Assembly (NCBI GenBank): GCA_005191425.1
Contig: SUPR01000026.1
Span: forward strand, 1 to 32,000
Source of the DNA: Candidatus Helarchaeota ASGARD archaeon Hel_GB_B
GTDB lineage: Archaea > Asgardarchaeota > Lokiarchaeia > Helarchaeales > HEL-GB-B
DNA length: 32,000 nt
Direction of reading: 5' to 3'
Shown here: positions 1 to 32,000 of the stretch, one piece after another
How positions within the stretch are numbered: position 1 is the stretch's first letter
Layout: each line of letters starts with the position of its first letter
Made by a program: the position numbers and the translations under genes
Notes under the pieces: model-generated
What the model was told of the DNA's origin: nothing
Database searches by the model: none
Seen by the model: the letters and a program-made list of their open reading frames with translations, nothing else

Positions 1-76
1 TTTTAAATTAAAAAATGGTTGGTTTATTTGTTCTGAAAAAAGATTCAAATTTTAAAAAATATCTACCGAAATCATT

Positions 77-853
77 TTATCCAATATACCCTGTTTCAGG
101 TCTCCTATTACTTTTTCGTTTATCAAATAAATTTTTCAAATTTGTATTTGTAATTTCTACTTGTCGTATTCTTTTTTCCAAAAATTCCATATCTACATCA
201 AGATTGAGTCTATTATTTAAAACTAAGACTAATTCTTTTGAAGCATTTGGATCAATCTGTGGATATGGTAGAGTATCAGCAAGAAGACAAATTCCTGGGA
301 TATTATATTGAATATTACACCAGACTGGAATTATACCATTTGCACCAGTGATATATCCACCATTTAAAATAATTGTTTTACCGACTTCTGAATTTAAAAA
401 ATAGTCCATTAATTCTTTGTCGCTTCCTGATATGTATACTTTCCTATTATCAATTACTGGTTCCTCCGGAACAAAAGCTCCAAGAGTAAGAATCCATTTT
501 GCATTTAAATCGCTGCAATATTTACAAATAAAATCTGACAATTCGTATATACCCAATGCAGATGCAGGTTGATAATCGGCAGTAATTATTATCAAGTCAT
601 GTGATTTTTCATTCATCCAATAGAATAATGAAACCTTTGGGACACTCATTTGACCATTATCGTTTACTATGGCATGTGGTGGAAAATCATGGTAATAAAT
701 ATGTCTATATTCAATAGCTTTAAGACTTTTCACAAAATTCAATACTGCTAGCCGTCCAACCATTGAAATACCTGGCATACCTACTAAAATGATTGGCTTT
801 TTTTCTTTTATTTTTTCTACATCTATTGTTTGTAAATCTTTTATAATAATCAT
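77..853 (-). CDS. PAC2-family proteasome assembly chaperone-like protein (archaeal COG2047-type)
   Basis: N-terminal ILVGMPGISMVG and YYHDFPP, IIITADYQP, ILTLGAF, ITGANG, GICLLADT and IDPNAS match the archaeal PAC2 family pattern. Confidence 0.85.
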   Translation of the reverse strand: MIIIKDLQTIDVEKIKEKKPIILVGMPGISMVGRLAVLNFVKSLKAIEYRHIYYHDFPPHAIVNDNGQMSVPKVSLFYWMNEKSHDLIIITADYQPASALGIYELSDFICKYCSDLNAKWILTLGAFVPEEPVIDNRKVYISGSDKELMDYFLNSEVGKTIILNGGYITGANGIIPVWCNIQYNIPGICLLADTLPYPQIDPNASKELVLVLNNRLNLDVDMEFLEKRIRQVEITNTNLKNLFDKRKSNRRPETGYIG

Positions 854-1149
854 TTTTCTGACCCTTTGGATAACTCACTTGTAAATCTTTTTCATCTAAT
901 TTATGATATCAATTTAATCTAAAGATTTTAATTTTATTTAATATTCCATATAATATAAATTTGAATGTTATAGGTGAAACTTGAATTTTTTTTTAAAATT
1001 TTTACGATTTTTTTTAAATTTAATCTAAGAATTTCATATTAATTATATGTATTAACAGATTTAAAACATTAATATATTAAAATAAACTTTTAAAATATTA
1101 ATTGTCTATATTTTACAAATTCAATGAATTATTTTGGCTAAATTATATC

Positions 1150-1178
1150 TATTAATGGTAGAAAACTATCCATTAATA
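1150..1178. repeat. Intergenic inverted repeat (possible operator or hairpin)
   Basis: TATTAATGG-TAG-AAAA-CTA-T-CCATTAATA: 9-bp perfect outer arms plus a 3-bp inner stem. Function unknown. Confidence 0.4.
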
Positions 1179-1286
1179 AAAATATTATAGATCATAATTT
1201 GAACTTGTCATTATTTACTGATTTGAATTACAAGAATTCTTTTTCTTTTATGAATGAAATCTATTTGTTGTTTAAATTTATTTCTT

Positions 1287-2309
1287 TTATTGGTTGAAAT
1301 CATTATTTTTTTTATCTATATTAATATCAATAATAAAAGTATTTTGGAAATTTTTATCCATTTTTTCAAGAGGCGGATTAGTTAATTTTCTTATTTTTTG
1401 TGAAAGGTTGGTCCATTTAATAAATTCATCAGAAGGTGGATACTTAACAAAAAGTTCCTTTCTTAATGCTTCTAATTGAAGTAATTTTTTATTATTAAAT
1501 TCTGCTGCACAGAATACATTACTAATATTACTCCCAACTTTATTATTTATCCATTTTTTCCATTTTAAATTTCTTAGCAAATGATGATCTATTATTATTT
1601 TTTTGGTATTTTTAATTAATTTTTTTAAATTTTGTGTAAAAAAGTCATTAATTCTATTAGAGCTAGGCGCATCTAAGAAGATAAAATCTGGTGAATATGT
1701 TGAAATGAAATTCATTGGTTTTTTTGTAGTCGGTCCTTGAATATCCGAAGTAAATATAAATTTTTCAATATTATTATAACTAATTAGAGTCATTATGACC
1801 CATCCACGAGTTGAATTTAGTTCACCATGGAATATTGGTTCAGAAAAATTCAATTCAGTTTGGCCATAGGCAATTTTATTATTATCTGCAATTATTATTT
1901 TGTCACAAATCTTTTTAGCATGAGAAAGGAAAATTTTTGCCCTTTTTTTCTGTGAATAATTTATAAATTTATTTGGATCCTTTATAATAATTGTTTTATT
2001 TGAAAATATTTTTTCTGCTATTTCGTTATCCGTATTTATGTAGTCATAATCAACAACAAAATTTTTAAAGTGATCATTATGATAATGAGAAATAATTAAA
2101 ATATCTGCTTTGTTAGAATATTGAATGATTTCATTAGTTTTTTCTTTTAATTTTATATATTCTATAGGGTGTGGAATTTTACTCTTATTTTTAGGACCTA
2201 ATGAGCAACCAGGATCAATTAATACTTTAATATCTGGAGTTTCTATATAATTTGCATATGCTCTTACTCCTAAGCTCTCTGCAGCAATCGTTTTAATTTT
2301 AACTTTCAT
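1287..2309 (-). CDS. UPF0282-type metallo-beta-lactamase-fold hydrolase
   Basis: IAAESLGVR, LIDPGCSLGP, ISHYHNDH, FHGE..RGWV, FTSDIQGP and IIDHHLLR motifs. Confidence 0.8.
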   Translation of the reverse strand: MKVKIKTIAAESLGVRAYANYIETPDIKVLIDPGCSLGPKNKSKIPHPIEYIKLKEKTNEIIQYSNKADILIISHYHNDHFKNFVVDYDYINTDNEIAEKIFSNKTIIIKDPNKFINYSQKKRAKIFLSHAKKICDKIIIADNNKIAYGQTELNFSEPIFHGELNSTRGWVIMTLISYNNIEKFIFTSDIQGPTTKKPMNFISTYSPDFIFLDAPSSNRINDFFTQNLKKLIKNTKKIIIDHHLLRNLKWKKWINNKVGSNISNVFCAAEFNNKKLLQLEALRKELFVKYPPSDEFIKWTNLSQKIRKLTNPPLEKMDKNFQNTFIIDINIDKKNNDFNQ

Positions 2310-2328
2310 TTAAATTCTTTAATTGCTT

Positions 2329-2955
2329 TTAAATATATTTCAAAATAAAATCTAATATGAATTCTCCAGCTAATGTTTCAAATCCCAAGTAAAAATGATT
2401 AGTTGGTAATATTTTATATGATTTCTGTTTAACGGGAATTTTTTCAAATAAATTTATAAAATCCTCCTTATTACAAAATTCATCATATTCACCTATTACA
2501 AAAACTTTTGGCTGTTTTGATGCATTATCAGTAATAAAATCAAAATTCCAGAATGAAAGAGGTGGAGAAATTCCACATAAAAATTTTATAGAATTGTCTA
2601 AATAAAGTGCTTTTAATCCTATATAGCTCCCCCAAGAATAGCCAATAAACCCAATATTTTCAAAATCTGATTTTAAAAATTCTACTGCAGATATAATATC
2701 TTTATGTGCTTGTGAGAAACCGCCATAATATCCAGTACTACGTCCAATACCGCTACAATTAAATTTAAATGCCCCTAAACCATTTTTATTTAAAACTTCA
2801 CATACTCCATTTACTACATTATTGTCCATTGAGCCCCCAAATTCAGGATGTGGGTGCAATACAATAGAAACTGTTTTACTGTTTTCCTTTGGTTCATATA
2901 AAATTCCTTCTAACTTATTTTTATCTGAATAAAATGTTAAATATTTATGTGTCAT
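2329..2955 (-). CDS. Alpha/beta hydrolase (COG2945-like)
   Basis: LHPHPEFGGSMDNNVV family motif, nucleophile GYSWG, acid in GEYDEF, His in TNHFY. Confidence 0.85.
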   Translation of the reverse strand: MTHKYLTFYSDKNKLEGILYEPKENSKTVSIVLHPHPEFGGSMDNNVVNGVCEVLNKNGLGAFKFNCSGIGRSTGYYGGFSQAHKDIISAVEFLKSDFENIGFIGYSWGSYIGLKALYLDNSIKFLCGISPPLSFWNFDFITDNASKQPKVFVIGEYDEFCNKEDFINLFEKIPVKQKSYKILPTNHFYLGFETLAGEFILDFILKYI

Positions 2956-3681
2956 CTGACCATCTTAGGTTTATGTTTTTATAATGGATGATATGTATTA
3001 AGATTTTATATATTATATGTATAAATTTTAAATTAGATCTTTTAAATAAAAAATATTTTATCTTTTTTTTTCTTAGTATTGTATTAAATAATAACCCTTT
3101 TACTTAAAAACTTTGATGTTTTCATTCCTAATTTTTTGAATTATTTTTATTTATGTAAATTTATGTAAAATAGCTATATTCTCTTTATGCTAATAAAATA
3201 AAATATATTTTATTAATTTTAGTAAAAATTCGATTATTAATTTAAAAAAATCTTATAAATATTTATCTATATAACTTATATTATCATTAATATCAATTTT
3301 TAATTCAAAAAATTTTTCATTTCATATATTTAGCCTATAAACAAACTTAGATCAAAGCCCAAATAATTCTTTATTTTTAAATTTTTTATTAAAAATGGTA
3401 ATTATTACAAAATTAGCCTATTGAATTAATCTATAATATTTTTAATAAATAATTTGAACTGAATATTTTAATCTCTTTAATTTAAATATTATTTTTAGGT
3501 ATATGATAATTTTATTTACAAAAAATTTTTCCTATATTGTAATAATCCGCTCAAAATTCTTTTAATTTTATTTTTCAAAAATTTACAATTCAATACTCTT
3601 CAAACTTTTAATAAAAAATAACAATTAAAGTAAATATTTTATAATGCCTTTTAAAAATCAATGTAAATTTACTTTATAATA

Positions 3682-4008
3682 ATGATAAAAATGCCTAAGA
3701 AATGTCCCAAATGTGGTCATGATATGATTGAGATCGTGTCCGACCCTATATTCAAGCAAGTTGAATATATTTGTCCATTTTGTAAAATACTTGAAACTGA
3801 GAAATCTCGTCAACAAGCAAGAAAATATTTATCGGCAGATCAAATCATTTTAGAGGAAATTAAAAGGATATATACATCAAGATTGGATCTAGAAAAGAAT
3901 TGGGAAATGTTTAATAAATATTCTAATTTTAAAATTACTTTTGAAAAATATCAAAAAATCATTAACAATGAAGTGGAAAAATTAAAAGAAAAAGTTAGAA
4001 AAAAATAA
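3682..4008 (+). CDS. Small zinc-ribbon protein (start may be ATG 3691)
   Basis: CPKC and CPFC pairs at the N-terminus, followed by a charged helical region. Confidence 0.6.
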   Translation: MIKMPKKCPKCGHDMIEIVSDPIFKQVEYICPFCKILETEKSRQQARKYLSADQIILEEIKRIYTSRLDLEKNWEMFNKYSNFKITFEKYQKIINNEVEKLKEKVRKK

Positions 4009-4014
4009 AAAATG

Positions 4015-4437
4015 TTAAATACTGTATATTTCACTTCCTGAAAAAATCTTTATGCCGGCATCTTTTAATAAGGTAGATGCTTTTTCTAAATCATTAACTC
4101 GCATTAATATTATGGCTGTTTTTGAGGTCAATGTTGAATATAAATATTCAATGTTGATATTATTTTCTCCCATTAAATTAGCAATTCTATGGAGACCCCC
4201 AGGTTTATCTTCAACTTCAAATGCTAAGACATCCGTTTCAGAAACAAGGTAATTTGCATTTCGTAAAACTTCAATACATTTATCTGGATTATTTACGATA
4301 ATTCGTAGTATTCCATAATCTGCAGTTTCAGCCACAGTTAAAGCCCGAATATTTATTTTGTTATTTTCAAGCAGTTCTGTAAACTTTGCCAATACTCCCG
4401 GCTCATTAGGGAGAAATACAGAAACTTGTTTTACCAT
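4015..4437 (-). CDS. Tandem ACT-domain protein (type commonly found next to paaK)
   Basis: QVSVFLPNEPGVLAK and EVEDKPGGLHRIA double-ACT signature; lies directly downstream of paaK. Confidence 0.9.
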   Translation of the reverse strand: MVKQVSVFLPNEPGVLAKFTELLENNKINIRALTVAETADYGILRIIVNNPDKCIEVLRNANYLVSETDVLAFEVEDKPGGLHRIANLMGENNINIEYLYSTLTSKTAIILMRVNDLEKASTLLKDAGIKIFSGSEIYSI

Positions 4438-4476
4438 AAAACATCATCTCTTTTTTTAAATATTTGGAAAAAAATT

Positions 4477-5793
4477 TTAAATATTTTTTGTTCGTAAATC
4501 AATAACTCTTTTTGCTTTTCCTATGCTCCTCTCTATTTTACCTGGTGCCACTAATTCTACATTTGCATGAATCTGTAAGCTAGAATATAGTCGTTGCTCG
4601 ATATTTTTCTTAAAATCTTCCATTTCCGAAACTTTATCTGAAAAAGCTTCAGGTGTGACTTCTACTTTCAAAATCAAACGGTCTAAAATATCTCGATCAA
4701 TAATTATTTGATAATTTTCTGAAACTCCTGGTATTTTCATGAGTTGATATTCAACTTCCGATGGAAATACATTGATCCCCCGGATTATAAGCATATCATC
4801 TGCGCGTCCTATAACTTTTCTCATTCTTATGTGCCATCTACCGCAATTACATTTTTCTTCATTTAATACAGTAATATCATTTGTTAGATATCTTAAAAGA
4901 GGAATTCCTTCTTTCGTTAATGTAGTAAAAACCAATGCACCTTGTTCCCCCATGTTTTTTTGTTCACCATTTTCTGGGTCAATAATTTCTGGGATAAAAT
5001 GATCTTCCCAAATATGTAAGCCTGCTTTTTCGGGGCATTCGATTGACACTCCTGGTCCACATAGCTCTGAAAGTCCATAAATGTCAAATGCATCGATATG
5101 TAATGCATCTTCGATTTTAGACCTTAGAGCTTCACTCCACGGCTCTGCTCCAAAGATACCTACTCTTAAACTCAGAGAATCCACATCAATATCCAGATTT
5201 TTTAGGTATTCTGCAATATATAGTGAATACGATGGTGTACATGTTAATACAGTCGATTTAAAATCTTGCATAATTAAGATCTGTCGCTCGGTATTTCCAC
5301 CAGAAATAGGAATTACCGTTGCTCCAATTTTCTCTGCTCCATAATGAAATCCCAAACCACCTGTAAATAGTCCATATCCATAGGCATTTTGGATAATGTC
5401 TTCTTTTGTTACATTGGTTGCCATAATTGTTCTAGCCATTAATTCTGTCCATGTTTCTATATCTTTAGCTGTATAACCAACAACTGTCGGTTTTCCAGTT
5501 GTTCCGGACGAAGCATGAATTCTGACGATGTCCTTCATTGGAACTGCGAACATGTTAAACGGATAATTATCTCTCAAATCTTGTTTATATGTAATCGGAA
5601 TTTTGATAATATCGTCTTTTGTTTTTATATCATCGGGGTGTAAATTATTTTCTTTGAATTTCTTATTATAAAAGGGGACATTATCATAACAATATTTTAC
5701 AATTGCCCGTAATCTTTTGTTTTGAATTTCGTCTAACTCTTTTCTATTCTTTAATTCCATTTCCTTATTCCAATATTCATATCTTTTTGACAT
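4477..5793 (-). CDS. paaK: Phenylacetate-CoA ligase
   Basis: [63 protein letters not shown] and GKAKRVID. Confidence 0.92.
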
Positions 5794-6377
5794 TTTTTAA
5801 GTCTTCCTTTTGTCGTTATTTTATAAGCTATTTGATAATTCCCGTAGTTATTTCAATTTAATTTCTTTTTTTAAATGTTTAATCTTAATTTGATGGTGTA
5901 ATTAAAATATTTCAATTATATCATAAATTAATTTTTTTAGATATTCAATTTTGAACCTATAAAAACTAACCCTAAAAAAATAATAAAAACTATTTTGTAG
6001 GGGTATATTTTAATTTAAATTTGAAAATTAACAGATTATATTTATTGTTCAATTACTCTTTTTTAAATAGATCAATACTTTTGAGTTTAATAACCATAAT
6101 TTGATGTTTTTATATAAACAAATCATTTAGAATTTGATTAATTTACTAACTTTGAATGATAGTTTATTTGAATTTTTTATTTATGATAAATTAATTTTAA
6201 AATTAAACAAATATTTTGGTAATAATGGATTAAAATGGATTTAATATTCTTTAATTAATTAGATTGAAAAATGAATTGATTTTGTGGAAAAAATATAAAT
6301 TTAAAATGTTGTAATTTAACAAAGTTTAAGAAGTTCTAAAAGTTATTTTGGAGATCATATAAGATTTTACTTTACAA

Positions 6378-8312
6378 GTGAATAAACACCAAAAAATTTC
6401 AAAAATAAATAAAATAATAGATGTGATTAATGTGGTAATTCCTAGTTTTGCTCTTGATTCGCCCGGTGAAAAAGTATTTTTACTAGGAAATGAAGCAATT
6501 GCGAGAGGTGCATTAGAAGCGGGTGTCCGGGTTGTAGCTGGCTATCCAGGTACTCCATCTACTGAAATCGTAGAAACAATCAGTAAAATGGTACATTATT
6601 ATCCTGATATTTATGTAGAATGGTCTATAAATGAGAAAGTTGCTTTTGAAACGGCATTTGGTGGTCAAATGTGTGGACTCAGGTCTGCAGTTAGTTTAAA
6701 ACATGTCGGTCTAAATGTTGCAGCAGACCCATTTTTGACTGCATCATATGCTGGCGCAAAAGGTGGCTTTGTAATTTTAGACGCAGATGACCCTAATTGT
6801 TATTCATCTCAAAATGAACAAGATAATAGATTATTTGCAAGACATGCTTTATGTCCTGTTTTCGAACCATTAAATGTTAATGAAGCTAAAGAAATGACAA
6901 AATTTGCATTCGATTTTTCAGAAAAATTTCAGACAATAGTTTTACTTAGGTCAACAACTCGATTGAGTCATTCAAGAGGCGATGTTATACTTGGAGAAAT
7001 TAAGCCAATAAAAAAAAGGGGAGCATTTGATTTTAATAAAGAAAGATGGACATTTTTACCTGTTAATGCAAGAAAATATAGAAAAATTATGCTTGAAAGG
7101 TTTCATAAAATTGAGAATGCAGTAAATGATATACCATTTAATAATTTACATCAAATTGATGGTAAAGAAATTGGAATTATTGCATCTGGTCTACCAAATG
7201 CATATGTAATCGATTATTTGAAGGATAACAAATTAGAAGATGAAATTTCTTATTTAAAAATAGCTACATCTTATCCTCCTCCTAAAAAATTGATCGAACA
7301 AATGATTATCGATTTAAAACGTGTGCTTGTAATTGAAGAACTAGAACCGTTTATTGAAGATTTTGTAAAGATATATGCTAAAGAAATAAACCCCTCCCTT
7401 GAAGTCGTGGGAAAAGAGATTGTCCCGCGAAATGGTGAATTAAATCCACAGATTATTCATTCAGTTATTAACAAATTTTTGAATAAAAATGATTTAATTA
7501 ATAATAATAACATAAAATTTGATATCATGGCTCCACCTCGACCTCCAGTATTATGTCCTGGCTGTCCACATAGGGCAACTTTTTATGCATTAAAAAAAGC
7601 AGAAAAAAGGTCTAAGAGTAGATTTATTTACAGTTCAGATATTGGGTGTTATACACTTGGATTTTACCCACCAATCGAAACCATTCATACTTGTCTTTGT
7701 ATGGGTGGGTCTATTGGAATGGCAAATGGAATATCTAAATCAGGTGAAACCAACCCAATTTTTGCAATTTTAGGCGATTCCACATTTTTTCATTCTGGGA
7801 TCCCCTCATTAGCCAATCTCGTTTATAATAAAAGTAAAGTTAATGTGCTGGTACTTGACAATTTATCTACTGCCATGACTGGATTTCAAGACCATCCTGG
7901 AACCGGAGTCCGAATAACTGGTGAAAAAACTACGCGAATTCTTATTGAAAATATCGGTAAAGGGTTAGGTGTTGAATTCATTAGAGTTTTTGACCCCTAT
8001 GATTTAAAAAATAGTATTAATACTTTAATTGAAGCCATAAATTATAGTAATGGCCCAACTTTATTAATTTCTCGCCGTCAATGTTCCCTATTAGCAACTC
8101 GAATTAAGAAAAAGTCTGGAGAAAAAATTAATATATATAAAATTGACAATGAAAAATGTACTGGCTGTAGAATTTGCACCTCAACTTTCGGTTGCCCAGC
8201 TTTTTCTATTAATGAAGAAAAAAACGAAATAGAAATAGTCGAAAGTATGTGCTCAGGTTGTGGGGTGTGTGTAGAAATTTGCCCAGAAAAAGCAATTTAT
8301 AAAGTTGAATAA
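6378..8312 (+). CDS. iorA: Indolepyruvate:ferredoxin oxidoreductase alpha subunit (true start may be GTG 6423 or 6432)
   Basis: LLGNEAIARG, GYPGTPSTE, NEKVAFE, KHVGLNVAAD, SSQNEQD, CPGCPHR, DIGCYTLG, TPP motif GDSTFFHSG, and C-terminal CxxCxxC ferredoxin motifs. Confidence 0.93.
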   Translation: MNKHQKISKINKIIDVINVVIPSFALDSPGEKVFLLGNEAIARGALEAGVRVVAGYPGTPSTEIVETISKMVHYYPDIYVEWSINEKVAFETAFGGQMCGLRSAVSLKHVGLNVAADPFLTASYAGAKGGFVILDADDPNCYSSQNEQDNRLFARHALCPVFEPLNVNEAKEMTKFAFDFSEKFQTIVLLRSTTRLSHSRGDVILGEIKPIKKRGAFDFNKERWTFLPVNARKYRKIMLERFHKIENAVNDIPFNNLHQIDGKEIGIIASGLPNAYVIDYLKDNKLEDEISYLKIATSYPPPKKLIEQMIIDLKRVLVIEELEPFIEDFVKIYAKEINPSLEVVGKEIVPRNGELNPQIIHSVINKFLNKNDLINNNNIKFDIMAPPRPPVLCPGCPHRATFYALKKAEKRSKSRFIYSSDIGCYTLGFYPPIETIHTCLCMGGSIGMANGISKSGETNPIFAILGDSTFFHSGIPSLANLVYNKSKVNVLVLDNLSTAMTGFQDHPGTGVRITGEKTTRILIENIGKGLGVEFIRVFDPYDLKNSINTLIEAINYSNGPTLLISRRQCSLLATRIKKKSGEKINIYKIDNEKCTGCRICTSTFGCPAFSINEEKNEIEIVESMCSGCGVCVEICPEKAIYKVE

Positions 8313-8338
8313 ACTAATACATAAAGTGAAAACGAAAA

Positions 8339-9082
8339 ATGAATGAAGAAAATGCAGTAAAAATATATGTTAATAATAAAATTAACAAATTTATAATTAT
8401 TTTGCTAAGTATTTCTGCAATAATCTTAATAACCATAACATTATTTGTTAGCGATGTGGCTATTTCATTAAACATTAACCATTTTACTCAAACTCCTTCA
8501 GCAGGATTTTTAAATGCGTTCTTTATATTCTACACTAATTTCCTCATTTATGCGTTTATCGTTTCTATTTACATATTGGGTCTGCTCTCTTTTTTAAAAA
8601 TAAAAAAATTGGAATTCCTTGAACAATGGCGCCCTACTCTTATAAGTTGTATTTTATCTTGGATTTTTGGTGAAATTATTGTTAATTCAATAAAATATAC
8701 TGTATTACGTCCACGTCCATTTAATTATTTCTCGCCCTCTCAGTTTTCTCCTATTAGTCATGCAGAAGGCCCAAGCTTCCCGTCAGGGCATTCCGCAGCA
8801 GCTTTTAACAGTAGTATGCCATTATTGTATAAGACAAATAATTTCTGGATCAAATTAGTATACATTTTATACGCAAGCTTGATGGCTTTTTCAAGGGTTT
8901 ATGTTGGAGTCCATTGGACAACTGATGTTTTGGTAGGAATGTTAATTGGAATTGGGATTTCCTTCTTAGTTTCAATTGGTTATCCTAAATTATTAAATAA
9001 ATTTGAAAATAAAACAAAAATAGAGTTTATATCTTGGATTATCCTACTTACTTTAGGAATAATATGGATAATAATTTTCTAA
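8339..9082 (+). CDS. PAP2-family membrane phosphatase
   Basis: KxxxxRPRP, SFPSGH and SRVYVGVHWTTD catalytic motifs; several hydrophobic TM segments. Confidence 0.9.
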   Translation: MNEENAVKIYVNNKINKFIIILLSISAIILITITLFVSDVAISLNINHFTQTPSAGFLNAFFIFYTNFLIYAFIVSIYILGLLSFLKIKKLEFLEQWRPTLISCILSWIFGEIIVNSIKYTVLRPRPFNYFSPSQFSPISHAEGPSFPSGHSAAAFNSSMPLLYKTNNFWIKLVYILYASLMAFSRVYVGVHWTTDVLVGMLIGIGISFLVSIGYPKLLNKFENKTKIEFISWIILLTLGIIWIIIF

Positions 9083-9091
9083 ATATTTTTT

Positions 9092-9916
9092 TTATTTATA
9101 ATTTTTTACAAGATTTTTTCCTATTTCAAGAGCTTTTAAGTTTACTTCCACTATTTTTGAGCTGAATAGTTTTTTAATCGCATTTTTAATAGATTCTTCT
9201 TTTAATGGTATTTTATTTGTCCCTAATAAAGCTCCAATCATTATTGTATTTGTCATTCGGATATCTCCCAGTTCAATCGCAGACTTCGATGCCTGTATAA
9301 TGAAACTATTCTTAGAGACATTTAAAAGTACGTTCTTTATTTCAGATAATTCTGGATAACTTATTTCCTTAACTAATGTAATAGCATTTTGACTACAGAT
9401 ATCCATGCACCTCTTACATCCAGTACAACCTTCCAAGATTTGACATATTCCATTTGTTATTTTTGAAGCTGGAAAATCTATTACCGCTAATAAATTTGAA
9501 TTTTTATAGTAATAATTTACATAACAATTAATTTTGCAATTTCCACAGCCTATACAAACTTCTGGGTCTACTTTAATATGCTGGCCCCTAAATAATATTG
9601 GTGGAATTATTACTTCATTATTTACTAAAAGTATTCCATCTTTTTTTAAATAATCTATATACCTTAATGCTTCAGCTAATTCGAATGCAATAATGACATC
9701 AGCAGAATGTTTATTAACAAGCGGACTTTCTACTGTAGGCCCAAATCGCAAATGTACAATTACAGAGCCGCCTCTTTGCGCCATACCATGCGTTTCTGCA
9801 GTCCGGAGTTTATAACTTATGTCTAAATCAAGTACCGCCCAACCAATCACTGTTGATGCCCTAATTACTCCTTGACCACCTGTTCCTACAATTACAATAG
9901 AAAAATTCTTGCCCAT
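9092..9916 (-). CDS. iorB: Indolepyruvate oxidoreductase beta subunit with an inserted 2[4Fe-4S] ferredoxin domain
   Basis: GTGGQG, AETHGMAQRGGSV, ADVIIAFELAEALR and MTNTIMIGA; internal CIGCGNCKINC and CTGCKRCMDIC. Confidence 0.88.
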   Translation of the reverse strand: MGKNFSIVIVGTGGQGVIRASTVIGWAVLDLDISYKLRTAETHGMAQRGGSVIVHLRFGPTVESPLVNKHSADVIIAFELAEALRYIDYLKKDGILLVNNEVIIPPILFRGQHIKVDPEVCIGCGNCKINCYVNYYYKNSNLLAVIDFPASKITNGICQILEGCTGCKRCMDICSQNAITLVKEISYPELSEIKNVLLNVSKNSFIIQASKSAIELGDIRMTNTIMIGALLGTNKIPLKEESIKNAIKKLFSSKIVEVNLKALEIGKNLVKNYK

Positions 9917-10602
9917 TTTATCACTTTTAGGTAATCTTTCTATTCCTTTTTATGTTTTATTTTAAAATATTTTGTTATTAACAATTAGCCATTAAGTCTA
10001 TAATTTTATTTGGTTAGGTCTTTAAATTCCTTTTTAATATTTTAAAATTTCTGTAATCAGTATTTTCTTAATTTAATATACCCTTATTATTACACATTTT
10101 AAATTCTTAAATTGTGATTAAACTTAATTATCTTTAAGAAAATGAATAGATTTCCAAAAAAAAATTAAAGAAATAATCAATTTGTAATTACAAATTTAAT
10201 ATTAATCCGAAAATGTTTTTCTTTTCTTAAAATTAAAAATTAAGTCCAAGCTATCCTAATTTAATAGTTCTAATATATTTTCATAACCATTGTCTTAACT
10301 GGTAATTTCTATGACCATTGGAATGTACTTGATTGGAAAAACTCTAAATAAAATAACCGTATATGAATAAAAACTTAAATTTTCATAATTAAATCATATT
10401 TATTTCGTATTAATAAAATTTTAATTGTTTTCAATAAATTATATCTTTCTTTAATTAAAATTTTTAAAGAGTACTATTCAAAAATTAGTAGTTTGCTATT
10501 ATTATTAAAATAGGAATAATTATAAATATTTGAAACCTTTATTGTATCATATATTAATTTCTAAAATCTTTTACAATATAATAAAAAAGAGGCAATAATA
10601 TA

Positions 10603-11502
10603 ATGGAATCAGAGGAAGAAGAGACACTTTCTGATTTAATTGCTGGCTATGAAGATCCAAACGATAAAATAATTCTATTAACAAAAGCTATTGATATGTT
10701 ATTATCTAATTTTGGAGCTGTTGAAATTAATGTAGCTAATTTACATAATGCAGTTACTCAGAATTCAAATTATTTAAGAAGTTTAGCAGATGCAATAATG
10801 AAAATGAATACTGAATTAAAGAGAATTGCATCAAAAATGGGCGATGTAGAAAGTGTTATTCAAGATAAAATACAAGAAGGAATGGAAAAATTAAAGCAAT
10901 CTTATACTCCTGTTGCAGATAGAGTACGGACTGTTGCGTCTCCAGTAAATAATTATACACCCGGGACTCCATCAAGTCCAAGAGTATCTCCTACTCCTGG
11001 GACACCCATACAACCAAACCAGCCTAAACAAGAGCCAAGTCTATTGAAACCATCACAAATGCGCGGAGGTGGTGGCGGAGTTAGTCCTCCTCCTGCTGGT
11101 GGAATGGGTGTGCCCATGGGTGGTATGAGCCCCCGAATGGCTATGATGGAAGAAATTAAACGTAAAATGGGCGGTGGAGGGACTGCCAGTGGCGGCGGCG
11201 AAGTTGGTGGTGGATATATCCCCAAAATCCAACAACCCAGAAAAGCTAAACCAATACCTAAAAACTTATCTAAAACAATGAATAAATTACTTGAATCTAA
11301 ATTTCAAAAGCAGATTGTCGGCAATATACCCCAAGGTGGTGCTACACGCGGACCACCAAGAGCTCCACCAAGAGCTCCACCGAAAAAAGAATCGAAAGAA
11401 AAAAAATCCAAGAAAAAAGAAAAAAAGAAGGATAAATCTAAGTCAGGAACAAGTTCACAAATACAGGCATTAGAGGATAAGATTAAAAATAAATTCGGTT
11501 AA
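10603..11502 (+). CDS. Hypothetical protein: N-terminal coiled coil, Pro/Gly-rich linker, Lys-rich tail
   Basis: 299-codon ORF, visibly more GC-rich than its flanks, with a heptad-like N-terminus, PGTP/PPP/GGGG low-complexity centre and KKE-rich C-terminus. Confidence 0.8.
   Translation: MESEEEETLSDLIAGYEDPNDKIILLTKAIDMLLSNFGAVEINVANLHNAVTQNSNYLRSLADAIMKMNTELKRIASKMGDVESVIQDKIQEGMEKLKQSYTPVADRVRTVASPVNNYTPGTPSSPRVSPTPGTPIQPNQPKQEPSLLKPSQMRGGGGGVSPPPAGGMGVPMGGMSPRMAMMEEIKRKMGGGGTASGGGEVGGGYIPKIQQPRKAKPIPKNLSKTMNKLLESKFQKQIVGNIPQGGATRGPPRAPPRAPPKKESKEKKSKKKEKKKDKSKSGTSSQIQALEDKIKNKFG
11353..11381 (+). repeat. 12-bp tandem repeat encoding PPRA-PPRA-PP
   Basis: CCACCAAGAGCT twice, plus a partial CCACC. 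Confidence 0.85.
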
Positions 11503-11781
11503 AAATTATATTTAACTTGAATTTCTAATCTAAAAAATCTATCACATGATCTATTTAAAATATTAATATTATATAATAAATTTTTATCTGCGAAATCCTA
11601 AATAACGCACTCATTTTTCATTTTATTTATAATTATCGATTTGAACGAATAAATCAAGAATACTCTAATTTTTTTAATAATTTTATAAAACAATTTTAAT
11701 ATTCAGTGGAAATCAAGGTTTTGTTTAATAATAATAAATCTAAATTCCATTCTTTATTTAATTACATATATTTTATCTTGG

Positions 11782-12123
11782 ATGGAAGTAAAAATGAATG
11801 AGAATATTAGTCTAGAAAATTCTTTTAAAAAGGTCTTGAGAAAATATGGTTATTACTATGTTAGAACAGGTGATAACAGTTATATGTTTATAAAACATGA
11901 CGATAGAATTGGTGGAATTTATTTTGAATTACAAAATAAAGCAAAAATGAGAATAGAACAAGTAGATTTTATACAAACTTTTGATAACCGTAAAACACTC
12001 AATAAATTTCTTAATCAAATGGAAAATGAATTAAATTATTTAAGTCCAGAGCTTGGAAGGACATTAACACGGACACAAATTAAAAAAATCATTAAGAAAG
12101 TAAAAGATACATCCAGCTTTTAA
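11782..12123 (+). CDS. Hypothetical protein
   Basis: 113-codon ORF with plausible composition; no recognised motif. Confidence 0.6.
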   Translation: MEVKMNENISLENSFKKVLRKYGYYYVRTGDNSYMFIKHDDRIGGIYFELQNKAKMRIEQVDFIQTFDNRKTLNKFLNQMENELNYLSPELGRTLTRTQIKKIIKKVKDTSSF

Positions 12124-12178
12124 TATCCATTTTTATTTTTTTAAAAATTTATATAATTTTAATGTAATATTTTAATTA

Positions 12179-12532
12179 ATGGATAACATTGTTTCTCAAA
12201 TAATAAAAATAATTAAAAAATATAGTAAAATTAAAGGTTTCAAAGACTATTTCAAAGAGCTATGTAAATCTATTTATCCTTTTAGAAATATCCTGGAAAA
12301 AGACAACATTATCCAGATTATTAATGATGAAATCCCAAATAACCTAACTGAAGATAATGAATCTTTTATTTTTCTTTATAAGACTATAAACAAATACACA
12401 CAATTTAATATGTGGCCAACCCACATTATAAATTTATCTTTTTTGTTGTCTCAATTATTTAAAGGTTCTTCAAAATTCGAGGAATCTTTCAATTCTATAA
12501 ATGATTTACTTGAAAGATTGTTGATTTTTTAA
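12179..12532 (+). CDS. Hypothetical protein
   Basis: 117-codon ORF 55 bp after the previous gene on the same strand; no recognised motif. Confidence 0.55.
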   Translation: MDNIVSQIIKIIKKYSKIKGFKDYFKELCKSIYPFRNILEKDNIIQIINDEIPNNLTEDNESFIFLYKTINKYTQFNMWPTHIINLSFLLSQLFKGSSKFEESFNSINDLLERLLIF

Positions 12533-12599
12533 CTAAATTTCATAATTTTTTTAAAAAATTTACTTATGTTATTAATTATATTAAAATATTAATTTAATT

Positions 12600-13481
12600 T
12601 TATAACCTTCTATAATATTCGGGGCGCAACTTTCCAATTGGGTTTTTAATTACATTATCAATAACTTCTAATAATTTTTCTTTATCATCAGGAAGAGTAC
12701 CTCCTAATGGTAAATAATTACTGGCGTGATTACTTCTAAAAATACTCTTATTTGTTATGTCAATTTGATCAATTAATAATCTCATTTCTTTTAAAATTTC
12801 TAAATCTGTTAATGGTTCAAATTCACCTGCAATATATTCTTCAAATAAAGGAGTACCTCTCGGGATCATTAGAGTTAAAGCACCTATGTATGTTGGGGCA
12901 TTGATTTCATTAATAACTCTTGCTGTTTCAATTGCATTTTCTCTCCACCGATTTTTTCCACCCAAACCCAAAATAATGGTAATAGATAATTCAAATCCAA
13001 TTTTTAATATTCTTTTACATGCTTCTACCATTTGTGCTGAAGTCATATTCTTTTTAACTCTTCTTAAGATTACATCATCCCCACTTTCAATCCCTAAATA
13101 AATAATTCCAAGTCCTGCGTCTTTTAATTTTCTAAGTTCATCATCAGTTTTATGAAGGACATTCAATGCTGTTGCATATATTCCTACTCTCCATAAATTT
13201 GGATAATATTTATATAATAAATTTAAAATTTTCAGCAATTTGTCCGTTTTAATCACAAGTGCATCTCCATCTGCTAAAAAGACCTTGCGTACTCTTTTTG
13301 CATAGGGCAATGTTTCTCTCAAATCAGATTCGATTTCCTCTAAAGACCTTATTCTTAATTTCTTATCTTTGTAGCTATAACAAAAAGTGCAAGTATTATT
13401 TGAACATCCAATTTCTACTTGTAATATCAATGAGTCCGCTTCACTCGGCGGTCTAAAAATTAAACCTTCATATTTTGGCAT
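12600..13481 (-). CDS. Radical SAM protein (RPPSEA family, function unknown)
   Basis: RPPSEADS, GCSNNTCTFC (Cx4Cx2C), FLADGDAL, YLGIESG, ILGLGG and FRSNHASNY. Confidence 0.9.
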   Translation of the reverse strand: MPKYEGLIFRPPSEADSLILQVEIGCSNNTCTFCYSYKDKKLRIRSLEEIESDLRETLPYAKRVRKVFLADGDALVIKTDKLLKILNLLYKYYPNLWRVGIYATALNVLHKTDDELRKLKDAGLGIIYLGIESGDDVILRRVKKNMTSAQMVEACKRILKIGFELSITIILGLGGKNRWRENAIETARVINEINAPTYIGALTLMIPRGTPLFEEYIAGEFEPLTDLEILKEMRLLIDQIDITNKSIFRSNHASNYLPLGGTLPDDKEKLLEVIDNVIKNPIGKLRPEYYRRL

Positions 13482-13506
13482 TTTGTTAAACCTATTTATA
13501 GACTAT

Positions 13507-15141
13507 TTATTTTTCTTCATCAATACCTAATAATAATTCGCTGGTGATTTTTCCTATATCTTCTTTTAGTAGTTTTTCTAAATAATACCCTGTGCGTTCC
13601 ATTAAATTTGGCCAAAGCGTTAAGTCCATTCCCCATATATTCTTTTGTGTGAGAATATATCCTAAAAATATTTTAATAGAACGTGGATCATCAATTTTCA
13701 CATTTTTCCATGTATTTGCAAATTCTTTTAAAATATTAATATCATCTTTAATCTGATAGATATTTTTAAGATTACCCTCTTTTTCTTCAATTTCTTTTTG
13801 TTCATCTTCATTATCTATTTCATTTTCATTTATTTCGTGCATTTCCCTAATACCAAAAAATTGTCCATCATTTTCTTCAATTACATTATAAAATCTCAAA
13901 ATCAACGCAAGAATAAAGAAAATATAATCTGGTAATTTCTTTTCCTTTTCATATAAATCAATCATTTTAAAAAGAAAATTTTTTCTAAATTTTTGTATTA
14001 AATTTTCACTCATGTCAATTAAAGACCTTTTATTAAAGGGATTTTTCAGTCTATTAATTGTGATTTTCTCCCAAGACCGAATCTGGTCTTCAGATAAATT
14101 TACAAATTCTTTAATTGTATTAAATAAGAATTTTTCAAAAAATTCTTGAATTATAACATCTAAAAGAGCATCCGATGTAGTATCATAACCTGATAAATAG
14201 GCTAGCGGTACAAACGATATCAATACTGCATTAAACCAGGTATTTAAAGAATGAAATGTATCTAAAATATCTGTATATTCCAGATATATCTCAGTACTTT
14301 GGAATGGAAAAGTTGCTGCTTTGTTAGAGCTAATAATCCATTTATAATAGTTTTCTGTAACTGTCAAAAAATTATCTTTATAATTTAACTTTTGAAAAGC
14401 AATAATTTTTTCTTTATCATCAAAATCACCGATGTCCATTTTGTCTATTAATGAATCAAAAAAGTTGTTTTTAAGTCTTAACCATGAAAGAAATTGTTCA
14501 CCAAGCTTCCATTCTTTACCTACTGATAATAATATATCTCTAAGAGTTAAATCTCCCTTGAATTTCGGATTTAATGAAATAATTGTTAATTTTGAATCTT
14601 TATTTTTAAATCTTCTGTATCTCTCATATAATATTCCTAAAATCATTCCTATATACGATTTTGGTGGTCTATTTCTAATAGAATCATTAGGTTCAAGAAT
14701 ACTGTCGTTATTCGGATGATAACATATTAATACTTCAATATTTGGGCTAATAAAACTATCTATCACTTTATCCCAATTATTAACCTTGATTACACGACTA
14801 ATTGAAGTAATTAACTCCCACTTTTCTAAAGGAATTCCCTCTTCTAAACCCCTTAAACATAAAGTATATAAAAAATCTTGTTTACCAAAAACATCGACAA
14901 TATCCTCATTTTCATAGTCTATATGAACGACTCTACCTTTATATTCACCTTTTTTAATCATAATGTCCAAAAAATAATCAATTGTTGAACGTAATAAACT
15001 GTTATTTCCCATCACTAAAATTTTTTCAGGTAATGTAAATATTTTTTCGTCAGGGATTTGAATTGAAATCTCTCTTTTTTCTAATTGATAATTTAAGCCG
15101 AGAATTAATTCTCTATTAAGTAAATTATATTCATTTTTCAT
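13507..15141 (-). CDS. Tagaturonate reductase (UxaB)/mannitol dehydrogenase-family homologue with degenerate catalytic motifs
   Basis: LPEKI, QDFLYT..RG, P.SY...L...LYERY, EW.L...F..W...N.F..SL.D, TE.YY.W.I, RLKNPF and LA..L.FY align colinearly with UxaB. Catalytic residues are altered (see findings). Confidence 0.8.
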   Translation of the reverse strand: MKNEYNLLNRELILGLNYQLEKREISIQIPDEKIFTLPEKILVMGNNSLLRSTIDYFLDIMIKKGEYKGRVVHIDYENEDIVDVFGKQDFLYTLCLRGLEEGIPLEKWELITSISRVIKVNNWDKVIDSFISPNIEVLICYHPNNDSILEPNDSIRNRPPKSYIGMILGILYERYRRFKNKDSKLTIISLNPKFKGDLTLRDILLSVGKEWKLGEQFLSWLRLKNNFFDSLIDKMDIGDFDDKEKIIAFQKLNYKDNFLTVTENYYKWIISSNKAATFPFQSTEIYLEYTDILDTFHSLNTWFNAVLISFVPLAYLSGYDTTSDALLDVIIQEFFEKFLFNTIKEFVNLSEDQIRSWEKITINRLKNPFNKRSLIDMSENLIQKFRKNFLFKMIDLYEKEKKLPDYIFFILALILRFYNVIEENDGQFFGIREMHEINENEIDNEDEQKEIEEKEGNLKNIYQIKDDINILKEFANTWKNVKIDDPRSIKIFLGYILTQKNIWGMDLTLWPNLMERTGYYLEKLLKEDIGKITSELLLGIDEEK

Positions 15142-15307
15142 TTTTTGTACCTTTAAATAAATAATATATAACCCATGTATATATAAAAATGCCCAAATTT
15201 AAAAAATATAGATGGAAATACTTTAAAATTAAAAGTAATACAAAATTTTATTGATTTTCAGAGTCTCGGAATGTAATTAAATACAATTTTTTAATATTTT
15301 ACATATT

Positions 15308-15607
15308 TCATTTTATTTTGACTACTGTTCCAAGCGATTCCCCAGGAAGCCCTTTCTTAAATAACACCCTGACAACTCCATTCTTACCGTGAGTCCTAAC
15401 TATTTTACCTTTGATATATTTTCCCGTCTTAGTTTCCCATATCACTTCTTTTCCTATCAATTTTGCGGCCTCATTTGCACTATTATATTCAAACTTTACT
15501 AGCATTTGTCTATTATATTGTGTATGACGGCCTCTCCTATAACTTGTTATAATTCCTTTTTTTCCTTTGATGATATCAACTTCTGTCATTTTTAACTCAT
15601 CTTCCAT
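15308..15607 (-). CDS. rpl35ae: 50S ribosomal protein L35Ae (eL33)
   Basis: KGIITSYRRG, LIGKEVIW, GKIVRTHGKNGVVRVLFKKGLPG. Confidence 0.93.
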   Translation of the reverse strand: MEDELKMTEVDIIKGKKGIITSYRRGRHTQYNRQMLVKFEYNSANEAAKLIGKEVIWETKTGKYIKGKIVRTHGKNGVVRVLFKKGLPGESLGTVVKIK

Positions 15608-15743
15608 TATCTCTCTTTTACTTTAAAATTTTACTCTTTATAAAAAATAAGTATTTTATTGAAAAAAAAGAAAAATATAATAAAGGCGCTTTTTTAAAAA
15701 GTGATTTTTCTTTAAATTGAAAATATCTATCAAATCATTTTTT

Positions 15744-15971
15744 CTATAATTTTTTCAATTCATTTAGAAACATTGATATCGATGTATTTAAAGAAGCAAT
15801 GCTATCTGTAATTTTATCATAATCATATCTTTTTATCTCGTTTTCTAGTAATTCTAAAATAATTTTAATATCACGAACTTTTCTCAATAAAGATCTATTG
15901 ATCTCATTTTTAATTTTTTCTTCTTTTTCTTTCCTAGTTTCTAAACTTATTGACAAAATTATACCCTTCAT
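15744..15971 (-). CDS. Small hypothetical helical protein
   Basis: 75-codon ORF with an amphipathic, charged pattern; no motif. Confidence 0.45.
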   Translation of the reverse strand: MKGIILSISLETRKEKEEKIKNEINRSLLRKVRDIKIILELLENEIKRYDYDKITDSIASLNTSISMFLNELKKL

Positions 15972-16911
15972 TTTTTTTATTATTTAATATATTGACATGA
16001 AAATATTTAAATTATGTGTAAAAATTTGCAAATTTATAAATAATATATTCCTAATTTTAATTCCATTATTTTAGTTTTAACTTGAGAAAATATTTAATTT
16101 ATAAGAAAATGTTAAATTTAATCCAGTTTATAATAGGTTTTTTAACTCTTTATTTAAAAATTGTTAAATGAAAACTTTTGAACTCATAATATTATAAAAA
16201 TTATTTAATTAAAATTTGAAGATAAAAAAATGTGCAATCTCACTTTTTGAATCCTATTAATATCATTTTATCAAGATGATAATCATTGAGAGCTCACGAT
16301 TTTATATTTAGCCTTTATTTTTATTATAATTTAAATCAAAATGGATAAATATTAATTGTTTTTATTCAATTCTATTTTTAAAATAAAAATTTTTTTTAAA
16401 AATGATATCAAATTTTTTTAAATAAAACCATCAAAAAGTTATTTTTCACAAAACGATTGATTAGACTTTGAATGGATATTATCAAAAAATATTATTTTTT
16501 ACTTTAAAATTCTATATTTTTAATCAAGTCAATTTTGTCGTTTAAATTATAAAAAGATTGGATCATTTATATTTAATGGGAAATTTATGGGATTTAACTA
16601 ATTGTTAAAAATTCCAACATTTTTTGACCCTCAAATTTTAAAAATAGGCATAAAATAATATATATAAGATTTTTGTATATTACTTGGAATATACAAAGAA
16701 TAATAAATTAAAAAAAGATATATTTCAAAACAAATTTGTAAATGATTTAAGAAGGGAAATCTCATTAATTTCCCGTCTGAAAAATAAATTGAAATTCCAT
16801 TACCTTTAATTAATAGGAAAGAAATAACCTATGCAAATTAGAAATGAAAAAATTACGACTTTAATAAATGAGAAAGATTTCAGTGATTTTAAAGTAGGAT
16901 GTGAAGTTTAA

Positions 16912-17871
16912 ATGGTTTTATTATCTCCAGATCGAAATGAATATAATGATACTCATTCGCTCGAATATGTCAAAAGTTGTCCTGAATGTGGATCAATGGA
17001 ACTAATCAATGATGCAACAAGGGGTGAGACAGTGTGCGCTACATGTGGGCTTGTTATTACCGAAAAAGAAATTGACCGTGGCCCTGAATGGCGTGCATTT
17101 AATACAGAAGAGAAAGATAAAAGAGCTCGGACTGGAGCTCCCACTAGTTATACAATTCATGATAAAGGTCTAAGTACGATTATTGATTGGCATGATAAAG
17201 ATAGTTATGGTCGAAAAATCTCGCCAAAACGTCGAGCTCAAATATATCGTTTGAGAAAATGGCAAATTCGGACTCGTGTTCATAGTTCAAGTGCTAGAAA
17301 TCTTGTTATCGCAATGTCCGAGTTAGACAGGCTGTCCAGCCAGCTTGGGATCCCTCGTGGAGTTAAAGAGTCTGCTGCCGTTATTTATAGGCGCGCTATA
17401 GAGCAGAAAATAATAAGAGGGCGTTCAATTGAAGCAATGGTCGCAGCAACAATTTATGCAGCTTGTAGATTAAGAAAAGTCCCTCGAACTCTAGACGAAA
17501 TCTGTCAATATACTAGAGTTAAGAGAAAGGAACTAGGTCGAAGCTATCGCCTTATCATAGGTCGATTGGGTGTAAGAATGCCTGTTGCAAGCCCAACAGA
17601 CTATCTTTCTAGGTTTGGTGAAGAATTAAATATCTCAAGCAGAACACAGCAAAGAGCTGCTGAACTTATTGAATTGGCTAAAGAAAAAGGTCTTACTGCG
17701 GGGAAAGACCCAACAGGTCTTGCAGCAGCTGCAATTTACATTGTTGCAATTCAAGAAGGTGAACGCCGTACTCAACGTGAAATTGCAAAAATAGCTCATG
17801 TTACTGAGGTAACTGTTAGAAATCGATATAAAGAACTTGTTAAAAAATTGCATTTAAGAGTTGATGTCTAG
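16912..17871 (+). CDS. tfb: Transcription initiation factor IIB
   Basis: Zn ribbon CPEC...CATC, B-reader IDRGPEWRAF, HDKGLST, and two cyclin repeats (RGRSIE, RTLDEI; GKDPTGLAAAAIY, RTQREIA, VTEVTVRNRYKEL). GGATGTGA RBS-like element upstream. Confidence 0.97.
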   Translation: MVLLSPDRNEYNDTHSLEYVKSCPECGSMELINDATRGETVCATCGLVITEKEIDRGPEWRAFNTEEKDKRARTGAPTSYTIHDKGLSTIIDWHDKDSYGRKISPKRRAQIYRLRKWQIRTRVHSSSARNLVIAMSELDRLSSQLGIPRGVKESAAVIYRRAIEQKIIRGRSIEAMVAATIYAACRLRKVPRTLDEICQYTRVKRKELGRSYRLIIGRLGVRMPVASPTDYLSRFGEELNISSRTQQRAAELIELAKEKGLTAGKDPTGLAAAAIYIVAIQEGERRTQREIAKIAHVTEVTVRNRYKELVKKLHLRVDV

Positions 17872-18022
17872 TTATTCAAATAAAAAATAATTAAATAAAA
17901 CTATGGTAAAGAATATATCATATTTTCTTTTCTTTTATTAAAATTATATAATTAATATAATTTTCCTTATTTTTATGTGTTTATGAACTAATTTAAAATC
18001 TTTAAATTTAATATTAATAATT

Positions 18023-18352
18023 TTAGGGTTCAAAAAACTTCCCAAAAATAGGTGAAAACATTCTTTTTAGGATAATATTATTAAATCTATCCGTTAAAAT
18101 AATTGCTCTAACGAGAAACTTTTCTTTATACTCTTTATCAGCTTCTATAATTTTGTATTTTTCATCTCCACCTTTTAATGAAATTTTATAAATTTCAGGC
18201 GTTCTTTCAAACCTAGATGGGACTTTTTCCAGTATCCTAATGATTATACCTCCTAATGTGGGGTGAAGACAGAAAAAATTTGTTTCATATTCATTTTTTT
18301 GGTGGCTATTTTTTTTAATTGATACATAAAGTAAGTCCATCCAATCTAACAT
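18023..18352 (-). CDS. Hypothetical protein
   Basis: 109-codon ATG-started ORF; no recognised motif. Confidence 0.55.
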   Translation of the reverse strand: MLDWMDLLYVSIKKNSHQKNEYETNFFCLHPTLGGIIIRILEKVPSRFERTPEIYKISLKGGDEKYKIIEADKEYKEKFLVRAIILTDRFNNIILKRMFSPIFGKFFEP

Positions 18353-18510
18353 AAATTTCTTTAGGATATTTTTATAGAAAACAATTTTAAATGTTAATCT
18401 ATTTTAGATAGTCCTTAAATCCATTTTATTCCAATCAAATTAAAACCATCATAATAAATTAAATAATTATCAAGTGAAATTAAATATTTGATTTTTTAAA
18501 TTTCTAATTA

Positions 18511-19479
18511 ATGATTAAAAAACAATCCGATATAAATGAAATAATTTTAATATTACAAGATTTGTATGGTAAAAAAAATTGGAAACCTGATATTTCACCC
18601 TTAGACATTCTTATAAAGACAATTTTGAGTCAAAATACATCCGACCTAAATTCATTTAGAGCTTTTGATAATCTAAAATTAAAATTTCCCGAATGGGATG
18701 CCGTTCTAAATAGTTCTCTAGAAAATATTGAAGATGCTATAAGAATTGGTGGTCTAGCTAAGATTAAATCAAAAAGAATAAAAGAGATTTTAAAAATTAT
18801 TAAAGAAAAAACTGGTGATTTAAATATTAATTTTTTAAAAAATTGGGAAGTTGACGAGGCAAAAAAATGGTTATTATCACTAAAAGGAGTTGGAGAAAAA
18901 ACGGCAGCTTGTACACTAATTTTTGGATTTAATATGCCAATATTTCCAGTCGATACGCATATTTTAAGAGTTTCAAAAAGGCTTGGATTAATTAATGATA
19001 TTACTTTAGAAAAAGCACATCAGGAATTAAAAAAAATCTTCCCCCCACATTATTATTATGAAGTGCATTTAAATTTAATTGAACATGGTCGACAAATTTG
19101 CCGATCAAATAACCCTAAATGTTTAGAATGTAAATTATCTAACTACTGTAATTATTTCAATAAAAATTTAATATTAAAAACAATTGGAAATAAGCAAGAT
19201 AATATTGATCATGATAAATTGTCTAAATTAATATCAGCAAAAATAGATTTAGACCAGTTACTAATTGAATTAGAAAATGAAAATTTAATAAAAAGAAATA
19301 TCGGTGGCAAAAAAGATAATTTAACAATTACCGAGTTAGGCATTGCATTTACCAATATCAATAAAAGAAATAAACAAGAAATTATAAAAAATCTGTTAAA
19401 AATCGGATATAAAAAGAAAGAATTAATTAAGCTTTTTAATATTTCAAAAAAACAAATTGATAAGATAAAATTCGATTAA
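18511..19479 (+). CDS. nth: Endonuclease III-family HhH-GPD DNA glycosylase with a C-terminal extension
   Basis: LSQNTSD, HhH LKGVGEKTA (catalytic Lys130), PVDTH (Asp148), and [4Fe-4S] motif Cx6Cx2Cx5C. About 105 extra C-terminal residues. Confidence 0.88.
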   Translation: MIKKQSDINEIILILQDLYGKKNWKPDISPLDILIKTILSQNTSDLNSFRAFDNLKLKFPEWDAVLNSSLENIEDAIRIGGLAKIKSKRIKEILKIIKEKTGDLNINFLKNWEVDEAKKWLLSLKGVGEKTAACTLIFGFNMPIFPVDTHILRVSKRLGLINDITLEKAHQELKKIFPPHYYYEVHLNLIEHGRQICRSNNPKCLECKLSNYCNYFNKNLILKTIGNKQDNIDHDKLSKLISAKIDLDQLLIELENENLIKRNIGGKKDNLTITELGIAFTNINKRNKQEIIKNLLKIGYKKKELIKLFNISKKQIDKIKFD

Positions 19480-20615
19480 AATTTATTTTTTAATTTACTC
19501 CGCATACTTTTTAATTTTCTATCATCAAAAATCTTAAGATACTTGTTCCATTCAATTAATTCTTTTAAATTTCTCAGATATGATTCTTTTTCATTTTCAT
19601 TTTTAGGATCCAAATAGAATATAATCAAGGAAGAGGCTTCTTCAGGGAGAATATCTGCGTCATATAACCGATTAAATATTTTTAATGGAATATATTTATC
19701 AATACCAATTCTTTTTATTAGATATCTTTGTGCTATATTTATAAATTTTCGATATTTCTTTTTATTCATTTGTCTAAAAATTGTTTTATATTGTTTTTCT
19801 AGTTGTATTGGTGTAAGTTCATCAAAACTTTTTCTTAAAAAATGCTCATCAATTGAATTAATTAATTTTAATTTGATTATTTCATCTTTAACTAAAGTGA
19901 TATCACGAAAAGTTTTATTTCTTATAAAATTTTTTACATAATCTTGTAATAATTCTTCTTTATTATCCGCATTATTATATATCATTCTAAATAATTCGAC
20001 ATCGTAATTTGTCTCCTTCCAATAAAATGAAAAATCCTTAAACAAATATTTTATTAATTTTGATACTTTTTCTTTTTTAAACTCATCAACTCCAAGTCCA
20101 TAAAAGATAACAGCCCCTTTTCCTTCGTGATAGATATAATAGACTGGTTCAAATTCTCCTTCTATTAAAATTTCTTCAGAATCAAACTTTTTATAATTAG
20201 TGAGAAAATGTACATATCTATTAGCAGGCTTTTTATTACTCTGGAAATAATCCTTATCAATATTAATAATATGATTTGTTTTATGTAATAACACTCTTTT
20301 TGTAATAATTTCCGGCTCAATTTCAAAAAATGTAAAAATTTTTGAATCTATAAAATAATTTAAATCTTCTTCTATAGGTGAAACTACAAATATTGCTTTT
20401 CCTCCTCCAAGAATAAAATCGAAGATTATTCTTGCTTGTTCAAATTCTAATTTATTTTTTTTAATTTCTTTCGGAGAAGTTATTATTAATACTGTATTAT
20501 TATCAAGGTGATCTGGAATAGAATCAATACTCTCACATTTTAAATTGTTCATATTGTTTAATTCTTCAAGTTGACCAAATAGGAGTATTTTTATTTGTTT
20601 CATAATTATATCCAT
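19476..20615 (-). CDS. Hypothetical protein; N-terminal region weakly like a class I glutamine amidotransferase-like fold
   Basis: 379-codon ORF; FILGGGKAIFV and GKGAVIFYG resemble non-catalytic GATase1-like domains. Stop overlaps the nth stop by 4 bp. Confidence 0.65.
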   Translation of the reverse strand: MDIIMKQIKILLFGQLEELNNMNNLKCESIDSIPDHLDNNTVLIITSPKEIKKNKLEFEQARIIFDFILGGGKAIFVVSPIEEDLNYFIDSKIFTFFEIEPEIITKRVLLHKTNHIINIDKDYFQSNKKPANRYVHFLTNYKKFDSEEILIEGEFEPVYYIYHEGKGAVIFYGLGVDEFKKEKVSKLIKYLFKDFSFYWKETNYDVELFRMIYNNADNKEELLQDYVKNFIRNKTFRDITLVKDEIIKLKLINSIDEHFLRKSFDELTPIQLEKQYKTIFRQMNKKKYRKFINIAQRYLIKRIGIDKYIPLKIFNRLYDADILPEEASSLIIFYLDPKNENEKESYLRNLKELIEWNKYLKIFDDRKLKSMRSKLKNKF

Positions 20616-21175
20616 CCAATATAGTTAAAGATGATCATAATTCAATTGATTTATTTTAAAGAAAATATTCAATTTAATTAAATCTTTTCTATATCATATA
20701 AATTAAAAGATGAACTTTTTTTTAAAATTAAACTTTTTAAAATTTCAGAATAAAATTCCAAAAAAAAGCTAAATTAAATAAAAAATTAAAAAAGCTAAAT
20801 TATTTATCATTAAAAATTGCATTTCAATTCAATTAAGATTAATGATATAATGATTATAGATTTAATTAGATAAAATGCTTGAAATGTATGTAGAAAAGCA
20901 ATTATTTTTTTGATATATCCATTTAAATTAAATATAAACGAACAACGAATTTTTACCAAAATTCATATCCAATCAAAATCTTTTATTTACATAGTAAAAA
21001 AGAATATAAATATTATTATGATTTAAGATTTAATTTTCAAAAATAGAAAATAAAATTATAATATGAAAATAAAATCAATGTATCAAAATAAATAAAATGA
21101 GTTACAAAAATTTAAGAAAATATCTAAAAATATTTTTTTACTAAATCTAAATAATAAAGTATTAAATGAATTAGA

Positions 21176-21505
21176 ATGAAAAAATCTCGATTAACATTTG
21201 TATGTACTCAATTGGGAGTAACTGATTATTTATCATGGCATAATGAAAATACATTCAATGATTTAATTGTTAATTTGAAGCAAAAATATGAAAATCAAGT
21301 CTTGAAATACTTAAGAAAAAATTTTCAAAATATTCGAGAAAACATTACATTAAATGAAATTACTATTAAATTACATTATTTTGATAAGGAAGGAAATATT
21401 TTATCTATTGGAAATTTTGTTCCGGTTATTGAGATTATATCAAAAGGAATTAATAAAATATATTGGGATCCAGAGCCAATAGGAGGTATTATGTATCTCA
21501 CGTGA
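21176..21505 (+). CDS. Ubiquitin-like (beta-grasp) precursor protein with GG followed by a short tail
   Basis: Beta-beta-alpha-beta pattern (RLTFVCTQ, TDYLSW, TFNDLIVNLKQKY, IKLHYF, KIYWDP) ending EPIGG-IMYLT; immediately upstream of E2-like and JAB genes. Confidence 0.7.
   Translation: MKKSRLTFVCTQLGVTDYLSWHNENTFNDLIVNLKQKYENQVLKYLRKNFQNIRENITLNEITIKLHYFDKEGNILSIGNFVPVIEIISKGINKIYWDPEPIGGIMYLT
21481..21487 (+). promoter_or_regulatory. Perfect Shine-Dalgarno-like AGGAGGT overlapping the Ubl di-Gly codons, 3 nt before ATG 21491
   Basis: Seen directly. It may simply reflect GGA GGT Gly codons. Confidence 0.4.
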
Positions 21506-21533
21506 AAAATTCGCTGAGCATATTTATGATTTA

Positions 21534-21848
21534 TTGACCAGAAAAGGTTATTATTCAAATACATGGAGTTTAATAGATAAGAAAAATTATTCAAAAGGAA
21601 TATTTAGTTATTTAGTAAATAGTAAAAATCAAATTTTTGTTGTAGAAATATTATATAATGAGAATTACCCAAATAGACCTCCAATAGTCCATAGCAGTCC
21701 TTCTATTCGCGATCCTTGCTGGGATTCTAGAGGATATCTTCATTTTGCGGTAGCAGGGCGCGATTTTGCATGGAGTATATTTAAAAAGTCTTCTAACCCA
21801 TTAATATATCTCATTGATGAGTTAGCCATAAAATATAAAATAATATAA
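21534..21848 (+). CDS. UBC/E2-like protein with an atypical active site (start uncertain; frame open from 21483)
   Basis: VEILYNENYPNRPPIV matches the UBC xPxxYPxxPPxV motif. IRDPCWDSRGYLHF aligns with the HPNIdxxGxICL motif. Confidence 0.65.
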   Translation: MTRKGYYSNTWSLIDKKNYSKGIFSYLVNSKNQIFVVEILYNENYPNRPPIVHSSPSIRDPCWDSRGYLHFAVAGRDFAWSIFKKSSNPLIYLIDELAIKYKII

Positions 21849-21893
21849 ATTGAGTTCAAATAATACTACGAATTTATAATTTAACCAAGAAAA

Positions 21894-22946
21894 TTGATAG
21901 AAATGTTAGTAATAGTTAAAGATAAGACAATTGAAGAATGTAAAAACGAAGTAAATGAATTTTTGAAGGGAAAATCATTTCATGAGGTTGGTGGATATTT
22001 AATTGGTACATATGATTATGATGCATCTATTGAATTATTTTTTTTAGATAAAAAAGCGGAATCTACTTCTACTAGAATTAAATTGAGTAGTGATTCCTTC
22101 CTTGAAGTCGAAAAATTATTAACCAAATTTCCAAATTTTCAATATTTAGGGACATGGCATGTCCATCCTGGAAAAGGATTACCAATCAAATCTGAAATCG
22201 ATGAAGCCACTTTATTTTTAGAACGATTTGTAATAGAGACCGATAATCCAGAGCAATACAAATGCCCAAGGATTCATATTATATTTAATGAAAATTTCAC
22301 CGAAATTAAGTGTTATACAATGAATTTAGACTTAGATTATGAATTATTTGAAGTTGAATCAATGACAAAATCAAATTTAGATTTGTTAGACATTATTAAT
22401 ATAATCAAGGAGAAATTAAACGAAATTGAAATATCAAATGGTAAAATAGATTTAGATGATTTAGAGGACATTTATAATAATTTAGTTGAAATTAGAGATA
22501 TGATTGACGGGTCTTTAGATTCACTTGAATCATTATTTATATTTGAAGAATTCAAGGAAATTTTTTATAATAATACTGAAAATATCGAAAACATTATTTT
22601 ATCAAATATAAGAAATAATGTTAATATTGGAATTCTAACTATGACCGATAAAAAAGTTATTATTGGTCTACCTTATCACCCTGAAATTATAGATTCTGCT
22701 GATGTTAATTCAGAACTTTTTGGATTTTGGAAGTATTTTCCCTATACAAAAATTGATTTATCATTTGAAAAAATTTTTCTAACGAATTTCTATCTAAAAA
22801 CAAAAGAAGAATATAGCAATCAATTTTTTTATTTCAGGTGCAATAAAGAGCTCCGCATAGAGCCATTTGTAGTAAGGTTTAATTCATATGATGGACTAAG
22901 ATATGATGAAGTAGAATTAAATATAATTAAAGACTCAGATTTCTGA
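21894..22946 (+). CDS. JAB/MPN+ (JAMM) metallo-isopeptidase with a long C-terminal extension (start may be ATG 21903)
   Basis: HEVGGYLIG (catalytic Glu), LGTWHVHPG and SEID give a complete E...HxH...SxxD JAMM motif. Confidence 0.85.
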   Translation: MIEMLVIVKDKTIEECKNEVNEFLKGKSFHEVGGYLIGTYDYDASIELFFLDKKAESTSTRIKLSSDSFLEVEKLLTKFPNFQYLGTWHVHPGKGLPIKSEIDEATLFLERFVIETDNPEQYKCPRIHIIFNENFTEIKCYTMNLDLDYELFEVESMTKSNLDLLDIINIIKEKLNEIEISNGKIDLDDLEDIYNNLVEIRDMIDGSLDSLESLFIFEEFKEIFYNNTENIENIILSNIRNNVNIGILTMTDKKVIIGLPYHPEIIDSADVNSELFGFWKYFPYTKIDLSFEKIFLTNFYLKTKEEYSNQFFYFRCNKELRIEPFVVRFNSYDGLRYDEVELNIIKDSDF

Positions 22947-22957
22947 TCTTATATATT

Positions 22958-24097
22958 TTAGATATTATATCCTATTATGTCCAAATAATAATTTTTTATT
23001 CTTTCTTCTAGAATACCTTCCACATTATCTGTTAATGGTTTTAATAATAGTGCAATTGGTCGTTGATCTCCCATAAACCCAGCAGAATCAAAATCTTTAT
23101 TACCATAATATGGAAGTTCAGCATTAACAACGGCAACTCCGCCTTTCATCGACCTAATTAATGTAGAAATAAATGCTTTTTTTTCATCTGAAGTTATGTC
23201 GTCCTTAAATACTGAGAAAATCCAAAATCCAAGTGGGACTGTATCTACTTCCATACGAACTTCGTAAACATAATAAAGCTGTGCCCCTAAAACTTCATTT
23301 CCCTCTTTCCAAACTTTAAAAAACCCACCAAACGGTGTATTTGGGTACTTTTCTCTCAATTTTGTATAATCCCATGAGCTAATATCTAAAACGCTGTTTA
23401 CCATTTCAACAAATTCTTGTTTAGTCCATATTCGTGCTAATGGATATTTTTTTGAAAAGTTATTTAATAAATGAATAACCTGGTCATAATCATCAGATGT
23501 GGCGTCCAAAATTTTTCCCCGTTCAATATCAGCTTTTTTCAAGCCCGCGACCAGTTTAGCTGCATTATATTCAAGAGCATTCATTTTTCTAGCACCTTTT
23601 AATAAATCTAACCCTTCTCTCCCAACAATCTTTATTAGGGCTTCACTATTTTTTCTACCCTTTATTAGCCCAAAACCTCTAGAATTTAAAAAATCAATAT
23701 CATCTTGCTCTTCTTTTTTCAAGAGTGCAGCATATATAACATCATGTTTGCCATCAATTATTTTTTCAATTAAATAGTCAACGAGTTCCTCTTTTATACT
23801 CTTTTTACTCCAATAATCTGGGTCAATCGCCACCCTTCCCAATCCCGAAATTTTAATATTTTTTTGATTGTATTTTCCATTGACTGAACTAGCTCCGATC
23901 ACACCAATTAATTTATTGTCATAGAATGCTCCAATATTATATTTTAAACCCCCAAATATATATTTGGCATAATTTTCAGTGTATGGTGGTCCTTCTTGGT
24001 CTTCAATTCGGTTCTGAAAGATGGCCTTACGGAATTTATCGCATAATACAGAAATTTCCTTGTAATTACCTTTTACATCCTTAATTTCAATATTCAT
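22958..24097 (-). CDS. Tandem GNAT-fold acyltransferase
   Basis: First GNAT: GAFYDNKLIGVIG, LGRVAIDPDY, FLNSRGF. Second: ILDATSDDYDQVIHLLNNF..KYPLARIWT.QEF, KVWKEGNEVLG, SAGFM. Confidence 0.75.
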   Translation of the reverse strand: MNIEIKDVKGNYKEISVLCDKFRKAIFQNRIEDQEGPPYTENYAKYIFGGLKYNIGAFYDNKLIGVIGASSVNGKYNQKNIKISGLGRVAIDPDYWSKKSIKEELVDYLIEKIIDGKHDVIYAALLKKEEQDDIDFLNSRGFGLIKGRKNSEALIKIVGREGLDLLKGARKMNALEYNAAKLVAGLKKADIERGKILDATSDDYDQVIHLLNNFSKKYPLARIWTKQEFVEMVNSVLDISSWDYTKLREKYPNTPFGGFFKVWKEGNEVLGAQLYYVYEVRMEVDTVPLGFWIFSVFKDDITSDEKKAFISTLIRSMKGGVAVVNAELPYYGNKDFDSAGFMGDQRPIALLLKPLTDNVEGILEERIKNYYLDIIGYNI

Positions 24098-24354
24098 TAT
24101 ATTCCACTCTAAACTAAAATAAAATTATAATCTTAATATTTATTTGATATAATTATAACATAATTTTTAATTTGTTTTTGTTTTAAATAATTTGATTAAG
24201 TTAGAAATAATTTATAGATGTTTCGATGGATGTACAAATTATTATGAAATTTAAAAAAAGAGAATTTGAAAATAATATAAAATCAGACGAAATAAAATCA
24301 GTTTGAAATTATTATTTAGTTAATGTCTAATAATATGTTAATAAATTATGGGCT

Positions 24355-25032
24355 ATGATAAAAATGAGTGAATTTGAGGAACAAAAAAAGATAGTTTTAG
24401 ATGCAGCTAAGACTTTTTTAAGAACCGGGCTTACTGTAGGGACTTCAGGTAATATTAGTCTAAGGACAGGCAAAAAAGCCACTACTATGGCAATAACTCC
24501 TAGTAGTAGAGAATATGACGAATTGACTTTGGACGATATAATAATTGTAGACTTCTCAGATGAAGAAGATAATATCAAAGTTATTGAAGGAAATTGGTCT
24601 CCATCTTCAGAAACAATTTTGCATTCATATATTTATAAAAAAAGAAAAAAGATTAACGCAATAATTCATTATCACCCAGTATTCTCAACAGCATGTGGTC
24701 TTGTTCTAGATGAATTACCTGCAATTCTTGATGACCAGACTTTTTTCCTTGGTGGAGCAATACCTGTTACAAAAGAATATGCAGTTTCTGGCTCGAAAGA
24801 GCTTGCTCGTCAAGTACAAGAACTTATTGCTAATACAAATGCAATAATTATTAGAAATCATGGTTCTATCGGAATTGGAAAAAACATTGAATATGCTTTT
24901 GAAGCATGTCAGTTATTGGAGAAAACCGCAAAGATTTATGTTTATGCTAAATTATTGGGTGGAAACATTAAATTTATGGACGAAAAGTCAATAAAAAATA
25001 ATATCGGCCTATTTAAAGCGATAAGAAAATAA
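24355..25032 (+). CDS. Class II aldolase/adducin family (fuculose-1-phosphate aldolase-like; start may be ATG 24364)
   Basis: GTSGNIS, ITPS, PSSE..LH..IY, IIHYHP and IIRNHG (Zn ligands). Confidence 0.9.
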   Translation: MIKMSEFEEQKKIVLDAAKTFLRTGLTVGTSGNISLRTGKKATTMAITPSSREYDELTLDDIIIVDFSDEEDNIKVIEGNWSPSSETILHSYIYKKRKKINAIIHYHPVFSTACGLVLDELPAILDDQTFFLGGAIPVTKEYAVSGSKELARQVQELIANTNAIIIRNHGSIGIGKNIEYAFEACQLLEKTAKIYVYAKLLGGNIKFMDEKSIKNNIGLFKAIRK

Positions 25033-25067
25033 ATTTTTCAAAAATTAATAAAATTAACTGACCTTTT

Positions 25068-26165
25068 ATGAATAAAAAAAACATAACCGTCCTATTTCAA
25101 AATCCGGACACTTTAGATTCGATTGAAATTAAAATTGAAAATAAAAATTATTATATAAGAGATATTGCCGAACAAATAATAGACAAATTTAATTTAAAAT
25201 CTCCTCCAATATTTTTTACGATTTTTAAAGACAAACCAACTGAAAATCAATATTTAGAAGAAAATGATAAATTAATTGATGTATTAGAAAAAAGATTAGA
25301 TGAAAAAATACCTATTTGGTGGCGGTCTAGTGATTTAAATGAAGACATTATGTATAATTTAAGAGTTAACAGATTTATTAAATCTGGATATAAAATCGAT
25401 ATAATCAAAAATAAGAATATTATGATCGTAGGTATTGGGCTATTAGGCTCAGAACTTGCTTTACATTGCGCCACAATTGGTATTAAAAATATTACGGTTA
25501 TTGATTATGGTTCTGTAGACTGGTATAATATTTATAGACAACCTTTATACACTAAAAATGATGTATTTAAAAGAAAAGTAGATGTGGCAAAAAATAAACT
25601 AGAATCAATAGGTGGAATAAATGTCAATTCAATATACATAGAAATTCCAAATTTTAATTCCTTGAATATAGAAAAAGATGTTGTTTTAAAGAACATCAAT
25701 ATATTAGAAAAAGCAGTAGAAAAAAATGACATAATTATCACCTCTTTGGATACTTTTAGTGCTAGAATGATAATTCAAATCCTTGCACTTGTCCATAATA
25801 AAATTTTAATAAATACAGCTGCAGGTCTTATCGGGGGGATTATTCAAATTATAAGACCTTTTCAAGACCCTTGTATTGGATGCGGTACATTTTATGATAG
25901 AAATCAAGAAACTGGTGCATGTACATTAGCTTCCTTTGGAACTCCTAAAATAATTGCTGGATTATGTATTGATGTCCTACTTGACTTAATAGAAAACAGA
26001 AAAATAGAATTTAATTATTTAAAATTCCTTCCAAATTACACTATTGAGACTAAAACTTTCTTTAAGGCAGATAATTGTCAATTCTGTGGTGAAAATGGCA
26101 TTGCTTCAGTGTACAATAAAAATTATAAAAAGGAATTACTCAACTGGTTATTTAATAATCATTAA
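25068..26165 (+). CDS. ThiF/MoeB/E1-like activating enzyme with an N-terminal beta-grasp-like domain
   Basis: GIGLLG, ID.G.VD..NIYRQ, KV, LDTFSAR, Zn site PCIGC...CQFC, and candidate catalytic Cys in ETGACT. Confidence 0.88.
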   Translation: MNKKNITVLFQNPDTLDSIEIKIENKNYYIRDIAEQIIDKFNLKSPPIFFTIFKDKPTENQYLEENDKLIDVLEKRLDEKIPIWWRSSDLNEDIMYNLRVNRFIKSGYKIDIIKNKNIMIVGIGLLGSELALHCATIGIKNITVIDYGSVDWYNIYRQPLYTKNDVFKRKVDVAKNKLESIGGINVNSIYIEIPNFNSLNIEKDVVLKNINILEKAVEKNDIIITSLDTFSARMIIQILALVHNKILINTAAGLIGGIIQIIRPFQDPCIGCGTFYDRNQETGACTLASFGTPKIIAGLCIDVLLDLIENRKIEFNYLKFLPNYTIETKTFFKADNCQFCGENGIASVYNKNYKKELLNWLFNNH

Positions 26166-26185
26166 ATGCTTATAATTTAATCAAT

Positions 26186-26416
26186 CTAATCAATCTTTTT
26201 TAAATATTCATCATTACATTTCGGGCATTCTGGTGACAATAAAGCATCTTTTTCTGAACCTTTCCAATCACAGTTTGGACAGACATAACTTCCTCCTATT
26301 TTCATCAGACGATAAAGCGGACTATGACCTGTAAAGCATTCAGGACATATATGTACATTTATCAGTTCTGATTCTGGCCCATTCCACCCACATTGGGTAC
26401 ATTTATAAGTTGTCAT
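26186..26416 (-). CDS. Small tandem zinc-ribbon protein
   Basis: Four CxxC motifs forming two homologous units: YKCTQCGWNG..CPEC and YVCPNCDWKG..CPKC. Confidence 0.75.
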   Translation of the reverse strand: MTTYKCTQCGWNGPESELINVHICPECFTGHSPLYRLMKIGGSYVCPNCDWKGSEKDALLSPECPKCNDEYLKKID

Positions 26417-26592
26417 TTCTATTCACAATTTCAATAAATCTATTTATAGTGGTTTATTTATATAAATTATTAATTTTGAAAATTGATGTCCTATAAAAAA
26501 TTTTTTCAAATATGAATTCAATTTATCAAAAATTTATAATTTACAAATTTATATTTTATTATATAAATTATTAAATTGTAGATGACAAAACA

Positions 26593-27270
26593 ATGCAATC
26601 AAGTACCCTTATAAATCTAATAACTGGAATTTTAGAAGATTCAATGAAACTTTTAAAAAAGATAGAGAAAAATATAGACTATCAAGGTAAACTATTAAAT
26701 TCATTATCGGAAAAATTTGATGTAATAGGCGACAAAATTGAACAATCTTTTAATAATTTAAATAATGTCCAACTTGGGACTTTTTTTAGTGATATTTCAT
26801 CTCGATTTGACCTAATAGATGTAAACAAATTAAAAGAAATAGACGATGAAATTAATGATATTTCCAATATACTCCAAAAAAATTTTCAAATTCAAATGAT
26901 TTCTATTTTAAGAGAATATGTAGACCTTAACTTATCGTTCCCTACTCGTTCTGAATTAACTCAAAGAAGTTCATTTTTCAGGAAGTCAAATATAATTTCA
27001 ACTCCTTCTCATCACAGTTTTTCCAAAAAATCACAGAGCGTAGATACTAAAATAGAAGGTGATTGGTCGGAGAGTGAATTAGAAGGCGGGGAAATTTTTG
27101 AAAAAATAATAATTGGTTGGAAACGCCGAGATTTTGAGAAAGCTCAAGGTACAAAAGAAATTTTTATGAAAGCATGGAAGAAACTTTCCAGTTATGATAA
27201 AGCACAGATTAAAAATGGTGCTTGGAGTAAAAAATTAATCGATAAAATAAAGTTATTGGGGAGGAACTAA
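26593..27270 (+). CDS. Hypothetical protein upstream of the mcr operon
   Basis: 225-codon ORF with a coiled-coil-like N-half, Ser-rich linker and Trp-rich C-terminal domain of about 65 aa. Confidence 0.7.
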   Translation: MQSSTLINLITGILEDSMKLLKKIEKNIDYQGKLLNSLSEKFDVIGDKIEQSFNNLNNVQLGTFFSDISSRFDLIDVNKLKEIDDEINDISNILQKNFQIQMISILREYVDLNLSFPTRSELTQRSSFFRKSNIISTPSHHSFSKKSQSVDTKIEGDWSESELEGGEIFEKIIIGWKRRDFEKAQGTKEIFMKAWKKLSSYDKAQIKNGAWSKKLIDKIKLLGRN

Positions 27271-27502
27271 TTTTATTTTTCAGATTAATTAAAGAATTGT
27301 TTGGGAAATATTAAAATCTCATTGATTGAAGAATTTTTATTAAATTAAAAAAATATTTTTCTTCATAAAAAAATATTAAATATAAAACTTCTAATGACTA
27401 TTTAAGATTAAAAATTTGGTACCAGAAAAATTAAAAGAATTATTATCCAATTTGCAAAAATAAAAGACAAACGAAAATATTTGATGTAAAAAAGTGAATT
27501 GA

Positions 27503-28885
27503 ATGAAGTATTCGGATAAAATAGATGTATTTGACGATATGGGAAATAATATTGCTGAGGATCTACCGATTGAGAGTTTATCACCATTAATAAATCCATT
27601 TATACTTGACATTTTGAACTTTTTTAAACGGACTGCATTTGTTAATCTTAAAAAGTTAGAATTCATGCTACAAAGCGGTCAGATTGGGTACACAAGTTCT
27701 ATGAAGCAAGATGAAATTCAAATATCCTGTTATACCCGTCCTTGGGAAATAATTGAAAATGCAGAAGCTTTAATTGACCTAATCAAGAAAAAGATCCAAG
27801 TATCTGAGAATGATGATTCAAATGTTGTTTTGCTACCAGGAAATGAAGTATTAATGGTACAACTCCCTAAAGAACGGATTAGAGCTGCTGCAGGACGCGA
27901 CTCAGCTTTTTCAATTGCAGGTGAAGCCACTTTACAAGCTATATCTGAAGTTCATAATATAACTCCTTTGTCCGACCCTGATGGTTGTAATATTTTAAAA
28001 AGTATCATTTTTGGAAGATATCCACAAACAAGGACATTTCCCCCAAGAAATCCGTTGTTTACACTTCTCCACCCGTTTCATACTCAAGAAGGATTAGGAA
28101 ATGGATTTAGGGGCATTACAATTAATCATATTGTCGCTTTAACACAAAAAAGAACTTTTGACGCGGTAATCTTAAGTACAATTCTTGAACAAGCTTCCCA
28201 ATTTGAAATGGGAAATACTATTGGATGGTTTGAACGGTATAACTTGCTCGGAATGGCATATCAAAGTTTCAATGCAGACCGCGTCTTACTTGACCTTATT
28301 GATGAAAATAAAAATGGGACGGTAGGTGATGTGGTTACTTCCTTAGTAAGAATTGGAATTGAAGATGATATTATTAAACCAAAAAAGAGGTCTTATCCTT
28401 ATAAATTGTTCTCTGGATATAAAATATATTCAGTAAAAGATTATGATATGTGGAATGCATATACTTGTGCTGGACTGTTAGCAGCAGTTCTTGTAAATTG
28501 TGGTGCAAGTAGAAGTGCACAATCTATATCTTCAGCTATTACTAGTTTTTGTGATTTATTAATGTTTGAATCTGGTGGCCTACCCGATCCTGATTGCGGA
28601 AGGGTTATGGGTACAGGCCTTGGACTAAGTCATTTTAATCATGACATTTTCAGTATTGGTGGAACCGGTCTTTTATCATTAGATAATGTTTTAATTAGAA
28701 ATAATTCGGGTTTTGTTGCACCTTGTCTTGCAGCTGCAATGAGTTTAGATAGTGGAACTCAATTATATCGCCCCGAAGTTACTTCTGAAATATTTTTTAA
28801 AATTAGGGAAGCTGACCCGATTTTTAAAGGCCCTCTTATTAATAAAGTTGTTGAGTCAGCTCTAGAAATCAAACATAAAATCTAA
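27503..28885 (+). CDS. mcrB: Methyl/alkyl-coenzyme M reductase beta subunit homologue (divergent)
   Basis: DKIDVFDD.G, LSPL.NP, KRT..VNL, GRYPQ, QEG.G, LSTILEQ..QFEMG..IG.FER, WNAY..AG and AAAMSLD.GTQ are colinear with McrB. Confidence 0.93.
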   Translation: MKYSDKIDVFDDMGNNIAEDLPIESLSPLINPFILDILNFFKRTAFVNLKKLEFMLQSGQIGYTSSMKQDEIQISCYTRPWEIIENAEALIDLIKKKIQVSENDDSNVVLLPGNEVLMVQLPKERIRAAAGRDSAFSIAGEATLQAISEVHNITPLSDPDGCNILKSIIFGRYPQTRTFPPRNPLFTLLHPFHTQEGLGNGFRGITINHIVALTQKRTFDAVILSTILEQASQFEMGNTIGWFERYNLLGMAYQSFNADRVLLDLIDENKNGTVGDVVTSLVRIGIEDDIIKPKKRSYPYKLFSGYKIYSVKDYDMWNAYTCAGLLAAVLVNCGASRSAQSISSAITSFCDLLMFESGGLPDPDCGRVMGTGLGLSHFNHDIFSIGGTGLLSLDNVLIRNNSGFVAPCLAAAMSLDSGTQLYRPEVTSEIFFKIREADPIFKGPLINKVVESALEIKHKI

Positions 28886-28899
28886 GGTGTGCATTAGAA

Positions 28900-29709
28900 A
28901 TGCCAATGAGTGAACGAAGAAAAAAGAAAAAAATTAAAGAATTTGAACCACAATACTATCCTGAATGTGATTACGTTGCTGAAAGACGCCGTAAAATTAT
29001 AAACCCAAATCGAAGACTAACAAAATTACGTCACATTCCTGACGATAATATAATTTCTTTATTAGGACATAGAGCTCCGGGTGGACTATACACTTCTATT
29101 CATCCTCCACTTGATGAATTGATGGAATCTTTTGACCCAATTAAAGAATTGATAGTCCCAAGTGATGGAGCAAAAATGGGTGATCGTATACGATTTGTCC
29201 AAATAATTGATTCATTTTGGAGACCACCTGTTGCACCATGGTTAAGGCATAAGTTTTATTTTACAAGGTTTAGAGGGGCTGATGTTGTAATTGATGCTGA
29301 AAGAACACTATTAGAAATGAGAGAACGTGATGTTGAAGCAGCAACAAAACTTCTCCTTGAAATGGAATTATTTGATCCCTCTAGAACTTCCTTAAAATCT
29401 GTTTCGCATGGTGGATATTCACATAGATTAGATGAAAACGAATTATCTTTTGATTTGCGGAGAAGATGTATTCTTGACAAAGAATCAGGGCATATAATTT
29501 ACGTCAAAAATATGTCTGGCGAAATATTAGACAAACCTATTTCATTGGGTTTTCCTATAGCTGATGAAGATCTGAAAACTATTGACGTTACTTGGCGCTG
29601 GGACAGTTCTCAATATAAGTCAAAAAGCGAAATCTTAATGGTCTTAAGTCGTATAGCTGAGAACCGTATTTTGGGAGGTTTTAAACCTAATATGTTAAAT
29701 TATAGGTGA
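28900..29709 (+). CDS. mcrG: Methyl/alkyl-coenzyme M reductase gamma subunit homologue (divergent)
   Basis: PQYYP, LLGHRAPG, SIHPPL, GAK.GDRIR..Q..DS, RFRGAD, RERD.E, FDP.R and RLDEN...FD.RRR. Confidence 0.92.
   Translation: MPMSERRKKKKIKEFEPQYYPECDYVAERRRKIINPNRRLTKLRHIPDDNIISLLGHRAPGGLYTSIHPPLDELMESFDPIKELIVPSDGAKMGDRIRFVQIIDSFWRPPVAPWLRHKFYFTRFRGADVVIDAERTLLEMRERDVEAATKLLLEMELFDPSRTSLKSVSHGGYSHRLDENELSFDLRRRCILDKESGHIIYVKNMSGEILDKPISLGFPIADEDLKTIDVTWRWDSSQYKSKSEILMVLSRIAENRILGGFKPNMLNYR
29704..29709 (+). promoter_or_regulatory. RBS-like AGGTGA for mcrA, overlapping the mcrG stop
   Basis: AGGTGA 6 nt upstream of ATG 29716; supports translational coupling of the operon. Confidence 0.55.
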
Positions 29710-29715
29710 ATTAAA

Positions 29716-31539
29716 ATGAGTGGACCGTTAAAAAAAGGAAAATTACCAAAAGAATTAACAAGTCAAATGGAAGCAACAGCAGCTGCCTCTCAATATCTTC
29801 GACAGGCAGTAAAAAATATGCGTGATTTTATACCACTTGAAAAGCAACGCCGAATATATAAAGATCTTGAAAAAATGTTTGGTGTTGACCCGTTAAACCT
29901 AATTGATGAAAAAATGTATATGAGAAAAGGATTTAACCAGTCCGCAGCGATAATGAAAAATAAAGAATTAGGTAGATTAATCGCTTTAGACCGTTTTATT
30001 CCAATGTATGACCCAAGTGTAAGTGAACCAATTGGTCATCAGCAATTATTTCCATATAAAATATCTGGTACTGACGAAATTGTATCTGGAAATTCTCTTC
30101 ATTGTTTCAATAATGTCGCGATGCAACAGTTATTTGATGATGTCAGACGCACTACAATTTTAAATCTTGATGTCCCTCACAAAGTGATTCAAGTGCGAGC
30201 AAGTAAAGAGGTTACACCTGAAACTATTGATCATTTTCTTAAAACTTTACAACATACAATTGCAGGTGGTACTGTTTCACTTGATCAGTTTGCTGATATA
30301 AATCCTGAATTAACCAGAGATGCATATTGTAAAATAATCACGGGAAATGACGAATTAAGAGAATTAATTGATAATAGATTTTCTATTGACATTAATGCCG
30401 GCTTTCATAAATCTAGAGCTGAAAAGTTAAAACATGCAATTGGTGATACAATACATTTAGTTGTTAGAGCACCAACAATACTAGTAAGAGCATTAGATAA
30501 TTCAGTTGCTTTTAAATGGGCCGGAATCCAGAGTACTCTGGCATTTATCGTTGCTTATCGTTTGACCAAAGATTCTAACCTTGCAGATATTTCATATGCA
30601 ACTCAATATGCTAATACCATAGCTCTTGGAGAACCTACATGGCAATCATTAGGCGGACATTATAATTCAATCGCCGGTATTCCTTTTGGCTATATAGCTG
30701 ATATGTGTCAAGGTGATTCTCAATTACCTTTAAGACCTTTTATGGAAATTACAAATGAAGACCCCAAATTGTCTCGTGAATATTTAAAAAAGTCTATTGG
30801 GTGTGTAGGCGTTATCGCTCCCATTTTAACAAATTTTTGGGATGGATATCAACTGTCTGGTGGTGCCAATATCCTTGATAATGTTGTTATAGACACCTTT
30901 ACTGGTGGTATATTTGATGATTTTATTGATATTATGAATGATATGATGAACAAATATTTTTCGCGTATTGTCAAAATTGGCATGAATTTAATGCCAACTC
31001 GCTGGTATAATTTAAGATGGCCAGTTGAAAATATGGTAAATATTGTTATGGAAACAATGGAAAAATATCCATCGGCTATGGAAACTTTAAAACTAGGTAT
31101 TCAAAAAATGTATATAATTGGGCTCGTAGCAGGGATAATGGCATCTCTCTTATCTGGAAGTTCAACTGCTGGATTATGGGCTATTGATTATGCAATCAGT
31201 CTTTTAGTAAAAGAGGGTTGGTGCCGCACAGGGACAACTGGCTATGAAATTATCAATCAATTAGGGCTCCCTTATTCATGTTCATTACGTATTGAAGAAG
31301 GTGGATTACCAGAACTAAGAGGTATGAATAATTTTCATCAAATCCATTCAATTGGTAGCGCAGTCCCCAGAATCGCTGTATTATATGCAGCTGCACTAGC
31401 CCGGGGGGATGCTTGGGTATCAAGCCCTCTAATTAAAGTAGTTTTCAATGACCCTCACCTTTCATTTGATTTTAAAGACCCAATATCTGCTATTATTAAA
31501 GGTACAAAAGGTGAATTTAAACCTAAAGGAGAAAGTTAA
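29716..31539 (+). CDS. mcrA: Methyl/alkyl-coenzyme M reductase alpha subunit homologue, ACR-like and highly degenerate at the active site
   Basis: IPMYDP, LH..NN.AMQQ..DD.RRT, KEVTPETI, TGNDE, G.PFGY.AD.CQ, SGG, GLPYSCSLRIEEGGLPELRG, ARGDAW and PLIKV.F.D..L.FDF. Confidence 0.93.
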   Translation: MSGPLKKGKLPKELTSQMEATAAASQYLRQAVKNMRDFIPLEKQRRIYKDLEKMFGVDPLNLIDEKMYMRKGFNQSAAIMKNKELGRLIALDRFIPMYDPSVSEPIGHQQLFPYKISGTDEIVSGNSLHCFNNVAMQQLFDDVRRTTILNLDVPHKVIQVRASKEVTPETIDHFLKTLQHTIAGGTVSLDQFADINPELTRDAYCKIITGNDELRELIDNRFSIDINAGFHKSRAEKLKHAIGDTIHLVVRAPTILVRALDNSVAFKWAGIQSTLAFIVAYRLTKDSNLADISYATQYANTIALGEPTWQSLGGHYNSIAGIPFGYIADMCQGDSQLPLRPFMEITNEDPKLSREYLKKSIGCVGVIAPILTNFWDGYQLSGGANILDNVVIDTFTGGIFDDFIDIMNDMMNKYFSRIVKIGMNLMPTRWYNLRWPVENMVNIVMETMEKYPSAMETLKLGIQKMYIIGLVAGIMASLLSGSSTAGLWAIDYAISLLVKEGWCRTGTTGYEIINQLGLPYSCSLRIEEGGLPELRGMNNFHQIHSIGSAVPRIAVLYAAALARGDAWVSSPLIKVVFNDPHLSFDFKDPISAIIKGTKGEFKPKGES

Positions 31540-31559
31540 ATACTGGATTAGTGGTCAAA

Positions 31560-32000
31560 ATGGAAGATAAAAATAAAAAATATGTTAATGAACCCTGGTG
31601 GAAAAAAGAATTTAAAGATGGATGGTGGAAAGAAGTTTCCTGGATACACCCCCAAGATACTGAACCATCTGGAGTTAGTTTATTCATTGATTATATGCTT
31701 GATAAGGCAATTATCACTCCAGACGCTGTTAAAATAGCAAGTTGGATACCCCATAGGTTAATATTACTGGAAATTGTCCACCCTTTAAAAGGAACTGAGC
31801 GGTTATCTTTTATGATCTCGCCAACTTCTGTTACTCCTGGAATCCCTGACGTAACACCTGATGTAATTGTAACTTACGATTATTATGACCTTGCTAAATT
31901 CTTAATTGGAAGAGAAAAAGATTTCACTATGTCTTTTTGGAAGGGACATTCTAGAATATATGGTAATCTTACTGCATTGATTGATTTAGCTGATATTCTT
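31560..32000 (+). CDS. Partial ORF (not in the ORF track, runs off the window) with an SCP2-like lipid/sterol-binding domain
   Basis: My translation gives 147 uninterrupted codons from ATG 31560: MEDKNKKYVNEPWWKKEFKDGWWKEVSW...PDVIVTYDYYDLAKFLIGREKDFTMSFWKGHSRIYGNLTALIDLADIL. The last 50 aa fit the SCP2 pattern aD.tit...dl..ll.G..d...af..G.lri.Gdl.al..l..ll. Confidence 0.72.
   Translation, partial: MEDKNKKYVNEPWWKKEFKDGWWKEVSWIHPQDTEPSGVSLFIDYMLDKAIITPDAVKIASWIPHRLILLEIVHPLKGTERLSFMISPTSVTPGIPDVTPDVIVTYDYYDLAKFLIGREKDFTMSFWKGHSRIYGNLTALIDLADIL

Follow-up and report, generated by a model that had tools for sequence, protein, structure and literature searches.

In addition to eukaryote-like ubiquitin genes, the archaeon Candidatus Helarchaeota Hel_GB_B possesses a second and distinct ubiquitin-like modifier set, which consists of a ubiquitin-like protein (Ubl), an E2, a JAB protease and an E1. 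The genes are found in region 21176-26165 of a 32,000-nucleotide stretch of contig SUPR01000026.1 (the window), and the six open reading frames of this region were confirmed where an original prediction, made from the sequence alone, had placed them (Table 1). That prediction described a four-component cascade on the + strand, in the order Ubl-E2-JAB...E1; this claim held, as models, Foldseek, Pfam, PADLOC and profile comparisons support the folds and motifs expected of all four families. Public records give the proteins no name beyond hypothetical protein or ThiF family. The canonical Ub/E2/E1 cluster of the same genome resides on a separate contig (C128).

We consider it likely that the set represents an undescribed family of thioester-type Ubl conjugation systems, which is vertically kept in Helarchaeales and most likely serves for housekeeping modification of cellular targets. 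This reading rests on inference, from conserved residues and from how the Bil and Bub systems behave, with no experimental or RNA evidence. No targets, E3 or reader protein have been identified, and modification of substrates is itself an inference. Asgard archaea have been studied for their eukaryote-like ubiquitin genes; on this reading, one order also keeps a non-canonical modifier system as core equipment, and the Bil/Bub/CBASS kind is extended to a vertically inherited and probably housekeeping archaeal form.

Table 1. Genes and sites of the modifier set and of the genes inserted into it (window positions).
Feature	Positions	Strand	Length	Basis or remark
Ubl precursor	21176..21505	+	109 aa	β-grasp with helical insert; AF2, Foldseek, invariant EP(I/V)GG
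Ubl Gly103-Gly104	21482-21487			Codons GGAGGT
Ubl tail IMYLT	21488-21502			Would be cut away (inferred)
Ubl/E2 junction signal	21482..21497	+		GGAGG (Gly-Gly codons, Shine-Dalgarno-like), 8-nt spacer, ATC 21495
Minimal E2, as proposed	21495..21848	+	117 aa	UBC core lacking the two C-terminal helices; AF2, Foldseek, VIA Z
E2 Cys75	21717-21719			
JAMM/JAB metalloprotease	21903..22946	+	347 aa from ATG 21903	PADLOC JAB, invariant motif; TTG 21894 also open
GNAT-like gene	22958..24097	-	379 aa	Pfam Acetyltransf_1 3.7e-4
Class II aldolase/epimerase family gene	24355..25032	+		Pfam Aldolase_II 4.7e-43
E1	25068..26165	+	365 aa	Pfam ThiF 1.8e-31; invariant residues
E1 GxGxxG, residues 122-127	25431-25448			
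E1 Cys285	25920-25922			Candidate catalytic Cys (inferred)

Components of the modifier set

The AF2 model of the Ubl (pLDDT 89.3) has the element order β-β-α-α-β-β-α-β, and all 50 listed rows of a Foldseek search against PDB are ubiquitin-like or β-grasp domains, or proteins that contain them, with PB1, RAWUL, FERM-F1, RA/RBD, ubiquitin and SUMO folds among the matches. The insert of about 20 residues after helix 1, which had been predicted, is real: it is seen as a second helix (residues 39-49) with a loop in the model, and as a 19-column gap in the alignment to the N-terminal domain of the E1. The Ubl, predicted to be far from ubiquitin proper, has no match to Pfam ubiquitin. A conserved EP(I/V)GG signature is invariant across 14 aligned Ubl homologs, and every member has residues after the GG, either 1-13 unconserved ones or an E2 domain; Ubl and E2 are fused in most distant members. 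Both the residues past the GG and the Ubl-E2 fusions match the pre-processing by JAB that has been shown for BilC and BubCD (bioRxiv 10.1101/2023.09.26.559546; 10.1101/2024.11.21.623953). The mature end of the Ubl would be Gly103-Gly104; thus, of the prediction that it ends in GG-IMYLT and needs maturation, the GG and the tail are confirmed, while cleavage is inferred in the absence of cleavage data.

The E2 model (pLDDT 90.9, with a helix at residues 2-15) retrieves only E2 and UEV structures among its top 50 Foldseek matches, with VIA Z scores of up to 9.2, so that the E2-like assignment held as a UBC fold. At the sequence level, UQ_con scores 17.4 bits, under its 27-bit cut-off, and none of the Pfam Prok-E2 families matches. 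The predicted start of this gene, TTG 21534, did not hold, being 13 codons too late. The first helix is encoded in the +1 frame, upstream of any ATG, GTG or TTG, and the conserved frame is open from 21483. The likely start is the AUC codon at 21495, located 8 nt past the GGAGG that encodes Gly-Gly, as inferred only from conservation and spacing. The pattern GG(A/G)GG, 8 nt, ATH is found in 8/8 orthologs with the overlapping arrangement of Ubl and E2, and the junction is in the same register, without indels, in three independent metagenome assemblies. Synonymous and non-synonymous differences number 108 and 110, respectively, in the E2 frame, as opposed to 29 and 220 in the Ubl frame. An AUH start at Gly-Gly codons would exemplify overlapping genes that are truncated by gene callers.

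Cys75 is the only invariant Cys of the E2, and is kept in 29 diverse members, among them both paralogs (see below). In alignments, however, it falls on the HPN-Asn position in UbcH7 and UEVs and not on the usual catalytic Cys, and thioester chemistry of the E2 is therefore an assumption. A rival reading is that this protein is a non-catalytic, UEV-like adaptor, in which case the E1 would act directly in conjugation of the Ubl, in the manner of archaeal sampylation, or Cys75 would be structural. In its favor, the best PDB sequence matches of the E2 family profile are UEV proteins and the UEV-like domain of VPS37A, the Cys lies away from the canonical site, and a few relatives (P0075, P0082 and P0086) have lost it. 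Against it stand the invariance of Cys75 in diverse members and the precedent of Bub, where prokaryotic E2s retain catalytic activity despite divergence and unusual nucleophiles (10.1101/2024.11.21.623953). We regard the adaptor as unlikely and prefer a catalytic E2, whose sole conserved Cys at the HPN-Asn position makes it a direct test case for active-site plasticity.

The JAB protein was predicted to have an intact JAMM motif, and this held. Residues E31, H89-x-H91, S100 and D103 (numbered from 21894) are invariant, or nearly so, in distant members, and the PADLOC JAB model matches at 8.2e-10. In profile comparison, the family hits JAMM structures of the archaeal Rpn11-like kind (2.5e-4), the best PDB match being a Rpn11-like protein of Caldiarchaeum. 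Besides the JAB domain, the protein comprises a middle insert specific to the lineage and, at the C-terminus, a conserved domain of unknown fold. The start at ATG 21903 is indicated by orthologs, which align from residue 4 in the numbering from 21894, and by the Atlas record, which begins at the same residue.

The E1 has one adenylation domain, with ThiF at residues 111-330. Invariant residues include R102, GxGxxG, D146, R157-Q158, K170, D228, two CxxC pairs (269-272 and 337-340) and Cys285, which lines up with the CT-motif Cys of the ATG7 crossover loop, and is inferred from this alignment and from conservation to be the candidate catalytic Cys. The predicted ATP site, Zn site and candidate Cys all held; to these we add a Ubl-homologous domain without GG at residues 1-92 (hhalign against the Ubl family profile: 94%, E 1.1e-7). 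In complex prediction, the E1 with mature Ubl scored 0.37, and the best control 0.00; at least 88% of contacts agree between runs, and the partner has a pLDDT of 73 or more. The mark used for such predictions is reached by 58 of 80 solved complexes and by 2 of 110 mismatched pairs, but the scores at the mark that do not exceed 0.60 belong to only seven of those solved complexes, together with both mismatched pairs that passed. Resemblance to solved E1-Ubl complexes may also contribute, and this predicted pairing gives only weak support to activation of the Ubl by the E1.

Proposed pathway and relation to known systems

In the pathway that we propose, the Ubl would be made with a short tail, or, in the paralog, as a Ubl-E2 polyprotein, and the JAMM protease would cleave past Gly104. 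The E1, of homodimer type with a single adenylation domain, would adenylate Gly104 and load the Ubl on Cys285 of the crossover loop, and its Ubl-like N-terminal domain would probably bring in the E2. The Ubl would then move to Cys75 of the minimal E2, at the place of the canonical HPN asparagine, and would be passed to targets without an E3; JAB may undo conjugation. One E1 and one JAB would serve two Ubl/E2 pairs, and the E2 of the operon would probably be translated at a low level from its AUC start.

The set meets the features of the generic Ubl-E2-JAB-E1 operon kind (Iyer, Burroughs, Aravind 2006), namely a β-grasp protein with C-terminal Gly, a UBC-fold E2, a JAMM protease, an E1 and their linkage; the expected nucleophilic Cys of the E2 is conserved, but at the HPN-Asn position. 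We infer that the system is a variant of the Bil/Bub kind. Type I Bub (BubAB, BubCD and BubE, 6E.1/DUF6527; Ye, Gong, Chambers, Corbett, bioRxiv 10.1101/2024.11.21.623953) likewise has Ubl and E2 in one protein, with the junction Gly cut by JAB, an arrangement seen here in the paralog and in most distant relatives; JAB-E1 fusions, which are found in relatives L050, G398 and G399; a homodimer-type E1 with a single adenylation domain; an E2 without the two C-terminal helices; and no E3. However, Bub uses Tyr and Ser oxyesters, whereas the E1 and E2 of Helarchaeales keep invariant Cys residues, so that oxyester chemistry was rejected. The shifted position of the presumed E2 nucleophile, the Ubl-like N-terminal domain of the E1, the lack of a Pfam Prok-E2 match, and the occurrence in archaea, in all genomes of the order that were searched, are further differences from Bub. 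No match to the BubE protease (DUF6527/PF20137) was found at E 0.1 in the operon proteins of the window and their neighbours; distant loci were not scanned.

With Type I/II BilABCD (Hör et al.; Chambers et al., bioRxiv 10.1101/2023.09.26.559546), the set shares the gene order, the presumed pre-processing of the Ubl by JAB (up to 9 residues past the conserved Gly in Bil), the presumed thioester chemistry, and the lack of an E3. In contrast to the compact Helarchaeales E1, BilD is a tandem IAD-AAD protein with a separate Cys domain, and the BilB structure ranks low against the E2 model (Z 6.6). Membership in Type I/II Bil was rejected on account of the single ThiF domain and Ubl-like N-terminus of the E1, and of PADLOC results, where only BilC was matched, at E 0.027, with no matches to BilA, BilB or BilD.

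The eukaryote-like operon of Caldiarchaeum and Asgards also combines a β-grasp modifier ending in GG with a UBC-fold E2, a JAMM protease and an E1. The set described here differs from it in lacking a RING domain (none in the six operon proteins or in the scanned neighbours), in failing to match ubiquitin and UQ_con, in its compact E1, and in coexisting with the canonical cluster. The identity with a Ub-E1-E2-RING operon was thus rejected, and the original prediction of a separate system without RING is supported.

The best solved match of the E1 is ATG7 (3.6e-16 with a single sequence, 108.6 bits with a profile), and the alignment covers the CxxC and the crossover-loop Cys. The margin over UBA5, MoeB and Uba1 at the profile level is only about 12 bits, the NCBIfam ThiF score is above that of Apg7, and no ATG7-type N-terminal domain is detected in the E1 by sequence. 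ATG7 also serves two Ubl/E2 pairs, ATG8/ATG3 and ATG12/ATG10, with non-canonical E2s that lack HPN, but the Ubl and E2 models of Helarchaeales show no preference for these proteins: there are no ATG8/ATG12-like structures in the top 50 Foldseek matches of the Ubl, and ATG10 and ATG3 score Z 7.0-7.3 against the E2 model, under the 8-9.2 of canonical E2s and UEVs. A bolder joint reading would have a single ATG7-like E1 acting for two cognate Ubl/E2 pairs, the system perhaps being a surviving archaeal relative of the machinery that gave rise to the eukaryotic ATG8/ATG12 conjugation systems, and the E2 perhaps using the relocated Cys. This joint reading seems improbable to us; if true, the relocated nucleophile would give the E2 a catalytic arrangement that has not been described in E2s. 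Because an ATG7-like E1 appears to serve two Ubl/E2 pairs here, while a 2024 survey (PMC11354881) reported no homologue of the ATG7 catalytic domain in prokaryotes, the origin of ATG7-type systems can be tested by phylogeny and biochemistry.

Gene order, distribution and likely function

Of this family, the genome encodes two Ubls and two E2s, but only a single JAB and a single E1. The second Ubl-E2 pair, not noticed originally, is one fused protein (paralog L010:9794-10456), unlinked to the operon and also conserved. The set is present in 7/7 Helarchaeales genomes searched, from three families, and elsewhere in the phylum in only 4 of 393 Asgard genomes; the Ubl has no real matches in 54 genomes of sister families, and no relative was confirmed among IMG/VR viral contigs with the patterns used. 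In family f2, the operon is flanked by syntenic housekeeping genes. The distant loci L021-24, L025, L026, L028 and L050 retain [Ubl(-)E2]-JAB-E1 as gene order, mostly with Ubl and E2 fused. Of the tests set beforehand, those on β-grasp and UBC folds (in the models) and on co-occurrence of the genes in other genomes were passed, the latter both in other families of the order and in distant lineages.

The original prediction offered defence as one hypothesis. Under it, the same biochemistry would tag proteins of invaders in an antiviral or anti-mobile-element system, like Bil, Bub and type II CBASS. Several observations agree with this: the Bil-like gene order; the Ubl-E2 and JAB-E1 fusions of relatives, as in Type I Bub; the best PADLOC scores of JAB and E1, which are to the CBASS Cap3/Cap2 models; the rare and patchy occurrence outside the order; a distant relative located amid transposases; and a gene pair of toxin-antitoxin size directly upstream in G004. 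Presence throughout the order could also reflect an inherited defence system. On the other side, the second pair is conserved although unlinked, the window revealed no defence genes, and of the Bil models PADLOC matched only BilC. Defence remains possible, but we do not favor it, because the set is found in every Helarchaeales genome searched and has stable housekeeping flanks; a housekeeping role is inferred to be more probable.

The other hypothesis was a sulfur carrier of ThiS/MoaD/QbsE type, where the E1 would make a Ubl thiocarboxylate, JAB would trim the Ubl like QbsD, and the E2-like protein would be an accessory. The E1 does belong to the ThiF/MoeB superfamily, and sulfur carriers that are processed by JAB and have tails past the GG do exist (QbsE/QbsD, CysO/Mec). 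However, no linked rhodanese, cysteine desulfurase or cofactor-biosynthesis gene is seen in about 15 loci, five other ThiF-family genes of the genome can fill the MoeB, ThiF and SAMP roles, and the scores of the E1 with NCBIfam ThiF, MoeB and UbaA are far under the cut-offs. A sulfur-carrier role is very unlikely, because the E2, with its invariant Cys, is conserved, always present, and often fused to the Ubl. The SAMP/UbaA and ThiS/MoaD carrier types were rejected on the tail found in all members, the constant linkage of the E2, and the low NCBIfam scores. We retain conjugation to cellular targets as the preferred reading.

The GNAT and aldolase genes do interrupt the set, as predicted, and this is now corrected to an insertion that, in the genomes compared, is specific to the genus of the window, with the GNAT outside the conserved module and its functional link unknown. 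Ubl-E2-JAB-E1 are contiguous in the other families of the order (G002-G006), where the aldolase is absent from the operon. Only the window, L001, L020 and L042 carry the GNAT between JAB and E1; the GNAT family is restricted to the order, and is located elsewhere in the genomes of the other families.

Linkage and distribution of the four-gene set

Contig C103, from an assembly of 3.54 Mb with 28% GC, forms the window, and the region contains the six ORFs of the original prediction in the arrangement proposed for them. Five other genomes of the order, belonging to two additional families, have the Ubl, E2, JAB and E1 genes side by side or almost side by side, and only this set of four remains together across families; the GNAT and aldolase genes stand between JAB and E1 in the genus of the window only. 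The original prediction would have been refuted had these genes failed to co-occur elsewhere. We tested this and found the linkage clearly present: the four genes are linked both in other families and in distant loci, so this objection plainly fails. The two genes 3' of E1 are conserved beside it within the genus alone (loci L001 and L020), and we therefore place them outside the conserved module.

Features of the region and of related loci
Feature	Location	Strand	Remark
Ubl	window 21176-21505	+	109 aa
E2	window 21495-21848	+	start as proposed here
JAB	window 21903-22946	+
GNAT-like gene	window 22958-24097	-	379 aa
Class II aldolase	window 24355-25032	+
E1	window 25068-26165	+
Double zinc-ribbon protein	window 26186-26416	-	76 aa; 3' of E1
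225-aa protein	window 26593-27270	+	3' of E1
mcrBGA operon (MCR beta, gamma, alpha)	window 27503-31539		directly downstream; Pfam
Second Ubl-E2 pair	contig C83, 31793-32455 (L010:9794-10456)		one 220-aa protein
Canonical Asgard ubiquitin cluster	contig C128, 58.8-66.1 kb		ubiquitin, two to three UQ_con E2s, 434-aa E1 with ubiquitin-fold tail
Further E1	contig C178, 7.6-9.5 kb		beside a weak UQ_con match
Cassette-adjoining proteins, distant relatives	L021:4178-4939; L022:4629-5435		Ubl-like domain N-terminal
Cassette-adjoining protein, distant relative	L024:2457-3671		Ubl-like domain N-terminal
Cassette-adjoining protein, distant relative	L050:1121-2326		Ubl-like domain C-terminal

The Ubl and E2 families are present in all seven genomes of the order, which are 82-94% complete. 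Sister families in the class, represented by 54 genomes, gave no real match to the Ubl; of the 393 other genomes in the phylum, 4 have the E2 family. Among 1.84 billion cluster representatives, a profile search returned only 37 members of the E2 family, mostly Ubl-E2 fusions of 204-260 aa, and near relatives of the Ubl make up only four clusters among 5.8 billion proteins. The [Ubl-E2]-JAB-E1 order is kept in seven distant loci, in some of which JAB and E1 are fused; a Ubl-E2-JAB triple fusion was seen in one protein (P0086). Several distant contigs, all short, carry MAG-bin labels (Cloacimonadota, Cytophagales, Deferrimicrobium); we do not trust such names as evidence for bacterial hosts. In IMG/VR viral contigs, scanned with alignments of E1 and of E2, no relative was confirmed.

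The GNAT-like family is distributed across genomes just as the Ubl system is (7/7 genomes of the order, 0/54 of the sister families), and is located elsewhere in the genome in the other families. A single-sequence search found no PDB match for it.

Structure and conserved residues of the four proteins

Neither the Ubl nor the E2 family is covered by Pfam; the Ubl ORF has no NCBIfam family either, a Pfam scan of 19 Ubl-E2 fusions assigned none, and the ESM Atlas gave no usable match to the Ubl. The AF2 model of the Ubl, for which 14 homologs were used, has high confidence (pLDDT 89.3); in it two strands are followed by two helices, two more strands, a short helix and a last strand. All 50 rows listed by Foldseek against PDB are ubiquitin-like or beta-grasp domains, or proteins that contain them, none especially close (TM about 0.5-0.6). 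In all members the invariant EP(I/V)GG motif has 1-13 unconserved residues or an E2 domain after it, from which we infer, on sequence alone, that every member would need C-terminal processing.

With Pfam UQ_con, the E2 reaches no more than 17.4 bits. Its model (pLDDT 90.9) matches UBC, UEV and RWD folds exclusively, and shows a minimal core that lacks both C-terminal helices. Cys75, the sole invariant cysteine, falls on the Asn of the HPN motif in an ungapped alignment: HMMER places profile positions 48-85 on residues 51-88 of UbcH7 (6cp2_B), so that position 75 corresponds to residue 78, and position 83 to Cys86, the known active site of UbcH7. The canonical cysteine position is occupied by His in the window E2 and is not conserved in the wider family. 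The invariant cysteine thus appears to have shifted from the canonical site to the HPN-Asn position, an inference from alignment without spatial measurement. In the triple fusion P0086, the related P0082 and the stand-alone E2 P0075, this otherwise invariant residue is lost.

JAB has no Pfam match, nor a PDB match by single-sequence search; it matches the PADLOC JAB model (8.2e-10), and its family profile matches archaeal Rpn11-like JAMM structures. Distant members retain E31, H89, H91, S100 and D103, and the C-terminal part of JAB gave only weak JAB-type leads in the ESM Atlas.

E1 belongs to the ThiF family; Cys285, two CxxC pairs and all adenylation residues are invariant. Among solved structures, its best matches are ATG7 chains, in an alignment that spans the CxxC and the crossover-loop cysteine. 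Since the profile margin of ATG7 over UBA5, MoeB and Uba1 is only about 12 bits, and ThiF outscores Apg7 in NCBIfam, we regard it as a non-canonical E1 of compact build rather than as an ortholog of ATG7. By hhalign, residues 6-75 share homology with the Ubl family of this system (94%, E 1.1e-7), and form a Ubl-like N-terminal domain without the helical insert and without GG. The predicted E1-Ubl complex has weak support only.

The Ubl/E2 junction

The E2 is longer than originally called: its conserved first helix (FAEHxYDL) is encoded before the first ATG, GTG or TTG codon, in a reading frame shifted by +1 from that of the Ubl, and overlaps the Ubl tail. When the 13 overlap codons are compared among orthologs, the E2 frame has 108 synonymous and 110 non-synonymous differences, the Ubl frame 29 and 220. 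An assembly indel at the junction was rejected, as three independent assemblies agree in showing none.

A +1 ribosomal frameshift, giving a Ubl-E2 fusion, was considered since the E2 lies in the +1 frame in eight orthologs and most relatives are fused. It seems unlikely: a common slippery site is absent, the Ubl stop stands at the candidate site in only four of the eight orthologs (far downstream in L019 and L020), and the E2 of genome G005 is separate and starts with ATG. Initiation of the E2 at AUC 21495 is probably the correct reading. In 8/8 orthologs with the overlap arrangement, a spacing of exactly 8 nt separates an ATH codon from the preceding GG(A/G)GG of the Gly-Gly codons, and other window genes have GGTGA-type Shine-Dalgarno sequences at compatible spacing.

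Two metagenome assemblies carry a strain variant, T to A at window position 21492, which changes Met to Lys in the Ubl tail and Cys to Ser in the codon before the proposed E2 start, and keeps ATC 21495 and the spacing.

Mechanism, role and relation to other systems

In the bacterial Bil and Bub systems, the Gly is exposed when JAB removes a tail or cleaves a Ubl-E2 polyprotein; the Ubl is activated by E1 and conjugated by E2, with no E3 involved (10.1101/2023.09.26.559546; 10.1101/2024.11.21.623953). By analogy, the anatomy of the operon would fit this scheme. Judging from sequence alone, thioesters are expected because E1 and E2 both keep an invariant cysteine, whereas Bub uses oxyesters. The system differs from Bil in E1 architecture, and Bil models do not match it; it differs from Bub in that the cysteines are kept and the DUF6527 protease was not found among the operon proteins and neighbours scanned in the window. 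It is neither the eukaryote-like ubiquitin operon nor sampylation. No description of it was found in the literature searched, and we conclude that it is an undescribed form of prokaryotic Ubl conjugation.

A role in defence remains possible, given the sporadic occurrence of relatives outside the order. We favour a cellular function over defence because the system is present in every genome of the order searched, has syntenic housekeeping flanks, and is accompanied by a conserved second pair. A role of the Ubl as a sulfur carrier we consider unlikely.

Three genomes carry the second Ubl-E2 pair as a fusion and three as separate genes, and the JAB and the E1 of this family are each present only once in the genome of the window. 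The canonical ubiquitin cluster is separate from the operon, and four ThiF genes are present in addition to its E1.

Beside the cassette, distant relatives have proteins that contain a Ubl-like domain, two of the three kinds (L021/L022, L024 and L050) with apparent transmembrane stretches; Band_7 or Clp_N genes accompany it in other relatives. The adjoining proteins may be anchors or targets. The E2 paralogs of the second pair all share a conserved C-terminal tail of acidic and aromatic residues, YG(L/I)DLFFDL, which the operon E2 lacks, and which could be a short docking motif.

Follow-up and report, generated by a model that had tools for sequence, protein, structure and literature searches.

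Eukaryotic polyubiquitin and the fusions of ubiquitin to ribosomal proteins carry C-terminal extensions that are processed by deubiquitinases. The E. coli genes infC, which encodes initiation factor IF3, and pcnB are translated from an AUU start codon located behind a Shine-Dalgarno (SD) sequence, and prfB (encoding RF2) and antizyme are expressed through programmed +1 frameshifting, with an SD-to-stop distance of 3 nt in the case of prfB. In the Type I Bub systems described by Ye, Gong, Chambers and Corbett, the JAB domain of BubCD cuts the BubAB fusion of a ubiquitin-like protein (Ubl) and an E2 after a conserved Gly (bioRxiv 10.1101/2024.11.21.623953). Here we compare these systems with a locus in which Ubl and E2 overlap in different reading frames, and in which the E2 has no conventional start codon ahead of its first helix.

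The locus lies in a 32,000-nucleotide stretch of DNA (the window) from the Candidatus Helarchaeota archaeon Hel_GB_B, on contig C103 of a metagenome-assembled draft genome (G000; 3.5 Mb, 93.7% complete, 182 contigs). A beta-grasp Ubl is encoded on the plus strand by an ORF at 21176..21505 that ends ..YWDPEPIGG-IMYLT-TGA; the codons for its Gly-Gly, the putative mature end, occupy positions 21482-21487 and are followed by the IMYLT tail (21488-21502) and the TGA stop codon (21503-21505). Next on the same strand come an E2-like gene of the UBC fold, which we re-annotate as 21495..21848 (117 codons plus a TAA stop), a JAB/JAMM peptidase gene (21894..22946, with either TTG 21894 or ATG 21903 as the start codon; PADLOC JAB models, E = 8e-10) and the gene for an E1, i.e. 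a ThiF-type adenylating enzyme (25068..26165; Pfam ThiF, E = 1.8e-31). JAB and E1 are two unfused genes separated by 2.1 kb, and Ubl and E2 do not share a single continuous ORF in the window. The JAB gene belongs to the operon and the E1 gene to the same module, the function of the JAB protein being predicted.

Offset by +1 from the Ubl frame, the E2 frame is bounded on its 5' side by a TAG at 21480..21482 and stays open from 21483 onward. Up to the TTG at 21534..21536, which is the start picked by the gene caller, it reads EVLC-ISREKFAEHIYDLL, and none of the 17 codons between 21483 and TTG 21534 is ATG, GTG or TTG. The ATG at 21491..21493, which is the Met codon of the IMYLT tail, is in the Ubl frame and thus out of the E2 frame. 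These features were all read correctly in a preliminary description of the locus, which offered three explanations: recoding that yields a Ubl-E2 polyprotein, a recent indel and a sequencing error. Missing from the three was initiation at ATC, ATT or ATA (collectively ATH). We propose, with a probability of roughly 0.8, that E2 is a separate cistron initiated at the near-cognate codon ATC 21495 (21495..21497; ATT or ATA in relatives). This codon is positioned 8 nt 3' of GGAGG, the Ubl stop codon TGA 21503 follows 8 nt 3' of it, and initiator tRNA would presumably read it as Met. TTG 21534 would then be an internal codon, Leu14, at the end of helix alpha1.

The segment upstream of TTG 21534 really is helix alpha1 of the E2. 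While Pfam UQ_con matches the protein weakly, below the cut-off, profile position 1 falls at approximately ISREKF. The AlphaFold model of the Ile-started E2 (pLDDT 91.6, pTM 0.87) is helical over residues 2-15, and Foldseek and VIA-align comparisons match it to eukaryotic E2 and UEV domains with a Z of about 10, its residues 1-116 pairing with solved E2 chains from their residue 2-5 onward. All the features of the UBC fold are in place: the alpha1 helix, a four-stranded sheet, a YPxxPP-type motif and C-terminal helices. The orthologue alignment also contains a conserved E2 Cys (C75, within a DPC motif). The Ubl model (pLDDT 92.1) displays beta-grasp topology, with Foldseek retrieving ubiquitin-like domains as well as ubiquitin itself. 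The Ubls of the orthologues align end to end, up to the GG, with the N-terminal halves of fused relatives; in this alignment G103 is invariant and G104 nearly so. Across 13 helix codons the E2 frame is under purifying selection (pN/pS 0.19), with synonymous change saturated (pS 0.77), and the same codons read in the two other frames yield pN/pS values of 2.2 and 1.07. Since pN/pS is low in the E2 frame only, the helix is translated in this frame; and since TTG 21534 encodes residue 14, initiation there would remove helix alpha1. In good agreement with the preliminary description, which took this segment for the N-terminal helix of a UBC domain, the UQ_con register, the structural comparisons and the selection on the E2 frame all point the same way, and the orthologues keep the helix rather than beginning downstream of it.

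We sampled the genomes of relatives, species-representative genomes and metagenome contigs, which yielded 14 distinct Ubl/E2 junctions (P0004 is available as protein only). The orthologue clade is supported at 100/100 and comprises three family-level subclades. Every junction keeps I-S-[KR]-x-x-F-[AG]-E-H-x-[YF]-D-L in the E2 frame, and in 13 of the 14 the codon matching ATC 21495, at the 5' edge of the conserved segment, is ATT, ATC or ATA. Between the in-frame upstream stop codon and the helix, no ATG, GTG or TTG is present in 11 distinct junctions (the window, L002, L003, L004, L006, L007, L028, L029, L030, L031 and L032). In L026 the sole canonical codon is a TTG located 16 codons 5', within the Ubl gene, which makes for a doubtful start; equally doubtful is the GTG of L034 (the DNA of P0003), which is part of GGT-GGA-GG. 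L005 has a separate, well-spaced ATG and is the only junction in which the Ile codon is replaced, namely by ACT. That the sole orthologue with a well-spaced ATG is the one without the Ile codon counts in favour of an ATH start. Against it, the Ile may be conserved simply as an amino acid: P0003 and P0004, with called starts five codons earlier, retain it. The Ile codon follows immediately 3' of a stop codon in L030, and a stop is at most one codon away from it in L002, L003, L004, L028, L029, L031 and L032; in L030 and these seven stop-adjacent junctions the Ile codon is the sole single-mismatch near-cognate. On the downstream side, the 40 codons 3' of the Ile codon contain neither ATG nor GTG nor TTG in nine of the 13 junctions that lack a nearby ATG, and downstream initiation is therefore no option for them; where a downstream canonical codon is present, its position varies between orthologues.

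The +1 overlap occurs in all three subclades (seven distinct junctions) and, as judged from the tree, is ancestral in the orthologue clade. In many orthologues the E2 start lies from 5 nt before to 3 nt after the Ubl stop, and the overlap is as long as ~38 nt in L002 and L006; counted from the first base of the Ile codon, the Ubl stop is located at +5 to ~+38 nt across the orthologues. The Ubl tail that follows Gly-Gly is 1-13 residues long and non-conserved, and constitutes an out-of-frame reading of the E2 start region.

Each of the 13 junctions that have no ATG nearby carries a GGAGG or GGGGG motif 7-9 nt 5' of the Ile codon; the spacer is 8 nt long in 11 of them, and 7 and 9 nt long, respectively, in the other two. 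As seen in the DNA alignment, the sequence of the spacer is unconserved. Insertions of 3, 8, 21 and 23 nt have occurred at these junctions, every one of them 5' of the SD motif, so that the SD-N8-ATH module stays intact while the frame relation of Ubl and E2 shifts. The motif is intergenic in L032, and in L028 and L029 it plays no role in encoding the Gly-Gly of Ubl. In the window it is AGGAGGT (21481..21487), in which the Gly-Gly codons GGA GGT would double as the SD site of the E2 gene. The 3' end of 16S rRNA, taken from the relative G003 (which itself has the start-less arrangement) as no 16S gene was found in the G000 draft assembly, is ..GGAUCACCUCCU, also given as ..CACCUCCU; it contains CCUCC and is complementary to AGGAGGT. 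A 2026 review describes SD sequences as rare in Lokiarchaea. Among 1769 long ORFs of G000, the spacer from GGAGG to the first ATG is 7-10 nt in 30 of 44 cases and 4 nt in two. Hence, the perfect SD to which the preliminary description drew attention upstream of ATG 21491 is indeed present, but it suits ATC 21495, at the 8-nt distance usual for the genome, and not ATG 21491, at 4 nt; moreover, an ATG equivalent to 21491 is missing in most orthologues.

An improbable alternative is a programmed +1 frameshift between 21483 and 21502, resulting in a Ubl-GG-linker-E2 polyprotein that JAB would cut after Gly-Gly. The product of such a shift would run ..IYWDPEPIGGIM.. into ..SREKF... In-frame Ubl-GG-E2 is the commonest architecture in the wider family, including the paralogue in G000; the bacterial BubAB fusion is a proven JAB substrate (bioRxiv 10.1101/2024.11.21.623953); the orthologue clade has the +1 overlap as its ancestral state; and the Ubl stop of the window, L003, L004, L007 and L031 is reached within the opening codons of the helix, similarly to shift-at-stop sites. 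The frame relation, however, is not conserved, having changed at least four times independently with the E2 intact throughout. L030 reads GGL-TAA-ATT, Ubl and E2 sharing one frame and the stop being located immediately 5' of the Ile codon. A 23-nt tandem duplication in L029 has brought E2 into the same frame behind a TGA (the sister junction L031 keeps +1), and L028, which has an 8-nt insertion, carries it in the same frame behind a TAA. The Ubl of L032 ends at a TAG 19 nt 5', L026 is at +2, and in L005 the two genes are fully apart. Production of a fusion would therefore call for +1 shifting, readthrough, -1 shifting or combinations of these in different lineages. Furthermore, in L002 and L006 the Ubl stop is positioned ~35 nt inside the conserved helix, so that slippage at this stop would come too late to preserve the helix. 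With a spacer that varies in sequence, the orthologues have no slippery codon in common, RNAalifold detected no conserved RNA structure from -75 to +45 around the start, and the SD-like motif is 10-13 nt from the candidate shift codon or stop, as opposed to 3 nt in prfB. The established archaeal cases listed in a review of archaeal recoding are of -1 frameshifting, in fucA1 and in some archaeal viruses (PMC8211752). The recoding suggested in the preliminary description is thus not borne out by the orthologues, the offsets of which are +1, 0 with a stop, +2 or separated.

Initiation at a downstream canonical codon, which would leave the E2 without helix alpha1 and make the upstream similarity a relic, is the choice of the gene callers, either at TTG 21534 (P0002, 104 aa) or later (P0005 and P0011, both 77 aa). 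It is very unlikely given that selection in the E2 frame is purifying across the helix codons, that the helix packs in a confident UBC model and that nine orthologues have no canonical codon within 40, its position being unconserved in the others. Similarly slim are the chances of stop-go or readthrough recoding, or of another signal such as a start at the out-of-frame ATG 21491 followed by a slip: an ATG is found immediately 3' of the GG codons, in frame with the Ubl tail or what is left of it, in the window, L028, L029, L031 and L032, but there is no such ATG in L002, L003, L004, L006, L007, L026 and L030, and each lineage would need another recoding event. Since G000 is a metagenome-assembled draft in 182 contigs, and since a one-base change would yield an in-frame fusion resembling the paralogue, errors of sequencing or assembly, a recent indel or pseudogene decay confined to this one genome also have to be weighed. 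The probability of this is close to nil: the seven distinct +1 junctions are spread across all three subclades, the E2 is intact and conserved in all orthologues, and five cluster members from several independent sources (JGI/IMG, NCBI, ENA and Logan) were called from internal starts, four of them at TTG 21534 (104 aa) and one yielding 97 aa. Both the recent indel and the sequencing error entertained in the preliminary description are excluded by this conservation and, in the latter case, also by the independent assemblies. Other candidates were tried and rejected. Genetic code 4/25, in which TGA is a sense codon, is of no help to the E2 frame, and the neighbouring ORFs are well formed under table 11. 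Transcriptional slippage would have no conserved A-run to act on (A5 in the window, A7 in L002). A -1 frameshift on A_AAA_AAA in L026 would concern a single lineage, in which the heptamer simply encodes Ser-Lys-Lys.

In-frame fusions of Ubl and E2 are found in the paralogue and in the wider family. The paralogue in G000 (contig C83, L013 1198-1860) is a 220-residue in-frame fusion that reads ..YWNPEPIGG-NIEVFTQHINELI..; its counterparts in G001 and G005 are likewise fusions, whereas G004, G006 and G003 have it as separate genes that start with ATG or TTG. An exhaustive profile search of 1.84 billion representatives returned 36 relatives. About 20 of these are 190-260 residues long, with E2 as the C-terminal half behind a ..GG junction; the remaining relatives noted include seven stand-alone proteins and one truncated call. 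The N-terminal half of P0017 aligns with the window Ubl end to end up to the GG. The Ubl-GG-E2 polyprotein of the preliminary description therefore exists, in the paralogue and in ~20 distant relatives, but not at the window locus, where the frames are separate, and the orthologous loci themselves display varied frame relations. The Gly-Gly at the end of Ubl is conserved and a JAB peptidase is encoded in the operon, from which cleavage is predicted. The fused paralogue and the fused relatives provide a possible origin for an E2 without a start codon, and the simplest history is that the Helarchaeales orthologue descends from a Ubl-GG-E2 fusion.

Initiation at ATC 21495 could operate as follows. 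The 3' end of 16S rRNA would pair with AGGAGGU 21481-87 and so position the small ribosomal subunit at AUC 21495, which would be read as Met by initiator tRNA (aragorn detected only eight tRNAs in the G000 draft). In addition to ribosomes that start de novo, those that have finished Ubl at UGA 21503 may re-initiate on E2; termination-reinitiation coupling of overlapping archaeal gene pairs is described in PMC10666635. The weak start codon would result in much less E2 than Ubl being made. According to PMC6237735, which cites Sulfolobus work, archaeal aIF1 discriminates against non-AUG codons, and the efficiency of ATC may therefore be low. The E2 product would begin with (M)SREKF..., have the N-terminal peptide (M)SREKFAEHIYDLLTR and possess a complete UBC helix alpha1. 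The Ubl would be made with the IMYLT tail, and the operon's JAB peptidase would trim this tail and expose Gly-Gly. As to how the arrangement arose, we infer that the ancestor was a Ubl-GG-E2 polyprotein gene, the reading frame of which was later broken. The E2 half, which would never have had a start codon of its own, could have survived because GGAGG and ATH provided a ready-made initiation site. The window locus is, in other words, probably a frame-broken fusion rescued by near-cognate initiation.

Candidates for similar starts are found elsewhere in G000. We screened the genome with all 5-mers of GGAGGTGATC at a register spacing of 6-10 and kept codons that open a frame of 100 codons or more, have no canonical start 5' of them and are followed by the next one no sooner than 10 codons 3'. 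This broad screen yielded an excess of ATH, with 46 SD-led candidates (20 ATT, 17 ATA and 9 ATC), the background from AT-rich codons being 16 for AAA and 12 for AAT; a narrower screen of G000 with GGAGG only revealed no excess of ATH candidates. In several candidates a Pfam domain begins close behind the proposed start and the next canonical start is far downstream: a GH2 protein (L039, ATC; domain from residue 3, next canonical start 160 codons 3'), Cbf5 (L041, ATT; residue 6, 108 codons), FolD (L044, ATA; residue 3, 81 codons), a TIR protein (L040, ATT; residue 7, 77 codons) and a DNA methylase (L042, ATA; residue 20, 68 codons). The aIF1 gene (L037 1474-1803, minus strand) reads GGTGAT-TGT-ATA and has no canonical start 5' of its zinc knuckle. 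The E2 start would thus be one member of a genome-wide class of ATH starts. In the body of literature that we searched, there was no description of non-AUG (ATH) starts in Asgard archaea.

Tentatively, and with some doubt, the ATH start could also be a regulatory device, with E2 belonging to a set of Asgard genes, that of aIF1, itself the proofreader of start codons, included, the output of which is set by initiation fidelity. If so, it would be an archaeal counterpart of the autoregulation of bacterial infC/IF3 and of eukaryotic eIF1, and E2 synthesis would be tied both to Ubl translation, through Gly-Gly/SD coupling, and to aIF1 activity. Less likely is the additional suggestion that a minor fraction of ribosomes also frameshifts and makes a Ubl-E2 polyprotein.

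Gene finders that accept only ATG, GTG and TTG cut this E2 to 104, 97 or 77 residues. In most Helarchaeales orthologues there is no canonical start within 40 codons, and such programs can produce nothing better than a severely shortened protein. The E2 will therefore be under-counted or mis-modelled in any survey of Asgard ubiquitin-like systems that rests on these calls. The locus constitutes a comparatively validated case of putative initiation at ATT, ATC or ATA among the archaea most closely related to eukaryotes and, given the candidates in other G000 genes, including that of aIF1, the ATH start at E2 appears to be no isolated oddity. The Gly-Gly codons of one gene would here serve as the ribosome-binding site of the next. 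Taken together with the fused paralogue and relatives, the locus suggests how a gene for a cut-to-activate Ubl-E2 polyprotein can become two cistrons with no new start codon being gained.

How, then, does this locus compare with the systems that it most resembles? Like infC and pcnB, it lacks AUG, GUG and UUG and has a conserved AUH codon at the normal distance behind a strong SD, and in both cases a start codon this weak plausibly keeps output low or regulated. It differs in being archaeal, with initiation of the aIF1/aIF2 type, in the interchangeability of the three Ile codons, in that the Gly-Gly codons of Ubl supply the SD and the start is nested within the Ubl ORF, and in that a regulatory loop is not part of the window case as known from its sequence. 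With prfB and antizyme it shares overlapping 0/+1 frames, an SD-like motif 5' and, in several orthologues, a zero-frame stop near the overlap; by contrast, neither the frame relation nor a slippery codon is conserved among the orthologues, and the downstream frame in the window has a plausible start of its own. Similarly to eukaryotic ubiquitin precursors, the window Ubl has residues after Gly-Gly that need to be removed before activation, but tails of this type are 1-13 residues long, non-conserved and simply the E2 start region read out of frame.

The coupled archaeal gene pairs (PMC10666635) are likewise unidirectional and overlap by a short distance, with the SD located inside the upstream gene; the downstream start in the window, in contrast to theirs, is not AUG, GUG or UUG, and overlaps reach ~38 nt in L002 and L006. 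As in Type I Bub, the Ubl is directly followed by the E2, a Gly marks the junction, the operon encodes a JAB peptidase, and the paralogue in G000 and ~20 relatives are true in-frame fusions. The Ubl and E2 of the window, however, are in different frames and most likely translated separately, its JAB and E1 are unfused in contrast to the JAB-E1 fusion BubCD, and its E2 has a conserved Cys (DPC), while Bub works through oxyesters (Ser). Type I Bub operons also include BubE (DUF6527), and among the genes identified in the window none of this type was noted. Near-cognate SD-led starts and split Ubl-E2 fusions are both known kinds of arrangement, and the window locus is a variation on both.

Elsewhere in the Hel_GB_B genome, an ATC, ATT or ATA codon behind a Shine-Dalgarno site appears to serve as the start of genes for a GH2 glycosidase (L039, C19:13025), a TIR-LRR protein (L040, C73:3347), Cbf5 (L041, C99:29220), a DNA methylase (L042, C96:28583) and FolD (L044, C45:9630), with 68-160 codons separating this codon from the next canonical start. 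In the gene for aIF1 (SUI1; L037:1474-1803, contig C107, minus strand), there is no ATG, GTG or TTG upstream of the N-terminal zinc knuckle, and an ATA after GGTGAT is the likely start. This arrangement suggests possible autoregulation of aIF1, which proofreads start codons.

The same genome encodes a 220-residue paralogue in which Ubl-GG and E2 are fused in frame (L013:1198-1860, C83), with neither a JAB nor an E1 gene as an immediate neighbour. Among relatives, this paralogue is fused in genomes G001 and G005 and split in G003, G004 and G006. At the Helarchaeales orthologue junction L029 (1426-1545), where E2 lies in the Ubl frame behind a TGA stop, the junction sequence CCAATTGGAGGA.. carries a tandem duplication of 23 nt, which shifts the Gly-Gly of the Ubl upstream and leaves a second GGAGG copy as the ribosome-binding site of E2.

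Within the window, the choice between two candidate JAB starts (21894-21905), TTG 21894 and ATG 21903, is ambiguous, with no obvious Shine-Dalgarno site upstream of either. The E1 carries an N-terminal extension of ~100 residues (25068-25300) in which Pfam gives a weak match of the RA-like (ubiquitin-fold) type, and may therefore have a Ubl domain of its own.

In the exhaustive E2 profile search of representatives, the very long proteins P0018, P0020, P0032, P0033, P0042 and P0045 (1287-2553 residues) matched profile positions ~9-101 in 4-17 repeated stretches; these could be E2-like repeats, or the match could stem from repetitive sequence or composition. Finally, the fused Ubl-E2 relative P0049 is encoded on an 11.26-Mb contig, perhaps of a large bacterial genome, which suggests that the family is also present outside Asgard archaea.

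Follow-up and report, generated by a model that had tools for sequence, protein, structure and literature searches.

A maintained mcrBGA operon of Helarchaeales with a rebuilt coenzyme pocket and a conserved SCP2-fold neighbour gene

Introduction

What does an MCR homologue do when its genes are intact but most of the residues that hold its cofactor and coenzymes in characterised enzymes are replaced? The question is raised by an mcrBGA operon in the 32,000-nucleotide stretch of DNA analysed here (the window; positions 1 to 32,000 of contig SUPR01000026.1, Candidatus Helarchaeota archaeon Hel_GB_B). Their mcr genes have made the Helarchaeales a widely cited example of Asgard archaea "capable of hydrocarbon cycling". 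The odd residues, which drew attention in an initial sequence-only reading of the window, are not new in themselves: Lemaire and Wagner (2022, Biochemistry 61:805, PMC9118554) reported that Helarchaeota/Lokiarchaeota MCR homologues from transcriptome assemblies, ~40% identical to M. marburgensis MCR, have Leu at the axial site, as here, and "even more drastic substitutions" of cofactor and coenzyme residues. Theirs was an alignment-level remark, made without a clade definition, genome inventory, fourth gene or selection analysis, on sequences that very probably belong to the same clade as the operon studied here.

Operon integrity and fold

The mcrB-like (27503..28885, 460 aa), mcrG-like (28900..29709, 269 aa) and mcrA-like (29716..31539, 607 aa) genes are contiguous open reading frames on the plus strand, separated by 14 and 6 nt, and are thus full length, frame-intact and tightly coupled, as had been claimed from the sequence. 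Pfam MCR domains are present in all three products (MCR_beta_N and MCR_beta, MCR_gamma, and MCR_alpha_N and MCR_alpha; E 1e-78 to 1e-7), and PF02241, PF02783, PF02240, PF02745 and PF02249 each score over the cut-off. The mcrA-like product carries an N-terminal helical extension of ~44 residues. Its AF2 model (pLDDT 80.7) aligns with the solved MCR alpha subunit 1mro_A at Z 44.5 and an rmsd of 1.9 Å over 538 residues (VIA-align), which bears out the MCR fold, and it has this fold in common with the ethyl-CoM reductase of Ca. Ethanoperedens thermophilum (PDB 7B1S; Z 41.0, rmsd 2.2 Å). A fourth plus-strand gene, X (174 aa), occupies 31551..32000 in the window and reaches its stop at contig position 32075. 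The same operon and flanks are found in three further assemblies (99% identity) and in several metagenomes.

Cofactor- and coenzyme-binding residues

Residues are numbered below as in M. marburgensis MCR, and HMMER pairwise alignments to 3pot_A, 3pot_B and 3pot_C reproduced every substitution that the sequence-only reading had listed. In alpha the axial nickel ligand Q147 is L189 (codon CTT, 30280..30282, plus strand), R225 is K267, K256/H257 are Q297/Y298, R270/R271 are S311/L312, F330 is I386, Y333 is N389 (in a loop with one extra residue), F443/Y444 are T507/T508, N481 is S545 and H484 is S548; the thioglycine site G445 (G509) and Q400 (Q463) are retained. Beta has F383 for Y367 (codon at 28649), H377 for F361, S384/I385 for G368/G369 and N395 for H379, and retains H364 (H380). 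In gamma the F430-carboxylate loop L117-S118-G119 has become D132-A133-E134, H156 is G171 and H158 is Y173, and R120 is retained as R135. The basic cluster around the threonine phosphate of CoB (alpha R270 and R271, alpha' R225, K256 and H257, and beta H379; contact list from PMC12842094) accordingly reads S311, L312, K267, Q297, Y298 and beta N395. At the CoM site gamma R135 remains, and alpha N389 and beta F383 lack a hydroxyl; supported ACRs (alkyl-CoM reductases) likewise have no Y333. The operon thus has the three-subunit architecture and fold of M. marburgensis MCR I (PDB 3POT, 1HBM and 1MRO; 32-35% identity) and its Gly445, Gln400, beta His364 and gamma Arg120, but other residues stand in place of the axial Gln, the two active-site Tyr, the CoB phosphate cluster and most of the F430 contacts.

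Are these replacements unusual for an ACR? Some of them are not. The long-chain-alkane ACR of Ca. Methanoliparum, which lies in the sister ACR group at 39% identity (RZN64248.1, with which P0035 clusters at ≥90%), also lacks Tyr333, has F443W-type and Y444A-type replacements and N481S, and is non-basic at 270, so that this part of the pattern is ordinary for ACRs. The pattern as a whole nevertheless exceeds normal ACR divergence. The Methanoliparum enzyme keeps Gln147-Glu-His, R225, K256, H257 and R271, which sets it apart from the query. The canonical-type Helarchaeales ACRs (tier c; the kind described by Seitz et al. 2019, PMC6478937), which belong to the same order, have the same mcrBGA-X layout with an SCP2-like gene and are 43-46% identical in alpha, differ from the query in keeping alpha Gln147-Glu-His, R225, K256 and R271, beta Y367-G368-G369, and gamma S118-G119-R120, H156 and H158. 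Of 25 F430-contact positions in alpha and 11 CoB-contact positions, 8 and 1, respectively, are unchanged in the query; the ACRs of Methanoliparum, Syntropharchaeia and the canonical-type Helarchaeales retain 15-16 and 5-7 (16 and 7 in Methanoliparum). Its pocket has therefore been rebuilt further than those of supported ACRs, as the sequence-only reading had suspected.

In tiers a and b of the divergent clade the contact positions are conserved at 52% and 55%, respectively, against protein averages of 59% and 56%, whereas the corresponding values are 76% against 31% for canonical MCR and 81% against 43% for canonical-type ACRs, whose pocket positions are highly conserved. That the canonical contact positions of the divergent clade are conserved no better than the protein average is a new observation. 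Gly445 and Gln400 are nevertheless retained throughout both tiers and gamma Arg120 in tier a, and gamma 117 and 119 are acidic in every member of both. Residue 147 is Gln in four of the six closest relatives, while the query has Leu. Contrary to what had been assumed, not every characterised enzyme keeps an axial Gln: the solved ethyl-CoM reductase (ECR) of Ca. Ethanoperedens has Met there, while its coenzyme sites are little changed and it has tunnel-forming insertions (PMC9118554). Met can ligate nickel and Leu cannot.

Phylogeny, selection and copy number

A quick IQ-TREE run (LG+G4, SH-aLRT support only, canonical MCR as root) placed the operon in a monophyletic divergent Helarchaeales clade of 19 rows (SH-aLRT 100, stem 0.49), which is nested in the ACR group, in agreement with the branch first proposed for it, and has canonical-type Helarchaeales ACRs plus the Ca. 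Methanoliparum ACR as its sister group. Purifying selection is strong on all four genes (mcrB, mcrG, mcrA and X). Between the genome of the window (G000) and its relative G001, pN is 0.10-0.15 and pS is 0.61-0.73 (saturated), with a dN/dS of ~0.1 or lower, and strains at 99% identity differ by 28 synonymous codon changes and 13-16 nonsynonymous ones; the sequence-only reading was right that the complex is being maintained rather than lost to decay. G000, which is 93.7% complete, contains a single mcrA, and G001, G002 and G003 likewise have the divergent type only, so this is the sole mcr type in 4 of the 7 species genomes searched. Together, the single mcrA and the strong purifying selection indicate that the operon is neither a decaying copy nor the partner of a second ACR, and the suggestion that it serves as regulatory partner of an active ACR encoded elsewhere is not supported.

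The fourth gene

Gene X follows or adjoins mcrA at every Helarchaeales mcr locus examined with that flank assembled. Sequence profiles link its product weakly to SCP2 (PF02036 matches 3 of 11 X homologues, best E 0.0031, with the query X unmatched; a PDB profile search gave an SCP2 match at E 0.036), and its AF2 model (pLDDT 80.7) matches many SCP2 structures in Foldseek at E 1e-6 to 1e-4, probability 1.0 and target-normalised TM 0.6-0.73. SCP2 is an alpha/beta carrier fold for sterols, lipids and alkyl chains with a hydrophobic tunnel. The operon region of the Ca. Methanoliparum long-chain-alkane ACR also has an SCP2 gene, together with an A2-like gene. The conserved SCP2-fold gene beside mcrA in Helarchaeales mcr operons is a new observation, and the recurrence of such genes by ACRs bears on how long-chain alkanes are delivered to the buried active site, a problem raised in a 2022 review.

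Cofactor and activation genes

Can the cell make and activate the canonical cofactors? Searches with HMMs, and with tblastn using orthologues from related genomes, did not find CfbB, CfbC, CfbD, CfbE, HemB, HemD, cysteate synthase, ComDE, ComA, McrC, McrD, Mmp7 or Mmp17 in the 93.7%-complete G000; the lack of mcrC and mcrD had already been noted from the window. The same cofactor and activation genes were not found in G001 and G003 (each 93-94% complete). None of the F430 and tetrapyrrole genes tested is present in G000, G001, G002 or G003, and no known gene for CoM synthesis, McrC, McrD or Mmp7 was found in G000, G001 and G003; G002 (tier b) keeps ComDE, Mmp7 and McrD. The relatives G005 and G002 have genes from the sought set at several separate loci. 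TIGR03266, the YcaO marker for the thioglycine-modifying enzyme, had no match in any of the seven Helarchaeales genomes searched, and Gly509 is retained. One activation gene is present: A2/AtwA lies in G000 at C157:8115-9698 and scores 678 bits against an NCBIfam equivalog cut-off of 517, and in G002, G003 and P0021 A2 is part of the divergent mcr operon. Also present are MCH, a marker of the H4MPT pathway, and HdrB-like genes. These gaps in F430, tetrapyrrole, CoM, McrC, McrD, Mmp7 and Mmp17 genes alongside a kept A2 are a new observation. G004 and G006, which have canonical-type ACRs and Mmp7, also lack HemB and CfbD, so cofactor salvage may be common in the order. B12-binding proteins are encoded in a genome without HemB, so that its corrinoids are presumably salvaged. 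We know of no F430 importer.

Discussion

We tentatively favour, at a probability of roughly 0.4, the interpretation that the operon encodes a derived ACR that uses salvaged F430 and has large hydrophobic molecules as its substrates. The operon, the single mcrBGA set of its genome with a co-oriented SCP2-fold gene as the fourth, belongs to a Helarchaeales clade that left the ordinary ACRs on a long branch and rebuilt the coenzyme pocket. The enzyme would still be of the F430 type and form alkyl-thiols from, for example, long-chain alkanes or alkyl chains, which the SCP2 protein may pass to it; its nickel cofactor would have no lower ligand from the protein, or water, at a site where Leu and Gln alternate in close relatives; F430 and CoM would be taken up from the community because the cell appears unable to make them; and the only helper still kept would be the A2 ATPase. 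Consistent with this are the match to MCR subunits in Pfam domains and in fold, the placement in the ACR group, selection on all four genes, the sole mcrA of G000, the retention of Gly445, Gln400 and gamma Arg120, an A2 above its cut-off, MCH and HdrB-like genes, the SCP2 fold of X (Foldseek E 1e-6) and the parallel A2-like and SCP2 genes of Methanoliparum. The Met of ECR shows that an active ACR can do without the axial Gln (PMC9118554), and G004 and G006 lack HemB and CfbD despite their canonical-type ACRs. Against it stand the cofactor and activation genes not found in G000, with the same gaps in G001 and G003, the loss of the five-residue CoB phosphate basic cluster bar one conservative Lys and of both active-site Tyr hydroxyls, the two acidic residues in the gamma F430-carboxylate loop and, in tiers a and b, contact positions whose conservation is no higher than that of the protein as a whole.

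The main rival, which we regard as possible but doubtful, is that the MCR fold has been repurposed: BGA, A2 and the SCP2 protein would act on a hydrophobic ligand by another chemistry, without Ni(I)-F430, CoM or CoB, and with another salvaged cofactor or none. It would account for the gene gaps in G000, G001 and G003 (Mmp17 included) where G005 and G002 have genes of that set at several separate loci, for the loss of the axial ligand with exchange of Leu and Gln within tier a, for the few contacts kept (8/25 and 1/11) and for the lost special conservation of the pocket. A corrinoid is one idea: its amide side chains might fit the acidic residues that have appeared at gamma 117/119 across tiers a and b, its low-valent state might be favoured when a lower ligand is absent, and the B12-binding proteins of a genome without HemB point to salvaged corrinoids. 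However, A2 has been retained, has no known role other than MCR activation, and in sister types sits in the mcr operon; Gly445 and Gln400 are likewise present; tier-b G002 has ComDE, Mmp7 and McrD; and genomes with canonical-type ACRs also lack F430 biosynthesis, a gap that is therefore no mark of the divergent enzyme type. The alternative cofactor is itself conjecture. It is rather unlikely that a lineage-specific complex of BGA, SCP2 carrier and A2 has abandoned F430/CoM/CoB chemistry for another salvaged cofactor (possibly a corrinoid) or none, and so forms a new ACR-derived enzyme class on hydrophobic substrates, in organisms where A2 would be all that is left of the known genes for making MCR cofactors and activating MCR.

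Could the enzyme instead be canonical after all, an ordinary ACR whose alpha' loop is locally re-registered so that Gln191 (codon CAG, 30286..30288, plus strand) lies under the nickel? All 17 tier a and b sequences, and P0021 as well, have Gln at this position. The loop from the GG motif (184-185) to Pro197, however, aligns with zero indels, and Gln191 is therefore the equivalent of His149 and not an alignment slip. In a canonical MCR model the residues of this loop within 5 Å of F430 include 144-147, 150 and 151, with 148 and 149 outside (PMC12842094, Table 1). The G003-type relative has Leu147 with Lys149, four tier-a relatives have Gln at both 147 and 149, and a shifted register would not explain why the CoB and CoM contacts are gone. 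The register shift raised in the sequence-only reading is thus improbable. Similarly improbable is a non-catalytic MCR-fold pseudoenzyme, which together with the SCP2 protein would bind or store a hydrophobic ligand or have a regulatory role. The lost catalytic Tyr hydroxyls, axial ligand and coenzyme anchors and the average pocket conservation speak for it, but strong purifying selection acts across a deep clade on three subunits with 1,336 residues in all, the A2 ATPase has been kept, and a second ACR that it could regulate was not found in G000. That the operon is a decaying paralogue, or an artefact of assembly or binning, has nothing but the unusual residues in its favour and was rejected as very improbable given the intact frames, the dN/dS of ~0.1 or lower, the 99%-identical strains and the recurrence of operon and flanks in three other assemblies and several metagenomes.

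If the divergent enzyme still uses F430, as we favour, then an MCR-type enzyme would run on salvaged cofactors without an axial protein ligand or a CoB phosphate anchor, and inferring metabolism from mcrA would call for a caveat about cofactors. Otherwise, predictions of alkane oxidation that rest on mcrA would be wrong for lineages with the divergent type, and the MCR fold would have a second chemistry.

The mcrBGA operon and its surroundings

Three plus-strand open reading frames, mcrB-like (MCR beta, 27503-28885), mcrG-like (MCR gamma, 28900-29709) and mcrA-like (MCR alpha, 29716-31539), each carry the full Pfam domain set and are separated by 14 and 6 nt; a fourth, called X here, starts 11 nt after mcrA and runs from 31551 to contig position 32075. 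The window is positions 1-32000 of a 38,112-nt contig (C103) in a 3.54-Mb genome (G000; 28% G+C, 93.7% estimated completeness) with a single mcrA copy; since no further mcrA was found in G000, the idea that the operon is the partner of a second alkyl-CoM reductase (ACR) was ruled out. The stretch is present in hydrothermal-vent and marine-sediment metagenomes of several studies, with no RNA dataset listed among them, and this has no bearing on expression.

Upstream on the same strand are genes for a class II aldolase (225 aa) and a ThiF-family E1-like protein (365 aa; together 24355-26165), whose synteny with the operon is kept in 99%-identical assemblies. Directly upstream of mcrB is a 225-aa ORF (26593-27270), conserved in close strains, which has no family assignment and matches only BhlA holin-like, below threshold, and just 3' of the operon is an 840-aa fusion of sugar-nucleotidyltransferase, LbH repeats and phosphoglucomutase/phosphomannomutase (G000:C103:32470-34992, or 8470-10992 in locus L010). 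The window also encodes a phenylacetate-CoA-ligase-like AMP-binding enzyme (AMP-binding plus AMP-binding_C_2; 4015-5793, minus strand) that adjoins an ACT-domain-pair protein, and two 2-oxoacid:ferredoxin oxidoreductase parts that flank a PAP2 phosphatase gene: a single protein combining POR_N, TPP_enzyme_C and Fer4 (6378-8312, plus strand) and a protein resembling POR gamma that contains Fer4 inserts (9092-9916, minus strand).

Residues of the rebuilt pocket

The sequence-only reading had listed replacements of F430, CoM and CoB residues in all three subunits, and HMMER alignments to Methanothermobacter marburgensis 3pot_A, 3pot_B and 3pot_C (whose MCR I numbering is used here) reproduced the whole list. 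Part of it is usual for ACRs (the absence of Tyr333, the replacement of F443/Y444, N481S and the lack of a basic residue at 270). Specific to the divergent group are Q147L, H149Q, R225K, K256Q, H257Y, R271L, L320D and H484S in alpha, Y367F, G368S and G369I in beta, and L117D, G119E, H156G and H158Y in gamma. The accompanying premise that characterised enzymes keep the axial Gln was wrong, as Met replaces it in ethyl-CoM reductase (Lemaire and Wagner 2022, PMC9118554). That paper also describes some Helarchaeota and Lokiarchaeota sequences with Leu at the axial site and, at the cofactor and coenzyme residues, 'even more drastic substitutions', so the core observation is already published; Seitz et al. 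2019 (PMC6478937) do not discuss the cofactor sites.

How much of the canonical pocket is left? Scored against the contacts within 5 Å in a published M. ruminantium MCR model (PMC12842094, Table 1), the window enzyme retains 8 of the 25 F430 contacts in alpha/alpha' and a single one of the 11 CoB contacts, compared with 15-16 and 5-7, respectively, in the Ca. Methanoliparum ACR, one Syntropharchaeia ACR and the canonical-type Helarchaeales ACRs (tier c). Alpha residue 463 (31102-31104) is Gln400, the methyl-glutamine site beside F430; both groups of divergent-pocket relatives (tiers a and b) have Gln there, every canonical-type Helarchaeales ACR has His, and P0021, a further divergent mcr homologue, has Glu. 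The axial loop of alpha is equal in length to that of canonical enzymes, with no indel, so an alignment slip is ruled out, and Leu189 truly corresponds to Gln147 and Gln191 to His149. The AF2 alpha model, in which residues 183-203 are coil, superposes on 1mro_A with Z 44.5 and an rmsd of 1.9 Å.

The divergent clade and its conservation

Identity to the window enzyme is 75-99% in tier a, 51-55% in tier b, 42-46% in tier c, about 39% in Methanoliparia/Syntropharchaeia and about 34% in canonical MCR; a clustered representative search at 50% gave few full-length relatives and added little. In a quick IQ-TREE analysis, tiers a and b, P0021 and the G003-type sequence (from another Helarchaeales species genome) form a single clade (SH-aLRT 100, stem 0.49 substitutions per site), sister to tier c plus the Methanoliparum ACR group. 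Because position 147 is Leu in tier b, P0021, the G003 type and the window enzyme, and Gln in four of six tier-a proteins, Leu147 is probably ancestral to the clade, yet it is not fixed in the nearest relatives.

Between G000 and G001, a second tier-a genome, nonsynonymous differences are 0.10-0.15 per site and synonymous sites are saturated (0.61-0.73); comparison with three assemblies that share 99% nucleotide identity gave 28 synonymous and 13-16 nonsynonymous codon changes over the four genes of the operon. Of the canonical contact positions, 76% are invariant in canonical MCR (all columns 31%) and 81% in tier c (43%), as against 52% in tier a (59%) and 55% in tier b (56%). These positions have thus lost their special conservation in tiers a and b.

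Cofactor genes across Helarchaeales

Among seven species genomes, G000, G001, G002 and G003 have the divergent mcr type only, G004 and G005 the canonical type only, and G006 both. A cfbB-C-D-E-hemD cluster is present in G005, on C12, a contig of just 31 kb, and this genome also encodes HemB, cysteate synthase plus ComDE, Mmp7 plus Mmp17, and McrD. Neither HMM nor tblastn searches recovered any of these from G000, and HMM searches for the set were negative also in G001 and G003. Chance omission from these three genomes (93-94% complete) is very unlikely, because the G005 copies are scattered among several distinct loci, some of them on contigs of megabase size. Of the seven genomes, G005 alone yielded HemB and CfbD, and among the five in which CfbC was looked for it was again found only in G005. 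G002, G004 and G006 are without HemB and CfbD, although Mmp7 and ComD (weak in G004) are retained in them; the lack of F430 synthesis is thus not confined to genomes with the divergent enzyme. MCH is present, together with several HdrB-like genes. G000 also encodes B12-binding radical SAM and B12-binding domain proteins (C103:35534-36958, or L010:11534-12958, and C157:5446-6909), which, as no HemB was found there, imply corrinoid salvage.

Gene X and the A2 ATPase

An X homologue (33-85% identity) follows or adjoins mcrA in every examined Helarchaeales mcr locus with that flank assembled. As Pfam and profile searches of the PDB gave weak SCP2 matches only, a fold search was needed, and this matched the AF2 model of X to numerous structures of SCP2 lipid carriers at Foldseek E-values of 1e-6 to 1e-4. 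The predicted complex of alpha and X scored 0.21 against a mark of 0.32, which counts neither for nor against binding. The Ca. Methanoliparum ACR operon region likewise has a Pfam-recognised SCP2 gene and an ABC ATPase like A2, the AtwA activation ATPase. A2 directly follows mcrBGA(-X) in tier b, the G003 type, P0021 and Ca. Methanoliparum (A2 loci G002:C15:2898-4481, G003:C27:57573-59156, L033:7054-8673 and L032:7922-9538; X intervenes in G002, G003 and P0021). In tier a (G000, G001) it lies elsewhere in the genome, in G000 at C157:8115-9698 and above the equivalog cut-off. Our literature search found no paper linking SCP2 to ACRs or stating that Helarchaeales with divergent ACRs lack F430 biosynthesis, nor did it yield any account of the gene inventory, of the SCP2 gene or of the lost pocket conservation.

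Possible functions

We tentatively favor, at a probability of about 0.4, a reading in which the window mcrBGA would be a working Ni enzyme that uses salvaged cofactors and acts on bulky hydrophobic substrates, because operon-linked A2 is retained, Gly445 and Gln400 are kept, selection is strong and the ancestry is ACR. A serious, if somewhat unlikely, rival is an MCR fold repurposed for an F430-independent role: activation, insertion and biosynthesis genes are missing, the axial ligand and CoB anchor are lost, acidic residues now face the F430 carboxylate site, and pocket conservation is no better than average; however, F430 synthesis is missing alongside canonical-type ACRs too (G004, G006). 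We think it improbable that Gln191 has moved to the nickel by a register shift, for which neither the contact list (PMC12842094) nor the G003-type sequence gives support, and a non-catalytic role for the MCR-fold complex is comparably doubtful. A decaying paralogue is ruled out by the strong purifying pattern (dN/dS) and the intact synteny in other assemblies, and we give decay almost no probability.

A working Ni enzyme in G000 would depend on cofactors taken up rather than made. G004 and G006 hold canonical-type ACRs and Mmp7 without HemB and CfbD, which suggests that F430 salvage may be common in Helarchaeales.

Follow-up and report, generated by a model that had tools for sequence, protein, structure and literature searches.

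The gene described here bears on two questions about archaeal alkyl-coenzyme M reductases (ACRs): how mid- and long-chain alkanes, which do not dissolve in water, reach the buried nickel site, and how the alkyl-CoM is passed on. For the ACRs concerned, the models of Lemaire and Wagner (2022; PMC9118554) show an open cleft, and the same authors raised the idea that long alkanes could be brought in by 'hydrocarbon-carrier proteins'. Ca. Alkanophaga growing on C5-C14 alkanes expresses few genes more strongly than the stand-alone acrA of its 'third cluster', a relative of presumed long-chain ACRs (PMC10322722), and Hadarchaeota with the ACR clade discussed below grow on hexadecane and C16-C20 alkanes (PMC10811742, PMC11297162). 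McrD, a small protein encoded with MCR, binds that enzyme (PMC10288656). SCP2 domains have an alpha/beta fold with a five-stranded sheet packed by helices and a C-terminal helix; the literature that we searched contains no paper linking an SCP2 or sterol carrier protein with MCR, ACR or alkyl-CoM, and the sole SCP2 match was an unrelated Asgard START-protein preprint.

We describe a small gene, here called X, that follows mcrA in a 32,000-nucleotide stretch of archaeal DNA, referred to as the window. X is apparently undescribed and, with the reservation that its ligand is inferred, is a strong candidate for a part that handles the oily substrate. Across several archaeal phyla it is conserved beside one ACR clade and has evolved together with that enzyme, to which it is probably bound; the binding itself is predicted by a model.

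The mcrBGA-X cluster of the window

The window belongs to contig C103 of a MAG (G000; 3.54 Mb, 93.7% complete), and is assigned to the Asgard order Helarchaeales by the names of its homologues and by its kinship with other genomes. The features of the cluster are as follows.

27503..28885, + strand: mcrB/acrB homologue, 460 aa, first in the cluster; PF02783 8.7e-34, PF02241 1.3e-78
28900..29709, + strand: mcrG/acrG homologue, 269 aa; PF02240 8.5e-76, TIGR03259 235.7 bits
29716..31539, + strand: mcrA/acrA homologue, 607 aa; PF02745 2.7e-72, PF02249 1.2e-7; in the X-linked ACR clade by tree
31540..31559, + strand: spacer of 20 nt from the mcrA stop to the X start
31560..32000, + strand: X (SCP2-fold protein), residues 1-147 of 171 within the window; ATG at 31560
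31560..32075 on the contig, + strand: X, full gene, 171 aa; TAA at 32073-32075
32081-32085: T5 tract, 5 nt after the X stop and beyond the window

The mcrB/acrB homologue scores under the TIGR03257 equivalog cut-off, and the McrA reaches 361 bits against a TIGR03256 cut-off of 768 bits. All four genes lie on one strand with spacers of 14, 6 and 20 nt, the last of which appears to leave no room for a separate promoter region. AT-rich intergenic regions flank the cluster (~230 bp upstream and ~395 bp downstream), with the T5 tract near the start of the downstream one; oligo-T is the usual archaeal termination signal. Because of the tight spacing, the flanking intergenic regions and the T5 tract, we infer that mcrBGA-X is probably co-transcribed. 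There are no RNA data, and a promoter and terminator scan of bacterial type was uninformative for this archaeal cluster.

A sequence-only reading of the window had placed a gene 20 bp downstream of mcrA in an ORF running off the window edge, and both claims held: mcrA ends at 31539, the ATG is at 31560, and the frame stays open up to the edge and is completed by contig sequence past 32000 as 171 aa ending at 32075. Its description of the gene as unannotated is true only of that reader's ORF track, as public homologues are annotated, as 'hypothetical protein' and in Bathyarchaeota BA2 as 'SCP-2 sterol transfer family protein'. The four-gene module that it proposed held for the window on the spacers, the single strand and the flanking intergenic regions, and the complex model presented below supports the McrA contact; the probable co-transcription is still an inference.

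Further upstream in the window are genes for a ThiF/E1-like protein (PF00899) and a class II aldolase (25068-26165 and 24355-25032), and about 395 bp after X the genome has a nucleotidyltransferase gene.

Sequence and fold of X

X is a protein of 19.8 kDa with a pI of 5.8. A membrane protein can be ruled out, as there is no hydrophobic segment (maximum KD19 1.35), and X is therefore expected to be soluble and cytoplasmic. It is a real gene, as indicated by purifying selection (dN/dS 0.067 against its nearest relative) and by the 68 columns that are invariant across 23 Helarchaeales homologues; between two Syntrophoarchaeum species dN/dS is 0.11.

The family shares a signature composed of G-W-W, E-P, H-P-x-R-G-x-E, Y-Y-D, G-x5-G-N and R-x3-W-P-x-G-x-P, and the window X holds every element of it: W22/W23, E35-P36, H74-P75, Y108-Y109-D110, G129 and G135-N136, and in the tail R162, W166-P167, G169 and P171. 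The first of these motifs lies in a conserved, Trp-rich N-terminal extension of ~30 aa, in which W22 is invariant, and the last is a C-terminal tail conserved in most X lineages. The duplicated WWK motif pointed out by the sequence-only reading is present (residues 13-15 and 22-24), but only the second region (W22, W23, then W28) is kept family-wide, the first being restricted to close Helarchaeales relatives. Many acidic and polar residues are also conserved (E35, H74, E80, D101, Y108, Y109, D110), exceeding what a passive lipid pocket needs, and this counts against the reading of X as a carrier.

The window X has no match in Pfam at E <= 1 and none in NCBIfam. The SCP2 fold over residues ~30-160 is nonetheless shown by four lines of evidence, with the understanding that it rests on a predicted model and on the family profile. 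First, searched one by one, 12 of the 22 family sequences hit PF02036, the best at 2.4e-8. Second, the family profile matches solved SCP2 sequences across the C-terminal signature (4uei 6.5e-6, 1c44 5.2e-5). Third, a Foldseek search of the PDB with an AF2 model of medium confidence (pLDDT 71.6, pTM 0.68, built on 23 homologues) gives 4jgx as the best match (1.2e-5) and the UbiJ SCP2 domain 6h6n at 6.8e-5; 37 chains score at E <= 1e-3, nearly all of them SCP2 proteins or SCP2-type domains within larger enzymes (alkylsulfatases, MycE), the top 25 are almost all SCP2-type, and human, rabbit and mosquito SCP2 are included. Fourth, an exhaustive VIA scan, which is independent of Foldseek, recovers the same SCP2 proteins (Z 9.3-8.2, 108-116 residues aligned). 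A shape search of the ESM Atlas with the same model also returns SCP2 clusters. We note that 'lipid carrier' is the usual role of this fold and is attributed to X by analogy alone; it has not been demonstrated, and there are no binding data.

The SCP2-like part proposed by the sequence-only reading has thus held. That reading had set beforehand two outcomes that would refute it, the absence of an SCP2 fold and the absence of linkage to mcr in other genomes; both were checked and neither occurred, and the linkage proved far wider than had been guessed, extending over several phyla and one ACR clade.

Linkage of X to one ACR clade

The X family is small, with only 20 relatives returned by an exhaustive HMMER scan of 1.84 billion representatives. 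Named members are from Helarchaeota, Bathyarchaeota BA2, Ca. Alkanophaga and 'Halobacteriota archaeon' MAGs, and X is also found in one Hodarchaeota-labelled and one Deferrimicrobium-labelled MAG, both possibly mis-binned. The second of these, labelled 'Candidatus Deferrimicrobium sp.' and so assigned to a bacterial phylum, carries a Helarchaeales-type mcrGA-X (L012, DATKTP010000015.1) and is probably a binning or labelling error.

A search from the enzyme side, using an alignment of X-linked McrA against GTDB species genomes, yielded 18 loci; according to the family HMM 15 of the loci contain X, which comes immediately after mcrA in 11, and these include Hadarchaeota and Ca. Syntrophoarchaeum. 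A 401-genome sample added five more Halobacteriota genomes with X, three of which have the order B-G-A-X, while X is divergent from B-G-A in one and unlinked from acr in another. Three of the five encode a canonical MCR (~484 bits to PF02745) together with one long divergent ACR, a pattern published for Ca. Methanoliparia, and solely on this pattern we infer that they are Methanoliparia-like; a word-based search with the AcrA of the Alkanophaga clade gave no match named Methanoliparia.

X lies immediately 3' of mcrA in Helarchaeales, Hadarchaeota and Syntrophoarchaeum, X and mcrA are divergent in Bathyarchaeota BA2, and the order in Ca. Alkanophaga is acrB-acrG-X. The Helarchaeota arrangement is [MJ0093-like]-mcrB-G-A-X-[A2 ATPase]; mcrBGA-X occurs there in a second, paralogous operon too. 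Adjacency of X to mcr or acr thus recurs in at least four archaeal phyla in which the neighbouring genes otherwise differ.

Several other genes near these clusters can be noted. A2, the MCR-activating ATPase component with two ABC domains, is directly 3' of X in other Helarchaeota (mcrBGA-X-atwA; L002:8547-10172, L003:8543-10180), and in the window's genome it is on a separate contig (G000:C157:8115-9698; 678 bits to TIGR03269). The small MJ0093-family gene (PF27275) is just 5' of mcrB in other Helarchaeota (L002:3666-3893, L003:3701-3955). Ordinary SCP2-domain genes (PF02036) occur a few kb from some of the same mcr clusters, one of 184 aa in BA2 (L004:4007-4561) and one of 118 aa at the second Helarchaeota operon (L007/L008:1581-1937, - strand).

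Phylogenetic comparison of McrA shows that the linkage is specific to one clade. We collected all mcrA loci of X-holding Syntrophoarchaeia genomes, those of one X-less sister genome, of two ANME-1 genomes and of several Helarchaeales, annotated them with HMMs for McrA, McrB, McrG and X, and built a maximum likelihood tree from 50 non-identical, full-length McrA sequences under LG+G4 by a quick search, with the root placed on ANME-1; genomes with ethane-type ECR were not specifically sampled for the boundary of the clade. Every X-linked McrA falls in a single clade of 30 members with SH-aLRT support of 100. Its alpha subunits are 590-666 aa long and have an N-terminal extension of ~40 aa that is absent from other ACR and MCR and that the window McrA also carries. 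The clade comprises the Helarchaeales, Hadarchaeota, BA2 and Methanoliparia-like enzymes, plus one copy each in Syntrophoarchaeum and Alkanophaga. X is within 50 bp of 22 of the 30 and within 3 kb of three more, leaving five with none nearby; three of these exceptions are stand-alone acrA genes (two Alkanophaga, one G154) whose genomes have X behind an unlinked acrB-acrG (L044, L063, L045), and in the other two one contig stops 256 bp past mcrA and one contig is short. The remaining 20 McrA, which represent other ACR clades, one odd 733-aa copy and ANME-1 MCR, have no X of their own (0/20), none lying within either 50 bp or 3 kb; the sole X within 10 kb of any of them belongs to a neighbouring B-G-X cluster. 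The Alkanophaga 'third cluster' acrA described above falls in the X clade, and its partner acrBG precedes X. The supplements of PMC10322722 that we examined contain no expression row for X, and the source of its Extended Data Fig. 3 shows acrG and acrB on contig 2 with the X ORF omitted. That ORF lies immediately 3' of acrG on contig 2 of A. volatiphilum, at about 10.1-10.7 kb, and in A. liquidiphilum X corresponds to protein MDF2955780.1.

Two further observations concern the class of Syntrophoarchaeum. The 733-aa McrA (L040, G231:C1:310174-326980; mcrA 7476-9674) is very divergent, with a long N-terminal extension and a long branch outside the ACR clades, and its genome has four mcrA copies and no X. 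The G224 and G225 genomes (L051, L052, L056, L057, L058) have 5-9 mcrA copies each.

The distribution across genomes agrees with the tree. Among 151 Lokiarchaeia genomes, mcrA and X are each present in seven, and these are the identical seven genomes, all Helarchaeales; the X/mcrA copy numbers in six of them are 1/1, 1/1, 2/2, 1/1, 3/3 and 4/4, and the seventh, a MAG that is 82% complete, has 3/1. In the class of Syntrophoarchaeum (79 genomes) mcrA is found in 67 and X in 7, the ANME-1-type genomes having MCR without X; X was absent from all ANME-1 MCR genomes searched. Of 66 Hadarchaeota genomes, six have mcrA and seven have X, with X in all six mcrA genomes and the other 59 lacking both. We attach no p-value to these counts because related genomes are not independent, and note that the pattern repeats across phyla. 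X also provides an inexpensive genomic marker for this ACR clade in metagenomes.

X has also diversified together with its enzyme. Over 22 pairs the distances between X proteins correlate with those between the adjacent McrA (r 0.75), and none of 5000 permutations gave a value as high; within the window's subgroup, divergence is 12% in X and 25% in McrA. Chance adjacency of X and mcr is essentially ruled out by the phyletic pattern, the clade tree and this distance correlation.

These data bear directly on the possibility that X carries lipids or isoprenoids in general, or serves some unrelated pathway, and sits beside mcr merely through local gene order. SCP2 domains are widespread, other SCP2 genes are found near some of the loci, and one Methanoliparia-like genome has X unlinked from acr, all of which would be compatible with such a role. 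Against it are the adjacency in at least four phyla with otherwise differing neighbours, the confinement of X in the three lineages sampled to genomes with this ACR clade (in Hadarchaeota six of the seven X genomes have mcrA), the agreement of X copy number with mcrA, and the co-diversification of X with McrA. We regard this explanation as all but excluded.

Predicted contact with McrA and the role of X

We modelled McrA alpha alone with X in three runs, using paired custom alignments of 22 rows and three controls. The ipSAE values are 0.73, 0.65 and 0.63 (median 0.65), whereas the best control scored 0.00; the pLDDT of the partner is 79 or higher, and contacts agree between runs to at least 45%. 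In calibration, 58 of 80 solved complexes and 2 of 110 mismatched pairs attained the mark used for such models, although this calibration is only approximate here because custom alignments were used. To our knowledge no complex like McrA-X has been described, and it is thus unlikely that the score reflects a known structure memorised by the predictor. The predicted interface involves residues 121-137 and the conserved tail 161-171 of X, and residues 37-45 and 406-443 of McrA. An independent fit to it comes from the G224 and G225 genomes: their X lacks the R-x3-W-P tail, having a Gly/Met-rich tail instead and an extra insertion after the first long helix, and their McrA has a Gly/Met-rich insertion at about residue 408, at the predicted contact with X. 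Binding of X to McrA is therefore supported by a controlled model but by no experiment, and binding in the cell is inferred. In the (alpha-beta-gamma)2 enzyme, other subunits may cover the alpha surface at 37-45 and 406-443, and we note that the loop tied by Lemaire and Wagner to the open substrate cleft is absent from the predicted contact list.

Our preferred interpretation, towards which we lean without being able to claim more, is that X docks on the ACR and holds a hydrophobic ligand, an alkane or an alkyl chain, at the enzyme; both the ligand and binding in the cell are inferred. According to this proposal X would be made from the same transcript as McrBGA, as a soluble accessory partner dedicated to one ACR clade, and would dock on alpha through its conserved C-tail and the loop and strand preceding the last helix. 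Its hydrophobic SCP2 tunnel would hold a poorly soluble ligand at the ACR, which may be an alkane, or whatever part of a long alkyl chain the enzyme cannot accommodate, much as the UbiJ SCP2 domain presents hydrophobic intermediates to a soluble enzyme complex. The carrier delivering or receiving a hydrophobic ligand that the sequence-only reading had suggested is supported as an interpretation, with the ligand and the direction of hand-over remaining inferred. The link of X to long chains is not exclusive, as Syntrophoarchaeum, which oxidises butane and propane, likewise has a copy of the clade with X.

The Helarchaeales enzymes are a particular case. Lemaire and Wagner (2022; PMC9118554) reported a heavily substituted active site in Helarchaeota and Lokiarchaeota MCR sequences, and consequently the substrate of the MCR in the window's genome is unknown. 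This genome and two others (G000, G012 and G006) have no copy outside the subgroup whose active site is strongly substituted, and X is kept very strictly there; from its strict retention beside an enzyme with a rebuilt pocket we argue that the complex still acts on a hydrophobic molecule.

Another explanation gives X a part in the structure or assembly of this ACR clade, either as a delta-like subunit or as a maturation chaperone resembling McrD, with the SCP2 fold used for protein contact and not for a ligand. In its favour are the binding supported by the complex model (0.65, with 0.00 for the best control), the conservation of both terminal extensions and the co-variation of X with McrA; furthermore, the window's genome (93.7% complete) yielded neither McrC nor McrD, its congener G012 and also G006 yielded no McrD, and all three genomes keep X. 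Helarchaeales with additional, less substituted ACR copies (G004, G008, G010) do have McrD. Against this explanation, X has no similarity to McrD or McrC; McrD co-occurs with X in eight of the ten other X genomes tested (Syntrophoarchaeum, Alkanophaga, one Methanoliparia-like genome, Hadarchaeales, BA2 and three Helarchaeales), so that X is no replacement for it; and known SCP2 domains act through a hydrophobic tunnel. We consider a purely structural role unlikely.

A further explanation is that X carries the product and not the substrate, either taking the amphipathic alkyl-CoM thioether from the ACR to the unknown enzymes that convert alkyl-CoM to acyl-CoA, or binding long acyl-CoA as eukaryotic SCP2 does. 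The evidence of fold, linkage and docking is the same as for the preferred interpretation, a polar-headed ligand would be in keeping with the many polar residues conserved in X, and X is the only non-MCR gene that we noticed beside this clade across phyla. SCP2 proteins bind acyl-CoA and fatty acids, and palmitate-bound SCP2 entries are among the structural matches from Foldseek and VIA. However, the conserved charges of X are mostly acidic and would be unfavourable for a sulfonate or CoA head group, and no downstream enzyme is co-conserved beside X, its neighbours varying by lineage. This role also seems improbable to us.

Returning to X as a docked holder of a hydrophobic ligand, a bolder form of that reading, which is no more than possible, is that X is a fourth ACR subunit, an SCP2 'antenna' on alpha that would draw alkanes from the membrane or oil phase and extend the substrate tunnel. 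If true, this would explain how a cytoplasmic nickel enzyme acts on hydrocarbons from C5 to above C16, and the Helarchaeales with a rebuilt active site would use the same module for a still unknown hydrophobic substrate. In either form X is a concrete candidate: it is small, easily expressed and specific to the clade used on petroleum-range alkanes, and it has a predicted contact surface on alpha. It may also be needed for heterologous reconstitution of ACRs.

X can be compared with four described systems. It fits the 'hydrocarbon-carrier proteins' postulate (PMC9118554) in having a hydrophobic-ligand fold and in being specific to the clade modelled with an open cleft; that postulate named no gene, and the link to X is drawn here and is untested. 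McrD and McrC of the canonical mcrBDCGA operons are, like X, small non-catalytic proteins encoded with MCR, but X is tied to one ACR clade and belongs to a different fold class by the matches obtained. As a candidate, a divergent McrD (PF02505) or McrC (PF04609) was rejected, with no match at E <= 1 and with X coexisting with McrD.

The UbiJ SCP2 domain (6h6n/6h6o/6h6p) is a non-catalytic holder of hydrophobic substrate in the soluble ubiquinone-synthesis complex, and matches the X model with a TM by target of 0.68 in addition to the E-value of 6.8e-5. UbiJ is bacterial, acts in another pathway and has no detectable sequence relation to X beyond the fold, and the role of X is inferred; it is nevertheless the nearest functional analogy. 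With the SCP2 domains themselves (PF02036; rabbit 1c44, Yarrowia 4jgx, mosquito 1pz4) X shares the alpha/beta fold and the C-terminal signature, in which the last helix comes after a Gly-x5-Gly-Asn strand, at only ~15% identity and with the window X below the Pfam threshold. Unlike them, it has a Trp-rich N-terminal extension and the R-x3-W-P-x-G-x-P tail, and it is encoded in archaeal mcr/acr clusters and not with thiolase or peroxisomal enzymes. X thus represents a small SCP2-derived family in which a known fold is found in a new setting, a specific partnership with one clade of ACR.
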